Source: a virus. From it: DNA of 64,000 nucleotides. Positions 1 to 64,000 of the stretch are shown piece after piece. The translations under genes were made by a program, and so were the position numbers. The stretch spans positions 1-64,000 of the IMG/VR virus record IMGVR_UViG_3300031963_000066, one strand, 5' to 3'. The notes beneath the pieces are model-generated. The model was not told the origin of the DNA. It saw nothing but the letters and a program-made list of their open reading frames with translations, and searched no databases. Positions within the stretch are counted from its first letter, which is position 1, and each line of letters begins with the position of its first letter.

Positions 1-38
1 ATGCGTCCATACACGATACCTTGATAACACTAAACAAA

Positions 39-113
39 TGGTACACCTAAGGAGAATCGAACTCCTCTTTCCGCCTTGAAAGGGCAGCGTCCTAACCGAT
101 AGACGATAGGTGC
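39..113 (-). tRNA. tRNA-Glu(UUC)
   Basis: Reverse complement folds into a cloverleaf: GCACCTA/TAGGTGT acceptor stem, anticodon loop CT-TTC-AA, GTTCGATT T-loop, encoded CCA. Confidence 0.95.
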
Positions 114-116
114 ATT

Positions 117-141
117 AACTACAACAAATTTTTAAAGAACA
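117..141 (-). promoter_or_regulatory. boxA-like antitermination element upstream of tRNA-Glu
   Basis: Minus strand TGTTCTTTAAAAATTTGTTGTAGTT, an exact 25-bp repeat of 1617-1641. Resembles rrn boxA (TGCTCTTTAACA). Confidence 0.7.
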
Positions 142-166
142 TGTTGATTTCTCAACTCATGCATGT

Positions 167-194
167 AGTATAACACAACCAGAGGTTTTGTCAA
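167..194 (-). promoter_or_regulatory. sigma70-type promoter for downstream tRNAs
   Basis: TTGACA-16 bp-TATACT on the minus strand, followed by boxA and tRNA-Glu. Confidence 0.8.
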
Positions 195-229
195 CATCTA
201 TTTGCAAGTTGTTGTAAACATACAACACT

Positions 230-300
230 GTCATAAAGGTCGTAAAAACAACCTTTATAAACAAAAACCAGTCATAAAGGTCTTAAAAACAACCTTTATG
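230..300. repeat. two tandem ~30-bp copies of an inverted repeat (ATAAAGGT-N10-ACCTTTAT)
   Basis: gtcataaaggtcgtaaaaacaacctttat and gtcataaaggtcttaaaaacaacctttat. Confidence 0.85.
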
Positions 301-305
301 GAAAA

Positions 306-381
306 TGGAGTAGGTGACAGGAATCGAACCTGCATAAAACAGATTTGCAATCTGCTCCCTAGCCTTTCGGGTCACACCTAC
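306..381 (-). tRNA. tRNA-Cys(GCA)
   Basis: Cloverleaf with anticodon arm GCAGA-TTGCAAA-TCTGT, U73 discriminator and CCA. Confidence 0.95.
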
Positions 382-387
382 AAAATT

Positions 388-479
388 TGGTACCAGCGTA
401 GGGAATCGAACCCTATCAAGAACGCTAATCTGGCGCTAAAAGGTGTATAAGACCTCTCTGACTACCAAGTCTCGCTGGC
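388..479 (-). tRNA. atypical tRNA with UAU anticodon (nominally Ile), long variable arm and minimal D-loop
   Basis: Acceptor GCCAGCG/CGCTGGT-A-CCA, D arm GACT-TGGT-AGTC, anticodon arm AGAGGT-CTTATAC-ACCTTT, V-arm AGCGC/GCGTT, T arm TAGGG-TTCGATT-CCCTA. Confidence 0.8.
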
Positions 480-480
480 A

Positions 481-569
481 TGGAGGTGAGCATCGGTCTC
501 GATCCGAATCCGCTTAACGCAAACGAACTGCTTAGCAGGCAGTCTTAGGTCCCACCTAATTTACTCACC
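481..569 (-). tRNA. tRNA-Ser(GCU) with 8/4 acceptor/T-stem geometry
   Basis: 8-bp acceptor GGTGAGTA/TGCTCACC, 4-bp T-stem TCGG/CCGA, anticodon arm ACTGC-CTGCTAA-GCAGT, long V-arm, CCA. Confidence 0.85.
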
Positions 570-1225
570 ATAACTCTACCTTTGCGCCAACCTTTTGGTA
601 TCGCATCGGTTTTTTTAATTTTTACATTTTCAATTTCATTTGTTATCCACATAGAACCGTATTGAGAATTTTTTTCGCCGTCATGTTTTCCTAAAGCTGA
701 TAATCTCATTTGTTCTTTAGTTTTTTGACTATGTTTTCTACCGGGCCATATTTTGGATAATCTATTCACTACATTTTTTTTATATTCTTCATCAGTCTTA
801 AATTTATTTTTAACACCTTCACTCATTTTGGTTCTAATTTTTTTATCATAATTCTCATCTTCTAACATTTTTTTATTTCTAGTTATAACCATCATAGACA
901 TGTGTGTTTTTGAGTGTGATGGATTATCTTTCCAATTGTTTAAATAATCAAATCCACCAAGTCCACCAATTTTAAGATTATAAGTATTTTCTGTTGTTAA
1001 AAAATCTTCATTAACTAATTCAGCTTCTTTTGCATACATTGGTTCAGGACTATCATATACAAACAATATATCTTTGGCAAAATTTTCAATACCATATTTC
1101 TCTTGTGCTCGCATTAAATATTTTCCTGAACCCATGTAATTGTCGTTCAAATTTTTGGTCTTATGTGTTCCAATATAAATTTTGCCATCAATTTGATTTG
1201 TTATCTTATAAACAGTAAAAAACAT
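545..1225 (-). CDS. GIY-YIG (Seg-like) homing endonuclease with NUMOD3-type motif
   Basis: N-terminal VYKITNQIDGKIYIGTH..YMGSG; C-terminal GRKHSQKTKEQMR and GWRKGR; AGGAG RBS; located inside the tRNA cluster like T4 segB. Confidence 0.9.
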   Translation of the reverse strand: MFFTVYKITNQIDGKIYIGTHKTKNLNDNYMGSGKYLMRAQEKYGIENFAKDILFVYDSPEPMYAKEAELVNEDFLTTENTYNLKIGGLGGFDYLNNWKDNPSHSKTHMSMMVITRNKKMLEDENYDKKIRTKMSEGVKNKFKTDEEYKKNVVNRLSKIWPGRKHSQKTKEQMRLSALGKHDGEKNSQYGSMWITNEIENVKIKKTDAIPKGWRKGRVMVSKLGGT

Positions 1226-1281
1226 TTTTAATCTCCTTTTACTTTATATATAAGAGTTCGAGTTTCGACAAAACTCAAGGG

Positions 1282-1368
1282 TGGAAGCGGTGAGATTCGA
1301 ACTCACGGACCATTTCTGATCGGCAGTTTTCAAGACTGCTGCAATAAACCGGACTCTGCCACACTTCC
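1282..1368 (-). tRNA. tRNA-Ser(UGA)
   Basis: GGAAGTG/CGCTTCC acceptor, GCAGT-CTTGAAA-ACTGC anticodon arm, long V-arm. The 3' end reads A-CCC, so CCA is not encoded. Confidence 0.92.
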
Positions 1369-1380
1369 ATTAATTGTTGA

Positions 1381-1459
1381 TACATTATCCTTCACTCACT
1401 CACGGTGTCACCGTAACCAGCGGAAGTTAATAACCTGCTCATGCGTTACTAATAATGTA
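1381..1459 (-). ncRNA. putative small structured RNA B in tRNA operon
   Basis: Closed by TACATTAT/ATAATGTA, with internal hairpins (GTAAC..GTTAC, ACGGT-GAC-ACCGT). Confidence 0.4.
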
Positions 1460-1542
1460 CCATATTGAAACACACTTCGGATACTGTACTAAACAGAAAC
1501 TAACCGCCACGGCCTATGCCGCTGAAATGCATTTCAATATGG
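1460..1542 (-). ncRNA. putative small structured RNA A in tRNA operon
   Basis: 19-bp closing helix CCATATTGAAATGCATTTC/GAAGTGTGTTTCAATATGG (3 G-U pairs, only valid on the minus strand) enclosing a GCGGC-ATAG-GCCGT hairpin. Confidence 0.55.
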
Positions 1543-1613
1543 CACCCGAAATAAGAATCGAACTTATACTAACAGAGTCAAAGTCTGCTGTGCTGCCACT
1601 ACACCATTCGGGA
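1540..1613 (-). tRNA. tRNA-Gln(UUG)
   Basis: Cloverleaf with anticodon arm GCAGA-CTTTGAC-TCTGT, G73 and CCA. Confidence 0.95.
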
Positions 1614-1616
1614 ATA

Positions 1617-1641
1617 AACTACAACAAATTTTTAAAGAACA
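1617..1641 (-). promoter_or_regulatory. boxA-like antitermination element upstream of tRNA-Gln
   Basis: Identical to 117-141. Confidence 0.7.
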
Positions 1642-1648
1642 AGTGTGT

Positions 1649-1676
1649 ATTGTAACAGAACCAAAGGTCCTGGCAA
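1649..1676 (-). promoter_or_regulatory. sigma70-type promoter (weaker consensus)
   Basis: TTGCCA-16 bp-TACAAT, same layout as 167-194. Confidence 0.6.
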
Positions 1677-1703
1677 CTACACTGTTGTATTGAAACAACA
1701 AAC

Positions 1704-1733
1704 AAAAAACCCTAGATTTTTTAGGTCTAGGGT
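1704..1733 (-). terminator. intrinsic terminator (candidate attenuator)
   Basis: ACCCTAGA-loop-TCTAGGGT followed by a U-tract on the minus strand. Confidence 0.85.
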
Positions 1734-1766
1734 CTTGTGTTTGGAGTCTTTTTTAGAACTTCTGTT

Positions 1767-1880
1767 TTAACTCTCCATCTTCACACAAAACCCGGTTGTA
1801 ATTGCCCATGAGCTATCGGCGCAATTAACTGTGCGATACTCTGGTTGCAACATAAAGGGCTTATGGGATATGAGAGACAC
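1767..1880 (-). CDS. putative 37-aa leader (attenuator) peptide MSLISHKPFMLQPEYRTVNCADSSWAITTGFCVKMES
   Basis: GTG start after purine-rich TAGAAAG, TAA stop. All 20 amino acids present and first 27 codons non-redundant. Lies between a promoter and a terminator. Confidence 0.75.
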   Translation of the reverse strand: MSLISHKPFMLQPEYRTVNCADSSWAITTGFCVKMES

Positions 1881-1911
1881 TTTTTTCTTTCTAAAAATTA
1901 AATATGTTTGT

Positions 1912-1940
1912 ATTATATAGTAAACTTTAAGCCGTGGCAA
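1912..1940 (-). promoter_or_regulatory. sigma70-type promoter of the leader/tRNA operon
   Basis: TTGCCA-17 bp-TATAAT with an A-tract upstream. Confidence 0.8.
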
Positions 1941-1961
1941 GCGGTTTTTTAAAAATATTTT

Positions 1962-2471
1962 TTATATTTTTTTCCATGCTATGGGTGTATGTTTTATTGG
2001 GTCTGTTGGATTTTTGAAATCGTTAAAGATTTCCCATAAATTTTCAGATATGGCAAACTTTGTTAGTAGTCCAGTCTCACGGCCATAGGCATCTATTTCC
2101 CATGGTTGAACCCAATAGTCCACTTTGTCTGAGTTGATTTTTTTACCACGCCACTTGGACAATTGGTCATTCGTTTCATCCTGAATATATTGTTTGACAT
2201 GAACCATTTCATGGGCCAATGTTTCCAGTATTCTTCTGGAACCAATATGCGGATGAATTTCTATTAGAAATTTTCTTGGTTGTTTTCTTGTGTTGTATTC
2301 CTCAACACTTGCAAAACCATATTCTTTTATGTTTTCGTCAAATTTAATTTCCACGGAACAGTTGTTCCGTATTCTGGAGTTTGGTACGAGCTCTTTGGAA
2401 TAGAATAATGCGGCTCTTTCCACGAAAGGCTTAAAGTCTTTGTCTGGACAATTGACTACCTTAACAAGCAT
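1962..2471 (-). CDS. hypothetical protein with HExxH zinc-metalloprotease motif
   Basis: TLAHEMVHVKQY..PWEIDAY; GGAG RBS; CTAAATA late-promoter variant at ~2504-2510. Confidence 0.7.
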   Translation of the reverse strand: MLVKVVNCPDKDFKPFVERAALFYSKELVPNSRIRNNCSVEIKFDENIKEYGFASVEEYNTRKQPRKFLIEIHPHIGSRRILETLAHEMVHVKQYIQDETNDQLSKWRGKKINSDKVDYWVQPWEIDAYGRETGLLTKFAISENLWEIFNDFKNPTDPIKHTPIAWKKI

Positions 2472-2514
2472 GGGAACTCCTTTGGACGATAATGTCCCAT
2501 GCTTATTTAGAGTT

Positions 2515-3042
2515 TCACATCTTTTCCACTTTTTCCACTTTCACTCCTGCTTTTTCCAAGAATTGTAAGCCATCTTGGATACGATAACTATTGCGATAAT
2601 AAACACTACTGATACCAGATTGGTAAACAAGCTTGGCACAGTCCAAACAAGGTGCATGAGTAACAAAGAGGTGAGCACCAAGGCCAGATTCATTTGATCT
2701 TGCCAGCTTAGCGATTGCATTAGTTTCCGCATGTAATACCTCTGGTTTGGTTGTTAGTTTATAACGAAGCCATGGAAGGTCTTCAGTTTTTGGTAACTGT
2801 TGTTCACTCCATGGCCACTGTTCTTCAATTTCTTGAGGGGACAACCAACCACCCGCCGTTTGGTCCATATATTCTTTATCTTCACAGTTGTTATCCCAAC
2901 CTGATGGCATACCATTGTAACCAATAGATATAATTCTATCATCTTTGACTACAATGGCACCAACATGAAGTCTACGAGCCGTTGACAATCCTGCGAATGT
3001 CTCAGCCACTTTCATATACGCATCAATAAATTTTTGTTTCAT
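2515..3042 (-). CDS. cd: dCMP deaminase
   Basis: VGAIVVKDDRIISIGYNG, HAETNAI and PCLDC motifs. Confidence 0.95.
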   Translation of the reverse strand: MKQKFIDAYMKVAETFAGLSTARRLHVGAIVVKDDRIISIGYNGMPSGWDNNCEDKEYMDQTAGGWLSPQEIEEQWPWSEQQLPKTEDLPWLRYKLTTKPEVLHAETNAIAKLARSNESGLGAHLFVTHAPCLDCAKLVYQSGISSVYYRNSYRIQDGLQFLEKAGVKVEKVEKM

Positions 3043-3056
3043 ACATCACTTTCAAT

Positions 3057-3131
3057 TGGTGCCCGCAGATGGGATCGAACCACCACTCAAGGGATTATGA
3101 GTCCCCTGCTTTACCATTAAGCTATACGGGC
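3057..3131 (-). tRNA. tRNA with CAU anticodon, probably tRNA-Ile2 (lysidine type)
   Basis: Cloverleaf with GCAGGGGACTCATAATCCCTTG, resembling the bacterial Ile2 anticodon arm; A73 and CCA. Confidence 0.85.
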
Positions 3132-3132
3132 G

Positions 3133-3327
3133 TTATTTGACATATTCCAAAGAATCTTTACGCATCCACTTTAACATGCGGCCTCTAGGAATTGGTATCT
3201 GTTCCGCCACAGGCAGAAACAATACACCATCAATCTCTTTGGGATCCCAATCAGATTGAGTAAAATAGATTTCACTTGGGTTCAAGCGATTGCGTAATTT
3301 GCGAATGGAAGTTTTAACAGTTTTCAT
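3133..3327 (-). CDS. hypothetical protein
   Basis: ORF; ATG at 3327 lies just downstream of the promoter. Confidence 0.65.
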   Translation of the reverse strand: MKTVKTSIRKLRNRLNPSEIYFTQSDWDPKEIDGVLFLPVAEQIPIPRGRMLKWMRKDSLEYVK

Positions 3328-3336
3328 AATGACACC

Positions 3337-3371
3337 ATTATACAACAAAAAAAGGGGTCAGTCAAGACCCC
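3337..3371 (-). promoter_or_regulatory. overlapping intrinsic terminator and sigma70 promoter
   Basis: GGGGTC-TTGACT-GACCCC-T7; the loop is the -35 box, 17 bp from TATAAT (3337-3342). Confidence 0.8.
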
Positions 3372-3377
3372 TTACGG

Positions 3378-3464
3378 TTATCTACCTTTTAAGGTACGGT
3401 CCGTTCTGTGTTTTTTGATAGCCTCTATGGCTTCTAAGATGCTTGAAAGAAGTCTTTTAAACAT
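3378..3464 (-). CDS. small 28-aa hypothetical peptide
   Basis: MFKRLLSSILEAIEAIKKHRTDRTLKGR; start overlaps the hsp20 stop (TGATG); ends before the terminator. Confidence 0.45.
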   Translation of the reverse strand: MFKRLLSSILEAIEAIKKHRTDRTLKGR

Positions 3465-3904
3465 CATTCATCCTTAGATTGAATAGAGATTTTTTTGATG
3501 GCATCTTGTGCCTTGACCATATTCTCCAACCACACTTTAAGCATACCATTAACCAATTCAGCATTCTTAATTTCGATGGTATCTTTTAGTGTGAAGGTGC
3601 GTTCAAATGCACGATTGGCAATACCTTTGTAGATATAGTCTTGGCTTTCGTCCTCTTTAGAGGAACCTTTGATGGCCAACTTATTGCCGTCCATAGTAAT
3701 TTCAATATCAGACTTTGCAAATCCAGCAACAGCCATTTCAATGACATACTTGTTGTCTTTGACTTGTTTGATATTGTATGGGGGATAAGATGGTACAGAT
3801 TTCGCAATATCTTTGGTTGCGGCTTGCAACATATCGGTAATCTGGTCTAGACCAATCATGTTTGGGTACAGTTGGTCAAATTTTGGAAACAGTAATCCTG
3901 TCAT
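3464..3904 (-). CDS. hsp20: small heat-shock protein (Hsp20/IbpA family)
   Basis: YPPYNI, IEMAVAGF, YKGIANRAFERTF, AELVNGML; AGGAG RBS before ATG 3904. Confidence 0.95.
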   Translation of the reverse strand: MTGLLFPKFDQLYPNMIGLDQITDMLQAATKDIAKSVPSYPPYNIKQVKDNKYVIEMAVAGFAKSDIEITMDGNKLAIKGSSKEDESQDYIYKGIANRAFERTFTLKDTIEIKNAELVNGMLKVWLENMVKAQDAIKKISIQSKDE

Positions 3905-3963
3905 AGTTTTCTCCTTAAAAAGCAAGATTAAAAAATTGCCGCCTCAAAGAGCACGGCACCATT

Positions 3964-3992
3964 ATTATACTATTATTTATACTGTTTGTCAA
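3964..3992 (-). promoter_or_regulatory. nested sigma70 promoter and T4 late promoter for hsp20
   Basis: TTGACA-17-TATAAT with TATAAATA (3974-3981) inside the spacer. Confidence 0.8.
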
Positions 3993-4396
3993 GCAGGTTG
4001 TGGTTTTTTACCAATATTGTATTTCGGTGTTAACTGCCACTCATTCTTCTCTTTGTGAGACAGAATCTTTACCTGTGAAAGAAAAATAGGTGCGGGCACC
4101 TCAGTTTGCTTTTTGTTGACAATCTTTACTAGACCCCAATCTTCCAATAGGTTTACGATTGCATTCCTACGGGACAGGTCATTTTCGGTAATGTCGGTTG
4201 GTTTACCGTCAAGGGCAAACAATTCTTTGAAATGTACCACATAGTACTGACCACGTTTGTGGAGTATGTGGCAAGATTGATATAGTGTCTTGTCCTTCTT
4301 AGACGCAACACCAATCCGTGTCAATGTTTCACGAACTTTTAAAAAATCATCTTTTTCATCCAAGGTCACTTCAACTAGGTCTTTAATGTCTATCAT
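3989..4396 (-). CDS. regA: translational repressor RegA
   Basis: DFLKVRETLTRIGVAS..LYQSCHILHKRGQYYVVHFKELF. Confidence 0.97.
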   Translation of the reverse strand: MIDIKDLVEVTLDEKDDFLKVRETLTRIGVASKKDKTLYQSCHILHKRGQYYVVHFKELFALDGKPTDITENDLSRRNAIVNLLEDWGLVKIVNKKQTEVPAPIFLSQVKILSHKEKNEWQLTPKYNIGKKPQPA

Positions 4397-4772
4397 TATT
4401 CTTCACTCCGCCTGTATCTATTTTTGTTTTTATATCAGCGATTTGTTCATCAGTAAGGATACGGAGGGCTTCTTTAGCCTTGGCGTTTGAATATCCAAAA
4501 TAGATTTTCACACACTCAATATCCTTATCAGAATCGGCTTTTTGCCACGGAACAAACTTCCGTTTCATGGGCCTGATGCTATTTAGAAGATACTGGTATT
4601 GCATGTCTTTGTCAATACCTGACCACATGTTGATTTCGTTAACAAATAACACGCAATCCAGGTGATTAGACAAAGACCTGTTGATTAGAAAGGGTGCATA
4701 ATCCTTGAAATCTAGGTCACCTTCCGGTGTCTTCTTTCTTAGGATGAAATCGGCATAGTCGAACGGACTCAT
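4383..4772 (-). CDS. 62: clamp loader small subunit gp62
   Basis: YAPFLINRSLS..QYQYLLNSIR; sits between gp44 and regA. Confidence 0.92.
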   Translation of the reverse strand: MSPFDYADFILRKKTPEGDLDFKDYAPFLINRSLSNHLDCVLFVNEINMWSGIDKDMQYQYLLNSIRPMKRKFVPWQKADSDKDIECVKIYFGYSNAKAKEALRILTDEQIADIKTKIDTGGVKNNDRH

Positions 4773-5704
4773 TTGAATTCACATTCAACCATAAGTTCGG
4801 TCAGGCAAGCAATCAAATTGATTTCATGGTCTGCAACAAAGGCTGATTGATATTGATACTTGGCCAAAATCAGAACCATCTGTGGTACAGAGTTTGGTTT
4901 CAACTTGTCATACAACGAATCATAGATGTTTCTAAAGATTCTGGTAATGTCATTGTCAAGGTTGTTTGTTGTCCATTTTCGACAAGAAGCAAAGTCCTTG
5001 TTCTTAATAGAAGATACCAACTCATTCATTTGCACATCAGAAACCGATGCAAGTATGCCCTTGTCAATCGTACCACTAACCGAATAACGCTGCAATTCAT
5101 TTAGAACACGGCGATTATCTGGAAAGTGTTTGGTGATAACGGCAGCAACCACAGATTTGTCGTAGGTTATCCCTTCTTGTTCCAGAATCCACTCAGCACG
5201 CTTGAAGAATGCTGCAGCCATCTTTTGTTTACTGCCATTGATTTTGAAGTCAACAACGGTACAACGAGAATGAATTGGGTCAATGATCCTGTTCTTGAAG
5301 TTACAAGTAAAGATGAAAGAACAGTTGGATGCAAACTCCTCAATCGCACCACGCATGGCAGGTTGAGTTGAATTTGGATTTAGATAGTCCGCTTCGTCAA
5401 TGATGACAACCTTGCGGCCGCCTGATAGGGACATAGATGATGCATAGTTTTTGATTTTGTTCCGTAGAACATCAATACCCGATTCGTCTGAACCGTTAAT
5501 CATAATATAATCGCAACCGACTTCTTCACAGAGAGCCTTTGCAATTGTGGTTTTACCGACACCAGCAGAACCCGCCAACAAGAGATTGGGAATCTCTTTG
5601 CGGTTTACATACTCCTGAAATGTTGCCTTGATACCATCAGGAAGAATACAATCTTCAATGGTTTTAGGACGATACTTCTCCACCCACAAAATGTGTTGTG
5701 ACAT
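4769..5704 (-). CDS. 44: clamp loader ATPase subunit gp44
   Basis: LWVEKYRP, GSAGVGKTT, IIDEAD, SRC. Confidence 0.97.
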   Translation of the reverse strand: MSQHILWVEKYRPKTIEDCILPDGIKATFQEYVNRKEIPNLLLAGSAGVGKTTIAKALCEEVGCDYIMINGSDESGIDVLRNKIKNYASSMSLSGGRKVVIIDEADYLNPNSTQPAMRGAIEEFASNCSFIFTCNFKNRIIDPIHSRCTVVDFKINGSKQKMAAAFFKRAEWILEQEGITYDKSVVAAVITKHFPDNRRVLNELQRYSVSGTIDKGILASVSDVQMNELVSSIKNKDFASCRKWTTNNLDNDITRIFRNIYDSLYDKLKPNSVPQMVLILAKYQYQSAFVADHEINLIACLTELMVECEFK

Positions 5705-5724
5705 TCAAATTCTCCATAATATAA

Positions 5725-6072
5725 TTAAATTTCGTCATGCCATTTAAATCCAAGCAAAAGCTTGGCAAAAAATCTTACGACTGCATTTGGTTTTGTGGGT
5801 CTATACACAAACATAGAGTCTGTGATTTCCCACTTACCAACCTGTTTTTTCGCATCAGGTCTTAAAACAAAAGAATTCATTACTGGTGATGATGTGATTC
5901 CACCAATTCCGACACCACCATTAGAAATAAGAAGTGGCGTCCAGCCAACAGTACTATTAGCCGATTGATTCTTTCGCCACTCAGCAATCCATTGTTTGCA
6001 TGGAGTAAAATCCAAATCCAATGTCGTTTGTTCCGTCAATGGATAAAAAAATTGAATCTCCAACTGTTGCAT
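5725..6072 (-). CDS. hypothetical protein
   Basis: ORF coupled to the upstream stop (TAATG). Confidence 0.6.
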   Translation of the reverse strand: MQQLEIQFFYPLTEQTTLDLDFTPCKQWIAEWRKNQSANSTVGWTPLLISNGGVGIGGITSSPVMNSFVLRPDAKKQVGKWEITDSMFVYRPTKPNAVVRFFAKLLLGFKWHDEI

Positions 6073-6347
6073 TACTTAACCTCAACCATACTTTCGTACA
6101 GTGCTTCAAACTCTTTAGATTCTGCAACCTCAGTTTGAAATGAATTCTTGTGTTGTGTTTTTGCCATGCGTTTAAGAATCTTTTTAGGAATCTTCAACTC
6201 ATCATGTGCAAGGTCAATAATGTCTTTGATTGCAGCATTGTTGGAATCATTCTTGTGCATATGGTGAACGGCTTCATCCACATAACCTTTGAGTTTCTTC
6301 AAAGCTTCATCATCAAAAGAACCGAATAATGTATTTACTTTAGTCAT
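6072..6347 (-). CDS. dsbA: dsDNA-binding protein DsbA-like
   Basis: EAVHH..IKDIIDLAHDELKIPKKIL..HKNSF..EFEALY pattern and size match T4 DsbA as I recall it. Confidence 0.7.
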   Translation of the reverse strand: MTKVNTLFGSFDDEALKKLKGYVDEAVHHMHKNDSNNAAIKDIIDLAHDELKIPKKILKRMAKTQHKNSFQTEVAESKEFEALYESMVEVK

Positions 6348-6538
6348 TTTGCAACCATCATTCCAACAACATCATAATCAGATTCATTAACAACAACATT
6401 ACCATTTGTCAAGTTGATTGCTGTTTTACCTTGTTGTTCACCATCAGTAATAGTGAAAACAGCCACAATGTATGTGGGGTTAATGGCAATCTTGTTGCCG
6501 CTTGCTGATTCTGTAATCCAAATCATATTATTCTCCAA
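6344..6538 (-). CDS. small hypothetical protein, FlbD/SwrD-like pattern
   Basis: IAINPTYIVAV...TAINLTNGNVVVNES. Confidence 0.55.
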   Translation of the reverse strand: MENNMIWITESASGNKIAINPTYIVAVFTITDGEQQGKTAINLTNGNVVVNESDYDVVGMMVAK

Positions 6539-7205
6539 ATGTTAGGTCTGATTCTTTAGCTTCGATAGCAATCCAATATTGCATATCTTCTTTTGTATTT
6601 CTAAAATAGGATAGTCCTTTTGAAGAAATTTGTACCTCATAGGTACCGGCAATCATCTTAAAGTTTTCAGTTAAGAATAATGCCTTAAACTTTTTGCCAT
6701 TACCATCTGCAATTTCTGTAGAGTCTGTATGTGCGGAGTTATCTTTTGAATCACAAGTTGTGATGTAAATCTTTGCACCATCAGATGTGATGGCAATATT
6801 TGGTGATTGTAGAATGCTTGCTGTTTTAAGTACAGAAGCCAATTCATCTTCTTTCAGTGTGAAAGATACATCCACAGTAGGAAGATTTAACTCTTTATCT
6901 GGTGGTGTTACAATCATACTCTTTGCAGTCTTGCGATAGTTGAGCTTCTTACGGCCAACTTTAAAGATAACATGTTCGTTATCAAAATCAATTTCACCGT
7001 CTTTGTACAAGGATTGAACCGACAAAAATTGGTTCAAATCATAGATACAAAAATCTTGTGGAAAGTCATCTTTAATTCCAGCTTTTGCCAAGACAGTCTT
7101 GGTTGCAGAAATGGTTGTCAGTTTCTTACCAGTCTTAAATTCAATGCCAGGATTAATGTTGGCAAAGTTTTTAAGAACCGTCAAGGTCTCATTGGATAAT
7201 TTCAT
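6528..7205 (-). CDS. 45: sliding clamp gp45
   Basis: MKLSNETLTVLKNFANINPGI..IYDLNQFL..YWIAIE. Confidence 0.96.
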   Translation of the reverse strand: MKLSNETLTVLKNFANINPGIEFKTGKKLTTISATKTVLAKAGIKDDFPQDFCIYDLNQFLSVQSLYKDGEIDFDNEHVIFKVGRKKLNYRKTAKSMIVTPPDKELNLPTVDVSFTLKEDELASVLKTASILQSPNIAITSDGAKIYITTCDSKDNSAHTDSTEIADGNGKKFKALFLTENFKMIAGTYEVQISSKGLSYFRNTKEDMQYWIAIEAKESDLTFGE

Positions 7206-7858
7206 TACGATACTCCTTCAGTCAATTCACTTATTGTATTCGATCCGTAAGAACGAGTCAAGCACTTCATTAAAATATTTTTCAAGTCTTCCACAGTACC
7301 ATCATTTTCAATGGTGTGGTCAATATGCCCACCTATCCATCTCCATTCAGATTCATGTGGACCATTTTCATACATAAAACTTTCGGCTTTATGTGAACCT
7401 CTATTTGCCTGTGCGGCAATGTCATACCAGTGTGGTGTAATACCACGCTTTACTTCAATCATAACACCACCGTTCTTATGCACAAAATCAATTTCATTTT
7501 GAAATCGTACATCGGTGATGACATAATTTTTCTCTTTGTCAATAAGTCTTTCCAACCTATCAACCCAAAAATTCTCATGGAAAATACCACGACCAACCTC
7601 AGTACCAAGTAACTGTAGGGCTAATCGTGGTGTAAAATCCTTACCAAATTTTTTAGACCAGAATTTATCTGGTTGTTCACGCCAATCTCTGGATGTGGGT
7701 GTGTCACCTTCTAGGTAATCTCTTGGCCAATCAAACATAACTGCCGCAATGTCTTTGACACCACCAGCAAAACTAATTTGTTGAAAACCAAAATCTTTTA
7801 AAATATCACCAGCGGTACCTTTACCGCAACCAATGAAACCTACAAGGCCGACAATCAT
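7205..7858 (-). CDS. 1: deoxynucleoside monophosphate kinase (gp1-like)
   Basis: GFIGCGKGT P-loop, TPRLALQLLGTE, ITDVRFQNE, HESE; start moved to ATG 7858. Confidence 0.9.
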   Translation of the reverse strand: MIVGLVGFIGCGKGTAGDILKDFGFQQISFAGGVKDIAAVMFDWPRDYLEGDTPTSRDWREQPDKFWSKKFGKDFTPRLALQLLGTEVGRGIFHENFWVDRLERLIDKEKNYVITDVRFQNEIDFVHKNGGVMIEVKRGITPHWYDIAAQANRGSHKAESFMYENGPHESEWRWIGGHIDHTIENDGTVEDLKNILMKCLTRSYGSNTISELTEGVS

Positions 7859-8676
7859 CACATTTCTCCAACAAAGTTTGCTACAGCAGGCATGTCTCCT
7901 TTGAAATGGTAGGTGCCGATATGGTCTAAACGCATCCAAGGACACAACCAAATAGAACCACCCATCTTACGCCACAACTGACAGAACATATAATCTTCTG
8001 ATAGATAACGGTCTGAACCACCACCTGTTGCAGAATCTTTAGTGTCAATGATTGTGTCAAAGAAAGCATGAATGTATCGTGAACCATCAAAGTGTGCTTG
8101 GCCAACATGGTCAGGTTTGTAACGCAATTGTGGAAATGCTTCCGAAAATTTAGGAAATACTTCACGCTTGACCATCATAAAACCAGTTCCAATTTCCAAA
8201 ACCTCAAGTGGTTCAGAAACAGAAAACTTATCAGTGCCACGTACAGGATTAAATACATAGTCACCTGTAACTTTCTCTAATGATCCAGCATCCATATCTG
8301 GATTTTTAGTCATAGCTTTCTTAACAGAAGACCATTTGATGGCTTTCTTAGGATAAGGTCCACCAATAACATCTTTATCTAAAGCCAAAAGTGCAATCAC
8401 ATCTTTAGGATCGAAATGAATGTCTGCGTCAATAAACAACATATGTGTGCAATCTGAACGATTCAAAAATTCATCAACAAGATAGTTTCTTGCTCTAGTG
8501 ATTAAGGATTCATTGAAAAGAAATGAGAATTTCACTTGAACACCGTACTGCATACAGATGGCTTGCAAATCAAGACAGGCTTTCGCATACAATCCGTGAT
8601 TCATACCACCATACATTGGTGTGGCTACAAAAATACTTTTCTTTTGAAGTTCCTCTTTTTTAATTGAAATTTCCAT
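7858..8676 (-). CDS. putative GT-A fold glycosyltransferase
   Basis: VATPMYGG, ESLITRARN, LFIDADI (DxD), GTGFMM, LSEDYMFC. Confidence 0.7.
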   Translation of the reverse strand: MEISIKKEELQKKSIFVATPMYGGMNHGLYAKACLDLQAICMQYGVQVKFSFLFNESLITRARNYLVDEFLNRSDCTHMLFIDADIHFDPKDVIALLALDKDVIGGPYPKKAIKWSSVKKAMTKNPDMDAGSLEKVTGDYVFNPVRGTDKFSVSEPLEVLEIGTGFMMVKREVFPKFSEAFPQLRYKPDHVGQAHFDGSRYIHAFFDTIIDTKDSATGGGSDRYLSEDYMFCQLWRKMGGSIWLCPWMRLDHIGTYHFKGDMPAVANFVGEM

Positions 8677-8691
8677 TTACTCTCCAAAAAT

Positions 8692-8727
8692 AAAAAAAAG
8701 GGGAGTACCACTAGAAGTGGTCTCCCC
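8692..8727 (-). terminator. intrinsic terminator
   Basis: GGGGAGACCAC..GTGGTACTCCCC followed by T8. Confidence 0.8.
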
Positions 8728-8740
8728 ACAATTCACCTAA

Positions 8741-9010
8741 TTAGGCGCTGAAGCTGTAACCAGCTTTGATAGCAGCACGAACCATAGACTTGGTTGGTGT
8801 GCCCATACGATACACGGCAACTTTGCTACCATCACCACGGGTCTTGGTGTTGGTGTAGATTACATGACCTTCTTGGCGAAGTTCATCAATACGAGCGGCA
8901 ACATTTTGGATGCCGAAACGAGCACGAGCCTGTGCGGTTGAAAGTGTGTTGTATCCCTCTTTCTTGCTCAAGAAATTAAGGATGCGGGTTTTGGCGGATA
9001 GTTTAGTCAT
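8741..9010 (-). CDS. winged helix-turn-helix DNA-binding protein
   Basis: LSTAQARARFGIQNVAARIDELRQEGHVI; AGGAG RBS before ATG 9010; has its own promoter and terminator. Confidence 0.75.
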   Translation of the reverse strand: MTKLSAKTRILNFLSKKEGYNTLSTAQARARFGIQNVAARIDELRQEGHVIYTNTKTRGDGSKVAVYRMGTPTKSMVRAAIKAGYSFSA

Positions 9011-9066
9011 AATAAATCTCCTAATGACAAAGTTAAACAAAGTTCTTGCGTTCTGCAAGTATTCAC

Positions 9067-9095
9067 ATTATACTATTACTTAGTGTGTGTGTCAA
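9067..9095 (-). promoter_or_regulatory. sigma70 consensus promoter
   Basis: TTGACA-17-TATAAT. Confidence 0.85.
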
Positions 9096-9784
9096 GTATA
9101 TTTGCGGTATACTTTTTTATCTGCCATTTTTTTGCTGGCAAATCCTTTCAATGAGTTTTGTCTTTTCCTTAAGGATTCTTCAGGAATAAAGTCCAACTCC
9201 TCATCAATAATTTTATTCAATAATTTCCATCCAATATCCAATTCTTTTTTGGCCTGGGTTTTACTTTCGTATTCTATACCAAAAATTATTACCGATTTTG
9301 ATTGACCATTATATTTACCAGAACGAACATATTGTGGAAATATAATTTTACCATCTATCATTTTATATAGAGTTCTCCAACAAACATTTAATTTTTCTCT
9401 TGCTTCACTTCTAGAAGCATAGGTAATACCATCAATAGTAACAGGTTTTCTTTTTTTAAGGTAAAAATTTTCAGTATGTTTATATCCAAACAATCCTTCT
9501 CCACCTAAAGTGTTATTATATCCTTTTTTTAGACTATTATATTCTTTTATAAAAAAAGGTTCCATCGTGTGTAAACAATGTTCTCTATCTAAAGATTGAT
9601 ATATTACATTCCATTCAAAACCATCAAGTCCATATTTTCTTAAAGCATTATAGAATTTATATTTTTTATTGAAATTTGACGGAGATTTGTGTTCCCACAT
9701 TCTTTGTGGCCAATTTGAATCAAATCCAATATATACTTTTCCGTTTATTTTATTTGTGGCTTTGTAGATAGAATAAATATTCAT
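9092..9784 (-). CDS. GIY-YIG homing endonuclease with repeated C-terminal DNA-binding (NUMOD1-like) motifs
   Basis: SIYKATNKINGKVYIG, GYNNTLGGEG, two 'GI.Y.S...A..EL' motifs. Confidence 0.9.
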   Translation of the reverse strand: MNIYSIYKATNKINGKVYIGFDSNWPQRMWEHKSPSNFNKKYKFYNALRKYGLDGFEWNVIYQSLDREHCLHTMEPFFIKEYNSLKKGYNNTLGGEGLFGYKHTENFYLKKRKPVTIDGITYASRSEAREKLNVCWRTLYKMIDGKIIFPQYVRSGKYNGQSKSVIIFGIEYESKTQAKKELDIGWKLLNKIIDEELDFIPEESLRKRQNSLKGFASKKMADKKVYRKYT

Positions 9785-9850
9785 GCTGGCATTCCTTTAC
9801 AATGTTAGAGTAGGTAAGGACGGCAATCCTGTGACCTACACCTATTTATA
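9785..9850 (-). promoter_or_regulatory. T4 late promoter plus structured 5' UTR
   Basis: TATAAATA at 9843-9850, followed by two hairpins, the second enclosing the RBS. Confidence 0.7.
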
Positions 9851-9853
9851 CTT

Positions 9854-11119
9854 TTATCTACCTACCTGTCCTAAATATTTTTCTTTAGTCTGGTTCCAAT
9901 CCATGAATATCAAGTCATCATAGAACAATGATTCATAAGACACATTGTTCTTTTTCTTTAACATTGATATACGACCTTTGGCATATTTGGTTTTCCAAAT
10001 ATTTGCCAAGGTTTCAGGACTGGTATCAAATGATTTGACCAGTTCTTTATCACCAATCTCTTTTCTGAGATATTCACTGGTGTTATTGTAGAGAGGTGAA
10101 AAATAGATACCCCTCTGATGTTCAGTGCGAATCAATTCTTTTGGTATACTTAACTTGGAGTATGCAAAATTCAATGACCGGTTTTTGTGGTCACGCTTGA
10201 GTGGTAAACCATTTTGATTCTTGGCTTCCCACCATTCAAAATATTTACGAGTATGGTTTTCTTTGATCCAGTCAAAGACCATTTTCATAGTTTTCCTAGT
10301 GGGTTCGAAAGCAACTGACCCACTAGAAAATCCCATTTTGTTCCAATGTTCCAGGCCATCATATTGAGATAGACCATTAGACTTGGTATTACCATATAAA
10401 GAGGTTGTAGTGACGCCAACCAGTGTATCTCCATAACGAACCTTCCAATCATTTTGTACTGTATCAGACAGACACAACAATGCCAACAATTTGCCACCCA
10501 TATAATTAAATCCTAAAGGTTGCAGTGGTACAATCGTTGAACCGATTGCTGTGTGGTTAATCATTCCTTGTTGTGTCTTAACATCTCTTGCCCAACCGAT
10601 TGCAGAATCTCTTGGAGTTAAATCCAAGAAGTCGGACGATATGCAAATAACACCAAGGTATTTTCCAGATCGACCATCAACTACTGTGTAATACAAATTG
10701 CGGCCAATGTTACTATTGTTTTTCATTGTGGATGAAAATGTACGGATAGTATTCCAAGTTTCTGCACCGTCACCATTGGATAGTTGCAAAATAGGTTCTA
10801 GTTTTTCATAATCATCCGGACCTTCTGGCATCCAGAAATTCTTTTTAACCTTTTCGACTAATTTTTCTTGTGTCAAATCAATTAATTGTTTATCATCACC
10901 ATACAATGTGCTAATTGTGCGTGTCGGATATTTCTCCTGTACCTCACACCATTTCTGGTATAAAGTATACTCACGCACATCCATTTTAGATGCATAGGTT
11001 AAATTCTGAATGAGAGTTTCTTTTAATAACTCTGTGTCAATATGTTCAAATCGGGATGCATCGTTGGTTCTCGACCACACATCCCATTGAGCATCAACAT
11101 AATCTATAGGTGTTGCCAT
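9854..11119 (-). CDS. DruA/DUF4338-like protein
   Basis: IVPLQPLGFNYMGGKLLALL and VTTTSLYG..SQY motifs recalled from the DruA family. Confidence 0.55.
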   Translation of the reverse strand: MATPIDYVDAQWDVWSRTNDASRFEHIDTELLKETLIQNLTYASKMDVREYTLYQKWCEVQEKYPTRTISTLYGDDKQLIDLTQEKLVEKVKKNFWMPEGPDDYEKLEPILQLSNGDGAETWNTIRTFSSTMKNNSNIGRNLYYTVVDGRSGKYLGVICISSDFLDLTPRDSAIGWARDVKTQQGMINHTAIGSTIVPLQPLGFNYMGGKLLALLCLSDTVQNDWKVRYGDTLVGVTTTSLYGNTKSNGLSQYDGLEHWNKMGFSSGSVAFEPTRKTMKMVFDWIKENHTRKYFEWWEAKNQNGLPLKRDHKNRSLNFAYSKLSIPKELIRTEHQRGIYFSPLYNNTSEYLRKEIGDKELVKSFDTSPETLANIWKTKYAKGRISMLKKKNNVSYESLFYDDLIFMDWNQTKEKYLGQVGR

Positions 11120-11718
11120 TAAGTTCTTGCTTGCAGTTGATTCATGTTTTTAGGATTAAAATACTTGCGTCTAATTTTATCCAATTTCTTCAGACCAAAT
11201 TGTAACGCCAGTGGTTTCGCACGACTAGTATACACCATTCCGTTCATGTGGTCAAGCTCATGGAGGAAACAACGAGCAGTTATACCAGTAAATGTTTTGG
11301 TACGATTGACACCATTAAAGTCCTGGTATTCTACTTCGATTTCGGCAGGTCTTGTGATTCTCAGATTTAGGAAAGGGAAAGAAAGGCAACCTTCTTCCAT
11401 GTGTACTTCACCTTTAGAAGAAATAATTTTTGGATTGAAGTATGCCACATATTCTTCACCTGAACCCATAACAAATACACGGTGTTCGAATCCACATTGG
11501 TTTGCGGATAGTCCAATACCATTATACTTCTTACAGGTTTCTACCAGTGTGGATGCAAACTCATTGGCATTAATTGGTGCGGTTTCAAAATTAAATTCAG
11601 GCAACACCTTGTATAGTGCAGGATGATCCGGTGCAACCAAGTCGAAAGTTTCGACTGGTGTAGATTTAATCTCGGCTTGTTCAGCGGTGTTATATAAAAC
11701 AATATCTTCTGTACTCAT
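11119..11718 (-). CDS. def: peptide deformylase
   Basis: GIGLSANQ, EGCLS, HELDH. Confidence 0.95.
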   Translation of the reverse strand: MSTEDIVLYNTAEQAEIKSTPVETFDLVAPDHPALYKVLPEFNFETAPINANEFASTLVETCKKYNGIGLSANQCGFEHRVFVMGSGEEYVAYFNPKIISSKGEVHMEEGCLSFPFLNLRITRPAEIEVEYQDFNGVNRTKTFTGITARCFLHELDHMNGMVYTSRAKPLALQFGLKKLDKIRRKYFNPKNMNQLQART

Positions 11719-11721
11719 AAT

Positions 11722-12489
11722 TTATCCTATGGTTGGTTTATCAAACAACTTTTTGTATAGTTCATCCACATCAACTACTTTAGACCTAGAATCACACAAC
11801 AAAACATTTTCATCATACACTGGTCTAATAGCTAAACCACTGAACGACATTGTGGGCATTGCCTTCTTTATAAACAATAACATTTTTTCTTGGTATTGTT
11901 GATGAAATTTCCTTTGGCATAAGAAGGCTTTATTATTACCTATGGTAAATATTCTCCAATTTTTATAATTGTATTTCGACATTATAAACTCACATACTGC
12001 ACTGTTCACACCAGGATACTCCCAGTCATTGAAATCATCTACAGCAATAACACCATACTCTTTCATCTTGTCTGCAAATAAAATCAAATCATTCAGTACC
12101 ACAGGATGTTCATGGCAACCATCAATATGTAAAAACTTTAACTGATCTTTGAAAATCAAATCATCTGGAAACAATGACATTGTATCGGTTAATTTCCAAA
12201 TCAGGTTTTCACCTTTACTAAACTTTTTAATATTTTTGTCTGCAATAACTCTTTGTTCTTCGGAAAAAATATCATACAGATAAAAATTATCTTTGGTGTT
12301 TTTAAAATTGCAAATGTTAATTGCACTTCGGCCATTTGCAACACCAATCTCACAGATATCACCATCCAAATTAAATTGTATTTCTTGTAGTACACCATAC
12401 ATAAGAACAATGTCGATTGGATAAAACCAACCTGGGACTTCTTTGTCTACTACATTTCTTTGGTGTGATAGATATTCATTGAAATTCAT
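11722..12489 (-). CDS. class I SAM-dependent methyltransferase (Methyltransf_24-like)
   Basis: CEIGVANGRS, LHIDGCH, IAVDDF. Confidence 0.8.
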   Translation of the reverse strand: MNFNEYLSHQRNVVDKEVPGWFYPIDIVLMYGVLQEIQFNLDGDICEIGVANGRSAINICNFKNTKDNFYLYDIFSEEQRVIADKNIKKFSKGENLIWKLTDTMSLFPDDLIFKDQLKFLHIDGCHEHPVVLNDLILFADKMKEYGVIAVDDFNDWEYPGVNSAVCEFIMSKYNYKNWRIFTIGNNKAFLCQRKFHQQYQEKMLLFIKKAMPTMSFSGLAIRPVYDENVLLCDSRSKVVDVDELYKKLFDKPTIG

Positions 12490-14204
12490 TTTGCAATCCT
12501 TGAAAAGTTTCCTTTTTTCTCAAACTTAATGACCGAACGAAACTTATCAAATAACTGGTCACCTTTGTGTGAAATAACAAACACATTAGTATCTGTACCC
12601 ATTTCATGTATCAACTTTAGGAATTCTTCTGTGCCTACTGTGTCAAGGCTAGAATCAAACACTTCATCCAGTATCAACAAATTTGTATTGGTACTATTCT
12701 TTAGTTTGGCAATCTGACGCCAAGTAAACAATAATGCCAAGTCAATACGCATCTTTTCACCTTCGGAGAAATTGGCATAAGAGAATTCATCACGGTGCCT
12801 ACTCTTAATTGTTTCTTCAAAGTTTTCATTGATGTTGAAGTTAACAAAGAAGTCCATTGCAGACAGGTACTTGTTAATCAACTTATTCATAATAGGTAGA
12901 TATTGTTTGATAATTTTGGTCTTAATGCCGTTATCTTTCAACAAATTACCTGCAAATTCATAGTAATGTTTTTCGTTCAAAAGTGTTTCATAGTTGTTTT
13001 TATATTCATCCAACTCAGTAATTAATTCAGTTAACTTTTGGTCGCCACCGGCATTATCGGTTTGTTTCTTGGACAATTCATCAATCTCAGTATTCAACTT
13101 AGAAATATAATTGCTTACGGCCGACATGGTGGAAGTATGTCTAATAATTTCACCATTGTGTGCATTGATGTGAGAAATGATACCAGTGATTGATTCTATT
13201 TCAGAAGTTACTTTACTTAACTCTTGTTCAATCTCAAGCAAGCCAGTTTTTTGTGTGTTTATTTTATTTGACTTTTCTTCTACCTGAGAATCTTTCCACT
13301 CAGGCGTGATCGGTTGTTTACAAGTTGGACAATCATGGTTACTTTCATAGAAGTCAATCTCTTTTTGGTTTCTGTCAATATTAGTTTGGACTTTACCTTT
13401 GATTTGAAATAGACCTTTGGACTTCTTGTCTAACTTTTCTTTTTTATCACCAACTTTAGTTTGTAACACTGCAATATGTTTGTTAATCAACTCAATATCA
13501 TTTATCAATTTATTGTGTTGTTCTTTTGATTTTTCAATTTCTTCCCGTTTACGCTGAATCTCCGCATCGTTATTCTTCTTATGTTCTTCGATGTTTTGTT
13601 TTTGTAAATTGATTTTTTCTTCGGTTAAAGAAATGGCATACTTAGATTTGGTTGTCTCATCTTTAATGGATGACATTTTTTCTTTGACAACCGAATTCAT
13701 GGACGAGAAGATTTGAATGTCTAGTAAGTCCTCAATAATTGTTCTGCGGTCAGCGGCAGACAATTGCATGAAAGGAACAAAGGATGCTGAACCAAGGATG
13801 ACAACCTGCGTAAAGGACTTATAATTTAGTTTGAGAATTTGTTTCTCTAGTACTTCTTGGTAGTCTTTCGCAGCTGCATCCTGGTTCAGCAGAATATCAT
13901 TGGCGTAAATCTCAAATGTATTGGGTTTGATACCACGAATAATTTTATATCGTTTCTGGCCAATGTTGAATTCAATCTCAACCACACATTCTTTGGTGTT
14001 GATAGAATTTGGTAACTGTGGTTTGTTTATTTTACGAAATGGTTTGCCAAATAGGCCAAAGCAAAGTGCATCCAGAATCGTGGACTTACCTGCACCATTT
14101 TGCCCAATAATTAAAGTATTGGTAGACTTGGTAAAATTAATCTCGGTGAATGCTGCACCGGTGGAAAGAAAGTTTTTCCAACGAACCTTTTGAAATAAAA
14201 TCAT
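12486..14204 (-). CDS. 46: recombination endonuclease ATPase subunit gp46 (Rad50/SbcC-like)
   Basis: GQNGAGKS, CPTC hook, FSEGE, LILDEVFD. Confidence 0.97.
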   Translation of the reverse strand: MILFQKVRWKNFLSTGAAFTEINFTKSTNTLIIGQNGAGKSTILDALCFGLFGKPFRKINKPQLPNSINTKECVVEIEFNIGQKRYKIIRGIKPNTFEIYANDILLNQDAAAKDYQEVLEKQILKLNYKSFTQVVILGSASFVPFMQLSAADRRTIIEDLLDIQIFSSMNSVVKEKMSSIKDETTKSKYAISLTEEKINLQKQNIEEHKKNNDAEIQRKREEIEKSKEQHNKLINDIELINKHIAVLQTKVGDKKEKLDKKSKGLFQIKGKVQTNIDRNQKEIDFYESNHDCPTCKQPITPEWKDSQVEEKSNKINTQKTGLLEIEQELSKVTSEIESITGIISHINAHNGEIIRHTSTMSAVSNYISKLNTEIDELSKKQTDNAGGDQKLTELITELDEYKNNYETLLNEKHYYEFAGNLLKDNGIKTKIIKQYLPIMNKLINKYLSAMDFFVNFNINENFEETIKSRHRDEFSYANFSEGEKMRIDLALLFTWRQIAKLKNSTNTNLLILDEVFDSSLDTVGTEEFLKLIHEMGTDTNVFVISHKGDQLFDKFRSVIKFEKKGNFSRIAK

Positions 14205-15283
14205 GCTTGTTCAGTATTCAATGCCTCTACATAGAGTTCTTTTAATAATGTTTTCAACTTAGTATTATCTATGTTATCTTCTTTGATGTTATCGACATAC
14301 TTGTTTAGAATTGTCAGAGTATCTTCGGCCTGGTTGACCATATTGTCATCAACACCTTCGGTCAAATCTGTAAAATCTTCAGCAATTGTAATGTCTGCTG
14401 GGTTCACATTATACAGGTTATTCATGAACTTGTCAAACAAATACGGATTGGTTTTGTTTATTACAACCACTTTGACATAGGTGTTTGCATATGGTTTGAA
14501 ATCCATACCATCAAGTTCTTTAATGGTATTCACTTTGTCATCGTACATAATACGATGAAACATTTTGTTTGGATTCTCTACGAATTCAAGTTGATGAGAA
14601 TCCAAATCAAACAAATGAAAACCCCTAGCGTCATTGTAATCTTGCCAAGTAAGTTCGTATGGGTTCCCCAAATAGTAGATATCATTAGCAGAAGATTTGT
14701 GATGGTAATGACCACTAAAAGTGTGACTAAACTTCCTAAAAATTCCACGATCCAGTCCTCCTTCGGATGGCATACCACGATACATCGCAAAGCCGGCAAT
14801 CTCAAAATGACCCATACAAAGGGTTGCTGAGGTATTATTCAACTCTTGCATAGAGTTCTCGTAGTTCTCAGCGCATATCCATGGCATCATACAAACATCA
14901 GCGGTTGTGTTTGCATAGTCCAAATGAATTGTTTGTGGTGAATCAATAACATTAATGTTGTCATATTCTTTTAACAACAAATCTACCGAGTTCACATCAT
15001 TGGTGTTCTTAAAGTATGTGTCGTGATTACCTGCCAACATATGAACTTCAACACCCAATGCATACAACGGGTCAAAGAACATTTCTTTGGTGCGTTTCAG
15101 TGAGTAGAAGTTAATGTACTTTCTACGGTCAAAGGTATCACCGAGAATAAGAACAGTCTTAATCTTTTCTTTAACCAACGTTGGAAAGAATGTTTCTTTA
15201 TAAAACTTCTCATAGAAATCTAAGAAAAGTGTGGAATCATTTCTCGCACCAAAATGTTGGTCAGTTATTATTGCTACTTTCAT
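14201..15283 (-). CDS. 47: recombination endonuclease subunit gp47 (Mre11-like)
   Basis: TDQHFG, LGDTFD, GNHD, SGHYH. Confidence 0.97.
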   Translation of the reverse strand: MKVAIITDQHFGARNDSTLFLDFYEKFYKETFFPTLVKEKIKTVLILGDTFDRRKYINFYSLKRTKEMFFDPLYALGVEVHMLAGNHDTYFKNTNDVNSVDLLLKEYDNINVIDSPQTIHLDYANTTADVCMMPWICAENYENSMQELNNTSATLCMGHFEIAGFAMYRGMPSEGGLDRGIFRKFSHTFSGHYHHKSSANDIYYLGNPYELTWQDYNDARGFHLFDLDSHQLEFVENPNKMFHRIMYDDKVNTIKELDGMDFKPYANTYVKVVVINKTNPYLFDKFMNNLYNVNPADITIAEDFTDLTEGVDDNMVNQAEDTLTILNKYVDNIKEDNIDNTKLKTLLKELYVEALNTEQA

Positions 15284-15696
15284 TTACTCTTTTCAATTTC
15301 CAATACTCTTTGCCGTAACTCAGTGGTTGAAAAACTGTGTTGGCGACTGTTAAAATAGACTGACATAGGTAACTGATAACCAGTAAACTGTTTATCCCTA
15401 TATTCTTCACCTATGATTCTAACATCTATTGGATAAGAAGTCAATATGTCCATCAATTCTTTTTCAGTGGCATATGGTATAATTTCATCAACAAATTTAC
15501 AAGCCTGTACCTGTATGAATCTTTCCAGTACCGTTTGTATTGGTTTGTTTTTAGTGGTAGGTCTATCAATCGTAGGATCCATTTGTAAACCTACCATCAA
15601 ATAATCACACTGAGTCTTTGCCTCTTTCAACATCATCACATGGCCAGCATGGAACAAATCAAAAGTTGAACATGTAAATCCTATTCTCATAATCAC
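15280..15696 (-). CDS. cytidylyltransferase (TagD-like)
   Basis: STFDLFHAGH, RQHSFSTT. Confidence 0.9.
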   Translation of the reverse strand: MIMRIGFTCSTFDLFHAGHVMMLKEAKTQCDYLMVGLQMDPTIDRPTTKNKPIQTVLERFIQVQACKFVDEIIPYATEKELMDILTSYPIDVRIIGEEYRDKQFTGYQLPMSVYFNSRQHSFSTTELRQRVLEIEKSK

Positions 15697-16238
15697 TCCT
15701 CAATAAATTTTTCAAGCCCTTTTGGTTTCTTTGCCGCATCTTTTTCGGCTTTCTTTGTTTTTCTGGCTACTTCATATGTCTCAATGAATTCGGCAATGTT
15801 ATCATAGAGTTCAAATTGTTTACTTGAACCATCTTCACTCTCTAACATCTCAAATTCATCCAGTATACCATACATCTCTGTGGCCTTGTACTTCACATAC
15901 AGTTGTTTCTTTTCTTTCTGTATTCGTCTTAGGAATGCAAAGTAGATTACTTGTGTGAAGTATGCAAATGGATTCTTAGACTTGTCTGGATCAAAGTTCT
16001 CAAAGTACATCAAACAGTTTTCAATACCATCGGAAATCATTTCATCACGGTAAGTGTAATTGATAAAGTTTGGTTTGTGTGATAGACCTTCGGCAATCTT
16101 CATAAAGCATTCACCAATGTAATTTGGAATGTTTGGTTTAGGTTTGCCAGCCTTTTCGGCTTCTACGCATCGTGTTTTGTAATCAACCAATGCCGTTAGG
16201 AAATCTTGATTGTTTATATAATGTTTCTGTTTACTCAT
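15693..16238 (-). CDS. 55: late-transcription sigma factor gp55
   Basis: HYINN, IGECFMKIAEGLS, NPFAYFTQ..AFLRRIQKEKK. Confidence 0.97.
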   Translation of the reverse strand: MSKQKHYINNQDFLTALVDYKTRCVEAEKAGKPKPNIPNYIGECFMKIAEGLSHKPNFINYTYRDEMISDGIENCLMYFENFDPDKSKNPFAYFTQVIYFAFLRRIQKEKKQLYVKYKATEMYGILDEFEMLESEDGSSKQFELYDNIAEFIETYEVARKTKKAEKDAAKKPKGLEKFIEE

Positions 16239-16345
16239 TCAAATGTACCATAAAAAGTTGTTGACAAAGGGCTTGACATGTGTTAAAGTCCACGGTGTAG
16301 CCCGGATGATGATATTAATATATTAATTTATTAGGTATTAGGTTA

Positions 16346-16699
16346 TTAATGTATTAAGGAATTCTTCCTTGATTCCTTTTCTTCAAAAGCGGAAAGTACC
16401 TCATCAGTAAGAGCTACCTCCTTTTCTTTCTTAGTCGCTTCGGTAAATTTAATTACCGTATTCAGATAATATTCTTCAAAGTCCTCAGTAGGATCCATTG
16501 CACATAGGATATTATCCGCATCTATTTCTACCGTATTTTCTTTAATGACAGACATAGGTAACCAACATTGCAACATCAAATTGGTGCCACGAATTTCAAA
16601 TAACATAGGATCGGTAATCTCTATTGTGTCATTTACCGTGTATTCGCAATTACAAATTACATCTAGACCGTCTTTAAATCTTACTATTTTAATGGCCAT
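16346..16699 (-). CDS. conserved hypothetical protein
   Basis: ORF between uvsW and gp55. Confidence 0.7.
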   Translation of the reverse strand: MAIKIVRFKDGLDVICNCEYTVNDTIEITDPMLFEIRGTNLMLQCWLPMSVIKENTVEIDADNILCAMDPTEDFEEYYLNTVIKFTEATKKEKEVALTDEVLSAFEEKESRKNSLIH

Positions 16700-18176
16700 T
16701 TTTAAGTCCTATATTGTAAATTTTAAAAGTAAACTTCTCCTCATTATATATCTTTACTCTTTCGATGAAGTGTTGTAATGTGAAGTTTGTGTGTTTTTTG
16801 ATTCTTAAATCATCTGATATATCATAGAGTGTGGCCATTTCTTTACCTTCATTCTGTCGTAAACCTCTACCAATTGATTGTAAATTTCTAACCCTTGATT
16901 TACTTGGGCTCGCAAATATGATGTTGTGTAGATTTCTAATGTTTGTACCAGTAGAGAATGTTCCAAAACTGGCCACGGTGATTGCATCGTTTTCTATTTC
17001 CATAATTTTCCTAACTTGTTCTCTCACCTCAGTGTCCACATCACCGTCAATAAAATAAACACTGCGACCATTTGCCTTCTCTTTAATCATTTCGTATAAT
17101 GCACGACCATGTTTTTTCATTTGAAACAAAACCAATGTGTTTTTCTCCAAACTGATTGCCAAATTACGAATGAAACGATTTCTGTTTTCAGACTCAATCA
17201 AATATTTCAACTCATCTGGATATGATGCATCTTTCATTTCCTTACATATCTCATCGGAATGTTTCAGTATCAAACACTTTATGTTGAATGCTGATAATTG
17301 TTTCTTGTCAATCAATTCTTTGGTTGATATAACTTTTTTGGTTGGACCAAACAAACCTTCTAGTACCAGTTTGTGTGTTTTGGTGCCGTCTAGTGTACCA
17401 GTCAAACCAATTCTATACTTTGCATTGACACAAGATGTTAGTATTGATGTTAAAGATTGTGCCTTGAACAGGTGTGCCTCATCACCAATCACATATTGAA
17501 ATTGATGAAAATAATCTGGCGGTAACTTATACAGTGATTGCCATGTGGAGATTGTTAGATTCTTGTCCGTCATCTTATCTTTACCTTGATAGATTCGATG
17601 TACATTTTCTTCCACATTAAAACCATTCTCTGTCGAATAGTCTGCAAAATCGGAATATAACTGTTCAACCAAAGTTGTTGTTGGAACAATGATTAAACCT
17701 TTTAACTGTTGATACTGCAACAATTGTCTGAATAACAAATATATGATAAGAGATTTACCTGATGCGGTTGGAGATAATAACAAGGCTCTCCGTTTTTGCA
17801 TGGCCTCAATAAATGCATTTTGTTGGTGTTCTCTGACACCAATTTGTTTTCTTTGTGAATGTAGATTCAGTGTGTCAAAGAATTTCTGTGCATGATAGAC
17901 AGAATATTCATCTTCAATAATGTCATTTGAGTATGTATATTCCCGTTCATCACAAAACTCTTTAAGATATGGAATCAATCCAAGATATAGTTGAGAGGTC
18001 TGTAGATTGAATAGTCGAATCTTACCGTCCCATATGCGATTCCGATAGGCTGGAACGAACTGATAACCAGGTACAAAGAATGTGAAGTACTCAGATAACT
18101 CCTTTGCAACATGCTTCTCACAGGTCACTTTGGCGTATACTTCATCTTTCTTTGTGATTGTTAAATGTTCAACCAT
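16689..18176 (-). CDS. uvsW: RNA-DNA/DNA helicase UvsW
   Basis: WDGKIRLF, PTASGKS, DEAH, QSIGRGLR. Confidence 0.96.
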   Translation of the reverse strand: MVEHLTITKKDEVYAKVTCEKHVAKELSEYFTFFVPGYQFVPAYRNRIWDGKIRLFNLQTSQLYLGLIPYLKEFCDEREYTYSNDIIEDEYSVYHAQKFFDTLNLHSQRKQIGVREHQQNAFIEAMQKRRALLLSPTASGKSLIIYLLFRQLLQYQQLKGLIIVPTTTLVEQLYSDFADYSTENGFNVEENVHRIYQGKDKMTDKNLTISTWQSLYKLPPDYFHQFQYVIGDEAHLFKAQSLTSILTSCVNAKYRIGLTGTLDGTKTHKLVLEGLFGPTKKVISTKELIDKKQLSAFNIKCLILKHSDEICKEMKDASYPDELKYLIESENRNRFIRNLAISLEKNTLVLFQMKKHGRALYEMIKEKANGRSVYFIDGDVDTEVREQVRKIMEIENDAITVASFGTFSTGTNIRNLHNIIFASPSKSRVRNLQSIGRGLRQNEGKEMATLYDISDDLRIKKHTNFTLQHFIERVKIYNEEKFTFKIYNIGLKNGH

Positions 18177-18339
18177 AATTATATCTTAAGGCATAGTATA
18201 AAGCCATACACGCAAAATAAAAGACCACAAAATACAAAGCCTTTGTTCTCCACATGGTTGCGGCAAAAAACATACCTATCATAAAAGAAAATAGGTTTAA
18301 TGTATCTATTGATATTGATAATAGATTACTGTCCGCCAA
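18169..18339 (-). CDS. small hydrophobic (two-TM) protein, 56 aa
   Basis: TTG start after GGGAG; fills the uvsY-uvsW gap and overlaps both genes; two hydrophobic stretches. Confidence 0.5.
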   Translation of the reverse strand: MADSNLLSISIDTLNLFSFMIGMFFAATMWRTKALYFVVFYFACMALYYALRYNYG

Positions 18340-18760
18340 CGAATTTCTCCCATGATATAAAGTCTCGCAGTTGCCATGTTCTTTGTTTCAATTCGGCCAT
18401 AATAGATTCAATAACTGAAACGACTTCCTCATGGTAGACCTTTTTCTCCAATAATTTAATAAGGTCTTTGTCTGCTTCCAAATAGGTGTTAATATCAGAC
18501 TTCAATGCAAACTGGAATGGTTCCCAACCATATTCATTCAATTCATCTTGTGACATTTTACCTGTAAAGTATTCCCATTTTACCTTACGCATACGCAGGT
18601 AATCAAAGTGGGCTTTCTTTGATGCGATTTTGTGTTTGGTGAGGATACCAAGATACTTACTGTGATATACAGGTATCTTTAATAATTCTCTGCTGGGTTC
18701 GGTCTGGTCTATAACTGCATCCGATTCCCACATTTTTAGTATTTGCTCAAGTGTTTCCAT
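18326..18760 (-). CDS. uvsY: recombination mediator UvsY
   Basis: IPVYHSKY, LKSDINTYLEAD, RTWQLRDFISWEKF; synteny with uvsW. Confidence 0.92.
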   Translation of the reverse strand: METLEQILKMWESDAVIDQTEPSRELLKIPVYHSKYLGILTKHKIASKKAHFDYLRMRKVKWEYFTGKMSQDELNEYGWEPFQFALKSDINTYLEADKDLIKLLEKKVYHEEVVSVIESIMAELKQRTWQLRDFISWEKFVGGQ

Positions 18761-18788
18761 AGTTATTCATAATTGCCATAATCAAAAC

Positions 18789-18817
18789 ATTATATCACAA
18801 AAGTATTAAACTGTCAA
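18789..18817 (-). promoter_or_regulatory. sigma70 consensus promoter for uvsY operon
   Basis: TTGACA-17-TATAAT. Confidence 0.85.
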
Positions 18818-19318
18818 GTATTTGTATGATTGATATCTAAATGTTGCCGATGCGGTTATTATTGTATCTGCTGATTGTGTAGTATCAAATCTAAGTGCGC
18901 TAATAGTTAAAGGAAACACATTTGTGAATTGTATTCTTAAAATAGGATTGTTTAATCCACTCAGTATACTTAATGTTGCATCGGAAAAATTTTTATTGTC
19001 TTGTAGTTCTTTACTACCATCACGCTTTTCAAAACCATCAGGATCAGCAATGGAAGTGAACCAATCGTATATGTTTTTCCATGACTGTAGTTCTTCATCT
19101 ATTATAAATTCTATGTCCAATGGTTCATAGGTCAGTTTGGTGCCTGGTGAAAACATGTCCAAAAACGGAGTAGGTTTCATAACTTCACCCAAAGAAACAC
19201 CTGGTAGATTAACCTGTTGGCAAAAATATTGTGTGGCCCTAATTCTATCGAATGTCAATAAGAATTTGGTGGGTTGAAGTAAATCGGTATTTTCTGGTGT
19301 TCTGGTTATTGCAGACAT
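18806..19318 (-). CDS. 3: tail completion/sheath stabiliser gp3
   Basis: FCQQVNLPG, PGTKLTYEPL..DEEL, FPLTISALRFD; follows gp23. Confidence 0.85.
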   Translation of the reverse strand: MSAITRTPENTDLLQPTKFLLTFDRIRATQYFCQQVNLPGVSLGEVMKPTPFLDMFSPGTKLTYEPLDIEFIIDEELQSWKNIYDWFTSIADPDGFEKRDGSKELQDNKNFSDATLSILSGLNNPILRIQFTNVFPLTISALRFDTTQSADTIITASATFRYQSYKYLTV

Positions 19319-19348
19319 ATTATCTCCTCTATGTACTATTTAGGAGTC

Positions 19349-19376
19349 AAAAAAAAGGGACCCGAAGGTCCCTTTT
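19349..19376 (-). terminator. intrinsic terminator after gp23
   Basis: AAAAGGGACC-TTCG-GGTCCC-T8. Confidence 0.92.
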
Positions 19377-19415
19377 AAATGTCACTCTTAACGGTGACTC
19401 TTCCCATCCCTGGGA

Positions 19416-20765
19416 TTACATCAAGTTGCGAACTTGGAAAATACGGTAGTACACGTTTGAACGAGCGTTCAATGCACCGTTGCCAGTGGTCAAACCAGTT
19501 GCGAATGGGTTTGCAACCATGCCGTAACGAGTCTTGAAACCAATCTTTGGTTGGAATGTGTACTGGTCAACTGCACGAACCATTTGTAGAGGAACGTATG
19601 GGCAGTAGAATAGACCAGCGTCATAAGGAGAAGTACCCTTATAACCGATTGTTACCAATTCTTGGTTAGATGTGTAACCACCGAAGTATGGGTCGATGTA
19701 GACCTTGATACGACCGTGCAACATACCAGCAAATGTGTTACCAGTGTCATCAACTTGTAGGTCAGCAGACAAAGCAGGTGTGTATTGCAACACGCCAGCC
19801 ATTGCCATAGCAGAAGCAACGTCAGATGATACGATCATCACGTTACCTTTACCACGACGAGTTTGCTTAGCAATTACGTTTGCATCACGTTCGATTTGGA
19901 AAATCAAACCTTTGAAACGTTCAACAGACCAACGACCGTTAGAGTCAGTGTCCAAGTCGAAAGAACCAGCAGTTGTAGTACCATACTGAGCACCTGCAAC
20001 AGCGCATGTATAGATTGTACGGATAACTTCACGGTTGATTTCAGCAAGAATCTCAGTAGAAAGAATGTTTGACAATTCTGTTTCAGCATCCAAACCATGG
20101 ATTGCCTTCAAGTCTTGTGCAAGTTCTAGTGAGTATTCAGCTTTCAACGCACGGCTTTGAGCAGTAACAGTAACTTTCTCAATTGAGAATGCCATTTGTT
20201 GGAATGTGCTGTCTGTGTCAGCACCCAATGCTTCTGCTGTAGCAGTAGACATACCAATACCACTTGTAACAGCGTTAGCAGTTGCAAAGTTTGTGAATGG
20301 ATTTGCATCGGTATCTTTAGAGGTATTACCACGGAAACCGTATAGGTTGTTTTCAGAACCAACACCAGAGAACTTGGTGTTTGCTTCGCCATAGAATGCT
20401 TCGTTAGCGTTAGCAGTTGCACCAGATTGTGCATTGTAACGAGCACGCATTGCAAAGATCAAGCCTGTTGGGCCTGTCATTGGCTGAACGCCTGCAATGT
20501 CATAAGCAATCATGTTAGGCAATGCACGGCGAACCAAACTAATCAAGATTGGATCGTAGTTAGAAATGCCAGAACCTGTAACGTTTGTTGGAGCAGCAGA
20601 AACTGCTGTTTCGTTCAACTGCTGGCTAGCAGTCATCATTTCACGTTGTTGGTTTTCCAAAACAAGTGCTGTAACAGCTTTCTTGTATGGGTCTTTGATG
20701 GACTCTAGGCCTTCGTGCTCAAGCACTGGTGCCCATTTTTTTTGTAGTTCTTCTGTTAGATACAT
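19416..20765 (-). CDS. 23: major capsid protein gp23
   Basis: GVQPMTGPTGLIFAMR, SRALKAEYSLELAQDLKAIHGLDAE, FQPKIGFKTRYG. Confidence 0.99.
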   Translation of the reverse strand: MYLTEELQKKWAPVLEHEGLESIKDPYKKAVTALVLENQQREMMTASQQLNETAVSAAPTNVTGSGISNYDPILISLVRRALPNMIAYDIAGVQPMTGPTGLIFAMRARYNAQSGATANANEAFYGEANTKFSGVGSENNLYGFRGNTSKDTDANPFTNFATANAVTSGIGMSTATAEALGADTDSTFQQMAFSIEKVTVTAQSRALKAEYSLELAQDLKAIHGLDAETELSNILSTEILAEINREVIRTIYTCAVAGAQYGTTTAGSFDLDTDSNGRWSVERFKGLIFQIERDANVIAKQTRRGKGNVMIVSSDVASAMAMAGVLQYTPALSADLQVDDTGNTFAGMLHGRIKVYIDPYFGGYTSNQELVTIGYKGTSPYDAGLFYCPYVPLQMVRAVDQYTFQPKIGFKTRYGMVANPFATGLTTGNGALNARSNVYYRIFQVRNLM

Positions 20766-20807
20766 TTAGTATTCTCCTTGTAAGTATCTTTTAATGGTAA
20801 AGTTTAT

Positions 20808-22067
20808 TTATTTTACCAACGATTTTGAGATTGTTTGTGCGTACTGTGCAATAGCAGGATCAACAGATGCTGTTGGCTTCTTGTCTTCCTCGATTTCTAC
20901 TGCTTCGTGTAATGCAGAACTTTCAATCGCTTTTACTGGAGTTTGGAAGTATGAATCTACCAATGTTTCCAATTTACGACCAAATTCTTCTTCTGTGGTA
21001 AAGTCAACACTCTCTGCGAGTGATTTCAATTTTTCCACTTGGGTCTGCGTTAGGCCTTCACATACTGCATGTATAGCCTCTGTTTTTTTGTATTCGTTAA
21101 TTTGTTTCTTCATTTCAACGGCAGTTCTAATTTGCTCGTTTAGTGAGTCTTCCAATTCTTCAACTTTGTCGGTCAATTCTTCGACAACATTTACTTTTTC
21201 TTCTGGAATATCAATGTAGTGATCTTCGAACAAGGTCTTCATACCACGGATGAAATCTTCAACGATTTCTGCACGAAGGCCTTTTTCGATTGCCAATTGA
21301 TTTTCTTTGAACCATTCTTCAGCCATGTAGTTGATGTAGTCATCTAATTTCTTAGACAAATCTTCTTTGATTTCTTCAACTGAAGCTTCGAATTCTTCGT
21401 ACATTGCTTCTTCAACATCTTCCATAATGGCTTGTGAACGAGCAATAACGGCTGCTTCGAAAATTGTGGTTGCTTTTGTTTTGAATTCTTCGGTCAATTC
21501 TTCACCTGAAAGCAATGCACCAACATCTTGGTCCATTTGTTCTTTCATTTTTTGTTTCTTCATCATAGACTTAATCATTGCTTTGTCTTCGGCTGCATCT
21601 TCATGGCCTTCTTTTTCTTCAGCAACTACTTCTTCTTCTGTTTCCACTTCTTCTGGAACATAAGGTGCGGTTGCGCCAGGATTGGAATGCATTGTTTGTG
21701 TTGCCAACTTAGCCTTGATTCTGTCACGAATGGCAGAATAGTCTGTTGCAGCTGCTTGAACAGCTTTGTGTTCAGAACCTTGTGAGTCAGCTGGACCTGT
21801 CAACTTGCCGCCTGGTTGTGAACCAATTGGTGGTGTTGCGCCAGGAGGTGTTGCTGTTGGAACACCTTTGGTGTAATCACCAGTTTCGTCATCTTGTTTC
21901 TTGATTTCACCAGCAACTTCACCAGCATCTTTCATGCCATAGGCAACAGATGTAGGTAGTTTAGATGGACCGTCTTTGTGACCACTACGCACAGAGGCTT
22001 CAAGATTTTCTTTTGCACCTTCTGTTAGAATAGCTTTAGCGGCGTCTGTCAGATTAAATTTTCCCAT
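20808..22067 (-). CDS. 22: prohead core scaffold gp22
   Basis: Acidic coiled coil with FKTKATTIFEAAV; sits between gp21 and gp23. Confidence 0.93.
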   Translation of the reverse strand: MGKFNLTDAAKAILTEGAKENLEASVRSGHKDGPSKLPTSVAYGMKDAGEVAGEIKKQDDETGDYTKGVPTATPPGATPPIGSQPGGKLTGPADSQGSEHKAVQAAATDYSAIRDRIKAKLATQTMHSNPGATAPYVPEEVETEEEVVAEEKEGHEDAAEDKAMIKSMMKKQKMKEQMDQDVGALLSGEELTEEFKTKATTIFEAAVIARSQAIMEDVEEAMYEEFEASVEEIKEDLSKKLDDYINYMAEEWFKENQLAIEKGLRAEIVEDFIRGMKTLFEDHYIDIPEEKVNVVEELTDKVEELEDSLNEQIRTAVEMKKQINEYKKTEAIHAVCEGLTQTQVEKLKSLAESVDFTTEEEFGRKLETLVDSYFQTPVKAIESSALHEAVEIEEDKKPTASVDPAIAQYAQTISKSLVK

Positions 22068-22096
22068 TTTGAGAATCTCCTTGATTTTATATTGGA

Positions 22097-22104
22097 TATT
22101 TATA
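22097..22104 (-). promoter_or_regulatory. T4 late promoter
   Basis: TATAAATA upstream of gp22. Confidence 0.85.
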
Positions 22105-22105
22105 A

Positions 22106-22750
22106 TTAAAGTTTTTTGATGAAGTTTTCGAATATTTTTAAACTTACTTGTTCAATTTCTTTACGAGAAGCTTGTTTGATTTCTCTCTTAGCTTGTTCGT
22201 ATTGAACTTCAGTCCATATTCCACCCACCATCATCCACTCTTTACCTTCCATAATACCTTGCACAAAAGCACCAGGCGCAGAAGGGTCTGCTACAATATC
22301 TGCCGCTGTGGCCAGATGAAAGTCATCTTGAACTATGTTAACACCATTGACAGCTTTAAGAGAACCCATACCACGGGAAGAAACACCTAGTTGTCCTCCA
22401 CCCTCGATAAGATTTCTCGCAATGTTGCCCATTGGCGTTTCAAGAATTTTAGCTTTGCCTATCCAATCAGTTCCTTCTTGGCGCAGACCCACAATAATGT
22501 GAGACACACGGTCAAGATTGATAGATGGGGTGTCTGGATGACCCAGTTCACCAAAGGCACGATTTTTTTCTACAGATTCGGTCACATAACGGCCAACTTC
22601 TTTACGCATGGTTTCTTCTTTATACATGCGACCGTTTTTGTTAACTCTTTCAGAAACTAGAAATGGACCTTCAATGAAAAGAGTTCTCTTTCCATCTTTT
22701 TCTTCCACCAAATAGTTTACTGATTCGGTAATTTCTTTAATAAGTTTCAT
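22106..22750 (-). CDS. 21: prohead protease gp21
   Basis: AFGELGHP, GVSSRGMGS, DIVADPSAP. Confidence 0.97.
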   Translation of the reverse strand: MKLIKEITESVNYLVEEKDGKRTLFIEGPFLVSERVNKNGRMYKEETMRKEVGRYVTESVEKNRAFGELGHPDTPSINLDRVSHIIVGLRQEGTDWIGKAKILETPMGNIARNLIEGGGQLGVSSRGMGSLKAVNGVNIVQDDFHLATAADIVADPSAPGAFVQGIMEGKEWMMVGGIWTEVQYEQAKREIKQASRKEIEQVSLKIFENFIKKL

Positions 22751-22758
22751 TTTGGTCC

Positions 22759-23310
22759 TTATGGTTTCATGCCGTAACTACCATAATTAAAGGCAGCAGG
22801 ATCGGTAAACTGTCCACGCTCATAGTGTGCGTTGTCTTTACGCAATTCCATAATGATTGTATAACCTGAGTTTGCTACTTGACCTCTTGTGCAAATTGCA
22901 ATATCTCCGTTGTTCCATGTTGTGGCTGTATTAGATACAGTTGGATTTTTAATAGTAATCCAGTTACCGGCACCATCATATTCACCACTACCTTGCATGA
23001 ATATAATTGGTACACCAGAATTAGCTAAATCACTTCTACTGTTTGCCCAATATAATTGTACATCACTGCTGCCACTATCTGAATCATACCATATACGGTG
23101 TATTGTCAAACCATAATAGTACAATGGTCCTGTGTTTGCAGTTGATGACAATAGATTTGCTCTTGAGTAATCTAAAGCACCATATAAAGTGTTTGCTTGG
23201 ATTCTGGCCACATTGTTTTCTTGACCTGTACCATCAAATTCACCAGTAAGTTTGATGACTGCATGTTGCGTATCATCTTTTAATACTTGATATGAAAATT
23301 TGTTTGCCAT
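22759..23310 (-). CDS. hypothetical virion protein
   Basis: ORF in the head module preceded by a late promoter. Confidence 0.7.
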   Translation of the reverse strand: MANKFSYQVLKDDTQHAVIKLTGEFDGTGQENNVARIQANTLYGALDYSRANLLSSTANTGPLYYYGLTIHRIWYDSDSGSSDVQLYWANSRSDLANSGVPIIFMQGSGEYDGAGNWITIKNPTVSNTATTWNNGDIAICTRGQVANSGYTIIMELRKDNAHYERGQFTDPAAFNYGSYGMKP

Positions 23311-23337
23311 TTGTAATCCCTGTTATTGTTTGAATAA

Positions 23338-23345
23338 TATTTATA
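23338..23345 (-). promoter_or_regulatory. T4 late promoter
   Basis: TATAAATA. Confidence 0.8.
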
Positions 23346-23359
23346 CCAATATGACAAAA

Positions 23360-23551
23360 TTAAGCTGATGCTTGAATCGCTTCATCTTCAACAGCTGCTT
23401 CTGGTGGATTCATTATGTTTTGTGCAACCACTTGTTTGTGTGCTTCGATATGTGCCATCACTCTGTCTTGTAATGCAGAATACAAAGCATCACGCATTTC
23501 TTTTGCGCTGTCGTTTTCTGCATAGTCTAATATTTCTCTTGCTGTTGCCAT
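23360..23551 (-). CDS. small prohead core protein (gp67-like by position)
   Basis: Small acidic ORF right after the portal; AGGAG RBS. Confidence 0.6.
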   Translation of the reverse strand: MATAREILDYAENDSAKEMRDALYSALQDRVMAHIEAHKQVVAQNIMNPPEAAVEDEAIQASA

Positions 23552-23564
23552 GTTTATCTCCTAA

Positions 23565-25295
23565 TTATAATATACGCTTTAATCTAGTGAAGGTGGTATC
23601 TTCTAAACTCAAATCACCTTTAACTGGCTTTGAACCACTAGAACTCTTTGCTTTTGAATCTCCTGATGATGAACCACCAGAACTTCCACCAGCTTGACCT
23701 TGGTCAGGCATTAATTGTGCCTGTTGTACCATCTGGTCAGTTTGAACTTGGCCAAGCATTTGTTGTTGTGCAACATCATTAGTTACTGCAACAGGTAAAC
23801 CAAGACCCATATCTTTTTCTTTGTCAATTTGTTTTTGCATTCCATCAATCTCATCATCTGTTAGGCGCAATACATTTTGTTGAATCCACTTCTGAGAGAA
23901 ATAACGGCCTGTGTATGGATCAACCGCAGCCAACAAAGACAATCTTTGATTAATTAATTCTGCTTCTTTTAATTCGGCAAAATTATTATCTCTAATAAAA
24001 TTATAGTGAATGTTTTCTTTGAACAAGTTCCATTCTTCATTGGTACAAATACCTTTTAGTACACACTGTACACGAAGAGCTTGGTCAAAAACATCCGAAA
24101 ATTTGTTGCGTAGCCTATCAACAAACTTAGAAAACTTTAATTCATCTCTGGTAATCTCTGATGTACGACCAAGAGAGAAACTTTGATTCGGTTCCAATCT
24201 AGAAACTGGCACACACAATGCACCATACAATTTCTTTTGGAAGTACTTAACATCTTCCAACTCACCTAGGTTTTGACCACCAGGTAATGTGGTGATCTCT
24301 GTACCTTTACCACCTTCACGGCGAGGTAACCAGAAATCTTCCATCATTGACATAAACTTACGGTCATCACGGACTTCACCTGTGTTTGCATCATAGACAA
24401 GTTTGTTTTTATACTTGACCATAATGTCACGGAGGTATTGTTCTGCCTTTAACTTAGGAAGATTGCCAACGTCAATATAAAAGATACGGCGCTCAGGAGC
24501 CCGTGAAATACGATAGATAACAGTTGCATCTTCAATCATCCTTAGTTGATTCAAAGGTTTAATTGCCTTGTGTAGGTAGGACAATACAACTGCTCTGCGT
24601 GAATCCATAAGGCCAGAAACCACCGAGATGATTGAATCTGTTGTGATGCGTGTACCGACTGGTCCAAAGTTTGAGGCTGATCCTGAGACTACCTTGTCGT
24701 TGTAGATGTAGTACTCATTCACAGGTTTCATAATCTCCACACCTGTGCGTTCATCCTTTTGTTTCTTGATCTCACGGACTTTACGCAATCTACGTGGATC
24801 AATATATCTTAACTCTTTGATACCTTCTTGTGGATTCTCACGGTCAATAATTACGTGATAATACATTCTACCGTCAACATAGTAACGGCGGAAAATATCT
24901 TGAGCCATGTTTTGGTAATTGAACAAACGAAGAATGGTATTGAATTCTTCTCTGATGGCTTTTTTGATTTTATCTGGTTGTTTTAAATCGTCCAGAATAA
25001 TTTCAGTAATTTTACCATCATCATCTTGTACAATAGCTTCATTAACTATATCATCTATCGCAGATTCAATTTCTGGTTGCATTGCCATTTCACGGTAACG
25101 AGAAATAAGTTCTACCTCATTCTTTGCAGTACCGTCTAGGTCAACATATGTGCCGTAATAAGCGGCAGATGTAATAGTTAATGCGCCATCATCCGTAGCC
25201 GGAGGCGCAAAAGATTGTTGAACGACTTTTTCTTCCTCATCTTGTTGACGAGAAATTGTAAAACCGAACAGTGAAAATTTATTTGTATTTGCCAT
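23565..25295 (-). CDS. 20: portal protein gp20
   Basis: YRISRAPERRIFYIDVGNLP, EDFWLPRREGGKGTEITTLPGG. Confidence 0.99.
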   Translation of the reverse strand: MANTNKFSLFGFTISRQQDEEEKVVQQSFAPPATDDGALTITSAAYYGTYVDLDGTAKNEVELISRYREMAMQPEIESAIDDIVNEAIVQDDDGKITEIILDDLKQPDKIKKAIREEFNTILRLFNYQNMAQDIFRRYYVDGRMYYHVIIDRENPQEGIKELRYIDPRRLRKVREIKKQKDERTGVEIMKPVNEYYIYNDKVVSGSASNFGPVGTRITTDSIISVVSGLMDSRRAVVLSYLHKAIKPLNQLRMIEDATVIYRISRAPERRIFYIDVGNLPKLKAEQYLRDIMVKYKNKLVYDANTGEVRDDRKFMSMMEDFWLPRREGGKGTEITTLPGGQNLGELEDVKYFQKKLYGALCVPVSRLEPNQSFSLGRTSEITRDELKFSKFVDRLRNKFSDVFDQALRVQCVLKGICTNEEWNLFKENIHYNFIRDNNFAELKEAELINQRLSLLAAVDPYTGRYFSQKWIQQNVLRLTDDEIDGMQKQIDKEKDMGLGLPVAVTNDVAQQQMLGQVQTDQMVQQAQLMPDQGQAGGSSGGSSSGDSKAKSSSGSKPVKGDLSLEDTTFTRLKRIL

Positions 25296-25318
25296 ATTTT
25301 GTGTGTAATTATAAAATC

Positions 25319-25347
25319 AAAAAAACATGGAGGGCACAAGGCCCTCC
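25319..25347 (-). terminator. intrinsic terminator after gp19
   Basis: GGAGGGC-CTTGT-GCCCTCC-ATG-T7. Confidence 0.7.
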
Positions 25348-25354
25348 TCATATA

Positions 25355-25897
25355 TCAAGATGTTGTATTTGTTTCCCAGAATTGGTAAGCAAATGTACAA
25401 GTATATTCCTCAATTGCATCATTTGAACCCCAATCTAAATCAATTGGTGCCAAGTCGAGTGGGAACATACCAACAAAGTTGTATTTCTTTAGTTCGTTTC
25501 CAGTTTTGCCGTATTGTGTAACACTTGCATCTACAGAGTAACCTGTAGAAGATGCTGCAGCACCAGAACGAACATTGGTTGCGTGGCTGTTTATTGCGTT
25601 CATCCATGATTCTAAAGAATTTCGTATTGCGAAATCTTCATCGTTGATGATTGTCAATGTCCAGTCGGCGAAAGTTCTGTTTCCAGGAAACTTCATTTCA
25701 CGACCAAAGTAATAAACAGGTACTGTACCAATTGTTGAACCTGGTAACTGTGCAGCTTTGGCCATGAAATTAACTTTCTGACCTGCTAATGCACCGTTTT
25801 CGGCTAGTGTTGGAAAAACTAAAGAGACTGAGAACAGATTAGGACGGGCACCGTCACCAATCATGTTCGCTCTAAATTCTGCTACGTTGAATGCCAT
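25355..25897 (-). CDS. 19: tail tube protein gp19
   Basis: GARPNLF, GNRTFADWTLTIINDEDF. Confidence 0.96.
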   Translation of the reverse strand: MAFNVAEFRANMIGDGARPNLFSVSLVFPTLAENGALAGQKVNFMAKAAQLPGSTIGTVPVYYFGREMKFPGNRTFADWTLTIINDEDFAIRNSLESWMNAINSHATNVRSGAAASSTGYSVDASVTQYGKTGNELKKYNFVGMFPLDLAPIDLDWGSNDAIEEYTCTFAYQFWETNTTS

Positions 25898-25924
25898 TGT
25901 ATTCTCCTATTGTCGTTTTATTTA

Positions 25925-27610
25925 TTAGGCTGCGCCAACAACTGTAGTGAAGTCAACACCAGTTCCAACAGCAACAAAATTCAACTGAATGTAGTTAATT
26001 GAACGAGCAGGTTTGATGTAGATATCACCAACAAATTGGTTGCTGTCAATTATTTGTGCTGTGTTGTTTGTTGAATCACAAACAACTTTGAAATCTGTGA
26101 TACCACGGCGACCTTGAATGTCACGCAAGAATGGAACTACTAAAGCAGTAAACTGAGCACGGGTGAATTCATCGTTCAATTCAAACAATGAATATTTTGC
26201 TGCTTGTGCAATTGCTTTTTCCAGAACAATGAACAGTCTACGAACATTGATTCTATCAAATGCAGATGGTCTTGACAACAATGTTTTGTCACCAAACAAC
26301 AATGTACCTTGGCCAGGTAAAGACACAACAGGGTTTACACCTTGTTTGTACAATGCATCACGGAATGTTTTAGTTGGGTTCCATGCCAATTTAACGCAGT
26401 TCTTAATAGCACCACGGTTTAGACCAGCAGGTGAGAACCATGGATCTCTTACTGTATCGGTATTAACACACAAACCAGCAATGTCAGCATTCAATGGCAT
26501 CCAACGATATGTATTGTTGTATTTGTCTAGTTGATATTTCCAACCAGAATCTGCAACAACATATGAAGATGATCTTGACAATGCAGATAACCAGTTTGTA
26601 ATATTTGTGGATTCACTTCCACCTTGGTTAACAACATCAACATATCTTGGAGAAACAAATGCAACACAATCTGCTCTAGAGATTGCAACATTGTCAATTA
26701 CATATTGTTGAACTGTAACGCTATGGTCACCAGTCAATACTAATGAAATGTCAACAGCTTCTTTGTTAACAAATAAGTCATATGCGGTTTGTAAATTTCC
26801 ATCTGTTGGTGGAGTAGTAACGCCATTTGATAGTGTTACTACTGCTATTGCTGCAGGATCAGCAAAAGTTTTACCAAGCGCTGTTGTGCCCCATGTTGCA
26901 CTTGTTGTTGAATAATCAACTGGATCCATTACATAAACATATTTTGAGTTATTGAAAATAACTTGTTTATAGTAATTAGATGTACCATTTATTACGGCAT
27001 CTGATGCAGCAGAAACAAAACCATATGTTTCTAAAACCGTTCCTGCAACACCAGTAATATTACCTAATTTGTCAATAACAACAATGTGCATTTCATCTGC
27101 CACGCCATTCACAGATGTTGCATATTCTGATGTGCCTGGTGCAGAAGTAAAATATGAATTATATGCCCAAGATGAAAACAGACCACTAGTAGCACAAACT
27201 TGAACTTCTAATGAATTTCCTAGTGTGCCTGGATATCTTGCAACAAAAGAACCATATGTGTTTGAATTGCCTGCCAACAAATATGTAGCTTCATATACAT
27301 CTTCATTTTTAATTTGTACAGCCTGACCGGCTCCAGCATTTCTTGCTGCAGTACCAACAGCTCTGACAACACTTAAACTGTTACCGTAAGCCAAGAAATT
27401 GGAACAAGTAAAAAAAGATGTTGCTGTAGATGTGTCTGGTTTACCGAATGTGCTCGCAAGTGTTATTTCATCACCAATCAATTTTATTTTATCTGCTGGA
27501 CCCCATTGAAATGTTCCAGCAAATGCACCGGCCGTAGTTTGTACTGATGGAACGACTGTAGTTAGGTCGATCTCCGATACATTTACGCCTGGAGAGATTT
27601 GAAATGCCAT
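25925..27610 (-). CDS. 18: tail sheath protein gp18
   Basis: SPGVNVSEID, WFSPAGLNRG, FDRINVRRLF, IKPARSINYI. Confidence 0.98.
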   Translation of the reverse strand: MAFQISPGVNVSEIDLTTVVPSVQTTAGAFAGTFQWGPADKIKLIGDEITLASTFGKPDTSTATSFFTCSNFLAYGNSLSVVRAVGTAARNAGAGQAVQIKNEDVYEATYLLAGNSNTYGSFVARYPGTLGNSLEVQVCATSGLFSSWAYNSYFTSAPGTSEYATSVNGVADEMHIVVIDKLGNITGVAGTVLETYGFVSAASDAVINGTSNYYKQVIFNNSKYVYVMDPVDYSTTSATWGTTALGKTFADPAAIAVVTLSNGVTTPPTDGNLQTAYDLFVNKEAVDISLVLTGDHSVTVQQYVIDNVAISRADCVAFVSPRYVDVVNQGGSESTNITNWLSALSRSSSYVVADSGWKYQLDKYNNTYRWMPLNADIAGLCVNTDTVRDPWFSPAGLNRGAIKNCVKLAWNPTKTFRDALYKQGVNPVVSLPGQGTLLFGDKTLLSRPSAFDRINVRRLFIVLEKAIAQAAKYSLFELNDEFTRAQFTALVVPFLRDIQGRRGITDFKVVCDSTNNTAQIIDSNQFVGDIYIKPARSINYIQLNFVAVGTGVDFTTVVGAA

Positions 27611-27677
27611 TTTATTCTCCTTGAATTATTATGTTCTTTTGGCAAAATACCATAAGTATATTTATGAAAGGCTGGAT

Positions 27678-29369
27678 TTACAACCTCTCCATCATCTTTC
27701 TTGTGAAACTTGCATAGACTTCTCCACCATCTGCAACTTCCCATACATCACCACCCATAATCTCAAAATCATGTTCTAGGCCATCCTCAATGATCGGTGC
27801 AGGTAGAACATCATCGTCCATCTGGTTCATACTTTCCAGTTGGATTTGTTTACGGATATCGTGGTTTACAATTTCTTTAAAATATTGTTGAGTTGTTACC
27901 CATGAGAAAATGACCAGTGACATTACCATGTCATCATTTGCACCTTCTTCCGCAGAGAAAGAATTCTTTTGTTGAACAAAAGTTGTTAGTTCGGAATAGG
28001 TATCAAAGTCATTTATCAATAGTTTGTCACCCTCAATCAAAGTTTTTAGGTTGGAACACCCAATTGCCTTGACTTGTGGTGACATTTTCAGACCCATTTG
28101 AATACCACGGGCAAATCCGGCAGACAATTGTTGAGGCTTTTTGTTGCCTGTAAATATTTTCCATAGGTTCTCATACTCAAAGTCTGAGTGTAGTGAGTCT
28201 GCAACCTGTGGATTATTGTTAATCTCTACCAGAATATATGCGTCATTGTAATATCTGGCTGTATTGTATATGACTGTAGGAAATAATATTGGTGTAATTG
28301 ACGAACTCTTATATGTGGCCACCTGTTTATACGGTGTCTGTGAGATATCAATGACAGAAAATGCCGAACTGTCTAGGTTTTTACCTTCAGATACATCGAC
28401 CGTTATACAATATAGGTGGTCAGATTTAGATTCGTTGACACCTTCTTTGACTGGATGTTCATAGATTTTCAACAAATCGTGGTTCGCAACAGGGTCCACA
28501 TAGACCAGTTGTTGTAATTTGTATCCGGAAACCAAAGTATTTGAAGAACCCAAGAACTCTGTTTCAAACTCCTGTTTGAATTGTCTTTCGGAGGTGTTTC
28601 GGATTGTTTCTTCTTTCCATTTTTCATCACGACCTGGTACCATAGACCAGTGAATTTCAAATGGCTTGTAGTCATTCTTCTTGTTGATTGAGTCCATCCA
28701 TAGTTTGTAGAATAGATTCATACCATTAGGTGTAGACACAATAATAATCTTTGTCTTTTTACCTGATGAAATTACAGGGTAAACGGAGTTGAAGAATTCT
28801 TCCGCAATATTGGTTGGAACGAAAGCAAATTCGTCCAAGAATACGATGTTAAATGCACCACCACGAATGGCGGAACTTGATGTGGACGCAGCGATAATCT
28901 TAGAACCATTCTCTAGTTCTACATTACCTTTGTTCCAGGTAACAACACCTTGTTGCAACCACATAGGTAAGTTTTCGTATGCCAGTTGGTACTTGGCTAA
29001 AATATCTCTTGCCAAAGAACCTTTGTTGGCCAAGACTGCACAGTTTTGTGTGTCTTTGAAGATTGTTTCCCATAACATATATGCAACTGTTGTGGTAGTC
29101 TTACCAACCTGACGGGGACACTTGGTGATAACGAAACGATTGTTTGCAAAAAGTGTAATCATTTCCTCTTGGAAAGGCCACATCTTAAAGTTAATCAAAC
29201 CCTCATCAACGTTAACAATCTTTACATAATTTTTTGCAAAATAGATAGGGTCTTTTGAACACTTAATGTATTCATCAACCTGCTCTTGGGTATATTCTAC
29301 CTTAACACCAGCTTTTTTAAGTAAAGGGTTATCCCGATATGCTTCACCAAATCTTAAATCACCACTCAT
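27678..29369 (-). CDS. 17: terminase large subunit gp17
   Basis: PRQVGKTT, FLDEFAF, STPNG, DDMVM. Confidence 0.98.
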   Translation of the reverse strand: MSGDLRFGEAYRDNPLLKKAGVKVEYTQEQVDEYIKCSKDPIYFAKNYVKIVNVDEGLINFKMWPFQEEMITLFANNRFVITKCPRQVGKTTTTVAYMLWETIFKDTQNCAVLANKGSLARDILAKYQLAYENLPMWLQQGVVTWNKGNVELENGSKIIAASTSSSAIRGGAFNIVFLDEFAFVPTNIAEEFFNSVYPVISSGKKTKIIIVSTPNGMNLFYKLWMDSINKKNDYKPFEIHWSMVPGRDEKWKEETIRNTSERQFKQEFETEFLGSSNTLVSGYKLQQLVYVDPVANHDLLKIYEHPVKEGVNESKSDHLYCITVDVSEGKNLDSSAFSVIDISQTPYKQVATYKSSSITPILFPTVIYNTARYYNDAYILVEINNNPQVADSLHSDFEYENLWKIFTGNKKPQQLSAGFARGIQMGLKMSPQVKAIGCSNLKTLIEGDKLLINDFDTYSELTTFVQQKNSFSAEEGANDDMVMSLVIFSWVTTQQYFKEIVNHDIRKQIQLESMNQMDDDVLPAPIIEDGLEHDFEIMGGDVWEVADGGEVYASFTRKMMERL

Positions 29370-29779
29370 TCTTTACCTTTAAGTAACTTATTCAGTTCTG
29401 CGGTTGAACCAACAAAGATAGCTTTATCAATCTTAGTGTCACCTTCTTTTGGTTTGCCATCCATTGTACGCATTTGTTTTTGTACCGCAAGTAGTTCTTT
29501 ATTTGCATCCACCACATTCTTCAACAGTGTACCATACACCTCAAAGGCTCTAGGATGTTGGCCTGCTTTTGCAATGTTGAGTATTTCTTCCATGGCTTCT
29601 TTGCCCTGGTCGATAAGGTCTTGTAGATTATCTTTTGTTTGTTGATATGCATCTTCCAAATCATTCTTTAAATCTGGACCATCCTGAGATTTTGTAACCA
29701 CCGGCAACAAAGGTTTTTCTTTTTGTTCTACCGGTGTTACATCAAATAATTTTTCCATGTTCTTGTCAAATGTATTCAT
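29366..29779 (-). CDS. 16: terminase small subunit gp16
   Basis: HPRAFEV, FVGSTAEL. Confidence 0.93.
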   Translation of the reverse strand: MNTFDKNMEKLFDVTPVEQKEKPLLPVVTKSQDGPDLKNDLEDAYQQTKDNLQDLIDQGKEAMEEILNIAKAGQHPRAFEVYGTLLKNVVDANKELLAVQKQMRTMDGKPKEGDTKIDKAIFVGSTAELNKLLKGKE

Positions 29780-29793
29780 AGTTTTTATATTAA

Positions 29794-31521
29794 TTATAAC
29801 GCTGCAATTCTACTCTGAAAATCGGCAAAACTGGATGATGCAGCAACAATTACTTTCAAGTTTGCAAGAGGCAGTGCTGCAGCTCTTTGTGTTGTACCAT
29901 TATTAAATATGACATTTCCAGTATTCACAATGTTTTTGCCACTCAAATCCAATGCTGTTGGGTCACCAGAAGATGGTACTATGATTTTACCATTAGAATC
30001 GAATTGCCATTTTTGTTTAAATGGTGTTACAGATTTCTCATACAAACCACCAGGAGTTGAATAAACAATTACATTTGTTGTATATGTGTAATCTGTATTC
30101 TCAGCAATCGTTACAGTTGTATTGCCGGTACCAACGGTTGTACTTGTTGCAGTGTTTGCTTCTGGTATACCAACATAAGTGAAATCACCCCAAGAACTAC
30201 CATTTGCACCAAGATATGTTCCAGATAGAGAACCATCTACAGGCAATTGATAAACTGTTGCAAATGTGTTTGATTTACCTGATGGCTTAGAATAACCAAT
30301 ACCAACAAGATAGTCACCTGAAACATCTAGTTGTCTATGGCCAAGTCTGATTGTTTGGTTTGCACTTGCAATTTCTAAAGACCTTGCCCAAACTAATTCA
30401 CCATTTGCATCAATTTTATATGTGATAAATGCTGTCTGGTTGTTTGCATCTGTTGTTGCACCATTTACATACAAATAATCATTCTTGTGTTTAATCCAAT
30501 TGATTTTTGGTGTTGTAATACCAGTTATTGTTTTTTCCCAAATCAATTGATTATTGGATCTAAATTTATAAATGTTAGTATTTGATGCTGCATACCAATT
30601 ATTTGATGTATCAGAAGTCAAACTTATAATTGTGTTTCCGTTTGTATCAACATTGTTTGTCCAAAGATAAACACCCTCTGTATCAAACTTGTGAACTTTT
30701 CCGTTTGCAGAACCAACTAAAACACCATACTCATTTGGTAACGCTAAACAGCAAAATGCATTTGTGGATTCTGTTTGTGAAGTGAAATATGTGAAGTACA
30801 ATTCACCTGTGTTGTCAAGACCTGTTAGTAGGTTGTGTTCACCAACAAAGTATGGGAATCCTTGGTCATCAACAGTAATGTCTACAGAACCTACTGCATC
30901 TTCTACCATCGAACTCCAAACATTTTGGCCAACAGAATTAAATTTGGTAACTAGAGTTGAAAAAGTATTTGGAAGATTTGTCAACAAATACACATTGTTG
31001 TTTGCATCAATATCTAAAGATTCAGAATAACTACCATATGAGGTGTTTGCTGGCACAGAACGAGTCCAGAATATTTCACCTGTTGTATCAAATTTTACAA
31101 TTGTAGATTGTGGATAACCTGTGGTTTCATTTTGTGTTGTCAGTGCAACATAAATGTTATTGGCAGAATCGTATGCAACACTGTGACCATATGTATTGGC
31201 TAACTGAGTTGTTAGTTGACCATATAATAGACCCCAAACTTTTTTGTTGTGATGGTCATTACCAAGTTCCACTCTTGTATTACTATACATTATGGTATCG
31301 GTAAAACTGATATCACCCAAGAAAACAGAATTTGCTTTATTGAAAGCACCTTGTGCTAGTGCAGCATTGTTTGCTGATTGTGAATTTGCAGTATTAGAAT
31401 TATTGGAAACATTGGTATACAGCTCGGTAAAGTTGTCATTTGATTTGACAAATGCGGCTCTTAGTGTATCACCTTTACCATCATTTGCTCTAATACCAAT
31501 ATTGATTGTTTGTTTAGCCAT
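29794..31521 (-). CDS. virion protein with gp9/gp10-type N-terminal anchor and beta-propeller-like repeats
   Basis: MAKQTINIG..NDGKGDTLRAAF..NDNFTELY; repeated 'D.NNN.Y' and 'KFD..G...W' blades. Confidence 0.65.
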   Translation of the reverse strand: MAKQTINIGIRANDGKGDTLRAAFVKSNDNFTELYTNVSNNSNTANSQSANNAALAQGAFNKANSVFLGDISFTDTIMYSNTRVELGNDHHNKKVWGLLYGQLTTQLANTYGHSVAYDSANNIYVALTTQNETTGYPQSTIVKFDTTGEIFWTRSVPANTSYGSYSESLDIDANNNVYLLTNLPNTFSTLVTKFNSVGQNVWSSMVEDAVGSVDITVDDQGFPYFVGEHNLLTGLDNTGELYFTYFTSQTESTNAFCCLALPNEYGVLVGSANGKVHKFDTEGVYLWTNNVDTNGNTIISLTSDTSNNWYAASNTNIYKFRSNNQLIWEKTITGITTPKINWIKHKNDYLYVNGATTDANNQTAFITYKIDANGELVWARSLEIASANQTIRLGHRQLDVSGDYLVGIGYSKPSGKSNTFATVYQLPVDGSLSGTYLGANGSSWGDFTYVGIPEANTATSTTVGTGNTTVTIAENTDYTYTTNVIVYSTPGGLYEKSVTPFKQKWQFDSNGKIIVPSSGDPTALDLSGKNIVNTGNVIFNNGTTQRAAALPLANLKVIVAASSSFADFQSRIAAL

Positions 31522-31541
31522 TTGTTTCTCTCATTTGATGT

Positions 31542-32561
31542 TTATTGGTTTGCGGCCTTGTTAATTGTCAAGACTTCATTTAGTGTGTTATCGGTCTTAG
31601 CGTCAACTTTATCAACAGTCATAAAGTCGATATCTGTAGAAACTCTACCAACAGCATCAACTTCAACAAATTTCAATGGGTTCAAATTATATGTGGTGAA
31701 GTTATAGTTTGCCAAAGTATTAACTCCATATATAGGTTTATCGGACACAAAGTTTCCTGTTAGTGATTTTAATCTAAGTAGGTTGTCTGTAAATTGAACA
31801 ACAATTCCTGTTGCTGTTGTATCATCTGATGTATATCCTTGATATACTTTTTCACCAACTTTATATGTACCAAAACCAGAATTTAAATTCAATGTAAATT
31901 CAACAACATCTTCTTCGGTAATTAAGTTGAACACTGAAACAAATGCACGATTGATGACACCAGTTTCTGTGGTTTTACCAAATACAAATCCTTTGACAGT
32001 GAAGTTTAATGTCCAGACTATCATTCTGGTTTCGTTCTCTCTACCACCTTCGTAAATAATTTCATGTGATGTTGAGTTTAAAATCACAGGTACTTCTTTA
32101 ATAATCCCCATTTCAGGAATCAAATTCAATTTGATGGTGTAATCTGGTGTAAAGAATGGTAGTATGTGTTCAATGATTTGTGTACCATCTTCAATGTTTC
32201 GAACATATATGTACAGATTAAAATCAAAATTGTATGGTACTGGATTGTATTGTGCAATAACACCGGTCGCTGTATTTGTGCCTGCAAAATTTTTAATGTT
32301 GGTATTTTGTTTTCTACTTGAATCATAACTAAGACCGGCCATCTCAAACGACATTTTAGGTAAAGTTACTTGAACTTTTTTATCTAATTGAGGATCACTC
32401 TCAAGGCGCATAACATATCGTTCTTTTGATGCATAAACAATAGGCACAATAAATCTCTCAGATTCGGTTTCGTCTGATTTGAATCTGTATAGTGTTATGT
32501 TGTCAAAAAGATTACCAAATCCAACAACTAATTTTCTGATGACACGGTTGTATGTTGACAT
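31542..32561 (-). CDS. 15: tail terminator/sheath stabiliser gp15
   Basis: FGNLFDNI, LPKMSFE, PVPYN, QIIEHILPFFTP. Confidence 0.93.
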   Translation of the reverse strand: MSTYNRVIRKLVVGFGNLFDNITLYRFKSDETESERFIVPIVYASKERYVMRLESDPQLDKKVQVTLPKMSFEMAGLSYDSSRKQNTNIKNFAGTNTATGVIAQYNPVPYNFDFNLYIYVRNIEDGTQIIEHILPFFTPDYTIKLNLIPEMGIIKEVPVILNSTSHEIIYEGGRENETRMIVWTLNFTVKGFVFGKTTETGVINRAFVSVFNLITEEDVVEFTLNLNSGFGTYKVGEKVYQGYTSDDTTATGIVVQFTDNLLRLKSLTGNFVSDKPIYGVNTLANYNFTTYNLNPLKFVEVDAVGRVSTDIDFMTVDKVDAKTDNTLNEVLTINKAANQ

Positions 32562-33442
32562 TATATTTTTCCAAACGGATTAGTTTCGGTGAAATCTATA
32601 ATGTTATCGGCTTCATTGTCCAAATAATCATTGTCATAGGCTTCATTTCTTGTACTGTCTTTTAATGGATTATATGATGACAAATAGTATTGTGCATTGC
32701 TTGTTGCACCAATGATTGCAACATTGTTTGCAAACTCACCGGCAACATTTGTTACTTTTAATATATCATTGACAGTGTTCCATTCTTGTACCATTGCAAC
32801 CACTGATGCGTTTGCTTGTGTACCATCCCTAGATTGAAATACAATTTCTCTAGGTTCATATGTTCCAGTTCCAACACCAGTGTTCAAATCTATTGTATAA
32901 CTTGATTGAATCATTATATCATCAATATCTTCCACACCAGTGTCGATAACTTCTTGTGAGTACTTGAATTTCTCTAGTTCTAATTCGTAGAAATAAGGAA
33001 TCTTGCGGCCTAACATGAAGAAGTCTTTGGTTTGATTGGTGAATTTAATTTCAAACAATTCACCGGTACCATTTAAGAAAGGCACATAAATCAAATCACC
33101 TTCACGGGGTCTGGTGAATAGGTCTTGTGGTACTCTTTGAGAGAAAGAACGCTTTGATAGTATGATATTGATATTGTTTTTAATCTCAAGACCAAATTTA
33201 GAAAAGAATTCTTTCTCGCCACCGTACTCCATTGAACTAGATAGATAGAACTCAATTGGAAAGGCCGAACCAAATCTTTTAATTGGATCTTCACCATATA
33301 GAATGTCTCTATCTTCTTCATTCTCAATAGGCAGGTAGTAGGCGTCATAACCTTGAATTTTAATACTTTCTACAATCAAATCTTCTATTACTCTCTGTTC
33401 AGCAAGAGAGTTGTAGTTGTTGAAATACACCGAGGTCGCCAT
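32561..33442 (-). CDS. 14: neck protein gp14
   Basis: FSKFGLEI, RPREGDLIY, DFTETNPFG. Confidence 0.93.
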   Translation of the reverse strand: MATSVYFNNYNSLAEQRVIEDLIVESIKIQGYDAYYLPIENEEDRDILYGEDPIKRFGSAFPIEFYLSSSMEYGGEKEFFSKFGLEIKNNINIILSKRSFSQRVPQDLFTRPREGDLIYVPFLNGTGELFEIKFTNQTKDFFMLGRKIPYFYELELEKFKYSQEVIDTGVEDIDDIMIQSSYTIDLNTGVGTGTYEPREIVFQSRDGTQANASVVAMVQEWNTVNDILKVTNVAGEFANNVAIIGATSNAQYYLSSYNPLKDSTRNEAYDNDYLDNEADNIIDFTETNPFGKI

Positions 33443-33446
33443 GATA

Positions 33447-33950
33447 TTATCCTAACTTTTCACAAAAATAATTTTTGTGGTGTTTTCTTAAACCACTAGC
33501 CACAATTGACATTTTTGAACTATCCAAGTTATTTTCCTTACAATATTGTTGTAAATTTTTTATTTTTATTTTTGTTCCGTCTGGTTTGGTTATTAACCAA
33601 TTTCTACTATTACTCTCGGATATTTTATTTTTCCATTCACAAGGACGGCCTTTTAATGTCTCACTCATTTTTAATTTATATTCATCAGACCATTTACGAC
33701 CTAAATTTGCTTTGTGACCTACTGGTGGTCTAGATTTTTTACCAGACATTACAAATAGTTCGTGTAACAATTCTTCTTTACCAATAATGCCAGCTAAACC
33801 TTTCCAAGCTAATTCATCTTGTTTATGTCCATATTTTTCCCACAAAACACGATGAGCTTCCGCATGTTCTTCTACGGTAAGTTCAATTAAATTGGACGGA
33901 TCATTTGTTCCACCCATATGTTTTGGAATAATATGGTGTTGGTGTTTCAT
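33447..33950 (-). CDS. HNH homing endonuclease
   Basis: HHIIPKHMGGTNDPSNLIELTVEEHAEAH; inserted between gp13 and gp14. Confidence 0.9.
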   Translation of the reverse strand: MKHQHHIIPKHMGGTNDPSNLIELTVEEHAEAHRVLWEKYGHKQDELAWKGLAGIIGKEELLHELFVMSGKKSRPPVGHKANLGRKWSDEYKLKMSETLKGRPCEWKNKISESNSRNWLITKPDGTKIKIKNLQQYCKENNLDSSKMSIVASGLRKHHKNYFCEKLG

Positions 33951-33951
33951 A

Positions 33952-34728
33952 TTAGTTCATAAACATTTCTAGTGGTGCACCGTACTTGTCACCAATTTCT
34001 GCATGAAGGGCATCAATTTCTGTTTTTGCTTCCTCATAAATCTTATCACCATTCAACATGACACCACCTGGTAATTGTATACCACTAAACTTTTTAAGGT
34101 TGTTGCCCCATGAACGCTTGATAAGTGCTGTTGCATACTCTTTTAACCAACGGTCGTTCCAGACATAATTGTAATATTCTGGATTGATTGTTGCATAAGA
34201 TTCCATGACAACAACAGTACCGACTGGTGCTTGTGAAGAACCCCAAGCCCAATCAATGAAAAGTTTTTTCATGTGTCTTTGATAACGGATTGGTATTTCA
34301 CCAGTAAACATTAACTCCAATGAACGCAAATGTTGTTGTGTTAATGTATAGTTGATGTAAGATGCGGAAGTGAAATCGTACAATTCATTCAAACGCAATT
34401 GATATCTCAAGTCAAACATGTTGATTGATGCTGACGAATCTTGAATAGGGAAAATTCTAGTTATACCAACTATGTCAACAGAATTATTTGAATCGTCTGT
34501 AACATTAGTTAGATTTATATATTTGTTTTGAATGTCTGTCGCATCAAGTTTTTTGATGTAATATATTTTTTGTAGGCCATCAAAGTGGTAGTCTTGCCAA
34601 TATTGAAGTGCATCATCAATACGGTCTTCTACCTGATCGTCATCAACGTTGATTTCGATTACTGGAAACCCTAGTCTACGCAGGCAATAATCTTTGAATG
34701 CCGTTCTTGTTGTTATTGGTTGTGCCAT
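33952..34728 (-). CDS. 13: neck protein gp13
   Basis: YCLRRLGFPVIEINV, WLKEYATALIK..LPGG; CATAAATA late-promoter variant upstream. Confidence 0.95.
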   Translation of the reverse strand: MAQPITTRTAFKDYCLRRLGFPVIEINVDDDQVEDRIDDALQYWQDYHFDGLQKIYYIKKLDATDIQNKYINLTNVTDDSNNSVDIVGITRIFPIQDSSASINMFDLRYQLRLNELYDFTSASYINYTLTQQHLRSLELMFTGEIPIRYQRHMKKLFIDWAWGSSQAPVGTVVVMESYATINPEYYNYVWNDRWLKEYATALIKRSWGNNLKKFSGIQLPGGVMLNGDKIYEEAKTEIDALHAEIGDKYGAPLEMFMN

Positions 34729-34784
34729 TATATCCCCCTATAAGGGGTATTTATGCATCATTGGTTGTTTCGTCAACTGATACA

Positions 34785-35714
34785 TTAATTGAATTTGATA
34801 GATCCTGAACCCGTAAATTTATATATTCTATACCCGGATAATATTGTATATGTAACTGTGCCTGTAGTTGTAGCTGCTGCGTAACCGGTTGGGTACTTGA
34901 TAACTGCAATACCTGAACCACCGTTACCTGCATTAGTGCCGGCGCCGTTTTTCATACCACCACCGCCGCCGCCGGAATTTGTTCCGCCATTCCCACCAAC
35001 AGTATTTGTTCCATTCTGGCCGCCGTTTGCACCTCCTGTGCCTCCAGCTGTTGAACTTCCTCCACCACCACCACCTGCACCACCGTTGCCCGCTGTGCCG
35101 GTATTGACGCTGCCGCCACCGCCACCGCCGCAATAATATGTTGCAGTGCCTGTTATGGAATTTTGTAATCCAATACCACCTGAACCTGCCACTGTGCCGC
35201 TTACACTATTTCCACCAACAGCACCTGCGCCGCCACCGCCGGCACCTGCCAAAGCAGTGCCTGATACAAATGCATCACCTCCAGCATTTCCTTGACCTGT
35301 GATTGGTTCTCCACCCAAGTGGTCTGTTACGGAGCTACTAACTCCACCGCCACCTGAGGCGCCACTTCCTGGCCTTCTTGGATCCGTGTAGCCTCCAATG
35401 CCCCATCCACCGCCGTATGCATACAAAGAAAAACCAGTTGATGTGATTGAAGTGTCACCGCCTCGTTCTCCATTTGAAGAACTCGCACTGAAGACTCCTA
35501 CCGCACCGGCGCCGCCGCCAGCAACGGTTACTGTATAGGTTACATTTTTTTTAAAAGTAAATTCACTCTGATAATTATAACCACCAGCACCAGCTCCTGC
35601 TGATCCACCTCCTCCACCTCCTCCAACCAGTAACATCTCAACTGTTATCAAATCACTACTTAAAGTAGTGTTTTTAGTGGATATTTTACTCTTAGATAAA
35701 GTTTTGATTGCCAT
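34785..35714 (-). CDS. glycine-rich virion/fibre protein
   Basis: LLVGGGGGG..GGSGIAVIKY..YKFTGSGSI glycine-rich domain. Confidence 0.75.
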   Translation of the reverse strand: MAIKTLSKSKISTKNTTLSSDLITVEMLLVGGGGGGGSAGAGAGGYNYQSEFTFKKNVTYTVTVAGGGAGAVGVFSASSSNGERGGDTSITSTGFSLYAYGGGWGIGGYTDPRRPGSGASGGGGVSSSVTDHLGGEPITGQGNAGGDAFVSGTALAGAGGGGAGAVGGNSVSGTVAGSGGIGLQNSITGTATYYCGGGGGGSVNTGTAGNGGAGGGGGGSSTAGGTGGANGGQNGTNTVGGNGGTNSGGGGGGMKNGAGTNAGNGGSGIAVIKYPTGYAAATTTGTVTYTILSGYRIYKFTGSGSIKFN

Positions 35715-35715
35715 G

Positions 35716-36045
35716 TTAGGTTATCTCACTACCGTAAGCGTGGAAACTTATTAATGCACTACTTGCATTTACTGTGACAACATCAGTTGTTGCTAAAGTT
35801 AAACCAAGTGTTAATGATAACATATCATTTGCTGGTACAGGTGTGTCAAATGCCAAATAGTGTTGTGTAGCCAATGTTGCTCCTGCTGGACGAACAGCTA
35901 CTTTAACTGTGCCGCCAGTGGCAGCCTGGTTACAAATAGAAAGTGTGGAAACAATTGTACTTGTTGCCGCAGGAACAGTGTAAAGAGTTGTTGCTGTGTT
36001 TGCTGCTGGATTTGATTGACCTAAAACTTTGTATGTTATTGCCAT
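35716..36045 (-). CDS. small beta-rich virion adaptor-like protein
   Basis: LYTVPA..SLTLGLTL..GSEIT; paralogous to 45549 and 48454. Confidence 0.7.
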   Translation of the reverse strand: MAITYKVLGQSNPAANTATTLYTVPAATSTIVSTLSICNQAATGGTVKVAVRPAGATLATQHYLAFDTPVPANDMLSLTLGLTLATTDVVTVNASSALISFHAYGSEIT

Positions 36046-36054
36046 GATTTTTCC

Positions 36055-36486
36055 TTATGCTCCCATTAACAAGAATGGATTGATTGTGTTTGTAGATCCA
36101 CCACTACTTGCTGTGTTAGCAGCTGCAAAGGCCGCATTGGCCTGGTTAAATGCAAACGTGGCACTTGAACCAGAATTTGCTGCAGCGAAAGCCGCATTAG
36201 CTTGTAAGAACCCAGAATTGGCATATAAACTGGCTGAATTGGCTGCACCAAAAGCTGAATTGGATGTTAAAAATGCTCCATTGGCATATAAACTGGCTGA
36301 ATTGGCTGCACCAAAAGCTGAATTGGATGTTAAAAATGCTCCATTGGCATATAAACCTGCACTAGTTGCACCACCGGCCGCATTGGCTGCTTCAAAAGCT
36401 CCATTGGCTTGAGCATATGCCGAACCAACCAACGATGAATAATCATACGATGTGTCTATATTCGGTAATTTTATTTTTGTTGTCAT
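36055..36486 (-). CDS. short heptad-repeat (ANxA) coiled-coil fibre protein
   Basis: Repeats of ANSASLY/ANGAFLT; hydrophobic C-terminus INPFLLMGA. Confidence 0.7.
   Translation of the reverse strand: MTTKIKLPNIDTSYDYSSLVGSAYAQANGAFEAANAAGGATSAGLYANGAFLTSNSAFGAANSASLYANGAFLTSNSAFGAANSASLYANSGFLQANAAFAAANSGSSATFAFNQANAAFAAANTASSGGSTNTINPFLLMGA
36217..36356. repeat. exact 63-bp tandem repeat (~2.2 copies) within coding sequence
   Basis: attggcatataaac unit starts at 36217, 36280 and 36343. Confidence 0.9.
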
Positions 36487-36492
36487 TTTTTA

Positions 36493-36846
36493 TTAAGGTG
36501 TATATTCAACCCAAGCCAAGGTTGCTTCATCCCATCCATATGATTTTTCATCTTCGGGCCTCGCAACAGGTGCATCCCAATGGCAAGATGTTTCATTTAA
36601 TATCCAACTTGGAAATGGTTTAGGTGGTATGAAAGCGTCACGTTCTTTATCGTAGGTGTATCCAATACCCGCATAATTTTTACGCAAAGGTGTACCACCC
36701 AATCTATGCTCACCCATAATGGTGTTATAACTTGTTTGTATCCAAGATTCTTTTGGACCAAACATACCAGAATCAATTACATCCTGTTCAATAACAAGAA
36801 CTCTTGTTACAATATTGTTTTCATCTATCTGTGCAAAGTGTGCCAT
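36493..36846 (-). CDS. conserved phage hypothetical protein (tail-fibre associated)
   Basis: MAHFAQIDENNIV..WIQTSYN..RKNYAGIGYTYD..PFPSW; follows a Gly-rich fibre gene. Confidence 0.7.
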   Translation of the reverse strand: MAHFAQIDENNIVTRVLVIEQDVIDSGMFGPKESWIQTSYNTIMGEHRLGGTPLRKNYAGIGYTYDKERDAFIPPKPFPSWILNETSCHWDAPVARPEDEKSYGWDEATLAWVEYTP

Positions 36847-36881
36847 TTTTATCCCATTAAAAATTATTCATGCTCTATTTA

Positions 36882-37958
36882 TTATAAATCTGCTGTATAT
36901 GTGGCTGGATAAGCTCTGGTCACATCACCTGGTCTAGTGCCTGACCATATAATTCTAACACCACCTGTATTTCCTGATCCACTATAAACCACACCACCAC
37001 CAATTATACCCGTTCCTTTTTTAACTGCACCACCGCCGCCACCATAAGTACCACCAAAATTTCTATCGGATGTTGTAACGCTACCAAGGCCTGCTGTTCC
37101 ATCTTTTGAATCTGTTGCCGACGAACCAGCACGGATGCCGCCGCCGGCATCTGTTGTACCTGAAGATTGGAATACGCCAAGTCCACCGCCGCCAGAACCC
37201 ACTTTGTTAGTTGCGGAATGCGGTGGTTTAAGTGAATTTCCTCCTCCACCACCAGAACGATAAGATGGACCATTGGTTGTGTATGCACAACCTCCACCGC
37301 CAGGTGCACCGCCACCATATGTGTCACCAGAAATAGACATATCTCCTGATCCATCGGAACCACCGTATCCACCTTGGCCAGCTACTGTTAATGTTCCGTT
37401 TCCAATAACTAAACCAAATCTACCTCCAGCACCGCCATTACCATAGTAACCACCTGCGCCACATCCACCCCATGCACCCGCTTGTGTTCCGTTTGCGCTG
37501 CCACCTCGGCCACCACCATCACCAACAAAATTTCCACCAACCACGTTTGCGGATGCACCTGATGAACCACTTGGTCCAGTACCACCAAATCCTGCTACCG
37601 TTGATGTGTTAATAAAATAACTATTGCCTGTTGTGTGTACTCCTGGATATGCATCAGGTGCAACGTTTGCTGTTACTCTTGATTGTCCAGCACCAACAAC
37701 TACTGTATATGATGCACCTGGTGTAACAGAAATATTATTTTTCCATCCTAATCCACCACCACTACCACCAGCCATTCTTGTTGCTGCACCACTTTGACCC
37801 ATAGCACCACCTGCGCCACCGCCACCAATGCAAACAACACAAACACTTGTTACACCATCAGGTGCAACCCAAGTGTAAGTTCCTGCCGCAGTGTATTCTG
37901 CTTGTCCTGGAGCAATACCGGTTGGTCCAACAATATAAGAATTTACAAGGAAACTCAT
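36882..37958 (-). CDS. glycine-rich virion/fibre protein
   Basis: GTYTWVAPDGVTSVCVVCIGGGG..GGVRIIW. Confidence 0.75.
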   Translation of the reverse strand: MSFLVNSYIVGPTGIAPGQAEYTAAGTYTWVAPDGVTSVCVVCIGGGGAGGAMGQSGAATRMAGGSGGGLGWKNNISVTPGASYTVVVGAGQSRVTANVAPDAYPGVHTTGNSYFINTSTVAGFGGTGPSGSSGASANVVGGNFVGDGGGRGGSANGTQAGAWGGCGAGGYYGNGGAGGRFGLVIGNGTLTVAGQGGYGGSDGSGDMSISGDTYGGGAPGGGGCAYTTNGPSYRSGGGGGNSLKPPHSATNKVGSGGGGLGVFQSSGTTDAGGGIRAGSSATDSKDGTAGLGSVTTSDRNFGGTYGGGGGAVKKGTGIIGGGVVYSGSGNTGGVRIIWSGTRPGDVTRAYPATYTADL

Positions 37959-38677
37959 GTTCGTCTATAATATAATGTTACTTTTAATCCTTTTGCACCA
38001 GTACCAGCAACATCAATATCCATAGTTATTTCATCATCATCTGAAAAAGTAGTTGTAGATAACACCGCCGGTGTAGCGGCAGTAACACTTGTTTTTTCAT
38101 TTGCATCTATTGTTAATCTTGTGCCAAAAATAGTAGTACCGTTTTTATTAATATCAATTTCAGGAATTCCAGATGTACTTGCAGTGGCCAATGATGCTCT
38201 AGGTATCTGATACAGTGTCATTGCATGTGGTGCTCTAAATGTTACTTTAGCTGTACCTGTAGTTATTGATGTTGTTTCATCACTAAGAGCCACAGTCAAG
38301 TAAACGTTTGCAGAAGTATTGGCTGCAGCAAAAGCACCATTGGCATACAAACTCGCAGAGTTTGCAGTATCATAAGCATTGTTTGCTTTTGTTCTTACCC
38401 ACGCATCTGATGCATTGTTGGCTGCATTATATGCTGCATTGGCTTGAATGAATGATCCATTTGCAAATATTGATGCCGAGTTTGCAGTAATAAATCCTGC
38501 ATTGGCCGTACCTCTAGCCCACGAATCTGCACCCGAACCACCGTCATTAGTATTTGCTTGTGCAAAAGCAGCATTAGCCTGTGCAAACGCAAGATTTGCT
38601 CGGTCAAATGCAGAGGGCACCAAAGAAGAAAAATCTTTAGTTGAATCTAATCTTGATGGAGGTACTTGTGTTGACAT
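37955..38677 (-). CDS. ANxA coiled-coil protein with C-terminal beta domain
   Basis: Heptad repeats followed by ..DIDVAGTGAKGLKVTL. Confidence 0.7.
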   Translation of the reverse strand: MSTQVPPSRLDSTKDFSSLVPSAFDRANLAFAQANAAFAQANTNDGGSGADSWARGTANAGFITANSASIFANGSFIQANAAYNAANNASDAWVRTKANNAYDTANSASLYANGAFAAANTSANVYLTVALSDETTSITTGTAKVTFRAPHAMTLYQIPRASLATASTSGIPEIDINKNGTTIFGTRLTIDANEKTSVTAATPAVLSTTTFSDDDEITMDIDVAGTGAKGLKVTLYYRRT

Positions 38678-38700
38678 TAATTATAACCTTTTTACATTAT

Positions 38701-41700
38701 TTATTTAATATCATATGGAGCTGTTGGTACTGTTATAGTTCTTGCATAACCGTTTGTAATTCTCAAATCTGCAATGTAGCCAAGGGTACCGTAACCTGAC
38801 AAGCTACCGTCTTTTGAACCAATGTATATTGGAGCAGTTGTTGCAGTGCCAGTTTGTGTTCCGGAAATTGTTGCTGTTCCACCTGCAACACCATTTACAT
38901 AGAAGGTCATTGTTGTGCCACTACGAACATATGCTAAATGTGTCCATTGATTGGTGTAAACTGTTATTGTTCCAAAATAAGCTGTTGCATTATAATATTC
39001 CATTCTATAAGAACCAGATACTGCTGATGCCAATGGAGACAAACCAAGGTTCATTGCTGCACCTGTTGCACCAGCTTGTCTTGAATCCCAAAATCTCCAT
39101 CTTGTTATTGTGGCATCCGTTGGATATACCCAGCATTCAAATGTAAAGTCACCTGGGAATACTATAAGACTTGGTTGCGGTCTTACAGCAAGATAATCTG
39201 TTTTGGTTGCAAAGTACACAGATGAGAATCTTGAGTTATTGCTGCCTACAAAAGGTTCTAATGTGGTTATTTTTGCATCACCAGCTTTAGTAATAGTAAA
39301 TGCATTGGTTGAGTTGTCAATGAATCTATTGGATTGGCAGGTTAACAAGCTGGTGTTTGCTATTGCTGTTAATGGTGCAGTGGGTGGAGTAAATGCAGAG
39401 GTGTAGAGTCCAGTGCCTTTTACTATTCTAAAATTACTACAATGGCCAAAAGCATTGTTTGTACCACTAGCATTTTGTGTACCAAAATACAAGAATGTTA
39501 ATGTAAATGTGTAATTCCCCGAATCAGAATAATTTGTATTTACCTGCACTCCATTTGAAAATATTCTAGTTATTCCCGAATTTCTACAAATTGCTATATG
39601 GTTCCAAGTATCTTTAATTAACGCATTTGCTGTTGAAACTGTTCTTGTTGCAGCGGAAGCGCCATAAAATCCAATACTCATATTAGTGTTTTGCTGTACT
39701 AAAAATCTCCCCGAACTATTATTGTCATATATGTCAAGAAGGTATCGGGTAGTTCCTGAATCTAGTGGATAATACCACCATTCAACAGTAAAATCTCCTG
39801 TACCTAGTGCAAGATTTGAGTTTGGAGGGATAGTTAGGTAATCCCCAGTACCATCAAAGTATGCACTGTATGTATCATAGTATGGCGAATTGTTGGCCAC
39901 ATATCTTGAGGTACCAAAAGTTTCTATATTACTAATTCTCAATGCATCTGTTACTGATGGACCCACTGTACTTGCTAACAATAATGTAGTGTTTGATGTT
40001 ACTGGTGCTGGCCGGTTAGAAGGTACAAATGGTCCGGTGTATAGTGCTTGACCATTAGTCATTCTGAGGTTTGAAATATACCCTTGGAATGGACCGCTTA
40101 TAGCACCGGGCAAAGCGGCAGTTCCAATTCCGTGAATGGTTGATGTGTTGTATAACGTTCCCGTCTGTGTTGCGGTACCGATCACCACACCATTCACAAA
40201 AAATCTAACTAAATTTGAACTATCACGGGTAACAGCTACATGGTTCCAAACACCCTTTACATAAGCATTATTCACTCCTATGTTTGTGTTCCATGCAGAA
40301 CCGGTCGTACTTAAAACAGCTTGCATTTGATTTGAAGCGTTACCTCCATCACAGTCAACTCTAACTGATGCATATGCACCAGAAGTAGAATTAAATGCAA
40401 AAAGTGTTTGCTGTACGCCGGAAGTACTTGTATTGTAGAACCAACACTCCGCAGTAAATGTACCTGCAATTAATAATGATGCGGTGTAACTTGCATAATC
40501 TCCAGTGCCATCAAAATAAACACTGTTACCAAAAGTGTTTGCAGAATAATTTGTTGCATCACTAACAGTATCAGTAAATGGATTTTGTATGACAGGCTTT
40601 GCATTACCGTTGACTGTGATTGCAAATGCATTATTACTGTTGTCAATGAATGTGGTAGACTGACAGGTCAACAAACTAGTATTGGCAATTGCGGTTAGTG
40701 GTGTGGTAGATGGAGTAAAGTTTGAGGTGTAGACTGCGGTGCCGTTAACTACCCTAAAATTACTTAAATATCCGGTGAGTCCAAATGTTGATTGTCCGCC
40801 TATTTCTAAAGATTTATTTTCACTGACAATAGCAGAACTTGTTCCTGTACCAACAGAAGTTCCATTTACATAAAGTGTAAAGTTGGTTGAAGATTTTACT
40901 ACTGCAATATGATACCATATGTTTAAACCAAAGTTATGAGTTACGCTAACCACAGTTCCACTAGTTTGTGCAGTTCTCAAAGTTATGGTACCGTCACCCC
41001 ATAGATACAAATAGGGATTATAAGTAGTAACTCCACTAAACGTCCACAAATTATCGTTAGTTCCTGCACCAGGAAAAGCAGTAAAATAATACCATCCTTC
41101 TACGGTGAAGTTACCAGAAATATTAAAAGCCGACGATGATGCAACAGTCAAATAATCTCCAGTGCCATCAAAGTAACCACTATAACTTGCAGGTGTTACT
41201 GTTACTGAACTGAATGGGCTGAATTTTGAAACTGTTGATGCGCCATCACCGCCTTTTGTAATCACATTGTTGGCCGCAGAATAATCAACAAATCTATTTG
41301 AGTTACAAGTTAATAATATGGTGTTTGCGACTGGTAACAATGGATTAGTACTTGGTGTAAATGCTGCGGTGTATAGTGCGGTACCTTTTAGAATACGGAC
41401 ATTTGAAATGTAACCGTTAACTGGCCATAATGTATTGCTTAGTTGGCCAATATATAAAGTACTGCTAGTGTCTTGGTTTCCAGAATAAGTAGTACTTGCT
41501 GATTGAGTACCATTTATAAAGATTCGTAGAGTTGTTCCTGATCTACAAACAGCATAATGGTACCATGTTCCAGCAATAGGTGTGTGACTAGCAATTAAGA
41601 TTGATGTGTCACCGTTAATCCAATTTAATGTTGGACCGCTAGTGTTATCATACCTTAAAGCCCAACCACTCGATGCGCCAGCATATCGACTAATTATTCC

Positions 41701-44700
41701 TCTATCGGTCGTAGTAGAGGACCAATTTACCCAACATTCGACAGTAAAATCTCCGGTACCAAAATTAAATGAAGAACTGGTTGGTATACTCAAAAAATCA
41801 TTTGCACCATCAAAGTATGCACTCCATGAACTACCAAATGGGCTGAATGAACCTAAATTTGTATTTCCAAATCCTGTAACCACACTATTAATATTACTTT
41901 CATCAACTATTACTTTTGTATTTGAAGATAGGTTTGTCTGAGCTGTTAGTAACACTGTGTTGGCCACAGGTGTCAATGGTGCCCAAGAAGGAACAAATGC
42001 GCTGGTGTATAATCCAGTACCATTAACAACTCTTACATTGGACAAATATCCAGTCATAGATGAATCTCGAGCCGCCGATGCACCTACACTAATTCTAGTA
42101 CCATTACCTCTAGAACCAGATAGTGTTCTTACTGCGCCTGCTGAAGCACCATTTATAAATGCATACATGTTGGTGCCAGTTCTCGAAAAGGCCACATGTG
42201 TCCAAGTATTGAGTACCATGGCAATTGTTGTATATATATATTCTGTTGCATCTCCGAAAATACCATATTTTAACTGCCCTGATGCATTTGTCAATAAAGC
42301 AAATCTACCGGACACTTCAGTACCAAACGCAACAAGTGGTTGATTTGCTATAGATGATGTTAAGTACACCCACATTTCTACAGTAAAATCCGCAGGCAAA
42401 ATACCATTTGATGATTCCGCTCCCAAACAATCCCCAGTGCCATCAAAGTATACTGAACCTTCATTGCCAACTAAAGTAACTGTTGTTGTGTTTGCAAAAG
42501 GTCCGTTTCTTGCTGGACCTGCATTACCATTTGTAGTTATTGTAAGTGCATTACTAGAATTGTCAATTACTGTGTTTGCTTGAGCTGTTAAAAATGAAGC
42601 TGTAGTTCCAAATGGACTAAATGTGTTGGCAACTGCTGCATCACCAACTTTTGTAATTGTAAATGCATTGGTAGAATTATCAATTACTGTACTTGTTTTT
42701 GATTGACAGGTCAATAGACTGGTATTGGTAACTGCTGTTAGTGGTGTTGTGGATGGTGTGAATGTTGTGGTGTATACCGCAGTACCCCTTATCACTCTAA
42801 GATTGGAAATGTATCCCTGAACATAGTCGGCTGAACCGCCATTGCCTATCCAGACTGCGTCAGTTACTGTTCCTATATTGCCAGACAACGTTGATGTGCC
42901 AACACTTGTTCCGTTAAACCACAAAGTGATACCTGTTCCAGATCTAGTCAATGCCACATGGTACCATTGGTTTGCTGCTAGTGTAGCTGATGCAGAAATT
43001 GCTCCTGTTGATACGCTATTATTGAATATGGCCCTCATTGTTGAACCATTGTTCATTTGAAGCATCCAGCCCCACACATTGAAGCCCGGATATTGTCCTA
43101 CTATTACCTGATATCCTGTTACCTTTTCTAGATATACCCAACATTCTACAGTAAAATCAGCTGTGAATTGGAATGCCGCATTTCCCGGAACACTCAAATA
43201 ATCTCCAGTACCATCAAAGTACATGCTGGACCCATTTGTCGGCACCGCTATTAATGCTGCTGTATTTGCAGATGATGATTGTGTGATTGCTAACGGACTG
43301 GTAGGAACAGTAAAGTTGCCGGTGTATACTGCGGTGCCTTTAACTATTCTATAATTTGAAATGTATCCTATCCATAGATATGAAGTACTATAATAGCCAC
43401 CCAACACAACATGTGTGCCAGTATAATTAGTTGTATCTGTAATTGATCCACTAGAGCCAATGCTAGTCTCTAACACGCCATTGATATAAAGTTTAGTAAC
43501 TCCGGACGCACGAACTAAAGCAAGATGCGTCCAAGTGTTAAATATCAGTTTGTTTGTGCTTGTTGTGTGTGTAGTATTTACTGCGTACACAGTTATTGCG
43601 TTACTGGTAAAAATATTTAAAGCTAAACTATTTGCGGCACTTGCTTTAAATCCACCAGCAGTATCTGACTGTTGAAAAATGCCTTGGTTTGCACCAGAGT
43701 TAGGATAAACCCAAAACTCAATAGTGAAATCACCTGTACCAAATGCAAATGCAGAATTCGATGGTATTGTTAAATAATCCCCAGTGCCATCAAAATACAT
43801 ACTGTAATTATTTGCAGCAGGCACAGTGACTGTTGTTGGTGTACCATTGAATGGGCTAAATGGATTAACTTTTGTGTCACCACCCTTTAAGATTGTAAAG
43901 TTATTATTTGAATTGTCAATTAGTTTGTTGGATTGGCAAGTTAATAAACTGGTGTTGGCCACATATGTTAGTGGTGAAGTTGATAGAGTTGTATTTGCGG
44001 TATATAATGCGGTGCCATTTATAAATCTAAGATTAGAAATATAACCGTTAAATCCAAATGCTGTGCCGCTATTATAACCTATGTATGTTGTGCCGCCTGT
44101 TGTTAAAGAAGTTGCATAAGTTTGTGTTGTACCTACTTGTAATCCGTTGATAAAGAAATAAACAGACGAACCGTTTCGAGTAATAGCAATATGATTCCAT
44201 GTTCCTAAAGTAATTGATCCTGCGGTTACTGCCACACCCCAAGAACCACCCGGACCCATCAACCATTGTACAGTTTGATCGGATAACACTTGTACACGAA
44301 CTGCTCCATATCCCGAACTAGCCGTGTCAGAAATATTAAAAATTGATTGTTGTGTTGCTGAACTGGTATTGATCCATGCTTCTACTGTAAAACTATTGGT
44401 ACCAATATTAAAAGCGGCATTGGTCAATATGGCTAAATAATCACCAGTACCATCAAAGTAGTTACTGTAATAACCTTCTTTAAAAGGATGAAATTCATTT
44501 GGCTTTGTGTCTGCAACAACCACAACTTCATTATTAAATGTACTTAAATCTGTATTGAATGTGTTTCCATTTGGTACCGGATTTGCACTCATTAACAATG
44601 ATGCATATTTCCAAAACAAGTCACCAGGAAGATTGATTGTCCAGTTCAAATATCTTGTTGCAGTTCTACTTGTTGTATTTGCTGTTGCAGTTATGATTGA

Positions 44701-45552
44701 TGTATTACTTGCAACAACTGTTGGTGTACCAGAAATTATACCAGTAGAGGTATTCATTGACAATCCAGTTGGCAATCCACTGGAAGTATACAGTACACCA
44801 TATCCGGCCGCAGAAGTTGCAACTACTGTCACATTTGATATTGGTAAATTTTGTGTTGCACTAGTTGTTGTGTTGTTTGCTGGTGATGAGAATGAAACAA
44901 CATCAGTATTAATCGTCAAACTAAAAGAACGAACAGAATCTTGATTTTGTGCATCAGTTGCTTGTACAGTAAACGAATATGTTGTACTTGAACCATCCAC
45001 AGGTGCAGTACCAGAAATTGTGCCACCAGAACTTAGTGTCGAACCTGAAGGTAAAGAACCAGAAGATAATGCATATGTAATTGGTGCATCACCTGTTGCA
45101 ACAACTGTTGTGCTGATTGCGGTTGTTTCGTATACAGTACCTAATGAACCAGCTGCTGTGGTAAATGTTGGTACACCAGAATATACCAAACCTGGTACAA
45201 GGATACCAGTACCACCATTTGCATTGGTAACAAAAACGGTATAACTACCAGAACCTAATGCGGGAGAACTAAATGTAAGGCGTCCAGAATCCAGGAATGT
45301 TACTGCACCTATCGTAGTAGACCCAACCAAAACGGTTGCACCTGGTGCGAAACCTGACCCATACAAAACGATAACTTGATTGCCTGCTGGGTCTGCTGCG
45401 GTATCATTTGTGTCAACATAAGATCCATCAGTTACCGCAAAACGGGTAACAGTAGGTACCAGGAAAGTTTGTTGGTTAAAATGTTCACCAACTGTAATAA
45501 ATCCTGTTGAATCTTTTGCTCTCTTGCCTCTGACACCGGCATTAAACATCAA
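38701..45552 (-). CDS. giant multi-LamG (concanavalin-like) fibre/adhesin with N-terminal IPT/Ig-like domains
   Basis: Nine ~210-aa repeats starting YFDGTGDYL with FTVE.W, W.H.A..R and GYISN.R motifs; GSGF and LPTGLS..GTPT Ig-type motifs at the N-terminus. Confidence 0.88.
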   Translation of the reverse strand: MMFNAGVRGKRAKDSTGFITVGEHFNQQTFLVPTVTRFAVTDGSYVDTNDTAADPAGNQVIVLYGSGFAPGATVLVGSTTIGAVTFLDSGRLTFSSPALGSGSYTVFVTNANGGTGILVPGLVYSGVPTFTTAAGSLGTVYETTAISTTVVATGDAPITYALSSGSLPSGSTLSSGGTISGTAPVDGSSTTYSFTVQATDAQNQDSVRSFSLTINTDVVSFSSPANNTTTSATQNLPISNVTVVATSAAGYGVLYTSSGLPTGLSMNTSTGIISGTPTVVASNTSIITATANTTSRTATRYLNWTINLPGDLFWKYASLLMSANPVPNGNTFNTDLSTFNNEVVVVADTKPNEFHPFKEGYYSNYFDGTGDYLAILTNAAFNIGTNSFTVEAWINTSSATQQSIFNISDTASSGYGAVRVQVLSDQTVQWLMGPGGSWGVAVTAGSITLGTWNHIAITRNGSSVYFFINGLQVGTTQTYATSLTTGGTTYIGYNSGTAFGFNGYISNLRFINGTALYTANTTLSTSPLTYVANTSLLTCQSNKLIDNSNNNFTILKGGDTKVNPFSPFNGTPTTVTVPAANNYSMYFDGTGDYLTIPSNSAFAFGTGDFTIEFWVYPNSGANQGIFQQSDTAGGFKASAANSLALNIFTSNAITVYAVNTTHTTSTNKLIFNTWTHLALVRASGVTKLYINGVLETSIGSSGSITDTTNYTGTHVVLGGYYSTSYLWIGYISNYRIVKGTAVYTGNFTVPTSPLAITQSSSANTAALIAVPTNGSSMYFDGTGDYLSVPGNAAFQFTADFTVECWVYLEKVTGYQVIVGQYPGFNVWGWMLQMNNGSTMRAIFNNSVSTGAISASATLAANQWYHVALTRSGTGITLWFNGTSVGTSTLSGNIGTVTDAVWIGNGGSADYVQGYISNLRVIRGTAVYTTTFTPSTTPLTAVTNTSLLTCQSKTSTVIDNSTNAFTITKVGDAAVANTFSPFGTTASFLTAQANTVIDNSSNALTITTNGNAGPARNGPFANTTTVTLVGNEGSVYFDGTGDCLGAESSNGILPADFTVEMWVYLTSSIANQPLVAFGTEVSGRFALLTNASGQLKYGIFGDATEYIYTTIAMVLNTWTHVAFSRTGTNMYAFINGASAGAVRTLSGSRGNGTRISVGASAARDSSMTGYLSNVRVVNGTGLYTSAFVPSWAPLTPVANTVLLTAQTNLSSNTKVIVDESNINSVVTGFGNTNLGSFSPFGSSWSAYFDGANDFLSIPTSSSFNFGTGDFTVECWVNWSSTTTDRGIISRYAGASSGWALRYDNTSGPTLNWINGDTSILIASHTPIAGTWYHYAVCRSGTTLRIFINGTQSASTTYSGNQDTSSTLYIGQLSNTLWPVNGYISNVRILKGTALYTAAFTPSTNPLLPVANTILLTCNSNRFVDYSAANNVITKGGDGASTVSKFSPFSSVTVTPASYSGYFDGTGDYLTVASSSAFNISGNFTVEGWYYFTAFPGAGTNDNLWTFSGVTTYNPYLYLWGDGTITLRTAQTSGTVVSVTHNFGLNIWYHIAVVKSSTNFTLYVNGTSVGTGTSSAIVSENKSLEIGGQSTFGLTGYLSNFRVVNGTAVYTSNFTPSTTPLTAIANTSLLTCQSTTFIDNSNNAFAITVNGNAKPVIQNPFTDTVSDATNYSANTFGNSVYFDGTGDYASYTASLLIAGTFTAECWFYNTSTSGVQQTLFAFNSTSGAYASVRVDCDGGNASNQMQAVLSTTGSAWNTNIGVNNAYVKGVWNHVAVTRDSSNLVRFFVNGVVIGTATQTGTLYNTSTIHGIGTAALPGAISGPFQGYISNLRMTNGQALYTGPFVPSNRPAPVTSNTTLLLASTVGPSVTDALRISNIETFGTSRYVANNSPYYDTYSAYFDGTGDYLTIPPNSNLALGTGDFTVEWWYYPLDSGTTRYLLDIYDNNSSGRFLVQQNTNMSIGFYGASAATRTVSTANALIKDTWNHIAICRNSGITRIFSNGVQVNTNYSDSGNYTFTLTFLYFGTQNASGTNNAFGHCSNFRIVKGTGLYTSAFTPPTAPLTAIANTSLLTCQSNRFIDNSTNAFTITKAGDAKITTLEPFVGSNNSRFSSVYFATKTDYLAVRPQPSLIVFPGDFTFECWVYPTDATITRWRFWDSRQAGATGAAMNLGLSPLASAVSGSYRMEYYNATAYFGTITVYTNQWTHLAYVRSGTTMTFYVNGVAGGTATISGTQTGTATTAPIYIGSKDGSLSGYGTLGYIADLRITNGYARTITVPTAPYDIK

Positions 45553-45908
45553 CTGATCTCCTCAAACGAACACACTGCTTGTAATATACTATTGGTACTG
45601 GCCGTTAATCTCAATTCATCACCTTCTAACAGATAAATGGAAAGTGTTTTGTCAATGGCTGTGAAAGATGTATCTGCTGCAACCGAAATGGTACTGACCA
45701 ATTTATATGCAGTCGCACTTCTATACAAATCAACTGTTATGTCCGCTGCACTGGTTCCATGAATATTGGAAATAATCAAAGAATTAATTTTTAATATTTT
45801 ACCACTGGATGAAGGATTGTTTGCAATAGAAGTCGCCGATGTTGTCACCGATTGTACTTGTGTGTTTCCATTAATTGTTGTTAGTGCTGCTATGTTTGGG
45901 TTTGCCAT
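45549..45908 (-). CDS. small beta-rich virion adaptor-like protein
   Basis: MANPNI..ISNIHGTSAADITV..SFEEIS. Confidence 0.7.
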   Translation of the reverse strand: MANPNIAALTTINGNTQVQSVTTSATSIANNPSSSGKILKINSLIISNIHGTSAADITVDLYRSATAYKLVSTISVAADTSFTAIDKTLSIYLLEGDELRLTASTNSILQAVCSFEEIS

Positions 45909-45917
45909 TTTAAATCC

Positions 45918-48452
45918 TTAGAATCCGAAAACAATCGACATTGCAATTGCCTTTGATAATGATGTGCCACCTGTATTTGCTTGTGAGAATGCTGCATTGG
46001 CTTGAATGAATGCAGCATTTGCGGTGCTTCTAGCATATGTATCCGCACCGCCACCAGTATTTGCTTGTGCAAAGGCCGCATTAGCTTGTGAGTATGCTGC
46101 ATTCGCCTGGTTAAATGCAGAACTGGAACTAGAACCAGAATTTGCAGTAGCGAATGCAGCATTAGCTTGTGCGTATGCTAAGTTTGCAGTATTTGCTGCA
46201 TAAGGGTCTAGAGCACCACCGCCTGTTATCGTGGTCACTTCTACATTTGCACCATTTTCAAATGTACTATCGAATGTTACTACATTACCAGAAACAGTAT
46301 ATGTGTCTCTAAGCTGTGTGATACCATCTACAACAGCAATTATATAATTTTCACTTGTTGGTGATGTACTTAAAGTGAATGTTGTTGTTCCACCATTTGC
46401 AGTAAATCTATCAGAATAAATTGATACTGGTGTTCCTGATCCGCCACCAGTATTAGCTGCCGCAAAAGCTGCATTTGCCTGAGCAAAGGCTGCATTAGCA
46501 TAAAGACTTACGGAGTTAGCAGTACCAAATGCTCCGTTAGCATATGTTCCTGCACTGGTTGCCTTAGCATCAACTGTATTAGCATATCCTATTGCATCGT
46601 TGGCATAACCAGATGCAGAATTAGCCGCACCAAATGCTCCGTTTGCATATAAACTTGCCGAGTTTGCGGCATCAAAGGCCGAGTTTGCCTGATTAAATGC
46701 AAAGCTGGCACTAGAACCAGAATTCGCAGCAGCAAAGGCCGCATTGGCATATAGGCTGGCTGAATTGGCTGCACCAAAAGCAGAATTTGACTGCAAGAAG
46801 GCACTGTTAGCATAATTAGATGCCGAGTTAGAAGAACCGAATGCACCGTTAGCAAATGTTCCAGCAGAGTTGGCCGAATCAAATACACTATTCACATAAG
46901 GCAATACATCAATGCCTTTGATTGTAATCGTTGTTGATTTTAGGTTTGCTTTTAATGTTGCAATCTTAAATGATGCATCATTAATATTGATGTTGTTATC
47001 ACCACCAATTTCTGGTGTATATTCTTCAAAGAGCTGCCATTCTTTTGTGCCAGAATCTCTTATTAGTCCGGTGTGTGCATTGACACCATTGTTATAGTGG
47101 GATGCAAAACCAATATCTAAAATATCACCGGTGTAATTTCCGGTACCCATGATAAACAAAGTATCGTTTGCAACAATCTGTGTTGAACTGGTACTAAATG
47201 TATTGCCTAATATACTCAAGTTACCAGTAATAGAAACATCACCAGAAATGGTACCACCAGATGTATTAAATTTTAGGTTGGCTGTTGTAAAAGCACCATT
47301 GGCATAATTAGAAGCAGAGTTGGCTGCCGCAAAAGCACTATTGGCATAATTAGATGCTGAATTAGAAGCATCAAATGCTGCGTTTGCCTGGTTAAATGCA
47401 AAACCAGAACTTGAACCGGAGTTGGCTGCAGCAAATGCTGCATTAGCATATAGACCTGCACTTGTGGCTTTTCCATCTGCTGTATTAGCTGTTGTGAAGG
47501 CACCGTTGGCGTATAAACTGGCTGAATTGGATGAACCAAAAGATGCATTGGCCTGTGCAAAGGCACCATTTGCATACAAACTTGCTGAGTTGGCCACCGC
47601 ATATGCAGATATAGCAACATTACTTCCAACATTTGCGGTGTATTGAACAGTTCCGTCAGCAAATGTGATGCCGTTTGCACTTGTTCCATTTATAGTTAAT
47701 GCACCACCTATGGTTACATTTCCACCTATACCCGCACTACCAGTAACAACTATTGCACCACTGGTTGTCGTTGAAGAATTTGTTGTGTTTGTAAAGTAGG
47801 TTGTTTCTGTGAATGTTACAACACCAGTTACATTACCTCCAGTTTTAGGTAATGCATTATTGGCTGTTATGAAAGCACTATTAGCATACGATGAAGCCGA
47901 ATTGGCTGCATCAAATGCGGCATTGGCTTGATTAAAAGCAAAGCTGGCACTAGAACCAGAATTCGCTGCAGCGAATGCCGCATTGGCTCTATCGAATGCT
48001 GAGTTTGAATTATCTGTAACTACTGGTACATTACTTAACAATTCACGAACTTGTATCACCGATCCGGTACTTGGTGCAGTTGTGAAAGTTAATGTTGTAC
48101 CACTTACACTATAATCAACTATTGGATTTTGTGTAATACCATTATCAAAAACAAGAATACTATTTGATGTAGTATTAGCTGTTACTGTAAATGCGGTTGT
48201 ACTACCATCACCAGTAAATGTTCTTGTCAAATAATACAATGAAGCAGTATTACTACTTGTGATAATTGCATCATAAGCCAAGTTGGCTTGACTGAAAGCA
48301 CCATTGGCATATATACTTGCTGAGTTTGCTGCACCAAAAGCCCCATTGGCAAATGAAGATGCTGAGTTAGCAGTTACAAATGCACCATTGGCAATTGAAC
48401 TGGCTACCCTTACATCCTTCTTACTTTGGCTGCCAATGTAGGTGAATTGCAT
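45918..48452 (-). CDS. fibre protein with ANxA coiled coils and two 'FTGDGSTT' beta modules
   Basis: Repeats; C-terminus KAIAMSIVFGF. Confidence 0.75.
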   Translation of the reverse strand: MQFTYIGSQSKKDVRVASSIANGAFVTANSASSFANGAFGAANSASIYANGAFSQANLAYDAIITSSNTASLYYLTRTFTGDGSTTAFTVTANTTSNSILVFDNGITQNPIVDYSVSGTTLTFTTAPSTGSVIQVRELLSNVPVVTDNSNSAFDRANAAFAAANSGSSASFAFNQANAAFDAANSASSYANSAFITANNALPKTGGNVTGVVTFTETTYFTNTTNSSTTTSGAIVVTGSAGIGGNVTIGGALTINGTSANGITFADGTVQYTANVGSNVAISAYAVANSASLYANGAFAQANASFGSSNSASLYANGAFTTANTADGKATSAGLYANAAFAAANSGSSSGFAFNQANAAFDASNSASNYANSAFAAANSASNYANGAFTTANLKFNTSGGTISGDVSITGNLSILGNTFSTSSTQIVANDTLFIMGTGNYTGDILDIGFASHYNNGVNAHTGLIRDSGTKEWQLFEEYTPEIGGDNNININDASFKIATLKANLKSTTITIKGIDVLPYVNSVFDSANSAGTFANGAFGSSNSASNYANSAFLQSNSAFGAANSASLYANAAFAAANSGSSASFAFNQANSAFDAANSASLYANGAFGAANSASGYANDAIGYANTVDAKATSAGTYANGAFGTANSVSLYANAAFAQANAAFAAANTGGGSGTPVSIYSDRFTANGGTTTFTLSTSPTSENYIIAVVDGITQLRDTYTVSGNVVTFDSTFENGANVEVTTITGGGALDPYAANTANLAYAQANAAFATANSGSSSSSAFNQANAAYSQANAAFAQANTGGGADTYARSTANAAFIQANAAFSQANTGGTSLSKAIAMSIVFGF

Positions 48453-48453
48453 G

Positions 48454-48780
48454 TTATGTTATTTCCAATAAACTTACAATAACATCGGCTGCCGAAGCAT
48501 TACTTGTCGAAACTTTAAGTACATCTGCGGCTTCCATAACCAATTTTTGTTCACCACCAATTGTAATCAGTGAATTGCCTGGTTCAATCTCAGCCATCTT
48601 AACCATATAGTAATCTGATCCACCAGAAGTCAATATCACATTGGCTGTTATGGTTGTGTTTAGTATGTTTGCGATTGTCATACCAATAACTGTAGTAGAT
48701 ACACCAGAATTAGCAGTATAGATGGTTTCTGCCGATGTTCCGACTGCTGCTCGTAGTTGATTTTTAAAAGTATTTGCCAT
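48454..48780 (-). CDS. small beta-rich virion adaptor-like protein
   Basis: MANTFKN..GGEQKLVME..SLLEIT. Confidence 0.7.
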   Translation of the reverse strand: MANTFKNQLRAAVGTSAETIYTANSGVSTTVIGMTIANILNTTITANVILTSGGSDYYMVKMAEIEPGNSLITIGGEQKLVMEAADVLKVSTSNASAADVIVSLLEIT

Positions 48781-48809
48781 TTAAATTTCCTTATCCTTTA
48801 TTTATTTCA

Positions 48810-49430
48810 TCAACTAAAGGCGATTGTAAATGCAACAATGTCGGCGTTTACATCTAGTGCGGTCGTTCCTGTATTTGCCTTGGCATAGGCAGCATTCGCA
48901 TGAGCAAAGGCCGCATTAGCAGATGCAGATGTAATGTTTTGTGATGCATATGCCGAATTGGCCGTTAGGAAAGCACTATTAGCAAAAGAACCGGAAGAAT
49001 TGGCTGCATCATATGCGTTGTTGGCCTGTGTTCTGACCCAAGCATCACCACCAGTATTTGCTGTATTATATGCCGCATTGGCATGACTAAATGCCGCATT
49101 GGCTCTATCAAACGCAGGACCAGGATCACTTCCACCAGACACTGATGCATTAATTGTGATTGTTTTTGTGGTTGTATTGGTACCGATGGTGATATTATCA
49201 CCAGCAACAAAAGAGAGTGTGTCGGAACCACTAGTGGCCAATATTAAAGAACTATTGGCATTAATTGTGTCGAAAGAGAATTGGTTGGTGATATAGGATG
49301 TACCACCAAGACTGTTTTTGTAATACAGTTTACCATCGGCATAGTTAAGCGCCAACTCACCATTAGCTAGGCCTGTTGGTGTGTTTCCTGTGACGCCTGA
49401 TTTTTTTAACCGTATTGCTGTATTTGACAT
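48810..49430 (-). CDS. fibre protein with 'L..GELA' N-terminal domain and ANxA coil
   Basis: IRLKKS..LANGELALNYADGKLYYK; C-terminus DIVAFTIAFS. Confidence 0.7.
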   Translation of the reverse strand: MSNTAIRLKKSGVTGNTPTGLANGELALNYADGKLYYKNSLGGTSYITNQFSFDTINANSSLILATSGSDTLSFVAGDNITIGTNTTTKTITINASVSGGSDPGPAFDRANAAFSHANAAYNTANTGGDAWVRTQANNAYDAANSSGSFANSAFLTANSAYASQNITSASANAAFAHANAAYAKANTGTTALDVNADIVAFTIAFS

Positions 49431-49434
49431 TTAC

Positions 49435-50124
49435 TTAGAACGTTCCGCCATCCTTGATTGGGCCATCAGTACCAATTAAACCTGTTAGGGTTGTTGGTAC
49501 CACTTCTTTATTTAGCTCATCAATTTTTTTTCTTTTGGAAGGAGGTAGTTGTAAGTAATCAATTTTAGCAAGTAATTCGTCTATCTTGTTGTTGTATTCA
49601 CTTTTTTCAGTTTCATGTTTCTGAATCAAACTATTAACATTATTTTCATATTGTACATTTAAAGCATTCATTTTAACTTCAAATTCTGAACGAACCTGAT
49701 TAGTTTCTTCTCTTGCTCTAACTAATTCACCTTTAAATGTTTCCACATGAGTGGCTTGATTCTTAACACTATCATAGTCACGAAATTTAGTAATCAATTC
49801 ATCAATTTCGGTTCGATGTTTACTGTTTAAGTTGTTAACATCTGCACTTAATTTTGTTACAAGTTTTTCACTTTCAGATAATTTATTTTCCAATTCTTGA
49901 ACAGCCTTACTTTGATTTGATTCACTGTTTTCTTTCAAATCTTGAATTGTTTTTTGCAACTCAAGATTTGATTTTACTAACGCATCAATCTTTTCAGACT
50001 GTTCTTTCACAACTTCATCAGTTATTTTCGCATTCGCTTGCATTGAGATATTTCGAATAACACAATCTGTCATTGTGCTTGTCAAAGTCTCAACATAATA
50101 ATTTAAATACTTCTCATTTGCCAT
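49435..50124 (-). CDS. coiled-coil hypothetical protein
   Basis: Charged heptads; ends DGGTF like its neighbours. Confidence 0.7.
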   Translation of the reverse strand: MANEKYLNYYVETLTSTMTDCVIRNISMQANAKITDEVVKEQSEKIDALVKSNLELQKTIQDLKENSESNQSKAVQELENKLSESEKLVTKLSADVNNLNSKHRTEIDELITKFRDYDSVKNQATHVETFKGELVRAREETNQVRSEFEVKMNALNVQYENNVNSLIQKHETEKSEYNNKIDELLAKIDYLQLPPSKRKKIDELNKEVVPTTLTGLIGTDGPIKDGGTF

Positions 50125-50169
50125 TTCAAACTCCTATCATAAAAAAATCTATTACATTATATAGTCAGC

Positions 50170-52092
50170 TTAGAATTGTCCTCCGTCTATTGCTGATGAC
50201 CACACTGGTACACCTGCATCTGTGACTGTAAGAATTTGATTAGACCATGTTTGGTCTGCTGAACCGGATGCAGCTGTAACAGCCAACGCATTTGTTCCAT
50301 CACCGTATACGATACCTTTTGCGGTGAATGTTGCGGCACCTGTACCACCTTGAGCAACAGTCAAACCAGAAATGTCTGCCGCAGTTGCTGCTGTTACACG
50401 ACCGTAAGCATCAACAGTCAATGAGGTGATTGTTTTTGCAGCACCCAATGTGCCTGTCAATGAATAACCAGCATTAGCGATTGATTGAATTGCACCAGAA
50501 CCATTACCAATCAACATTAGGCCACTAGTGAATGTTGATACACCAGTACCACCTTGTGTAACTGTTAGACCAGAAATATCTGCGGCTGTTGCAGCTGATA
50601 CACGACCATATTCATCTACAGTCAACGATGTGATTGTTTTAGATGCACTTAATGAACCAGTTAATGTGTAAGTAACATTTGCAAGTTCTGACAAAGCGCC
50701 TGTACCATTACCAATAACAACTTTACCTGAAGTAAAAGTAGATTTACCTGTACCACCTTGGTCAACATTTAGACCAGCAATTGCTTGGAATGTTGCAGCA
50801 GTTGTTCTGCCATATGAGTCAACAGTTACAGAAGTAATGGTGTTATTTTGTGCACCAGCACCTGTTGCAGTGAATGTACTGTTAGCAAGTACTTTTAGTG
50901 AATCGGTACCATCACCAATAACAATACCACCAGCAGTGAATGAACTTGCACCAGTACCACCGTTAGGTACTGTTAAGTCATCAGTTAGTGTTAATGATTT
51001 AAGTGTTGTTGCACCAGCAACATTCAAGGTACCAACTTGTAATACTGCTGCATTTGCCCATTGTGAAATCAAATTAGATTTCAAGTTTGCTTGGCGGAAG
51101 CTTCCATCTGCAACGTTGATAACGTTACCTGTTGGTTCTATGTTGTAGTTGTCAAACAAATAGAAGAAACCATCACCTGCGTGGCGGAACAAACCGGCAT
51201 GTCGGTCTGCACCATCATTGTAATGGCCGTAGAAACCAATATCGACTGCATCTGATGCATTGTTTTTACCAAGTGCAATCAAGGAGTCTTCGACAGTAAG
51301 TGTTTCAACGTTGTATGTTGTTGATGTACCTAAGATGGACAAGTTACCACTGATGATAATGTTACCATCAATTGTTTGTGTTAAACTAGCAGTATTTGCA
51401 CGAACGACCGTGTTATCAACGTCAATAGTAACTGTATTATCTGTTACAGTTGATGTAAGGCCTGCACCGCCAGAAATTGTAAATGTGTCGGTTGCTAGAT
51501 TAACAACATCAGCTGTACCAGAATCAGCTGCAACAGTCAATGCAGTTGAGATTGTTGACGAATTTGCAATCGTCATAACACGGCCGTTTGCAGCTACCTG
51601 GATGATAGGTATAACTGTTGAACCACCGTAGAAACCAGGAGTAAGACCAGAAATTGAATTTAGTGCAGCACTTAATGTTGCGTTTGCAGTACCATTAAAC
51701 AACTGTGCAGATGCGGTAATGTCACCACCAGTAACATCAATATATCTGTCTGTTTGGAATTGAGTTGCAGAGTTTGCGTTACCTGAGAAAAAGGTAGTAC
51801 TTAATGTACCGCCATCAGAGAAACTAAGACTTCTAACGTTTGCATGACCAACAGCAATATTACCTGTTACACTTCGTTGAACAAGTGTGCCTCCAGTATT
51901 TGAACTGGTTGCAGCATCAATTGTTGATGTGTAGTATTGTCCACCAATATTAACAACACCTGTACCAGCAGGTGAGCCAATAAACATGGTATTGGATTGA
52001 TATGAATAAGCTAATTCACCCGCTTGTAGACTGGCTGGTACGCCTGTGGTAAGGGAACGTCTAATTCTTAGTGTTGTATTTGCGCCTGCCAT
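50170..52092 (-). CDS. tail fibre-like protein
   Basis: LQAGELAYSY N-terminus; repeated TVD.YGR.TAA..GGTG units; ends DGGQF. Confidence 0.75.
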   Translation of the reverse strand: MAGANTTLRIRRSLTTGVPASLQAGELAYSYQSNTMFIGSPAGTGVVNIGGQYYTSTIDAATSSNTGGTLVQRSVTGNIAVGHANVRSLSFSDGGTLSTTFFSGNANSATQFQTDRYIDVTGGDITASAQLFNGTANATLSAALNSISGLTPGFYGGSTVIPIIQVAANGRVMTIANSSTISTALTVAADSGTADVVNLATDTFTISGGAGLTSTVTDNTVTIDVDNTVVRANTASLTQTIDGNIIISGNLSILGTSTTYNVETLTVEDSLIALGKNNASDAVDIGFYGHYNDGADRHAGLFRHAGDGFFYLFDNYNIEPTGNVINVADGSFRQANLKSNLISQWANAAVLQVGTLNVAGATTLKSLTLTDDLTVPNGGTGASSFTAGGIVIGDGTDSLKVLANSTFTATGAGAQNNTITSVTVDSYGRTTAATFQAIAGLNVDQGGTGKSTFTSGKVVIGNGTGALSELANVTYTLTGSLSASKTITSLTVDEYGRVSAATAADISGLTVTQGGTGVSTFTSGLMLIGNGSGAIQSIANAGYSLTGTLGAAKTITSLTVDAYGRVTAATAADISGLTVAQGGTGAATFTAKGIVYGDGTNALAVTAASGSADQTWSNQILTVTDAGVPVWSSAIDGGQF

Positions 52093-52141
52093 GTTGTTAT
52101 CCTTTTTATGTTAAATGGATTTAAATCCTATGATCTATTTA

Positions 52142-52378
52142 TTAAAATGTGCCACCGTCAAAGTCGCTAACCGTATTTAAAATAGTATTACTAATATATT
52201 CTGATCCACCAATGCTAATGATATTGTTGGTCCACAATTGACTTTCCACATTTAATGTGGAACTACCAATAAAAAGTGTATTGGAAAGAAAAGAGTAAGC
52301 TAATTCTCCGTCTGCTAGATTGCCAGGTGCCGTGTTCGCATATGAACGGAGAATCTGTATTGTTGTATTAGATGCCAT
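52142..52378 (-). CDS. small protein consisting of the 'GELAYS' domain plus DGGTF tail
   Basis: Paralogous to the N-terminus of 50170-52092. Confidence 0.65.
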   Translation of the reverse strand: MASNTTIQILRSYANTAPGNLADGELAYSFLSNTLFIGSSTLNVESQLWTNNIISIGGSEYISNTILNTVSDFDGGTF

Positions 52379-52912
52379 TTAGAAGAACCCTGAATCAGCA
52401 CCTTGGAAAGCCAAATAAGTTACTGAATTTGCTACTGCGGCCTGAATTGCTGCATCTGAAATTACACCACCAACTGTTTGAACAGGCGCAAAACCACCAA
52501 CCGGTGATACCACAATCGCAATCGGATTAGGATTAATGTCTGTTGGCGCAGCTGCAAATGAAATTGCACCAGTTGTCGATTCAGCTTTGATCTGTGTTCC
52601 GTCCAAGTCAATTGTATTACCACTTAGATATAGACTTCGGAATTTATTTGTTCTACTGCCAAGGTCAAACGCTCTGGAAGATGTTGGTAATAGATTTCCG
52701 TGTACAGGAGTGTCGGTACCAAGGCCTCTGGCAGAAAATGTTTTGGTTTGTGAGTTATAGACAATTACATCACCAGTGTTTGCGCCTTCCAAAGAAAGGT
52801 CAGTCAAACTCCTAAGTGTCTTTGTACCATAGGAAAGTGTTTGTACCTTAGTTTTTTGGCCTTCAACTCTAACTTTTACGGTTGCAGGTTGTCTGACGGT
52901 TACCGTTGGCAT
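52379..52912 (-). CDS. hypothetical virion protein
   Basis: HGNLLP..FDLGS..FRSLYLSG fibre-type motif; ends DSGFF. Confidence 0.65.
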   Translation of the reverse strand: MPTVTVRQPATVKVRVEGQKTKVQTLSYGTKTLRSLTDLSLEGANTGDVIVYNSQTKTFSARGLGTDTPVHGNLLPTSSRAFDLGSRTNKFRSLYLSGNTIDLDGTQIKAESTTGAISFAAAPTDINPNPIAIVVSPVGGFAPVQTVGGVISDAAIQAAVANSVTYLAFQGADSGFF

Positions 52913-52921
52913 ATTATTCCT

Positions 52922-53263
52922 TTAAAATACTGTAACTTGGGGTAAGACGTTCACAACTCCCTCTAAAACCCGTATGACTGTGTTTGAAGAATCTTTGATA
53001 ATCACATCATACACATAACGGCCAGCAGAAATATTTGCCGTGTTTGCATAAGGTAAAGACAATATTATAATGCCTTCTGTTGGATCATTAACTGTTATTA
53101 CAAAATTAGCGGTTGTGCTACTAGAATAATATGATTTTTTCATGGCAGCTTTTACTTGGCTACCAGTTAGAGTAAAAGGTGAACCATCAGCTTGATCCAA
53201 TGTGATGGATGTACTAAAGTTTGAACCTTGTTCTAGAAATAATTCTTGGTAACCAGCTGGCAT
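52922..53263 (-). CDS. conserved virion protein (BppU-N-like pattern)
   Basis: LEQGSNF..GRYVYDVII..RVLEGVVNVLP. Confidence 0.65.
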   Translation of the reverse strand: MPAGYQELFLEQGSNFSTSITLDQADGSPFTLTGSQVKAAMKKSYYSSSTTANFVITVNDPTEGIIILSLPYANTANISAGRYVYDVIIKDSSNTVIRVLEGVVNVLPQVTVF

Positions 53264-53283
53264 TGTTTAACCCCTTTTGGAGG

Positions 53284-53291
53284 TATTTATA
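53284..53291 (-). promoter_or_regulatory. T4 late promoter
   Basis: TATAAATA. Confidence 0.8.
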
Positions 53292-53387
53292 CTCAAAGGA
53301 AATGGTAAAAAGTAAATTCGCTTTTTGGACTTTTGAATCTGTCGGAGAAAATTCTCGGGCCGGAACGCAAAAATTCGAAATTTGTTG

Positions 53388-54620
53388 TTAAATATTATTT
53401 TTCAATTCTTTTACTTCTGCACGTAGTTCTTTAATACCCTCAATCAATAATGGAATTAACTTTTCATAGCGTACTGTTAAGTATTTCTCATCAATAGGTG
53501 CGGGTACAACAACTCCGCAATCAGGTAATTGATTTTGAACCTGTTGCGCTGATACACCAATTTGACGCTGTTTTTTATATCCAAGTGATACTGCTAATTC
53601 ATTTTCTTCGTAATAGAAACCGCTTAGTTCATCAATCTTGTCTAGTGCATTTTCAATTGCACCAAGTTTAGTTTTTAATCTGTCATCAGAATAATATGCA
53701 GTGATGTTATTGGTTGCACGAATTTCACCGTCAGTACCAGATGCCGGGGTGCCTATACCTAATCGTTTAAACTGTGGTGTATCACCTGTACCAATACCTT
53801 GGGGTGGTGAGTAGATAGCGGGGATGACGGGCCTTCCACTCAAATCTCCGTATGCTCCAGATGTTGCAACAGTTGCTAAACCAGAAACTGAACCGGCAGC
53901 AATTGCAATATTTGTTGCAGTTACAGATGTAACCCTACCTTTTGCATCGACATTGATTCTTGGAACCACTGAAGCTGTACCGAATAATCCGGTGTTAGTG
54001 CCAGCATTACTTAATCTAGCATCTGGTAATGTGCCTGAATCGATATTACTAGCATTTGTTGTATCTTTGGTTGCCGAGGCTGCAAATGTTGGATAACCAG
54101 TGATTTGAGAAGTTGCAATTTGTATTGCAACATTTGATGCTCCGGTGATTCTTCCTTTTGCATCTACTGTAACTTGACTGACGCTTGAAGCCGTACCATA
54201 TGTTGTTGCGCTTACACCAGAATCGGCCAATCTTGCTGCAGCCAATGTACCAGAACCAATATTACCAGCATTTGTTGTATCTGTGGTTGCCGATGTGGCT
54301 AATCCTGAAACTGCACTAGAAGCAATTGCAATTGTAATGTTGGCCACTCCAGTTGCTCTACCTTTTGCATCCACTATAATTCTTGGTACAATACTTGCAC
54401 TTCCATATGAACCTGATGTAGCACCAGTATCAGGCAACCTTGCATCAGCCAGTGTGCCACTAGTAATTTGAGATGTAGATATATCAATAGTAGTATTGGT
54501 GACACCAGTAATTCTACCTTGTGGATCAACAACTATAACTGGTATTGCGGCACCAGTACCATGTGTAGCCGCTACAACAGCCGTATTTTCTAGAACTGAT
54601 GGCGTAATCTTTGTTGTCAT
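53388..54620 (-). CDS. tail fibre with C-terminal intramolecular chaperone (peptidase S74) domain
   Basis: YYSDDRLK, GVSAQQV, VRYEKLIPLLIEGIKEL; four VDAKGR.T repeats. Confidence 0.88.
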   Translation of the reverse strand: MTTKITPSVLENTAVVAATHGTGAAIPVIVVDPQGRITGVTNTTIDISTSQITSGTLADARLPDTGATSGSYGSASIVPRIIVDAKGRATGVANITIAIASSAVSGLATSATTDTTNAGNIGSGTLAAARLADSGVSATTYGTASSVSQVTVDAKGRITGASNVAIQIATSQITGYPTFAASATKDTTNASNIDSGTLPDARLSNAGTNTGLFGTASVVPRINVDAKGRVTSVTATNIAIAAGSVSGLATVATSGAYGDLSGRPVIPAIYSPPQGIGTGDTPQFKRLGIGTPASGTDGEIRATNNITAYYSDDRLKTKLGAIENALDKIDELSGFYYEENELAVSLGYKKQRQIGVSAQQVQNQLPDCGVVVPAPIDEKYLTVRYEKLIPLLIEGIKELRAEVKELKNNI

Positions 54621-54638
54621 TTATTTTGCCTTTTTATT

Positions 54639-54944
54639 TCATGCATTTTTGTTTTCATCCAACACATTTTCATAAAAATGTACATTTTCATTGGATTCAA
54701 AATTTATTTTTTGAGGATTAAATTTGTCAATTATTTGTTGATATAAAGGATGACTTGGTTCGACATTAATGATTTGAATAACGTCATTCGGTGTTATATT
54801 TTTTCCTTTTTCCAATTCATCCGCAACAATACGATCTTCAGGCAAAGCGTTTGCTTTAACATAGGCTCGTATAGTGTTATGTGGAAATTTCGAACTATGT
54901 TGAATATAATCTACTTGTAAAATTTTATTGATTGAAAGTGTCAT
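54639..54944 (-). CDS. hypothetical protein
   Basis: ORF with GGAG RBS. Confidence 0.6.
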   Translation of the reverse strand: MTLSINKILQVDYIQHSSKFPHNTIRAYVKANALPEDRIVADELEKGKNITPNDVIQIINVEPSHPLYQQIIDKFNPQKINFESNENVHFYENVLDENKNA

Positions 54945-54976
54945 TTATTTTGCTCCATTAAAAATTAAGTTTCAAC

Positions 54977-57900
54977 TTATGTACCAACTTTATATGCCAT
55001 AAATCTCACACTACCTCCAGCATACCAATATCCTGCGGGCCCGCCGTTAGCATATGCTCTCCACTCATTATTAACGTCAGGTCCTATTTTATAAACATGT
55101 TTGTTTGTGGCACTTGGATTAGTTCCATCATTTCTCCAGCCAAGAACACTGTCCATATAATATCCTCTACCGGAAGCCGCATTGGCCTCCGTCATAAAAT
55201 GAGTACCTGCCCTAAAATAATCATTAGCAAATTTCATTGTAACTCTGACGTTATTACCTGCAGCTAGATAATATGGTGTTTTTTGGCTACCTAACGCCGC
55301 CCAAGTGGTGTCCTCGTTAGACCAATGCCAATAACCATAAGGTCCGTATGTTTGAAATGGTCTTGCTGCATAATAGACACTACCGTCAGCTGGCATATAA
55401 TTAACTGTATCATAATTTTGTGTTGTTAATTTAATTAATCTCCAAACATTATCAACAAGAACTTCAACGACCAACCATAGATAAGTGGTACCGCTTGCCC
55501 ACATACTGGAATTTAATCTTTGTCCTCGATAGAACATATCTGGTTCGGTTATGTTCCACCAACCTGCGCTAGGAATATTTAAATATTGAACCGTATTCCA
55601 ACCACCGCCGCCTGCGCCTGTACTAGTATAAGTAACACCACCAACTGATCCCATTCCAAACGATTCTGCATAAGTAAAGTATGCTGTGCCTTGAGTAACA
55701 TTTGATGCTGAACCAGCAGTTGTGGCGTATCCAGCATTTCCAGCACTTGATGCATATCCAGCATTTCCAGCATATCCAGCACTTCCAGCATAAGTGGCAT
55801 TTCCAGCACTTCCAGCATAACCAACACTCAACGATCCTGTTTGATATGAACGCAAGTAACTATCACTACCGTTTGTACCCCAAACTCTTGGTGGGTTGCT
55901 AGCATTATTTTCGTCACCATTACTTGAATTAATGTAACCTGTTTGTAAATAACCGCTTGCATCAGTTCTTACAATTTTGTTTGCTTCATTGTTTCTATTT
56001 GCATGTACATTTAATCCAGCAACAGTTGTTGAATTTCCAGCACTTGTAGCATAACCTGCACTTGTAGCAGAACCAGCACTTGTAGCATAAGAAACAGACT
56101 GTGAACCAATGTTGGTGCTGTTGATATATGTTACCCAGCCACCATAATTACCATTTTGTATATTTCTGGTTCTAAGTAAATTAGCATTGTCTTCCCAACC
56201 CCATGCAACCTGAACACCCCATAAATTAGATGCATTTGTGTGGCGCATGTTCTGTTGGAACCACCAACTTCCACCTGGACCACCAGTTGAGCTTCCTGAT
56301 GAAGTATCACCACGAAGAACTGTACTTCCGGCCGGAGCGTGTGAGAAATCTGTATTCCAATTGGAATTGAAACCCATTGTTATGTTATTTGCATAAGTAG
56401 AATTCGTAGCAAATGCAGAAGTGATATTCCAATTTCCAGAAGCACCAGTGCCTGTTAATGTTGGTGCATACGAATTATAGTTACCAGAATCTAGTATAAC
56501 ATAAGAAGCGCCGCCTCGACTCCATCCGCCAGTTCTTAATTGGTTATCGGTACCAAGTCCAAAATTAATTGCATATAATCCAGGTCTGTGAAAAGACATG
56601 GCCGCAGCACCAGCGCCTTGTGATTGAACTTGTGGTCCTAAATGGCCAACATAAGAAACATCTTGGCCAGACACAGTATAACCTAAATCTCCAGCAGTAC
56701 TAATAAGATTATTAGCACTATCAGCAATTCCGTTAATATTCACACCTGTCAGTCTTTGGAATCCAGTTGCACGATTCAATGCAATAGAAGTTGTACCAAT
56801 AAAGTGTGATGAATTGCCTAGTATAGTACTTGAAATTGTACCACCAGATAATTTATCTGCATTTAATGATGTTAACCAAGCAGGATTTGCATAACTTCCT
56901 GTTGAATACAATCCATTTGTTACTGTACCTGCATTACCGGTTATACTGTGTGAGAATGTCCAATTAGAGTTTGCTAGATTGTGTACATATGATCCAGTTG
57001 CTAGTGAAGTATTTGCAGTAGCTTTGTCTATTGTTTGACCAATAACTTGACCAGTAAATGTGCCGCCAGTTTTTGGCATCTTACCAGATTCCAAACCATC
57101 AATTGCAGACTGAATGGTGCCTGTTGTAAGAGCACCTGTTGCTGGACCATATACAATGTTATTTGCAAAATATTCATATACTGCATAACCATCTACTTCG
57201 ATCAATATTTTATCATTATTAACTGGTGCAACAGTCATTGTTACTTTAGAAGTACCGGAATTTAAAGTGTACTCAGATTCCAATTGGCGAACACCATTAA
57301 TATATACTCTGACCTGGTTGGCTTGACTGAATGTTGGTGTCGTATATTGTGTTGTTGAACCATCTCCAGTATATGACAATCTATTTGATGTGATTCTGGT
57401 ACCAGGCTGTGTACCTGCACCACCTGCACCCGCAGCAGTCCAATAAAAGTTACCTGTACCACCAGTTGCAAGAACATAACCTGAAGTTCCACTTGCTGTA
57501 CCGGTAGCAGCTGCAACCAATGTATTGAAGGCTGATGCTGCCGATGTTGAACCAGTACCACCAGATGATGTTGACAAAGGAGTTCCTGTTACTGTCAATC
57601 CAGTAAATGATGGACTTGCGGTTGTTTGCAAATCTTGTGATGTACTAATTGCCAATGTGTTTGCAGTAACTGAATGTATTGCAATGCCGTTATTAGATGT
57701 TAAGGTTAATGATGCACTTGTTGGTGATATTGAACCTCTTGTTCCTTTAATCTCAGCAGTTGCAGCATTAGCTTTACCGAAAGCCGCATTAGCCTGTGCA
57801 AACGCAGGCGCAATTTGTGGAGCAACGTTGTTGGCCGAAGCAAAAGCAGAATTGGCATAAGATGATGCTGAGTTGGCAGCACCAAATGCACCGTTAGCAT

Positions 57901-59857
57901 AGAGACTTGCAGAGTTAGCTGTACGAAATGCACCGTTAGCATACAATGATGCGGAATCTGAACGACTTCTTAACCAAGTATTTGCTTGTGTTGTATTGTC
58001 ATTCAGTGTTTTTGCAGCAGTCAGTGATGCAGCTTTTGTGCCATCAGTAGTTGATATTGAATCACTAAGTTGTTGTTCGGTAATAATTCTGTAGTATGAA
58101 GCCGATTGAAAACTATCCACATCATTAATATCAAAATAATTTCCTGCTTCATTCCAACGAATTGCTGCATTTGCGGCCGCAGTTCCGGATGTTCCATCGA
58201 CTGTTCTATAAACATTGAAAGATGATGTTTGATTTCTTGATGCTTGACTTAATGTGAATTCGTTTGAATTGAATACTGTTCGTCCATTGATAACAAAATT
58301 GCCAGCAACACTGAAATCTTCATTTACCTGTAAGCTCTTAACTGTTGCTTCAGCATTTTCGGCATCAATTAAATTCGAAATGCGTACATTTGGTGTCCAA
58401 ACATCAGTGTTTGCTCTTATTGTGTTTGCTCTTACTGTGTCGGTTGCCCAAACATTTGCTGTATTGACACGGGAATTTGCTTGCAACCTATCGGTAAATG
58501 TGATACCATACACAGACAATGTGCCAGTATTGGCTGATGTGTTAGCTTCAAGTCTATCTGTAAATGTGGTATTATAAACCGACAATGTATCGGTGTTTGC
58601 CGATGTATTGGCTTGAAGTCTGTTGGTGAAGGTTGTACCAGTAACAGAAGCTGTTGTTGTGTTAGTTGATACGTTAGCTTGCACAACATTGGCATACATT
58701 GTCCAAACTACGGATGCATTAGATGTATTGGATGATGTATTAGCTTGTAACACATTAGTAAAAGAAGTTCCTGTTACTGATAATGTTGTAGTATTTGCTG
58801 ATGTATTTGCTTGCAATTCATTCGTGTGTGTGGTGCCAGATACAAAAGCTGTTGCAGTTGTTGTAAATGTATTTGCTTGCAATACATCTGTAAATGTAGT
58901 ACCAGTGACAGAAGCTGTTGTTGTATTGGTTGACACATTAGCTTGCACTACATTAGCATATAGTGTATGCATAACCGATGCATTAGATGTATTGGTTGAT
59001 GAGTTGGCTTGCACTACATTTGCATACAGTGTGTGCATAACCGATGCATTGGAAGTATTAGATGATGTATTTGCTTGCAATACATCTGTAAATGTGGTAC
59101 CAGTAACAGAAGCTGTCGTTGTGTTTGTAGATATGTTTGCTTGTACTACATTTGCCCACAAGGTGTGTATAACGGATGCATTGGCTGTATTGGTAGATGT
59201 GTTAGCTTGTAATACATTTACCCAAGCTGTGCCACTTACACCAACAGATGTTGTGGTAACATGTGTATTGGCCTGAATAGTTGCAGTAAGAATACTTGTG
59301 TTTGCTTGCACATCATTAGTAAACACTTTGTTGTTTGCAGAAAGTGTACCTGTCAATACACTGGTATTTGATTGTATTCTGTTTGTATAAAGTGAATTAT
59401 ATATTGAAGCATTAGAAGTGTTAACAGAATTGTTTGATTGCAATGTTTCTGTAAATGTTCCACCTACTACAGAAATGCTTCCACCAAACAATGAGTTATT
59501 TGCAACTCTTAGTGCTGTGTCTGATCCTAAAACGTTTAATACATTACCAACATTGGCTGTTCCTGTTGTTGCAAGACTTAGATTTCCATTTGAAAAGTAA
59601 CCTTGCCCTTCCACATTCAAATTGTTTTGAATGATTGCAGAAGAACCAATACCTTGCACTGAAAATGTCTTTTGAACAATAACATTTCCGTTTGATTGTA
59701 ATGCTGTCTGTGAATTTTCTGAAAGGAATAATGTTCCAGAATCTTTGACATAATTTTCTTTGGCAAGAATGTTGTTTTCGGTAACCAGATTGTTGGTTGC
59801 AACCATCCAATCACCAAATGTATTGGCATAACTTAATGAGGATACTGTATTAGCCAT
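54977..59857 (-). CDS. long tail-fibre-like protein
   Basis: NTFGDWMVATN anchor, 22-aa QAN repeats, ANxA coil, AG.A repeats, aromatic C-terminal domain. Confidence 0.8.
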   Translation of the reverse strand: MANTVSSLSYANTFGDWMVATNNLVTENNILAKENYVKDSGTLFLSENSQTALQSNGNVIVQKTFSVQGIGSSAIIQNNLNVEGQGYFSNGNLSLATTGTANVGNVLNVLGSDTALRVANNSLFGGSISVVGGTFTETLQSNNSVNTSNASIYNSLYTNRIQSNTSVLTGTLSANNKVFTNDVQANTSILTATIQANTHVTTTSVGVSGTAWVNVLQANTSTNTANASVIHTLWANVVQANISTNTTTASVTGTTFTDVLQANTSSNTSNASVMHTLYANVVQANSSTNTSNASVMHTLYANVVQANVSTNTTTASVTGTTFTDVLQANTFTTTATAFVSGTTHTNELQANTSANTTTLSVTGTSFTNVLQANTSSNTSNASVVWTMYANVVQANVSTNTTTASVTGTTFTNRLQANTSANTDTLSVYNTTFTDRLEANTSANTGTLSVYGITFTDRLQANSRVNTANVWATDTVRANTIRANTDVWTPNVRISNLIDAENAEATVKSLQVNEDFSVAGNFVINGRTVFNSNEFTLSQASRNQTSSFNVYRTVDGTSGTAAANAAIRWNEAGNYFDINDVDSFQSASYYRIITEQQLSDSISTTDGTKAASLTAAKTLNDNTTQANTWLRSRSDSASLYANGAFRTANSASLYANGAFGAANSASSYANSAFASANNVAPQIAPAFAQANAAFGKANAATAEIKGTRGSISPTSASLTLTSNNGIAIHSVTANTLAISTSQDLQTTASPSFTGLTVTGTPLSTSSGGTGSTSAASAFNTLVAAATGTASGTSGYVLATGGTGNFYWTAAGAGGAGTQPGTRITSNRLSYTGDGSTTQYTTPTFSQANQVRVYINGVRQLESEYTLNSGTSKVTMTVAPVNNDKILIEVDGYAVYEYFANNIVYGPATGALTTGTIQSAIDGLESGKMPKTGGTFTGQVIGQTIDKATANTSLATGSYVHNLANSNWTFSHSITGNAGTVTNGLYSTGSYANPAWLTSLNADKLSGGTISSTILGNSSHFIGTTSIALNRATGFQRLTGVNINGIADSANNLISTAGDLGYTVSGQDVSYVGHLGPQVQSQGAGAAAMSFHRPGLYAINFGLGTDNQLRTGGWSRGGASYVILDSGNYNSYAPTLTGTGASGNWNITSAFATNSTYANNITMGFNSNWNTDFSHAPAGSTVLRGDTSSGSSTGGPGGSWWFQQNMRHTNASNLWGVQVAWGWEDNANLLRTRNIQNGNYGGWVTYINSTNIGSQSVSYATSAGSATSAGYATSAGNSTTVAGLNVHANRNNEANKIVRTDASGYLQTGYINSSNGDENNASNPPRVWGTNGSDSYLRSYQTGSLSVGYAGSAGNATYAGSAGYAGNAGYASSAGNAGYATTAGSASNVTQGTAYFTYAESFGMGSVGGVTYTSTGAGGGGWNTVQYLNIPSAGWWNITEPDMFYRGQRLNSSMWASGTTYLWLVVEVLVDNVWRLIKLTTQNYDTVNYMPADGSVYYAARPFQTYGPYGYWHWSNEDTTWAALGSQKTPYYLAAGNNVRVTMKFANDYFRAGTHFMTEANAASGRGYYMDSVLGWRNDGTNPSATNKHVYKIGPDVNNEWRAYANGGPAGYWYAGGSVRFMAYKVGT

Positions 59858-59858
59858 T

Positions 59859-60083
59859 TTAACCTTTTTCTAATAGTTTTAATAACAAACTTTTTATTTC
59901 CGTTATATCTTCCCTGAGCACTTTGACCTCAGACTTAACATTATTTATTTCTTCTTTTTGAGACTCCAGGGCCCGGCGTTTATTCAAATATTCATCTAAA
60001 CCATTTTTATCTTGGTTTATAATTGCACCGGTTCTGGTGTCCCTAACAAGTTTTGTACCTTCAACTCTCAAATACATAATCAA
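59859..60083 (-). CDS. small conserved coiled-coil protein
   Basis: LVRDTRTGAIIN..EIKSLLLKLL. Confidence 0.7.
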   Translation of the reverse strand: MIMYLRVEGTKLVRDTRTGAIINQDKNGLDEYLNKRRALESQKEEINNVKSEVKVLREDITEIKSLLLKLLEKG

Positions 60084-63000
60084 CCAATCGAACTATTGAT
60101 ATTTGAAGGCAGTGCAATACATCTCATGTCTGTCAAATGAGGTACAATAGTTGTATCTGTAGTCAACAAAACAATTTTGATTGCAAACTGATTGAATGAG
60201 TTATATGTTTGGCCATTTGTTGATGTATAAGAAACATAACCTTGTTCTGTACCTAAACTTCCTGGTGCAAAAGTATATTCATGCAAATCACCTCTAAATT
60301 TAGAATACAATGTGTTAGAATTCTTTGTTTTGGTCATTAGGATCCAAGAACCATCAGCAAAAGATTGTGTATCATTTCTATTCAAAATCTTGTAGTACAC
60401 TTGTATATCTGTTTTTGCAGGACGATATGCAGACAAATAGACATTCAAATCTCCAGAATCAAAACCTGCTTCCAACACAACCTTCTTGGTTACATATCTT
60501 GTTGTTGCAGGACCACCATTCTTAGAAGTTTCACCTGTAATGATTGCAGATGCACCTGCCGCAGAACCACCAGAAACATCAATCGAAACAGTTGGTGTTT
60601 CTATGTATCCAGAACCTGGTGTTGTTAGATAGATTGAAGTAATTTTACCAGCTTCAATCACAGGTGATGCATAAGCTTGTACAGCATTTGCACCTGTTGG
60701 TGCAGAAATAGAAACTGTTGTATTGCCTGTTGCATAACTATTTCCTTGCGACACAATAGATATCAAACTATTTGACAATTCACAATTGTTTATGTTGTAT
60801 TGAACTGTAAATACAGTAGTACCAGCATCAGAAATGACTGGAGAAACTGCATTATCTTGTGATGATAACTGGCCGTACAATGAGAAAGATGTTTCCGAAT
60901 TGGCAACCAAAACTCTTTGACGTTGATTATCATCCAAATAAATGTGTTCATACATTGTTGTACCAAATTTACCTGGATTTATTGCAACTTGGCCAGCAGA
61001 TGTACCACCTTGCAGTGTTGCATCATAGGTATAGTTGATTGAGGTTGATGATGGAACAAAATCGGTTGTTGATATATTAAAAGCATCCACTAATATATTA
61101 GAATTTGATGTTGTTGATATCAAATCTGTCATTGTGTTTGCATTTTTGTAGAAATCAATTTCAGAATCAACCAAAGTTCTTTGTGGCAACTTCTTAGGTA
61201 CAACCATTCTAATTGATGGTGTGACTGATGTGTTGAACACACAACGATCAATTGTAAACATCACAGATTGATTTTGGTCAGCTTCCCATGTTTGTGAATT
61301 CTGAGAAAGGAATAAACCACCAACATAGTGTGCAGCTGATATTTTTGTAATTGAACTTGGATATGGATCAGTTGATAGATTTTTTACTGTTGATGGTAAT
61401 GCTTCTTCATTGTTTGATGCGGTCCACAATGTGTACTCATTAGACAAAGATTTAACAATAAATGCATATAATACACCAGATTGAATATACACTGGAGAAG
61501 TAAAGGTAAATTCAGTGTATGTAGTTGAATCTAAATGCTGCGGAGTTGAAGAAACTTTAACTTTAGTTGGATCCAAAGTAACCACTGAATGGTCCAATGT
61601 TACTCCATTTGGATAACCATTTAATGTACCAACAATTGATAATGTTATTGGTGAACCATCATTTGTTGATGTTGGTTTTGAAGCAAAGAACACTCTGATT
61701 GAAGAAAGAAAAGCACCATTTGGAAAGTTTGTCGGATCAATCTGGAAAGTTTGAGCAACAGGATCACCAGTCCATGGTGGTGGCGGTTGCAAATCTGTAA
61801 TTATTCTTCTTGTTTGAACTTCTGATGTGTTGGTTGTATAAGAAGAATCTTTATACAATGTTTGTTTGAAAGTATCTTTTGCCCCAGATGGTGATGCACC
61901 AAAATCAATAGTTTGTCTATTGATTTGCAAACCTTCCGCATAGAAAGTACCTTCAGCATATGTTGTTACTGTGCCAACATTGTTATTGATACGGTTGTCT
62001 AAACGAAAGACTTTTTGGCCGGTGTGAAAAGTATTTGCTGGTACAGTGAACACACCAAAGAAATCACCACGTTCATTGGATTCAATCGAACCTGTAGTTG
62101 AACCAATAGAATATGTTTCTTTATCTGGTAATCCAACAACTGAAGATACTACTATAGGTGTTGCAAGTGTTGCAACTTTTGTTGATCCATCATAATCTGA
62201 AATCACAGCTGATTGGCCAGGATTTGCACCAGAAGTTATGTAAATCGTTAAACCATTATAGAAATCATTTACACTTGATGCTAATGGTGATAATTGTATT
62301 GATGTAAGAGATGTTGAATCTTTTAATGTACCACTGTAGTGTTCACTAGAGTTACTAAATTGTGTTGCAACAACACTACCCGAAGCAGTAGATGACTGAT
62401 AAACACCTGATGCATTGAAGAATCCGTTTTGTAAAGCTAAACCATTATTGTATGTGGTTGTCTTAAAGTCATTTGAAACATATAAACGAATCTTGGTTGT
62501 ATCTGTGTAGTTGTACACACCTTCAACTTTACCTGTAGGTGTGAATGTACCAGCTGAATAGTAACCGATAATGTCGCCAGCTTTAAATGTACCAGTCACG
62601 GATGCAACTTCAATTGTATTCAATCTGCGAACATAAGAATCAACACTTACATTATCAAAGAAAGCATATAACTTGGTTTTAATTAACAGGTTAGAAGCTT
62701 TAATCATAATCTGCTGTGGTTTGATCCACGGCAAAATACTAATATCATTTATGTAACCATTATTCAATGAATAGGTGTTATCTATTTTGTTGTATGGTCC
62801 AAGTATATTAGTTTGTTGTTCTTTAAACTTTGTCAGGTAAGTTGAAGAAAGTGTGGAATTCTGTATGGTTGTTTGTTGCAATCCAGTTGATCCACCCGTC
62901 CAACCAACACTATTAGATACTGTTGCCCAGGGGCTAGATGTTTGTGACTGTAAACTTGTTGCTGATGTTCCAGGAACTGTTTGCCAATCACCAAAAGATA

Positions 63001-64000
63001 ATGTGTTGTTTACATTACCTCTTTGGTATATTTGCAAACTAGGATCAACAACCAACAAAGCAGGTGAATATGTTGTATCAACCCAATTGTCCATGTTTGG
63101 AGACAACGACAAGCTACCTTTTGAAAAAGGTGTATTGAATGGGTTCACATTGGTTGTTCTGCTTGCCAATTTTTGTGATACTATAATGCTTGTGGTATAT
63201 GGCAATGTGAAATAATTCACTGAACCATCTCGACTAACATTAAAATTCAACGCAGAAATTGATGATGATGTTGGTGAATTCATGTTATACACCATGGCCA
63301 AATTCTTCAATGGGAAATTTTTAACATTTTGGCCAGCCGTTAACTGTCTGGTTCTTCTATTAATGTTTGCATTGAAATCAGTAACACCAGAGTCTGAAGC
63401 AGAAAAACTTGAGAAATCATCTACCATAATACCATTTTTGAATCTATTTAATCCGTATGCATCAGAGATTTGCAATGAGTTTGCATTTTGTTCCAATGAA
63501 TTCAAAGAAGTATAGTATTCAACACGGTTAATTCTTGTGTCAAGACCAGCAATGTCAGCCATTGTGTAACGGCGGTGTTGCACTTTTTCTATAGACAAAT
63601 CTGGTAATTTACCAACAGGTGACTCAGTTGTCACATATCCGGTGTATGGATTATGTGTGATGTTGGCTATTGTTAGAGAAGAATCTGGTTCATTAGGTAG
63701 AATAGGGTTGATTGAAGGAGAACCCTCAACTATTTGTAGACTTCTATCTTTGGTTAAAACTAATTTATCTTTACGACCAAGATAATGTTCATAGTCACAA
63801 ATAAAACTTGTTGAATCTACAGGCAATAAAATTCCAACTCTTGTGTCTGATGGATTAGAGTAACGGAAAACAAAATCTGTTTGAGCATTTTGACGGGATG
63901 GTCTAAAATCCAAACAATCTCTCAACGAATATGTTGTTCCATTTTTACTTGTGTAATCTGGAATTTCTCTATAATTTTCTGGTGAATCTGAATTGGTGTA
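60080..64000 (-). CDS. large baseplate/structural protein (DUF4815/VrlC-like), 5' end outside window
   Basis: DFRP, RYTMADI..LDTRI.RVEYYTSL, RFKNGIMVDDF, DPVAQTF; frame is open to the window edge. Confidence 0.85.
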   Translation of the reverse strand, partial: YTNSDSPENYREIPDYTSKNGTTYSLRDCLDFRPSRQNAQTDFVFRYSNPSDTRVGILLPVDSTSFICDYEHYLGRKDKLVLTKDRSLQIVEGSPSINPILPNEPDSSLTIANITHNPYTGYVTTESPVGKLPDLSIEKVQHRRYTMADIAGLDTRINRVEYYTSLNSLEQNANSLQISDAYGLNRFKNGIMVDDFSSFSASDSGVTDFNANINRRTRQLTAGQNVKNFPLKNLAMVYNMNSPTSSSISALNFNVSRDGSVNYFTLPYTTSIIVSQKLASRTTNVNPFNTPFSKGSLSLSPNMDNWVDTTYSPALLVVDPSLQIYQRGNVNNTLSFGDWQTVPGTSATSLQSQTSSPWATVSNSVGWTGGSTGLQQTTIQNSTLSSTYLTKFKEQQTNILGPYNKIDNTYSLNNGYINDISILPWIKPQQIMIKASNLLIKTKLYAFFDNVSVDSYVRRLNTIEVASVTGTFKAGDIIGYYSAGTFTPTGKVEGVYNYTDTTKIRLYVSNDFKTTTYNNGLALQNGFFNASGVYQSSTASGSVVATQFSNSSEHYSGTLKDSTSLTSIQLSPLASSVNDFYNGLTIYITSGANPGQSAVISDYDGSTKVATLATPIVVSSVVGLPDKETYSIGSTTGSIESNERGDFFGVFTVPANTFHTGQKVFRLDNRINNNVGTVTTYAEGTFYAEGLQINRQTIDFGASPSGAKDTFKQTLYKDSSYTTNTSEVQTRRIITDLQPPPPWTGDPVAQTFQIDPTNFPNGAFLSSIRVFFASKPTSTNDGSPITLSIVGTLNGYPNGVTLDHSVVTLDPTKVKVSSTPQHLDSTTYTEFTFTSPVYIQSGVLYAFIVKSLSNEYTLWTASNNEEALPSTVKNLSTDPYPSSITKISAAHYVGGLFLSQNSQTWEADQNQSVMFTIDRCVFNTSVTPSIRMVVPKKLPQRTLVDSEIDFYKNANTMTDLISTTSNSNILVDAFNISTTDFVPSSTSINYTYDATLQGGTSAGQVAINPGKFGTTMYEHIYLDDNQRQRVLVANSETSFSLYGQLSSQDNAVSPVISDAGTTVFTVQYNINNCELSNSLISIVSQGNSYATGNTTVSISAPTGANAVQAYASPVIEAGKITSIYLTTPGSGYIETPTVSIDVSGGSAAGASAIITGETSKNGGPATTRYVTKKVVLEAGFDSGDLNVYLSAYRPAKTDIQVYYKILNRNDTQSFADGSWILMTKTKNSNTLYSKFRGDLHEYTFAPGSLGTEQGYVSYTSTNGQTYNSFNQFAIKIVLLTTDTTIVPHLTDMRCIALPSNINSSIG

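Follow-up and report, generated by a model that had tools for sequence, protein, structure and literature searches.

Phage tRNA genes are usually treated as constitutive cargo that compensates for codon usage or allows escape from tRNA-targeting defenses, and to our knowledge the regulation of their expression is essentially unknown. The DNA analyzed here, a 64,000-nucleotide stretch (the window) from an uncultured freshwater T4-like phage, raises the question of what a promoter, a short open reading frame (ORF), and a terminator are doing ahead of a phage tRNA cluster. About 60 relatives carry the same leader element. With moderate confidence, we interpret it as a transcription attenuator of the trp type, ribosome mediated and built on a leader peptide, that heads the phage tRNA operon, with a leader that is non-redundant rather than devoted to a single amino acid. 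The features on which this interpretation is built were computed from sequence: the parts and their positions, the conservation of the ORF, the non-redundancy of its stall-sensitive part, covarying alternative pairings, and the adjacency of tRNA genes.

Layout of the leader and the tRNA cluster

All parts of the locus lie on the minus strand. A sigma-70-type promoter at 1940 to 1912 (−35 box TTGCCA at 1940 to 1935, −10 box TATAAT at 1917 to 1912, 17-nt spacer) matches 11 of 12 positions in a consensus scan, and its boxes and spacing are kept in relatives; transcription is predicted to start near 1905. The promoter is followed by a 37-codon ORF at 1880 to 1767, encoding (M/V)SLISHKPFMLQPEYRTVNCADSSWAITTGFCVKMES, with a GTG start, a TAA stop (1769 to 1767), and a weak Shine-Dalgarno-like GAAAG (1891 to 1887) 6 nt before the start. 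About half of the relatives have GAAAG, GGAAG, or GGAG 5 to 9 nt ahead of the start codon; in the other half, an ATG lies 5 to 7 nt past the −10 box, and the mRNA would be leaderless or nearly so. We considered and rejected a noncoding RNA with an unconserved ORF, an option suggested by some relatives in which a 26-nt deletion takes out the GTG, because these start the same frame at an ATG directly behind the −10 box.

Downstream of the ORF stands an intrinsic terminator (1733 to 1703), with a stem formed by ACCCTAGA (1733 to 1726) and TCTAGGGT (1716 to 1709), a 9-nt loop, and a U-run at 1708 to 1703. The first gene of the cluster after the element, tRNA-Gln(UUG) (1613 to 1540; identified by ARAGORN and Rfam), starts 90 nt beyond the terminator. 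An initial annotation of this DNA had described the promoter, the ORF with all 20 amino acids by codon 30 and 27 distinct codons, the antiterminator discussed below, and the terminator with its distance to the tRNA, and each was recovered exactly as given.

The same annotation held that the element controls the tRNA operon. The attenuator does precede the tRNAs, but a second promoter downstream of the terminator (TTGCCA-16-TACAAT, 1676 to 1649) allows attenuator-independent tRNA transcription in the source phage, so the attenuator would modulate expression rather than be its sole control. As for the concern, raised there, that the tRNAs might be transcribed entirely from this second promoter, the source phage indeed has it, but among the relatives it was found in 32 of 45 and is missing in 13. 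A same-strand tRNA lies 2 to 190 nt downstream of the element in all 45 loci, and in 10 of them it begins 2 to 14 nt past the U-run, leaving no room for an extra promoter. Judged by this placement, the controlled tRNA genes would be cotranscribed with the leader through the terminator. Between the second promoter and tRNA-Gln, the window also carries a boxA-like 25-mer (TGTTCTTTAAAAATTTGTTGTAGTT, 1641 to 1617); in relatives L023 and L065, a boxA-like sequence is all that lies between terminator and tRNA, with no promoter. The source contig ends at position 1 of the window, and the visible tRNA set is partial. In one freshwater RNA library, contigs cover 1783 to 1927 and an identical 120-nt contig spans 1637 to 1756 across the terminator, and in a second library one contig extends from the upstream gene across the leader promoter; such metatranscriptome contigs do not show ends, strand, or level, and they may include DNA carry-over.

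This layout could also be that of a free-standing micro-protein gene, with the 30- to 43-residue peptide as the product, an ordinary terminator insulating the tRNAs, and the RNA pairing and amino acid diversity described below as by-products. Promoter and terminator do flank the ORF, and most relatives have a separate tRNA promoter, yet the tRNAs abut the terminator without a promoter in 10 loci.

Composition of the leader ORF across relatives

In the source phage, all 20 amino acids occur within the first 30 codons of the leader, and the first 27 codons are all distinct, the earliest repeat being ACA at codon 28. Under the codon usage of the window, the per-ORF chance of 27 different codons is 1.5e-5 and that of 20 amino acids in 30 codons is 2e-5; the leader has 0.844 distinct codons per codon, versus 0.691 under the null. 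Among 334 arbitrary ORFs of 30 to 43 codons from the 84.7-kb contig, one contains 20 kinds of amino acid and one contains 19, and the diversity of this single sequence is therefore within chance after multiple testing. It exceeds chance because it is conserved across homologous loci.

The initial annotation had proposed searching upstream of related tRNA clusters for short ORFs that keep their codon non-redundancy, and we compared 49 distinct homologous loci. The ORF is present in the same frame in all 49, with 30 to 43 codons and a stop 0 to 7 codons past region 2, a pairing strand near its 3′ end (see below); the two alternative frames contain stops in 38/43 and 43/43 sequences. In 38 related loci without the element, we found no such ORF followed by a T-run. 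All but five of the 43 distinct peptides (38/43) contain 19 or 20 kinds of amino acid and 25 contain all 20 (mean, 19.4). Fifteen representatives sharing <60% identity average 19.33 kinds, compared to 17.69 ± 0.27 after column shuffling (0/20,000 shuffles), and nine sharing <45% identity average 19.22, compared to 17.6 ± 0.36 (0/10,000), while frames +1 and +2 reach only 15.2 and 15.8. From residue 2 to a conserved Trp there are 16.33 kinds versus 14.18 ± 0.28 expected (0/10,000); past this Trp there is no excess (8.13 versus 7.92, p = 0.2). The excess of non-redundancy thus lies only upstream of region 2. An independent profile search across 1.84 billion proteins added 14 members that fit the same pattern (11 with 20 kinds, 3 with 19); among them is an H/Q swap by which a lost Gln is regained.

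The excess is specific to the frame and limited to the stall-sensitive stretch of the ORF, which supports the earlier suggestion that codon non-redundancy is a selected feature. The companion claim that repeated amino acids mostly use different codons extends to the family, where 23.5% of same-amino-acid pairs repeat a codon, compared to 38.7 ± 2.7% expected (0/2,000). "Universal" sensing, as the initial annotation had it, is accurate for the near-complete coverage of amino acids but overstated otherwise: an internal Met codon is missing in about two thirds of leaders, and Gly, Val, and Trp codons often lie at or within region 2. Leader codons read by the phages' own tRNAs are not enriched relative to other genes (decoded fractions of, e.g., 0.74 versus 0.67 and 0.58 versus 0.58, for partial tRNA sets), a result compatible with sensing of either host or phage tRNAs.

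These comparisons also bear on the micro-protein alternative. Every member has the ORF, and the peptides have (E/Q)Y(R/H)T..D..(S/P)W...G in common as a central motif. On the other hand, the N- and C-terminal thirds of the peptide diverge beyond recognition, yet the number of amino acid kinds is maintained by compensation, and third codon positions are invariant at TAT, GAT, and CGC, pointing to constraint at the level of RNA. Five diverse members matched no Pfam or PHROGs family at E ≤ 0.1, and pairing between region 2 and its downstream partner covaries and specifically competes with the terminator. We give the micro-protein only a small chance of being the correct explanation, although some function of the peptide is possible given the conserved central motif (EYRT..D..SW).

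Alternative RNA pairings and the predicted switch

The attenuator interpretation depends on mutually exclusive pairings. Region 1 (CCCATAAGCCC, codons 5 to 8, 1867 to 1857) pairs with region 2 (GGGTTTTGTGT, codons 30 to 33, 1793 to 1783) in the minimum-free-energy fold. Region 2 is a shared strand and can pair alternatively with region 3 (1746 to 1730, comprising ACACAAGACCC at 1740 to 1730 and a CTCCA extension at 1746 to 1742) to form the antiterminator. In the window, GGGTTTTGTGT and ACACAAGACCC are perfectly complementary (11/11 pairs, −18.1 kcal/mol), TGGAG (1777 to 1773) is complementary to CTCCA, and the last 4 nt of region 3 are the start of the 5′ arm of the terminator. In 42/42 sequences, region 2 has its 3′ end within an interval that reaches from 18 nt upstream to 3 nt downstream of the stop codon's first base. 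Within the ORF, an internal hairpin, P2 (1851 to 1801), has a near-invariant base (GAGTATCGC...GAT...CATGG), while its tip differs in length through insertions that are always multiples of 3, so that the frame is kept; it is possibly a pause or scaffold hairpin. In the minimum-free-energy fold, TTCTAAAAA (1758 to 1750) also pairs with TTTTTAGAA (1897 to 1889) just before the start codon, and this putative outer helix, in which only 62% of cells pair in relatives, may close the ribosome-binding region once the leader is complete.

The initial annotation had recommended looking for covarying antiterminator and terminator pairs in relatives, and both are present. The region 2:3 duplex is predicted in 42/42 sequences, at −12.8 to −22.7 kcal/mol (mean, −16.9), and shows compensatory changes across the family; when the sequences are aligned without regard to structure, 83% of its cells pair, compared to 26 to 62% when the partner strand is slid. 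In the terminator, 90.5% of cells pair, many changes are double sided, and the T-run is invariant. Region 1:2 duplexes average −10.3 kcal/mol per sequence, with changes in region 1 matched by changes in region 2 (e.g., in L010 and L013). RNAalifold on a MAFFT alignment returns the terminator stem as its only consensus structure; P1, P2, and the antiterminator are identified from duplexes of individual sequences and from pair counts. Loss of the ORF or of the helices in relatives, which would have counted against the earlier reading, is not what we observe, as the ORF is kept at all 49 homologous loci and the region 2:3 pairing in all 42 sequences compared.

Such structure could instead belong to an RNA that works independently of translation, whether a riboswitch-like or protein- or tRNA-binding leader with a P1-P2 sensor or a trans-acting small RNA of ∼200 nt, with the ORF incidental. 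The whole leader folds strongly (−60.9 kcal/mol, z = −5.6), the combination of invariant base and length-variable tip in P2 is aptamer-like, and the 3′ strand of P1 is common to the antiterminator, as in riboswitch expression platforms. Action in trans is also known for an attenuator RNA, rnTrpL (PMC7968998). However, one frame open in 49/49 loci with stops in the others is unexpected for an untranslated RNA, as are indels restricted to multiples of 3, the maintenance of two differing kinds of start signal, and a frame-specific non-redundancy of amino acids and codons. In a cmscan of positions 1 to 3400 against Rfam (E ≤ 1), only tRNAs were recovered, without a match to T-box or to leader families (Trp_leader, His_leader, Leu_leader, Thr_leader, and others). 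The chance that the element acts without translation appears slight.

For the attenuator, we infer that the ORF is translated, and the direction and timing of the switch and its physiological trigger are proposed as follows. Transcription from the early-type promoter would produce an RNA that opens with the 37-codon ORF, whose 5′ part (region 1) would pair with its last codons (region 2); region 2 may pair instead with region 3 and thereby occupy the first bases of the 5′ arm of the terminator. With no ribosome, or with a ribosome in the last ∼10 codons or at the stop, region 2 would be unavailable and the terminator would form before the tRNAs. A ribosome delayed at about codons 4 to 25 would unwind region 1 and leave region 2 free, so the 2:3 antiterminator would form first and RNA polymerase would continue into the tRNAs. 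Because this stall-sensitive part would present almost every non-Met amino acid once, with repeats that tend to differ in codon, the switch would sample the whole tRNA or amino acid pool and not one amino acid. Slow decoding by the ribosome probably raises tRNA transcription, and the likely outcome is homeostatic, with phage tRNA output rising under slow decoding and falling under fast decoding. Possible triggers include defense nucleases, starvation, and feedback from the phage's own tRNAs.

We folded the stall states with the region covered by the ribosome masked and with the U-run kept from pairing, since these bases are taken to be still within the RNA:DNA hybrid when the choice is made; this assumption matters to the outcome. 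In the window, the predicted probability of the terminator starts at 0.98 without a ribosome, falls to ∼0 while the A site is at codons 4 to 25, and is back at ≥0.9 from codon 27 on. For a stall at codon 9, the family has a terminator probability of 0.30, compared to 0.94 for dinucleotide-shuffled sequences (Wilcoxon p = 4.5e-13). Folding with and without a ribosome mask, another check put forward in the initial annotation, thus gives the predicted behavior, in which the terminator is lost during a stall and returns with a ribosome close to the stop; the accompanying statement that a stall at "any earlier codon" allows read-through applies to A-site codons ∼4 to 25 of 37 and is otherwise too broad. 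When the U-run is free to pair, the equilibrium fold of many relatives retains the terminator despite the stall, and the switch must therefore be kinetic. Regions 1 and 2 are ∼65 nt apart and regions 2 and 3 ∼40 nt apart, a spacing for which efficient termination under fast translation would need either a pause or tight coupling. Five short relatives of the leaderless type have region 1:2 pairing too weak to hold region 2 without a ribosome, and their terminator probability is then 0.07 to 0.11.

The same parts could also make an attenuator that reads a different signal, namely whether translation is running at all (ribosome availability, transcription-translation coupling, host shut-off, or ribosome-targeting stress), and not how well particular tRNAs are supplied. 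Read-through would then follow from a ribosome anywhere in the first two thirds of the leader and termination from its absence. The long forms are indeed predicted to terminate without a ribosome, as the value of 0.98 for the window shows. One codon per amino acid provides little leverage on any one tRNA, codons read by phage tRNAs are not enriched, and broad upstream ORF (uORF) sensors do exist, as illustrated by whiB7, which responds to many translation stresses (PMC10274678). Such a sensor gives no reason, however, for near-full amino acid coverage and varied synonymous codons in the stall-sensitive part, and the short leaderless forms do not terminate by default. We assign this version a modest but real chance.

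In the most far-reaching version of the attenuator reading, the element is a "tRNA census" attenuator, in which a shortage of almost any charged tRNA would raise transcription of the phage tRNA set and selection holds nearly one codon for every amino acid, and a variety of synonymous codons, where a stall would act on the switch. We regard these two propositions, taken together, as about evenly balanced between right and wrong; if right, this would be the first leader-peptide attenuation of tRNA genes. Shortages could arise from codon-usage mismatch, host shut-off, starvation, or tRNA-cleaving defense nucleases. A single codon for each amino acid should, however, make the leader rather insensitive to any one shortage compared to classical leaders.

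Relation to known leaders and significance for phage biology

The closest architectural parallels are the enterobacterial amino acid leaders (trpL, hisL, leuL, pheL, thrL, and ilvL/ivbL), in which a promoter-proximal short ORF contains region 1, exclusive 1:2, 2:3, and 3:4 structures compete, an intrinsic terminator precedes the controlled genes, and a ribosome at the end of the ORF leads to the terminator while a lagging one leads to the antiterminator. In the phage element, likewise, a short ORF with start signals lies close behind the promoter, an intrinsic terminator separates it from the tRNA genes, and the modeled antiterminator excludes the terminator through an upstream strand that a ribosome finishing the ORF could mask. 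The codon clusters typical of classical attenuators are replaced by non-redundant codons: in contrast to enterobacterial leaders, codons for one or a few amino acids do not occur in runs, and the leader is maximally non-redundant. The element is also phage encoded and would control tRNA genes rather than biosynthetic enzymes, its ORF runs through region 2 and has a large hairpin within it, the mRNA appears leaderless in about half of the family, and there is no sequence or Rfam similarity.

Other systems share parts of this logic. The whiB7 (wblC) uORF of mycobacteria and other Actinobacteria is activated by inhibiting genes for amino acid biosynthesis, tRNAs, or tRNA synthetases, and its coding sequence sets which starvations are sensed (PMC10274678). 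It is similarly a uORF-dependent antitermination switch responding to stalling of many causes, but its uORF is enriched in alanine and it controls a transcription factor (PMC10274678), whereas the element here has even coverage, tRNA genes downstream, an unrelated sequence, and a phage origin. The ermC and ermB leaders and bmrB-bmrCD (PMC4191407) resemble it in that stalling within a short leader ORF remodels the RNA and switches on downstream genes; there, drug-bound ribosomes stall at specific peptide motifs, whereas here no ribosome-arrest motif is evident, and composition is kept and not peptide sequence. T-box riboswitches also sense tRNA status through competition between terminator and antiterminator, but they bind uncharged tRNA directly, need no translation, and are marked by a specifier loop and T-box sequence in place of an ORF.

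In our literature search, we came across neither phage tRNA genes under attenuation control nor an all-amino-acid leader, in agreement with the initial annotation, which knew of no phage attenuator of this kind. Its core proposal, a translated leader ORF over a 1:2 / 2:3 / 3:4 switch gating phage tRNAs, held in every computational and comparative test that we ran. We found no cultured representative: neither blastn nor tblastn gave a homologue in 50,697 phage records. Stenotrophomonas phage DLP_6 was considered as a cultured carrier and rejected, as its profile match is noise (E = 0.12, inside a 140-amino-acid ORF) and the head of its tRNA cluster has no comparable short ORF.

If the census reading is true, these phages gauge the decoding capacity of the cell with a translated test sequence and adjust their tRNA supply to it. 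Leader-peptide attenuation would then extend beyond "one amino acid, one pathway" and include an aggregate sensor whose design principle is even coverage instead of codon runs, visible as an unusual and testable evolutionary constraint on peptide composition and not on peptide sequence. The element is ∼240 bp long with a generic sigma-70 promoter and an intrinsic terminator; it should therefore be directly testable in laboratory bacteria and might find use as a small translation-stress reporter.

Gene neighborhood of the leader element

The window derives from an uncultured T4-like phage of fresh water. On the minus strand of the window, where clamp loader gp44, gp62, regA-like and dCMP deaminase genes also lie, a SprT/WLM-like gene (1962-2471, 169 aa) is followed by the leader element and then by a tRNA cluster. 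The cluster, known in part because the contig stops at window position 1, comprises tRNA-Gln (1613-1540), tRNA-Ser (1369-1279), an ORF for a GIY-YIG endonuclease (545-1225, 226 aa, with a GIY-YIG-like N terminus, YKITN..GKIYIG), tRNA-Ile(UAU) (388-479, 92 nt by ARAGORN), tRNA-Cys, and tRNA-Glu, all on the minus strand. ARAGORN assigns the tRNA-Ile(UAU) a long extra arm, and its top Rfam match is tRNA-Sec at a subthreshold score (31.2 bits versus 47); many relatives conserve the gene and its position. In relatives, tRNA-Ser(GCU) lies immediately ahead of it, at a stretch (481-569, minus strand) that has no ARAGORN call in the window and is overlapped by the 3′ end of the 226-aa ORF. The roughly 160 nt between tRNA-Gln and tRNA-Ser (1381-1540, minus strand) appear structured, with no tRNA or Rfam call, and a pair of near-identical hairpins (CATAAAGGTTGTTTTTAAGACCTTTATG and a variant) at 205-300 (minus strand), between tRNA-Cys and the next promoter, probably represents tandem terminators. 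A tRNA with anticodon CAU (3057-3131, minus strand) is separate from the cluster and precedes the attenuator promoter in the window and nearly all relatives. In Stenotrophomonas phage DLP_6 (L205), a tmRNA-like sequence at about 102,930-103,060 with a reading frame ending ...ANDDSFAPMAIAA-stop immediately precedes the phage's cluster of 37 tRNA genes.

The sequence features described in the initial annotation were all exact on recheck: the TTGCCA-17-TATAAT promoter (1940-1912), the 37-codon ORF (1880-1767) with all 20 amino acids in its first 30 codons and a run of 27 different codons, the perfect complementarity of GGGTTTTGTGT (1793-1783) to ACACAAGACCC (1740-1730), and the terminator (1733-1703) with tRNA-Gln 90 nt downstream. 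With window codon usage, the per-ORF probabilities are 1.5e-5 for 27 different codons and 2e-5 for 20 amino acids in 30 codons. Across the whole 84.7-kb contig, 2 of 334 arbitrary ORFs of 30 to 43 codons reach 19 to 20 amino acid kinds, and chance alone should yield one all-20 ORF in each contig. The diversity of the window ORF alone is therefore not beyond chance, and the case depends on its relatives. An arbitrary 34-codon ORF at 10096-10200 (plus strand) likewise contains all 20 amino acids.

Conservation and coding content of the leader ORF

We retrieved 80 IMG/VR loci via the neighboring SprT-like protein and added more by a DNA pattern scan; by nucleotide profile, the element is present in 49 distinct loci. 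In relatives, where the initial annotation proposed to look for short nonredundant ORFs, an ORF of 30 to 43 codons is kept in 49/49 loci. Length differences are multiples of three in all cases, and stops interrupt the other two frames in 38/43 and 43/43 sequences. In about half of the loci, an SD-like GAAAG, GGAAG, or GGAG precedes an ATG, GTG, or TTG start. In some relatives, the GTG is lost to a 26-nt deletion; we rejected this as evidence against coding, as the same frame opens at an ATG 5 to 7 nt past the −10 box, an arrangement that would yield a leaderless or near-leaderless mRNA. The peptide has no family in Pfam or PHROGs, blastn and tblastn against 50,697 phage records found no homologue of the element in cultured phages, a homology check in Stenotrophomonas phage DLP_6 likewise confirmed none, and 38 related loci without the element contain no comparable ORF. 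When 1.84 billion protein representatives were searched with a profile, about 19 members came back and no other hit was credible; gene callers had often extended the members upstream through the promoter.

Counting the start codon as Met, the 43 distinct peptides contain a mean of 19.4 amino acid kinds (all 20 in 25 peptides, 19 in 13), compared to about 15 in random peptides with phage proteome composition. Depending on length, a peptide contains all 20 kinds with a probability of 1e-4 to 1e-3 at proteome composition and about 0.002 to 0.02 at uniform amino acid frequencies. Because shared ancestry could account for high diversity, we shuffled residues within alignment columns, which only approximates a tree-aware null: 15 representatives below 60% identity have 19.33 kinds versus 17.69 ± 0.27 shuffled (0/20,000), and nine below 45% identity have 19.22 versus 17.6 ± 0.36 (0/10,000). 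The number of kinds in each lineage thus exceeds the prediction from its column compositions, indicating that losses are made good elsewhere in the peptide. For example, Cys shifts from NC(A/G)D to ..ACEY.., ..SCLTAEY.., or, in the FIGSD subfamily, ..GGCG.., and His and Arg swap places in the relative L029. Among three close relatives (P0007, L004:5093-5200, and L128), the readings KHISFTLQ, KHISFTLH (Gln lost, 19 kinds), and KQISFTLH (20 kinds, with Gln back at the former His position) all occur, a series that looks like a compensatory swap via single-base changes.

The excess is specific to the ORF frame (other frames, 15.2 and 15.8 kinds) and to the part from residue 2 up to a conserved Trp (16.33 versus 14.18 ± 0.28; 0/10,000), with none past it (8.13 versus 7.92; p = 0.2). 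Repeated amino acids reuse the same codon in 23.5% of cases, versus 38.7 ± 2.7% from synonymous usage (0/2,000). Fourteen new peptides from the independent protein profile search above have 20 kinds (11 peptides) or 19 (3 peptides). Leaders mostly have no internal Met codon (absent in about two-thirds), an observation we note beside the separate CAU tRNA at 3057-3131.

Alternative pairing and predicted response to ribosome position

The leader transcript folds at −60.9 kcal/mol (z = −5.6 versus shuffles) and matches no Rfam family. In this fold, region 1 in the 5′ part of the ORF (1867-1857) pairs with region 2 in its last codons (1793-1783), enclosing an internal hairpin; the terminator lies downstream. 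Alternatively, region 2 pairs with region 3 (1746-1730), made up of the opening bases of the terminator 5′ arm together with those immediately ahead of it, forming a duplex of 9 to 14 bp in 42/42 sequences (−12.8 to −22.7 kcal/mol; mean, −16.9); the 1:2 duplex is weaker (mean, −10.3 kcal/mol). The 3′ end of region 2 falls at most 3 nt beyond and at most 18 nt short of the first stop-codon base, and Gly, Val, and Trp often fall at or inside this region. The covariation anticipated for antiterminator and terminator is present: the two antiterminator strands differ between subfamilies in a coordinated way (GGGUCUUAUGU with ACAUAAGACCC, GGGGUUGUGG with CCACAACCCC, GAGGUUAGAUGA with UCAAAUAACCUC, and GGUUUGUGUAUA with UAUACAAACC), and 90.5% of terminator stem cells pair, with many double-sided changes. 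In a MAFFT alignment, which is not structure fitted, 83% of antiterminator cells are paired versus 26 to 62% with the partner slid, and the covariation score is 0.122 versus 0.080 ± 0.009 (0/500). RNAalifold recovered the terminator alone.

We simulated stalling by folding only RNA 3′ of the ribosome footprint (A site plus 13 nt), leaving out the U-run because it sits in the RNA:DNA hybrid at the decision moment. The window terminator has a probability of 0.98 ribosome free, about 0 when any of codons 4 to 25 is in the A site, and at least 0.9 from codon 27 onward, so that the proposal of read-through upon a stall at any earlier codon holds in simulation for codons 4 to 25 and fails from codon 27. 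With the ribosome in the last ~10 codons, the probability returns to about 1.0 in all family members. Stalling at codon 9 gives an average of 0.30 across the family versus 0.94 with a dinucleotide-shuffled upstream segment, with observed below shuffled in 42/42 sequences (p = 4.5e-13). When the U-run is left free to pair, equilibrium prefers the terminator in many relatives, and the switch must therefore be kinetic. In five short leaderless forms, region 2 is not sequestered without a ribosome. Regions 1 and 2 are about 65 nt apart and regions 2 and 3 about 40 nt, and a race between ribosome and polymerase would require tight coupling or a pause, for which the invariant P2 hairpin inside the ORF (1851-1801) is a candidate element.

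Downstream tRNA genes and interpretation

A same-strand tRNA gene lies 2 to 190 nt downstream in 45/45 loci, all those with downstream sequence. Ten loci, which represent three or more subfamilies, have the tRNA start 2 to 14 nt past the U-run, ruling out its transcription from any other promoter; in the relatives L023 and L065, the terminator-to-tRNA interval holds only a boxA-like sequence and no promoter. The window and 32 other loci have a second promoter and a boxA-like 25-mer 3′ of the terminator, an arrangement in which the attenuator would supplement basal tRNA transcription rather than gate all of it. In the window, the 25-mer TGTTCTTTAAAAATTTGTTGTAGTT, whose core resembles rrn boxA, occurs at 1617-1641 and 117-141 (minus strand), past internal promoters at 1676-1649 and 194-167, respectively, and both copies end a few nucleotides ahead of a tRNA. 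Leader codons are not enriched for those read by the phage's own tRNAs, as counted from the incomplete tRNA sets of these loci.

We favor, with moderate confidence, the interpretation of this element as a ribosome-mediated attenuator of the trp type, in which selection acts on the leader for even amino acid and codon coverage rather than for a run of a single amino acid. Codon nonredundancy, the covarying switch, and tRNA adjacency all support the attenuator first suggested in the initial annotation, but the internal Met missing from most leaders makes the term "universal" too strong. A plain on/off sensor of translation is an unlikely substitute, and a gene for a micro-protein followed by a conventional terminator a slightly poorer one; an RNA switch or small RNA that works without translation seems very improbable. 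Each of these leaves unexplained at least one of the frame- and position-specific nonredundancy, the covarying antiterminator, and the promoterless tRNA adjacency.

As described here by sequence and computation, the phage element shares the structural features of enterobacterial amino acid leaders but lacks their regulatory codon run, and it has no sequence relationship to them. The closest functional analogue for breadth of response is the whiB7 uORF attenuator, which is switched on by inhibiting many amino acid, tRNA, and synthetase genes, with specificity set by its own coding sequence (PMC10274678). That uORF is alanine enriched and targets a transcription factor (PMC10274678), whereas the phage leader has even coverage and tRNA genes downstream. 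We found no description in the literature of phage tRNA gene attenuation or of an all-amino-acid leader. As an attenuator, the leader would sample overall decoding capacity, and slow decoding would lead to more transcription of the phage tRNA set. Such a design is unusual; about 60 sequences conserve it, and a 240-bp construct would allow it to be tested directly.
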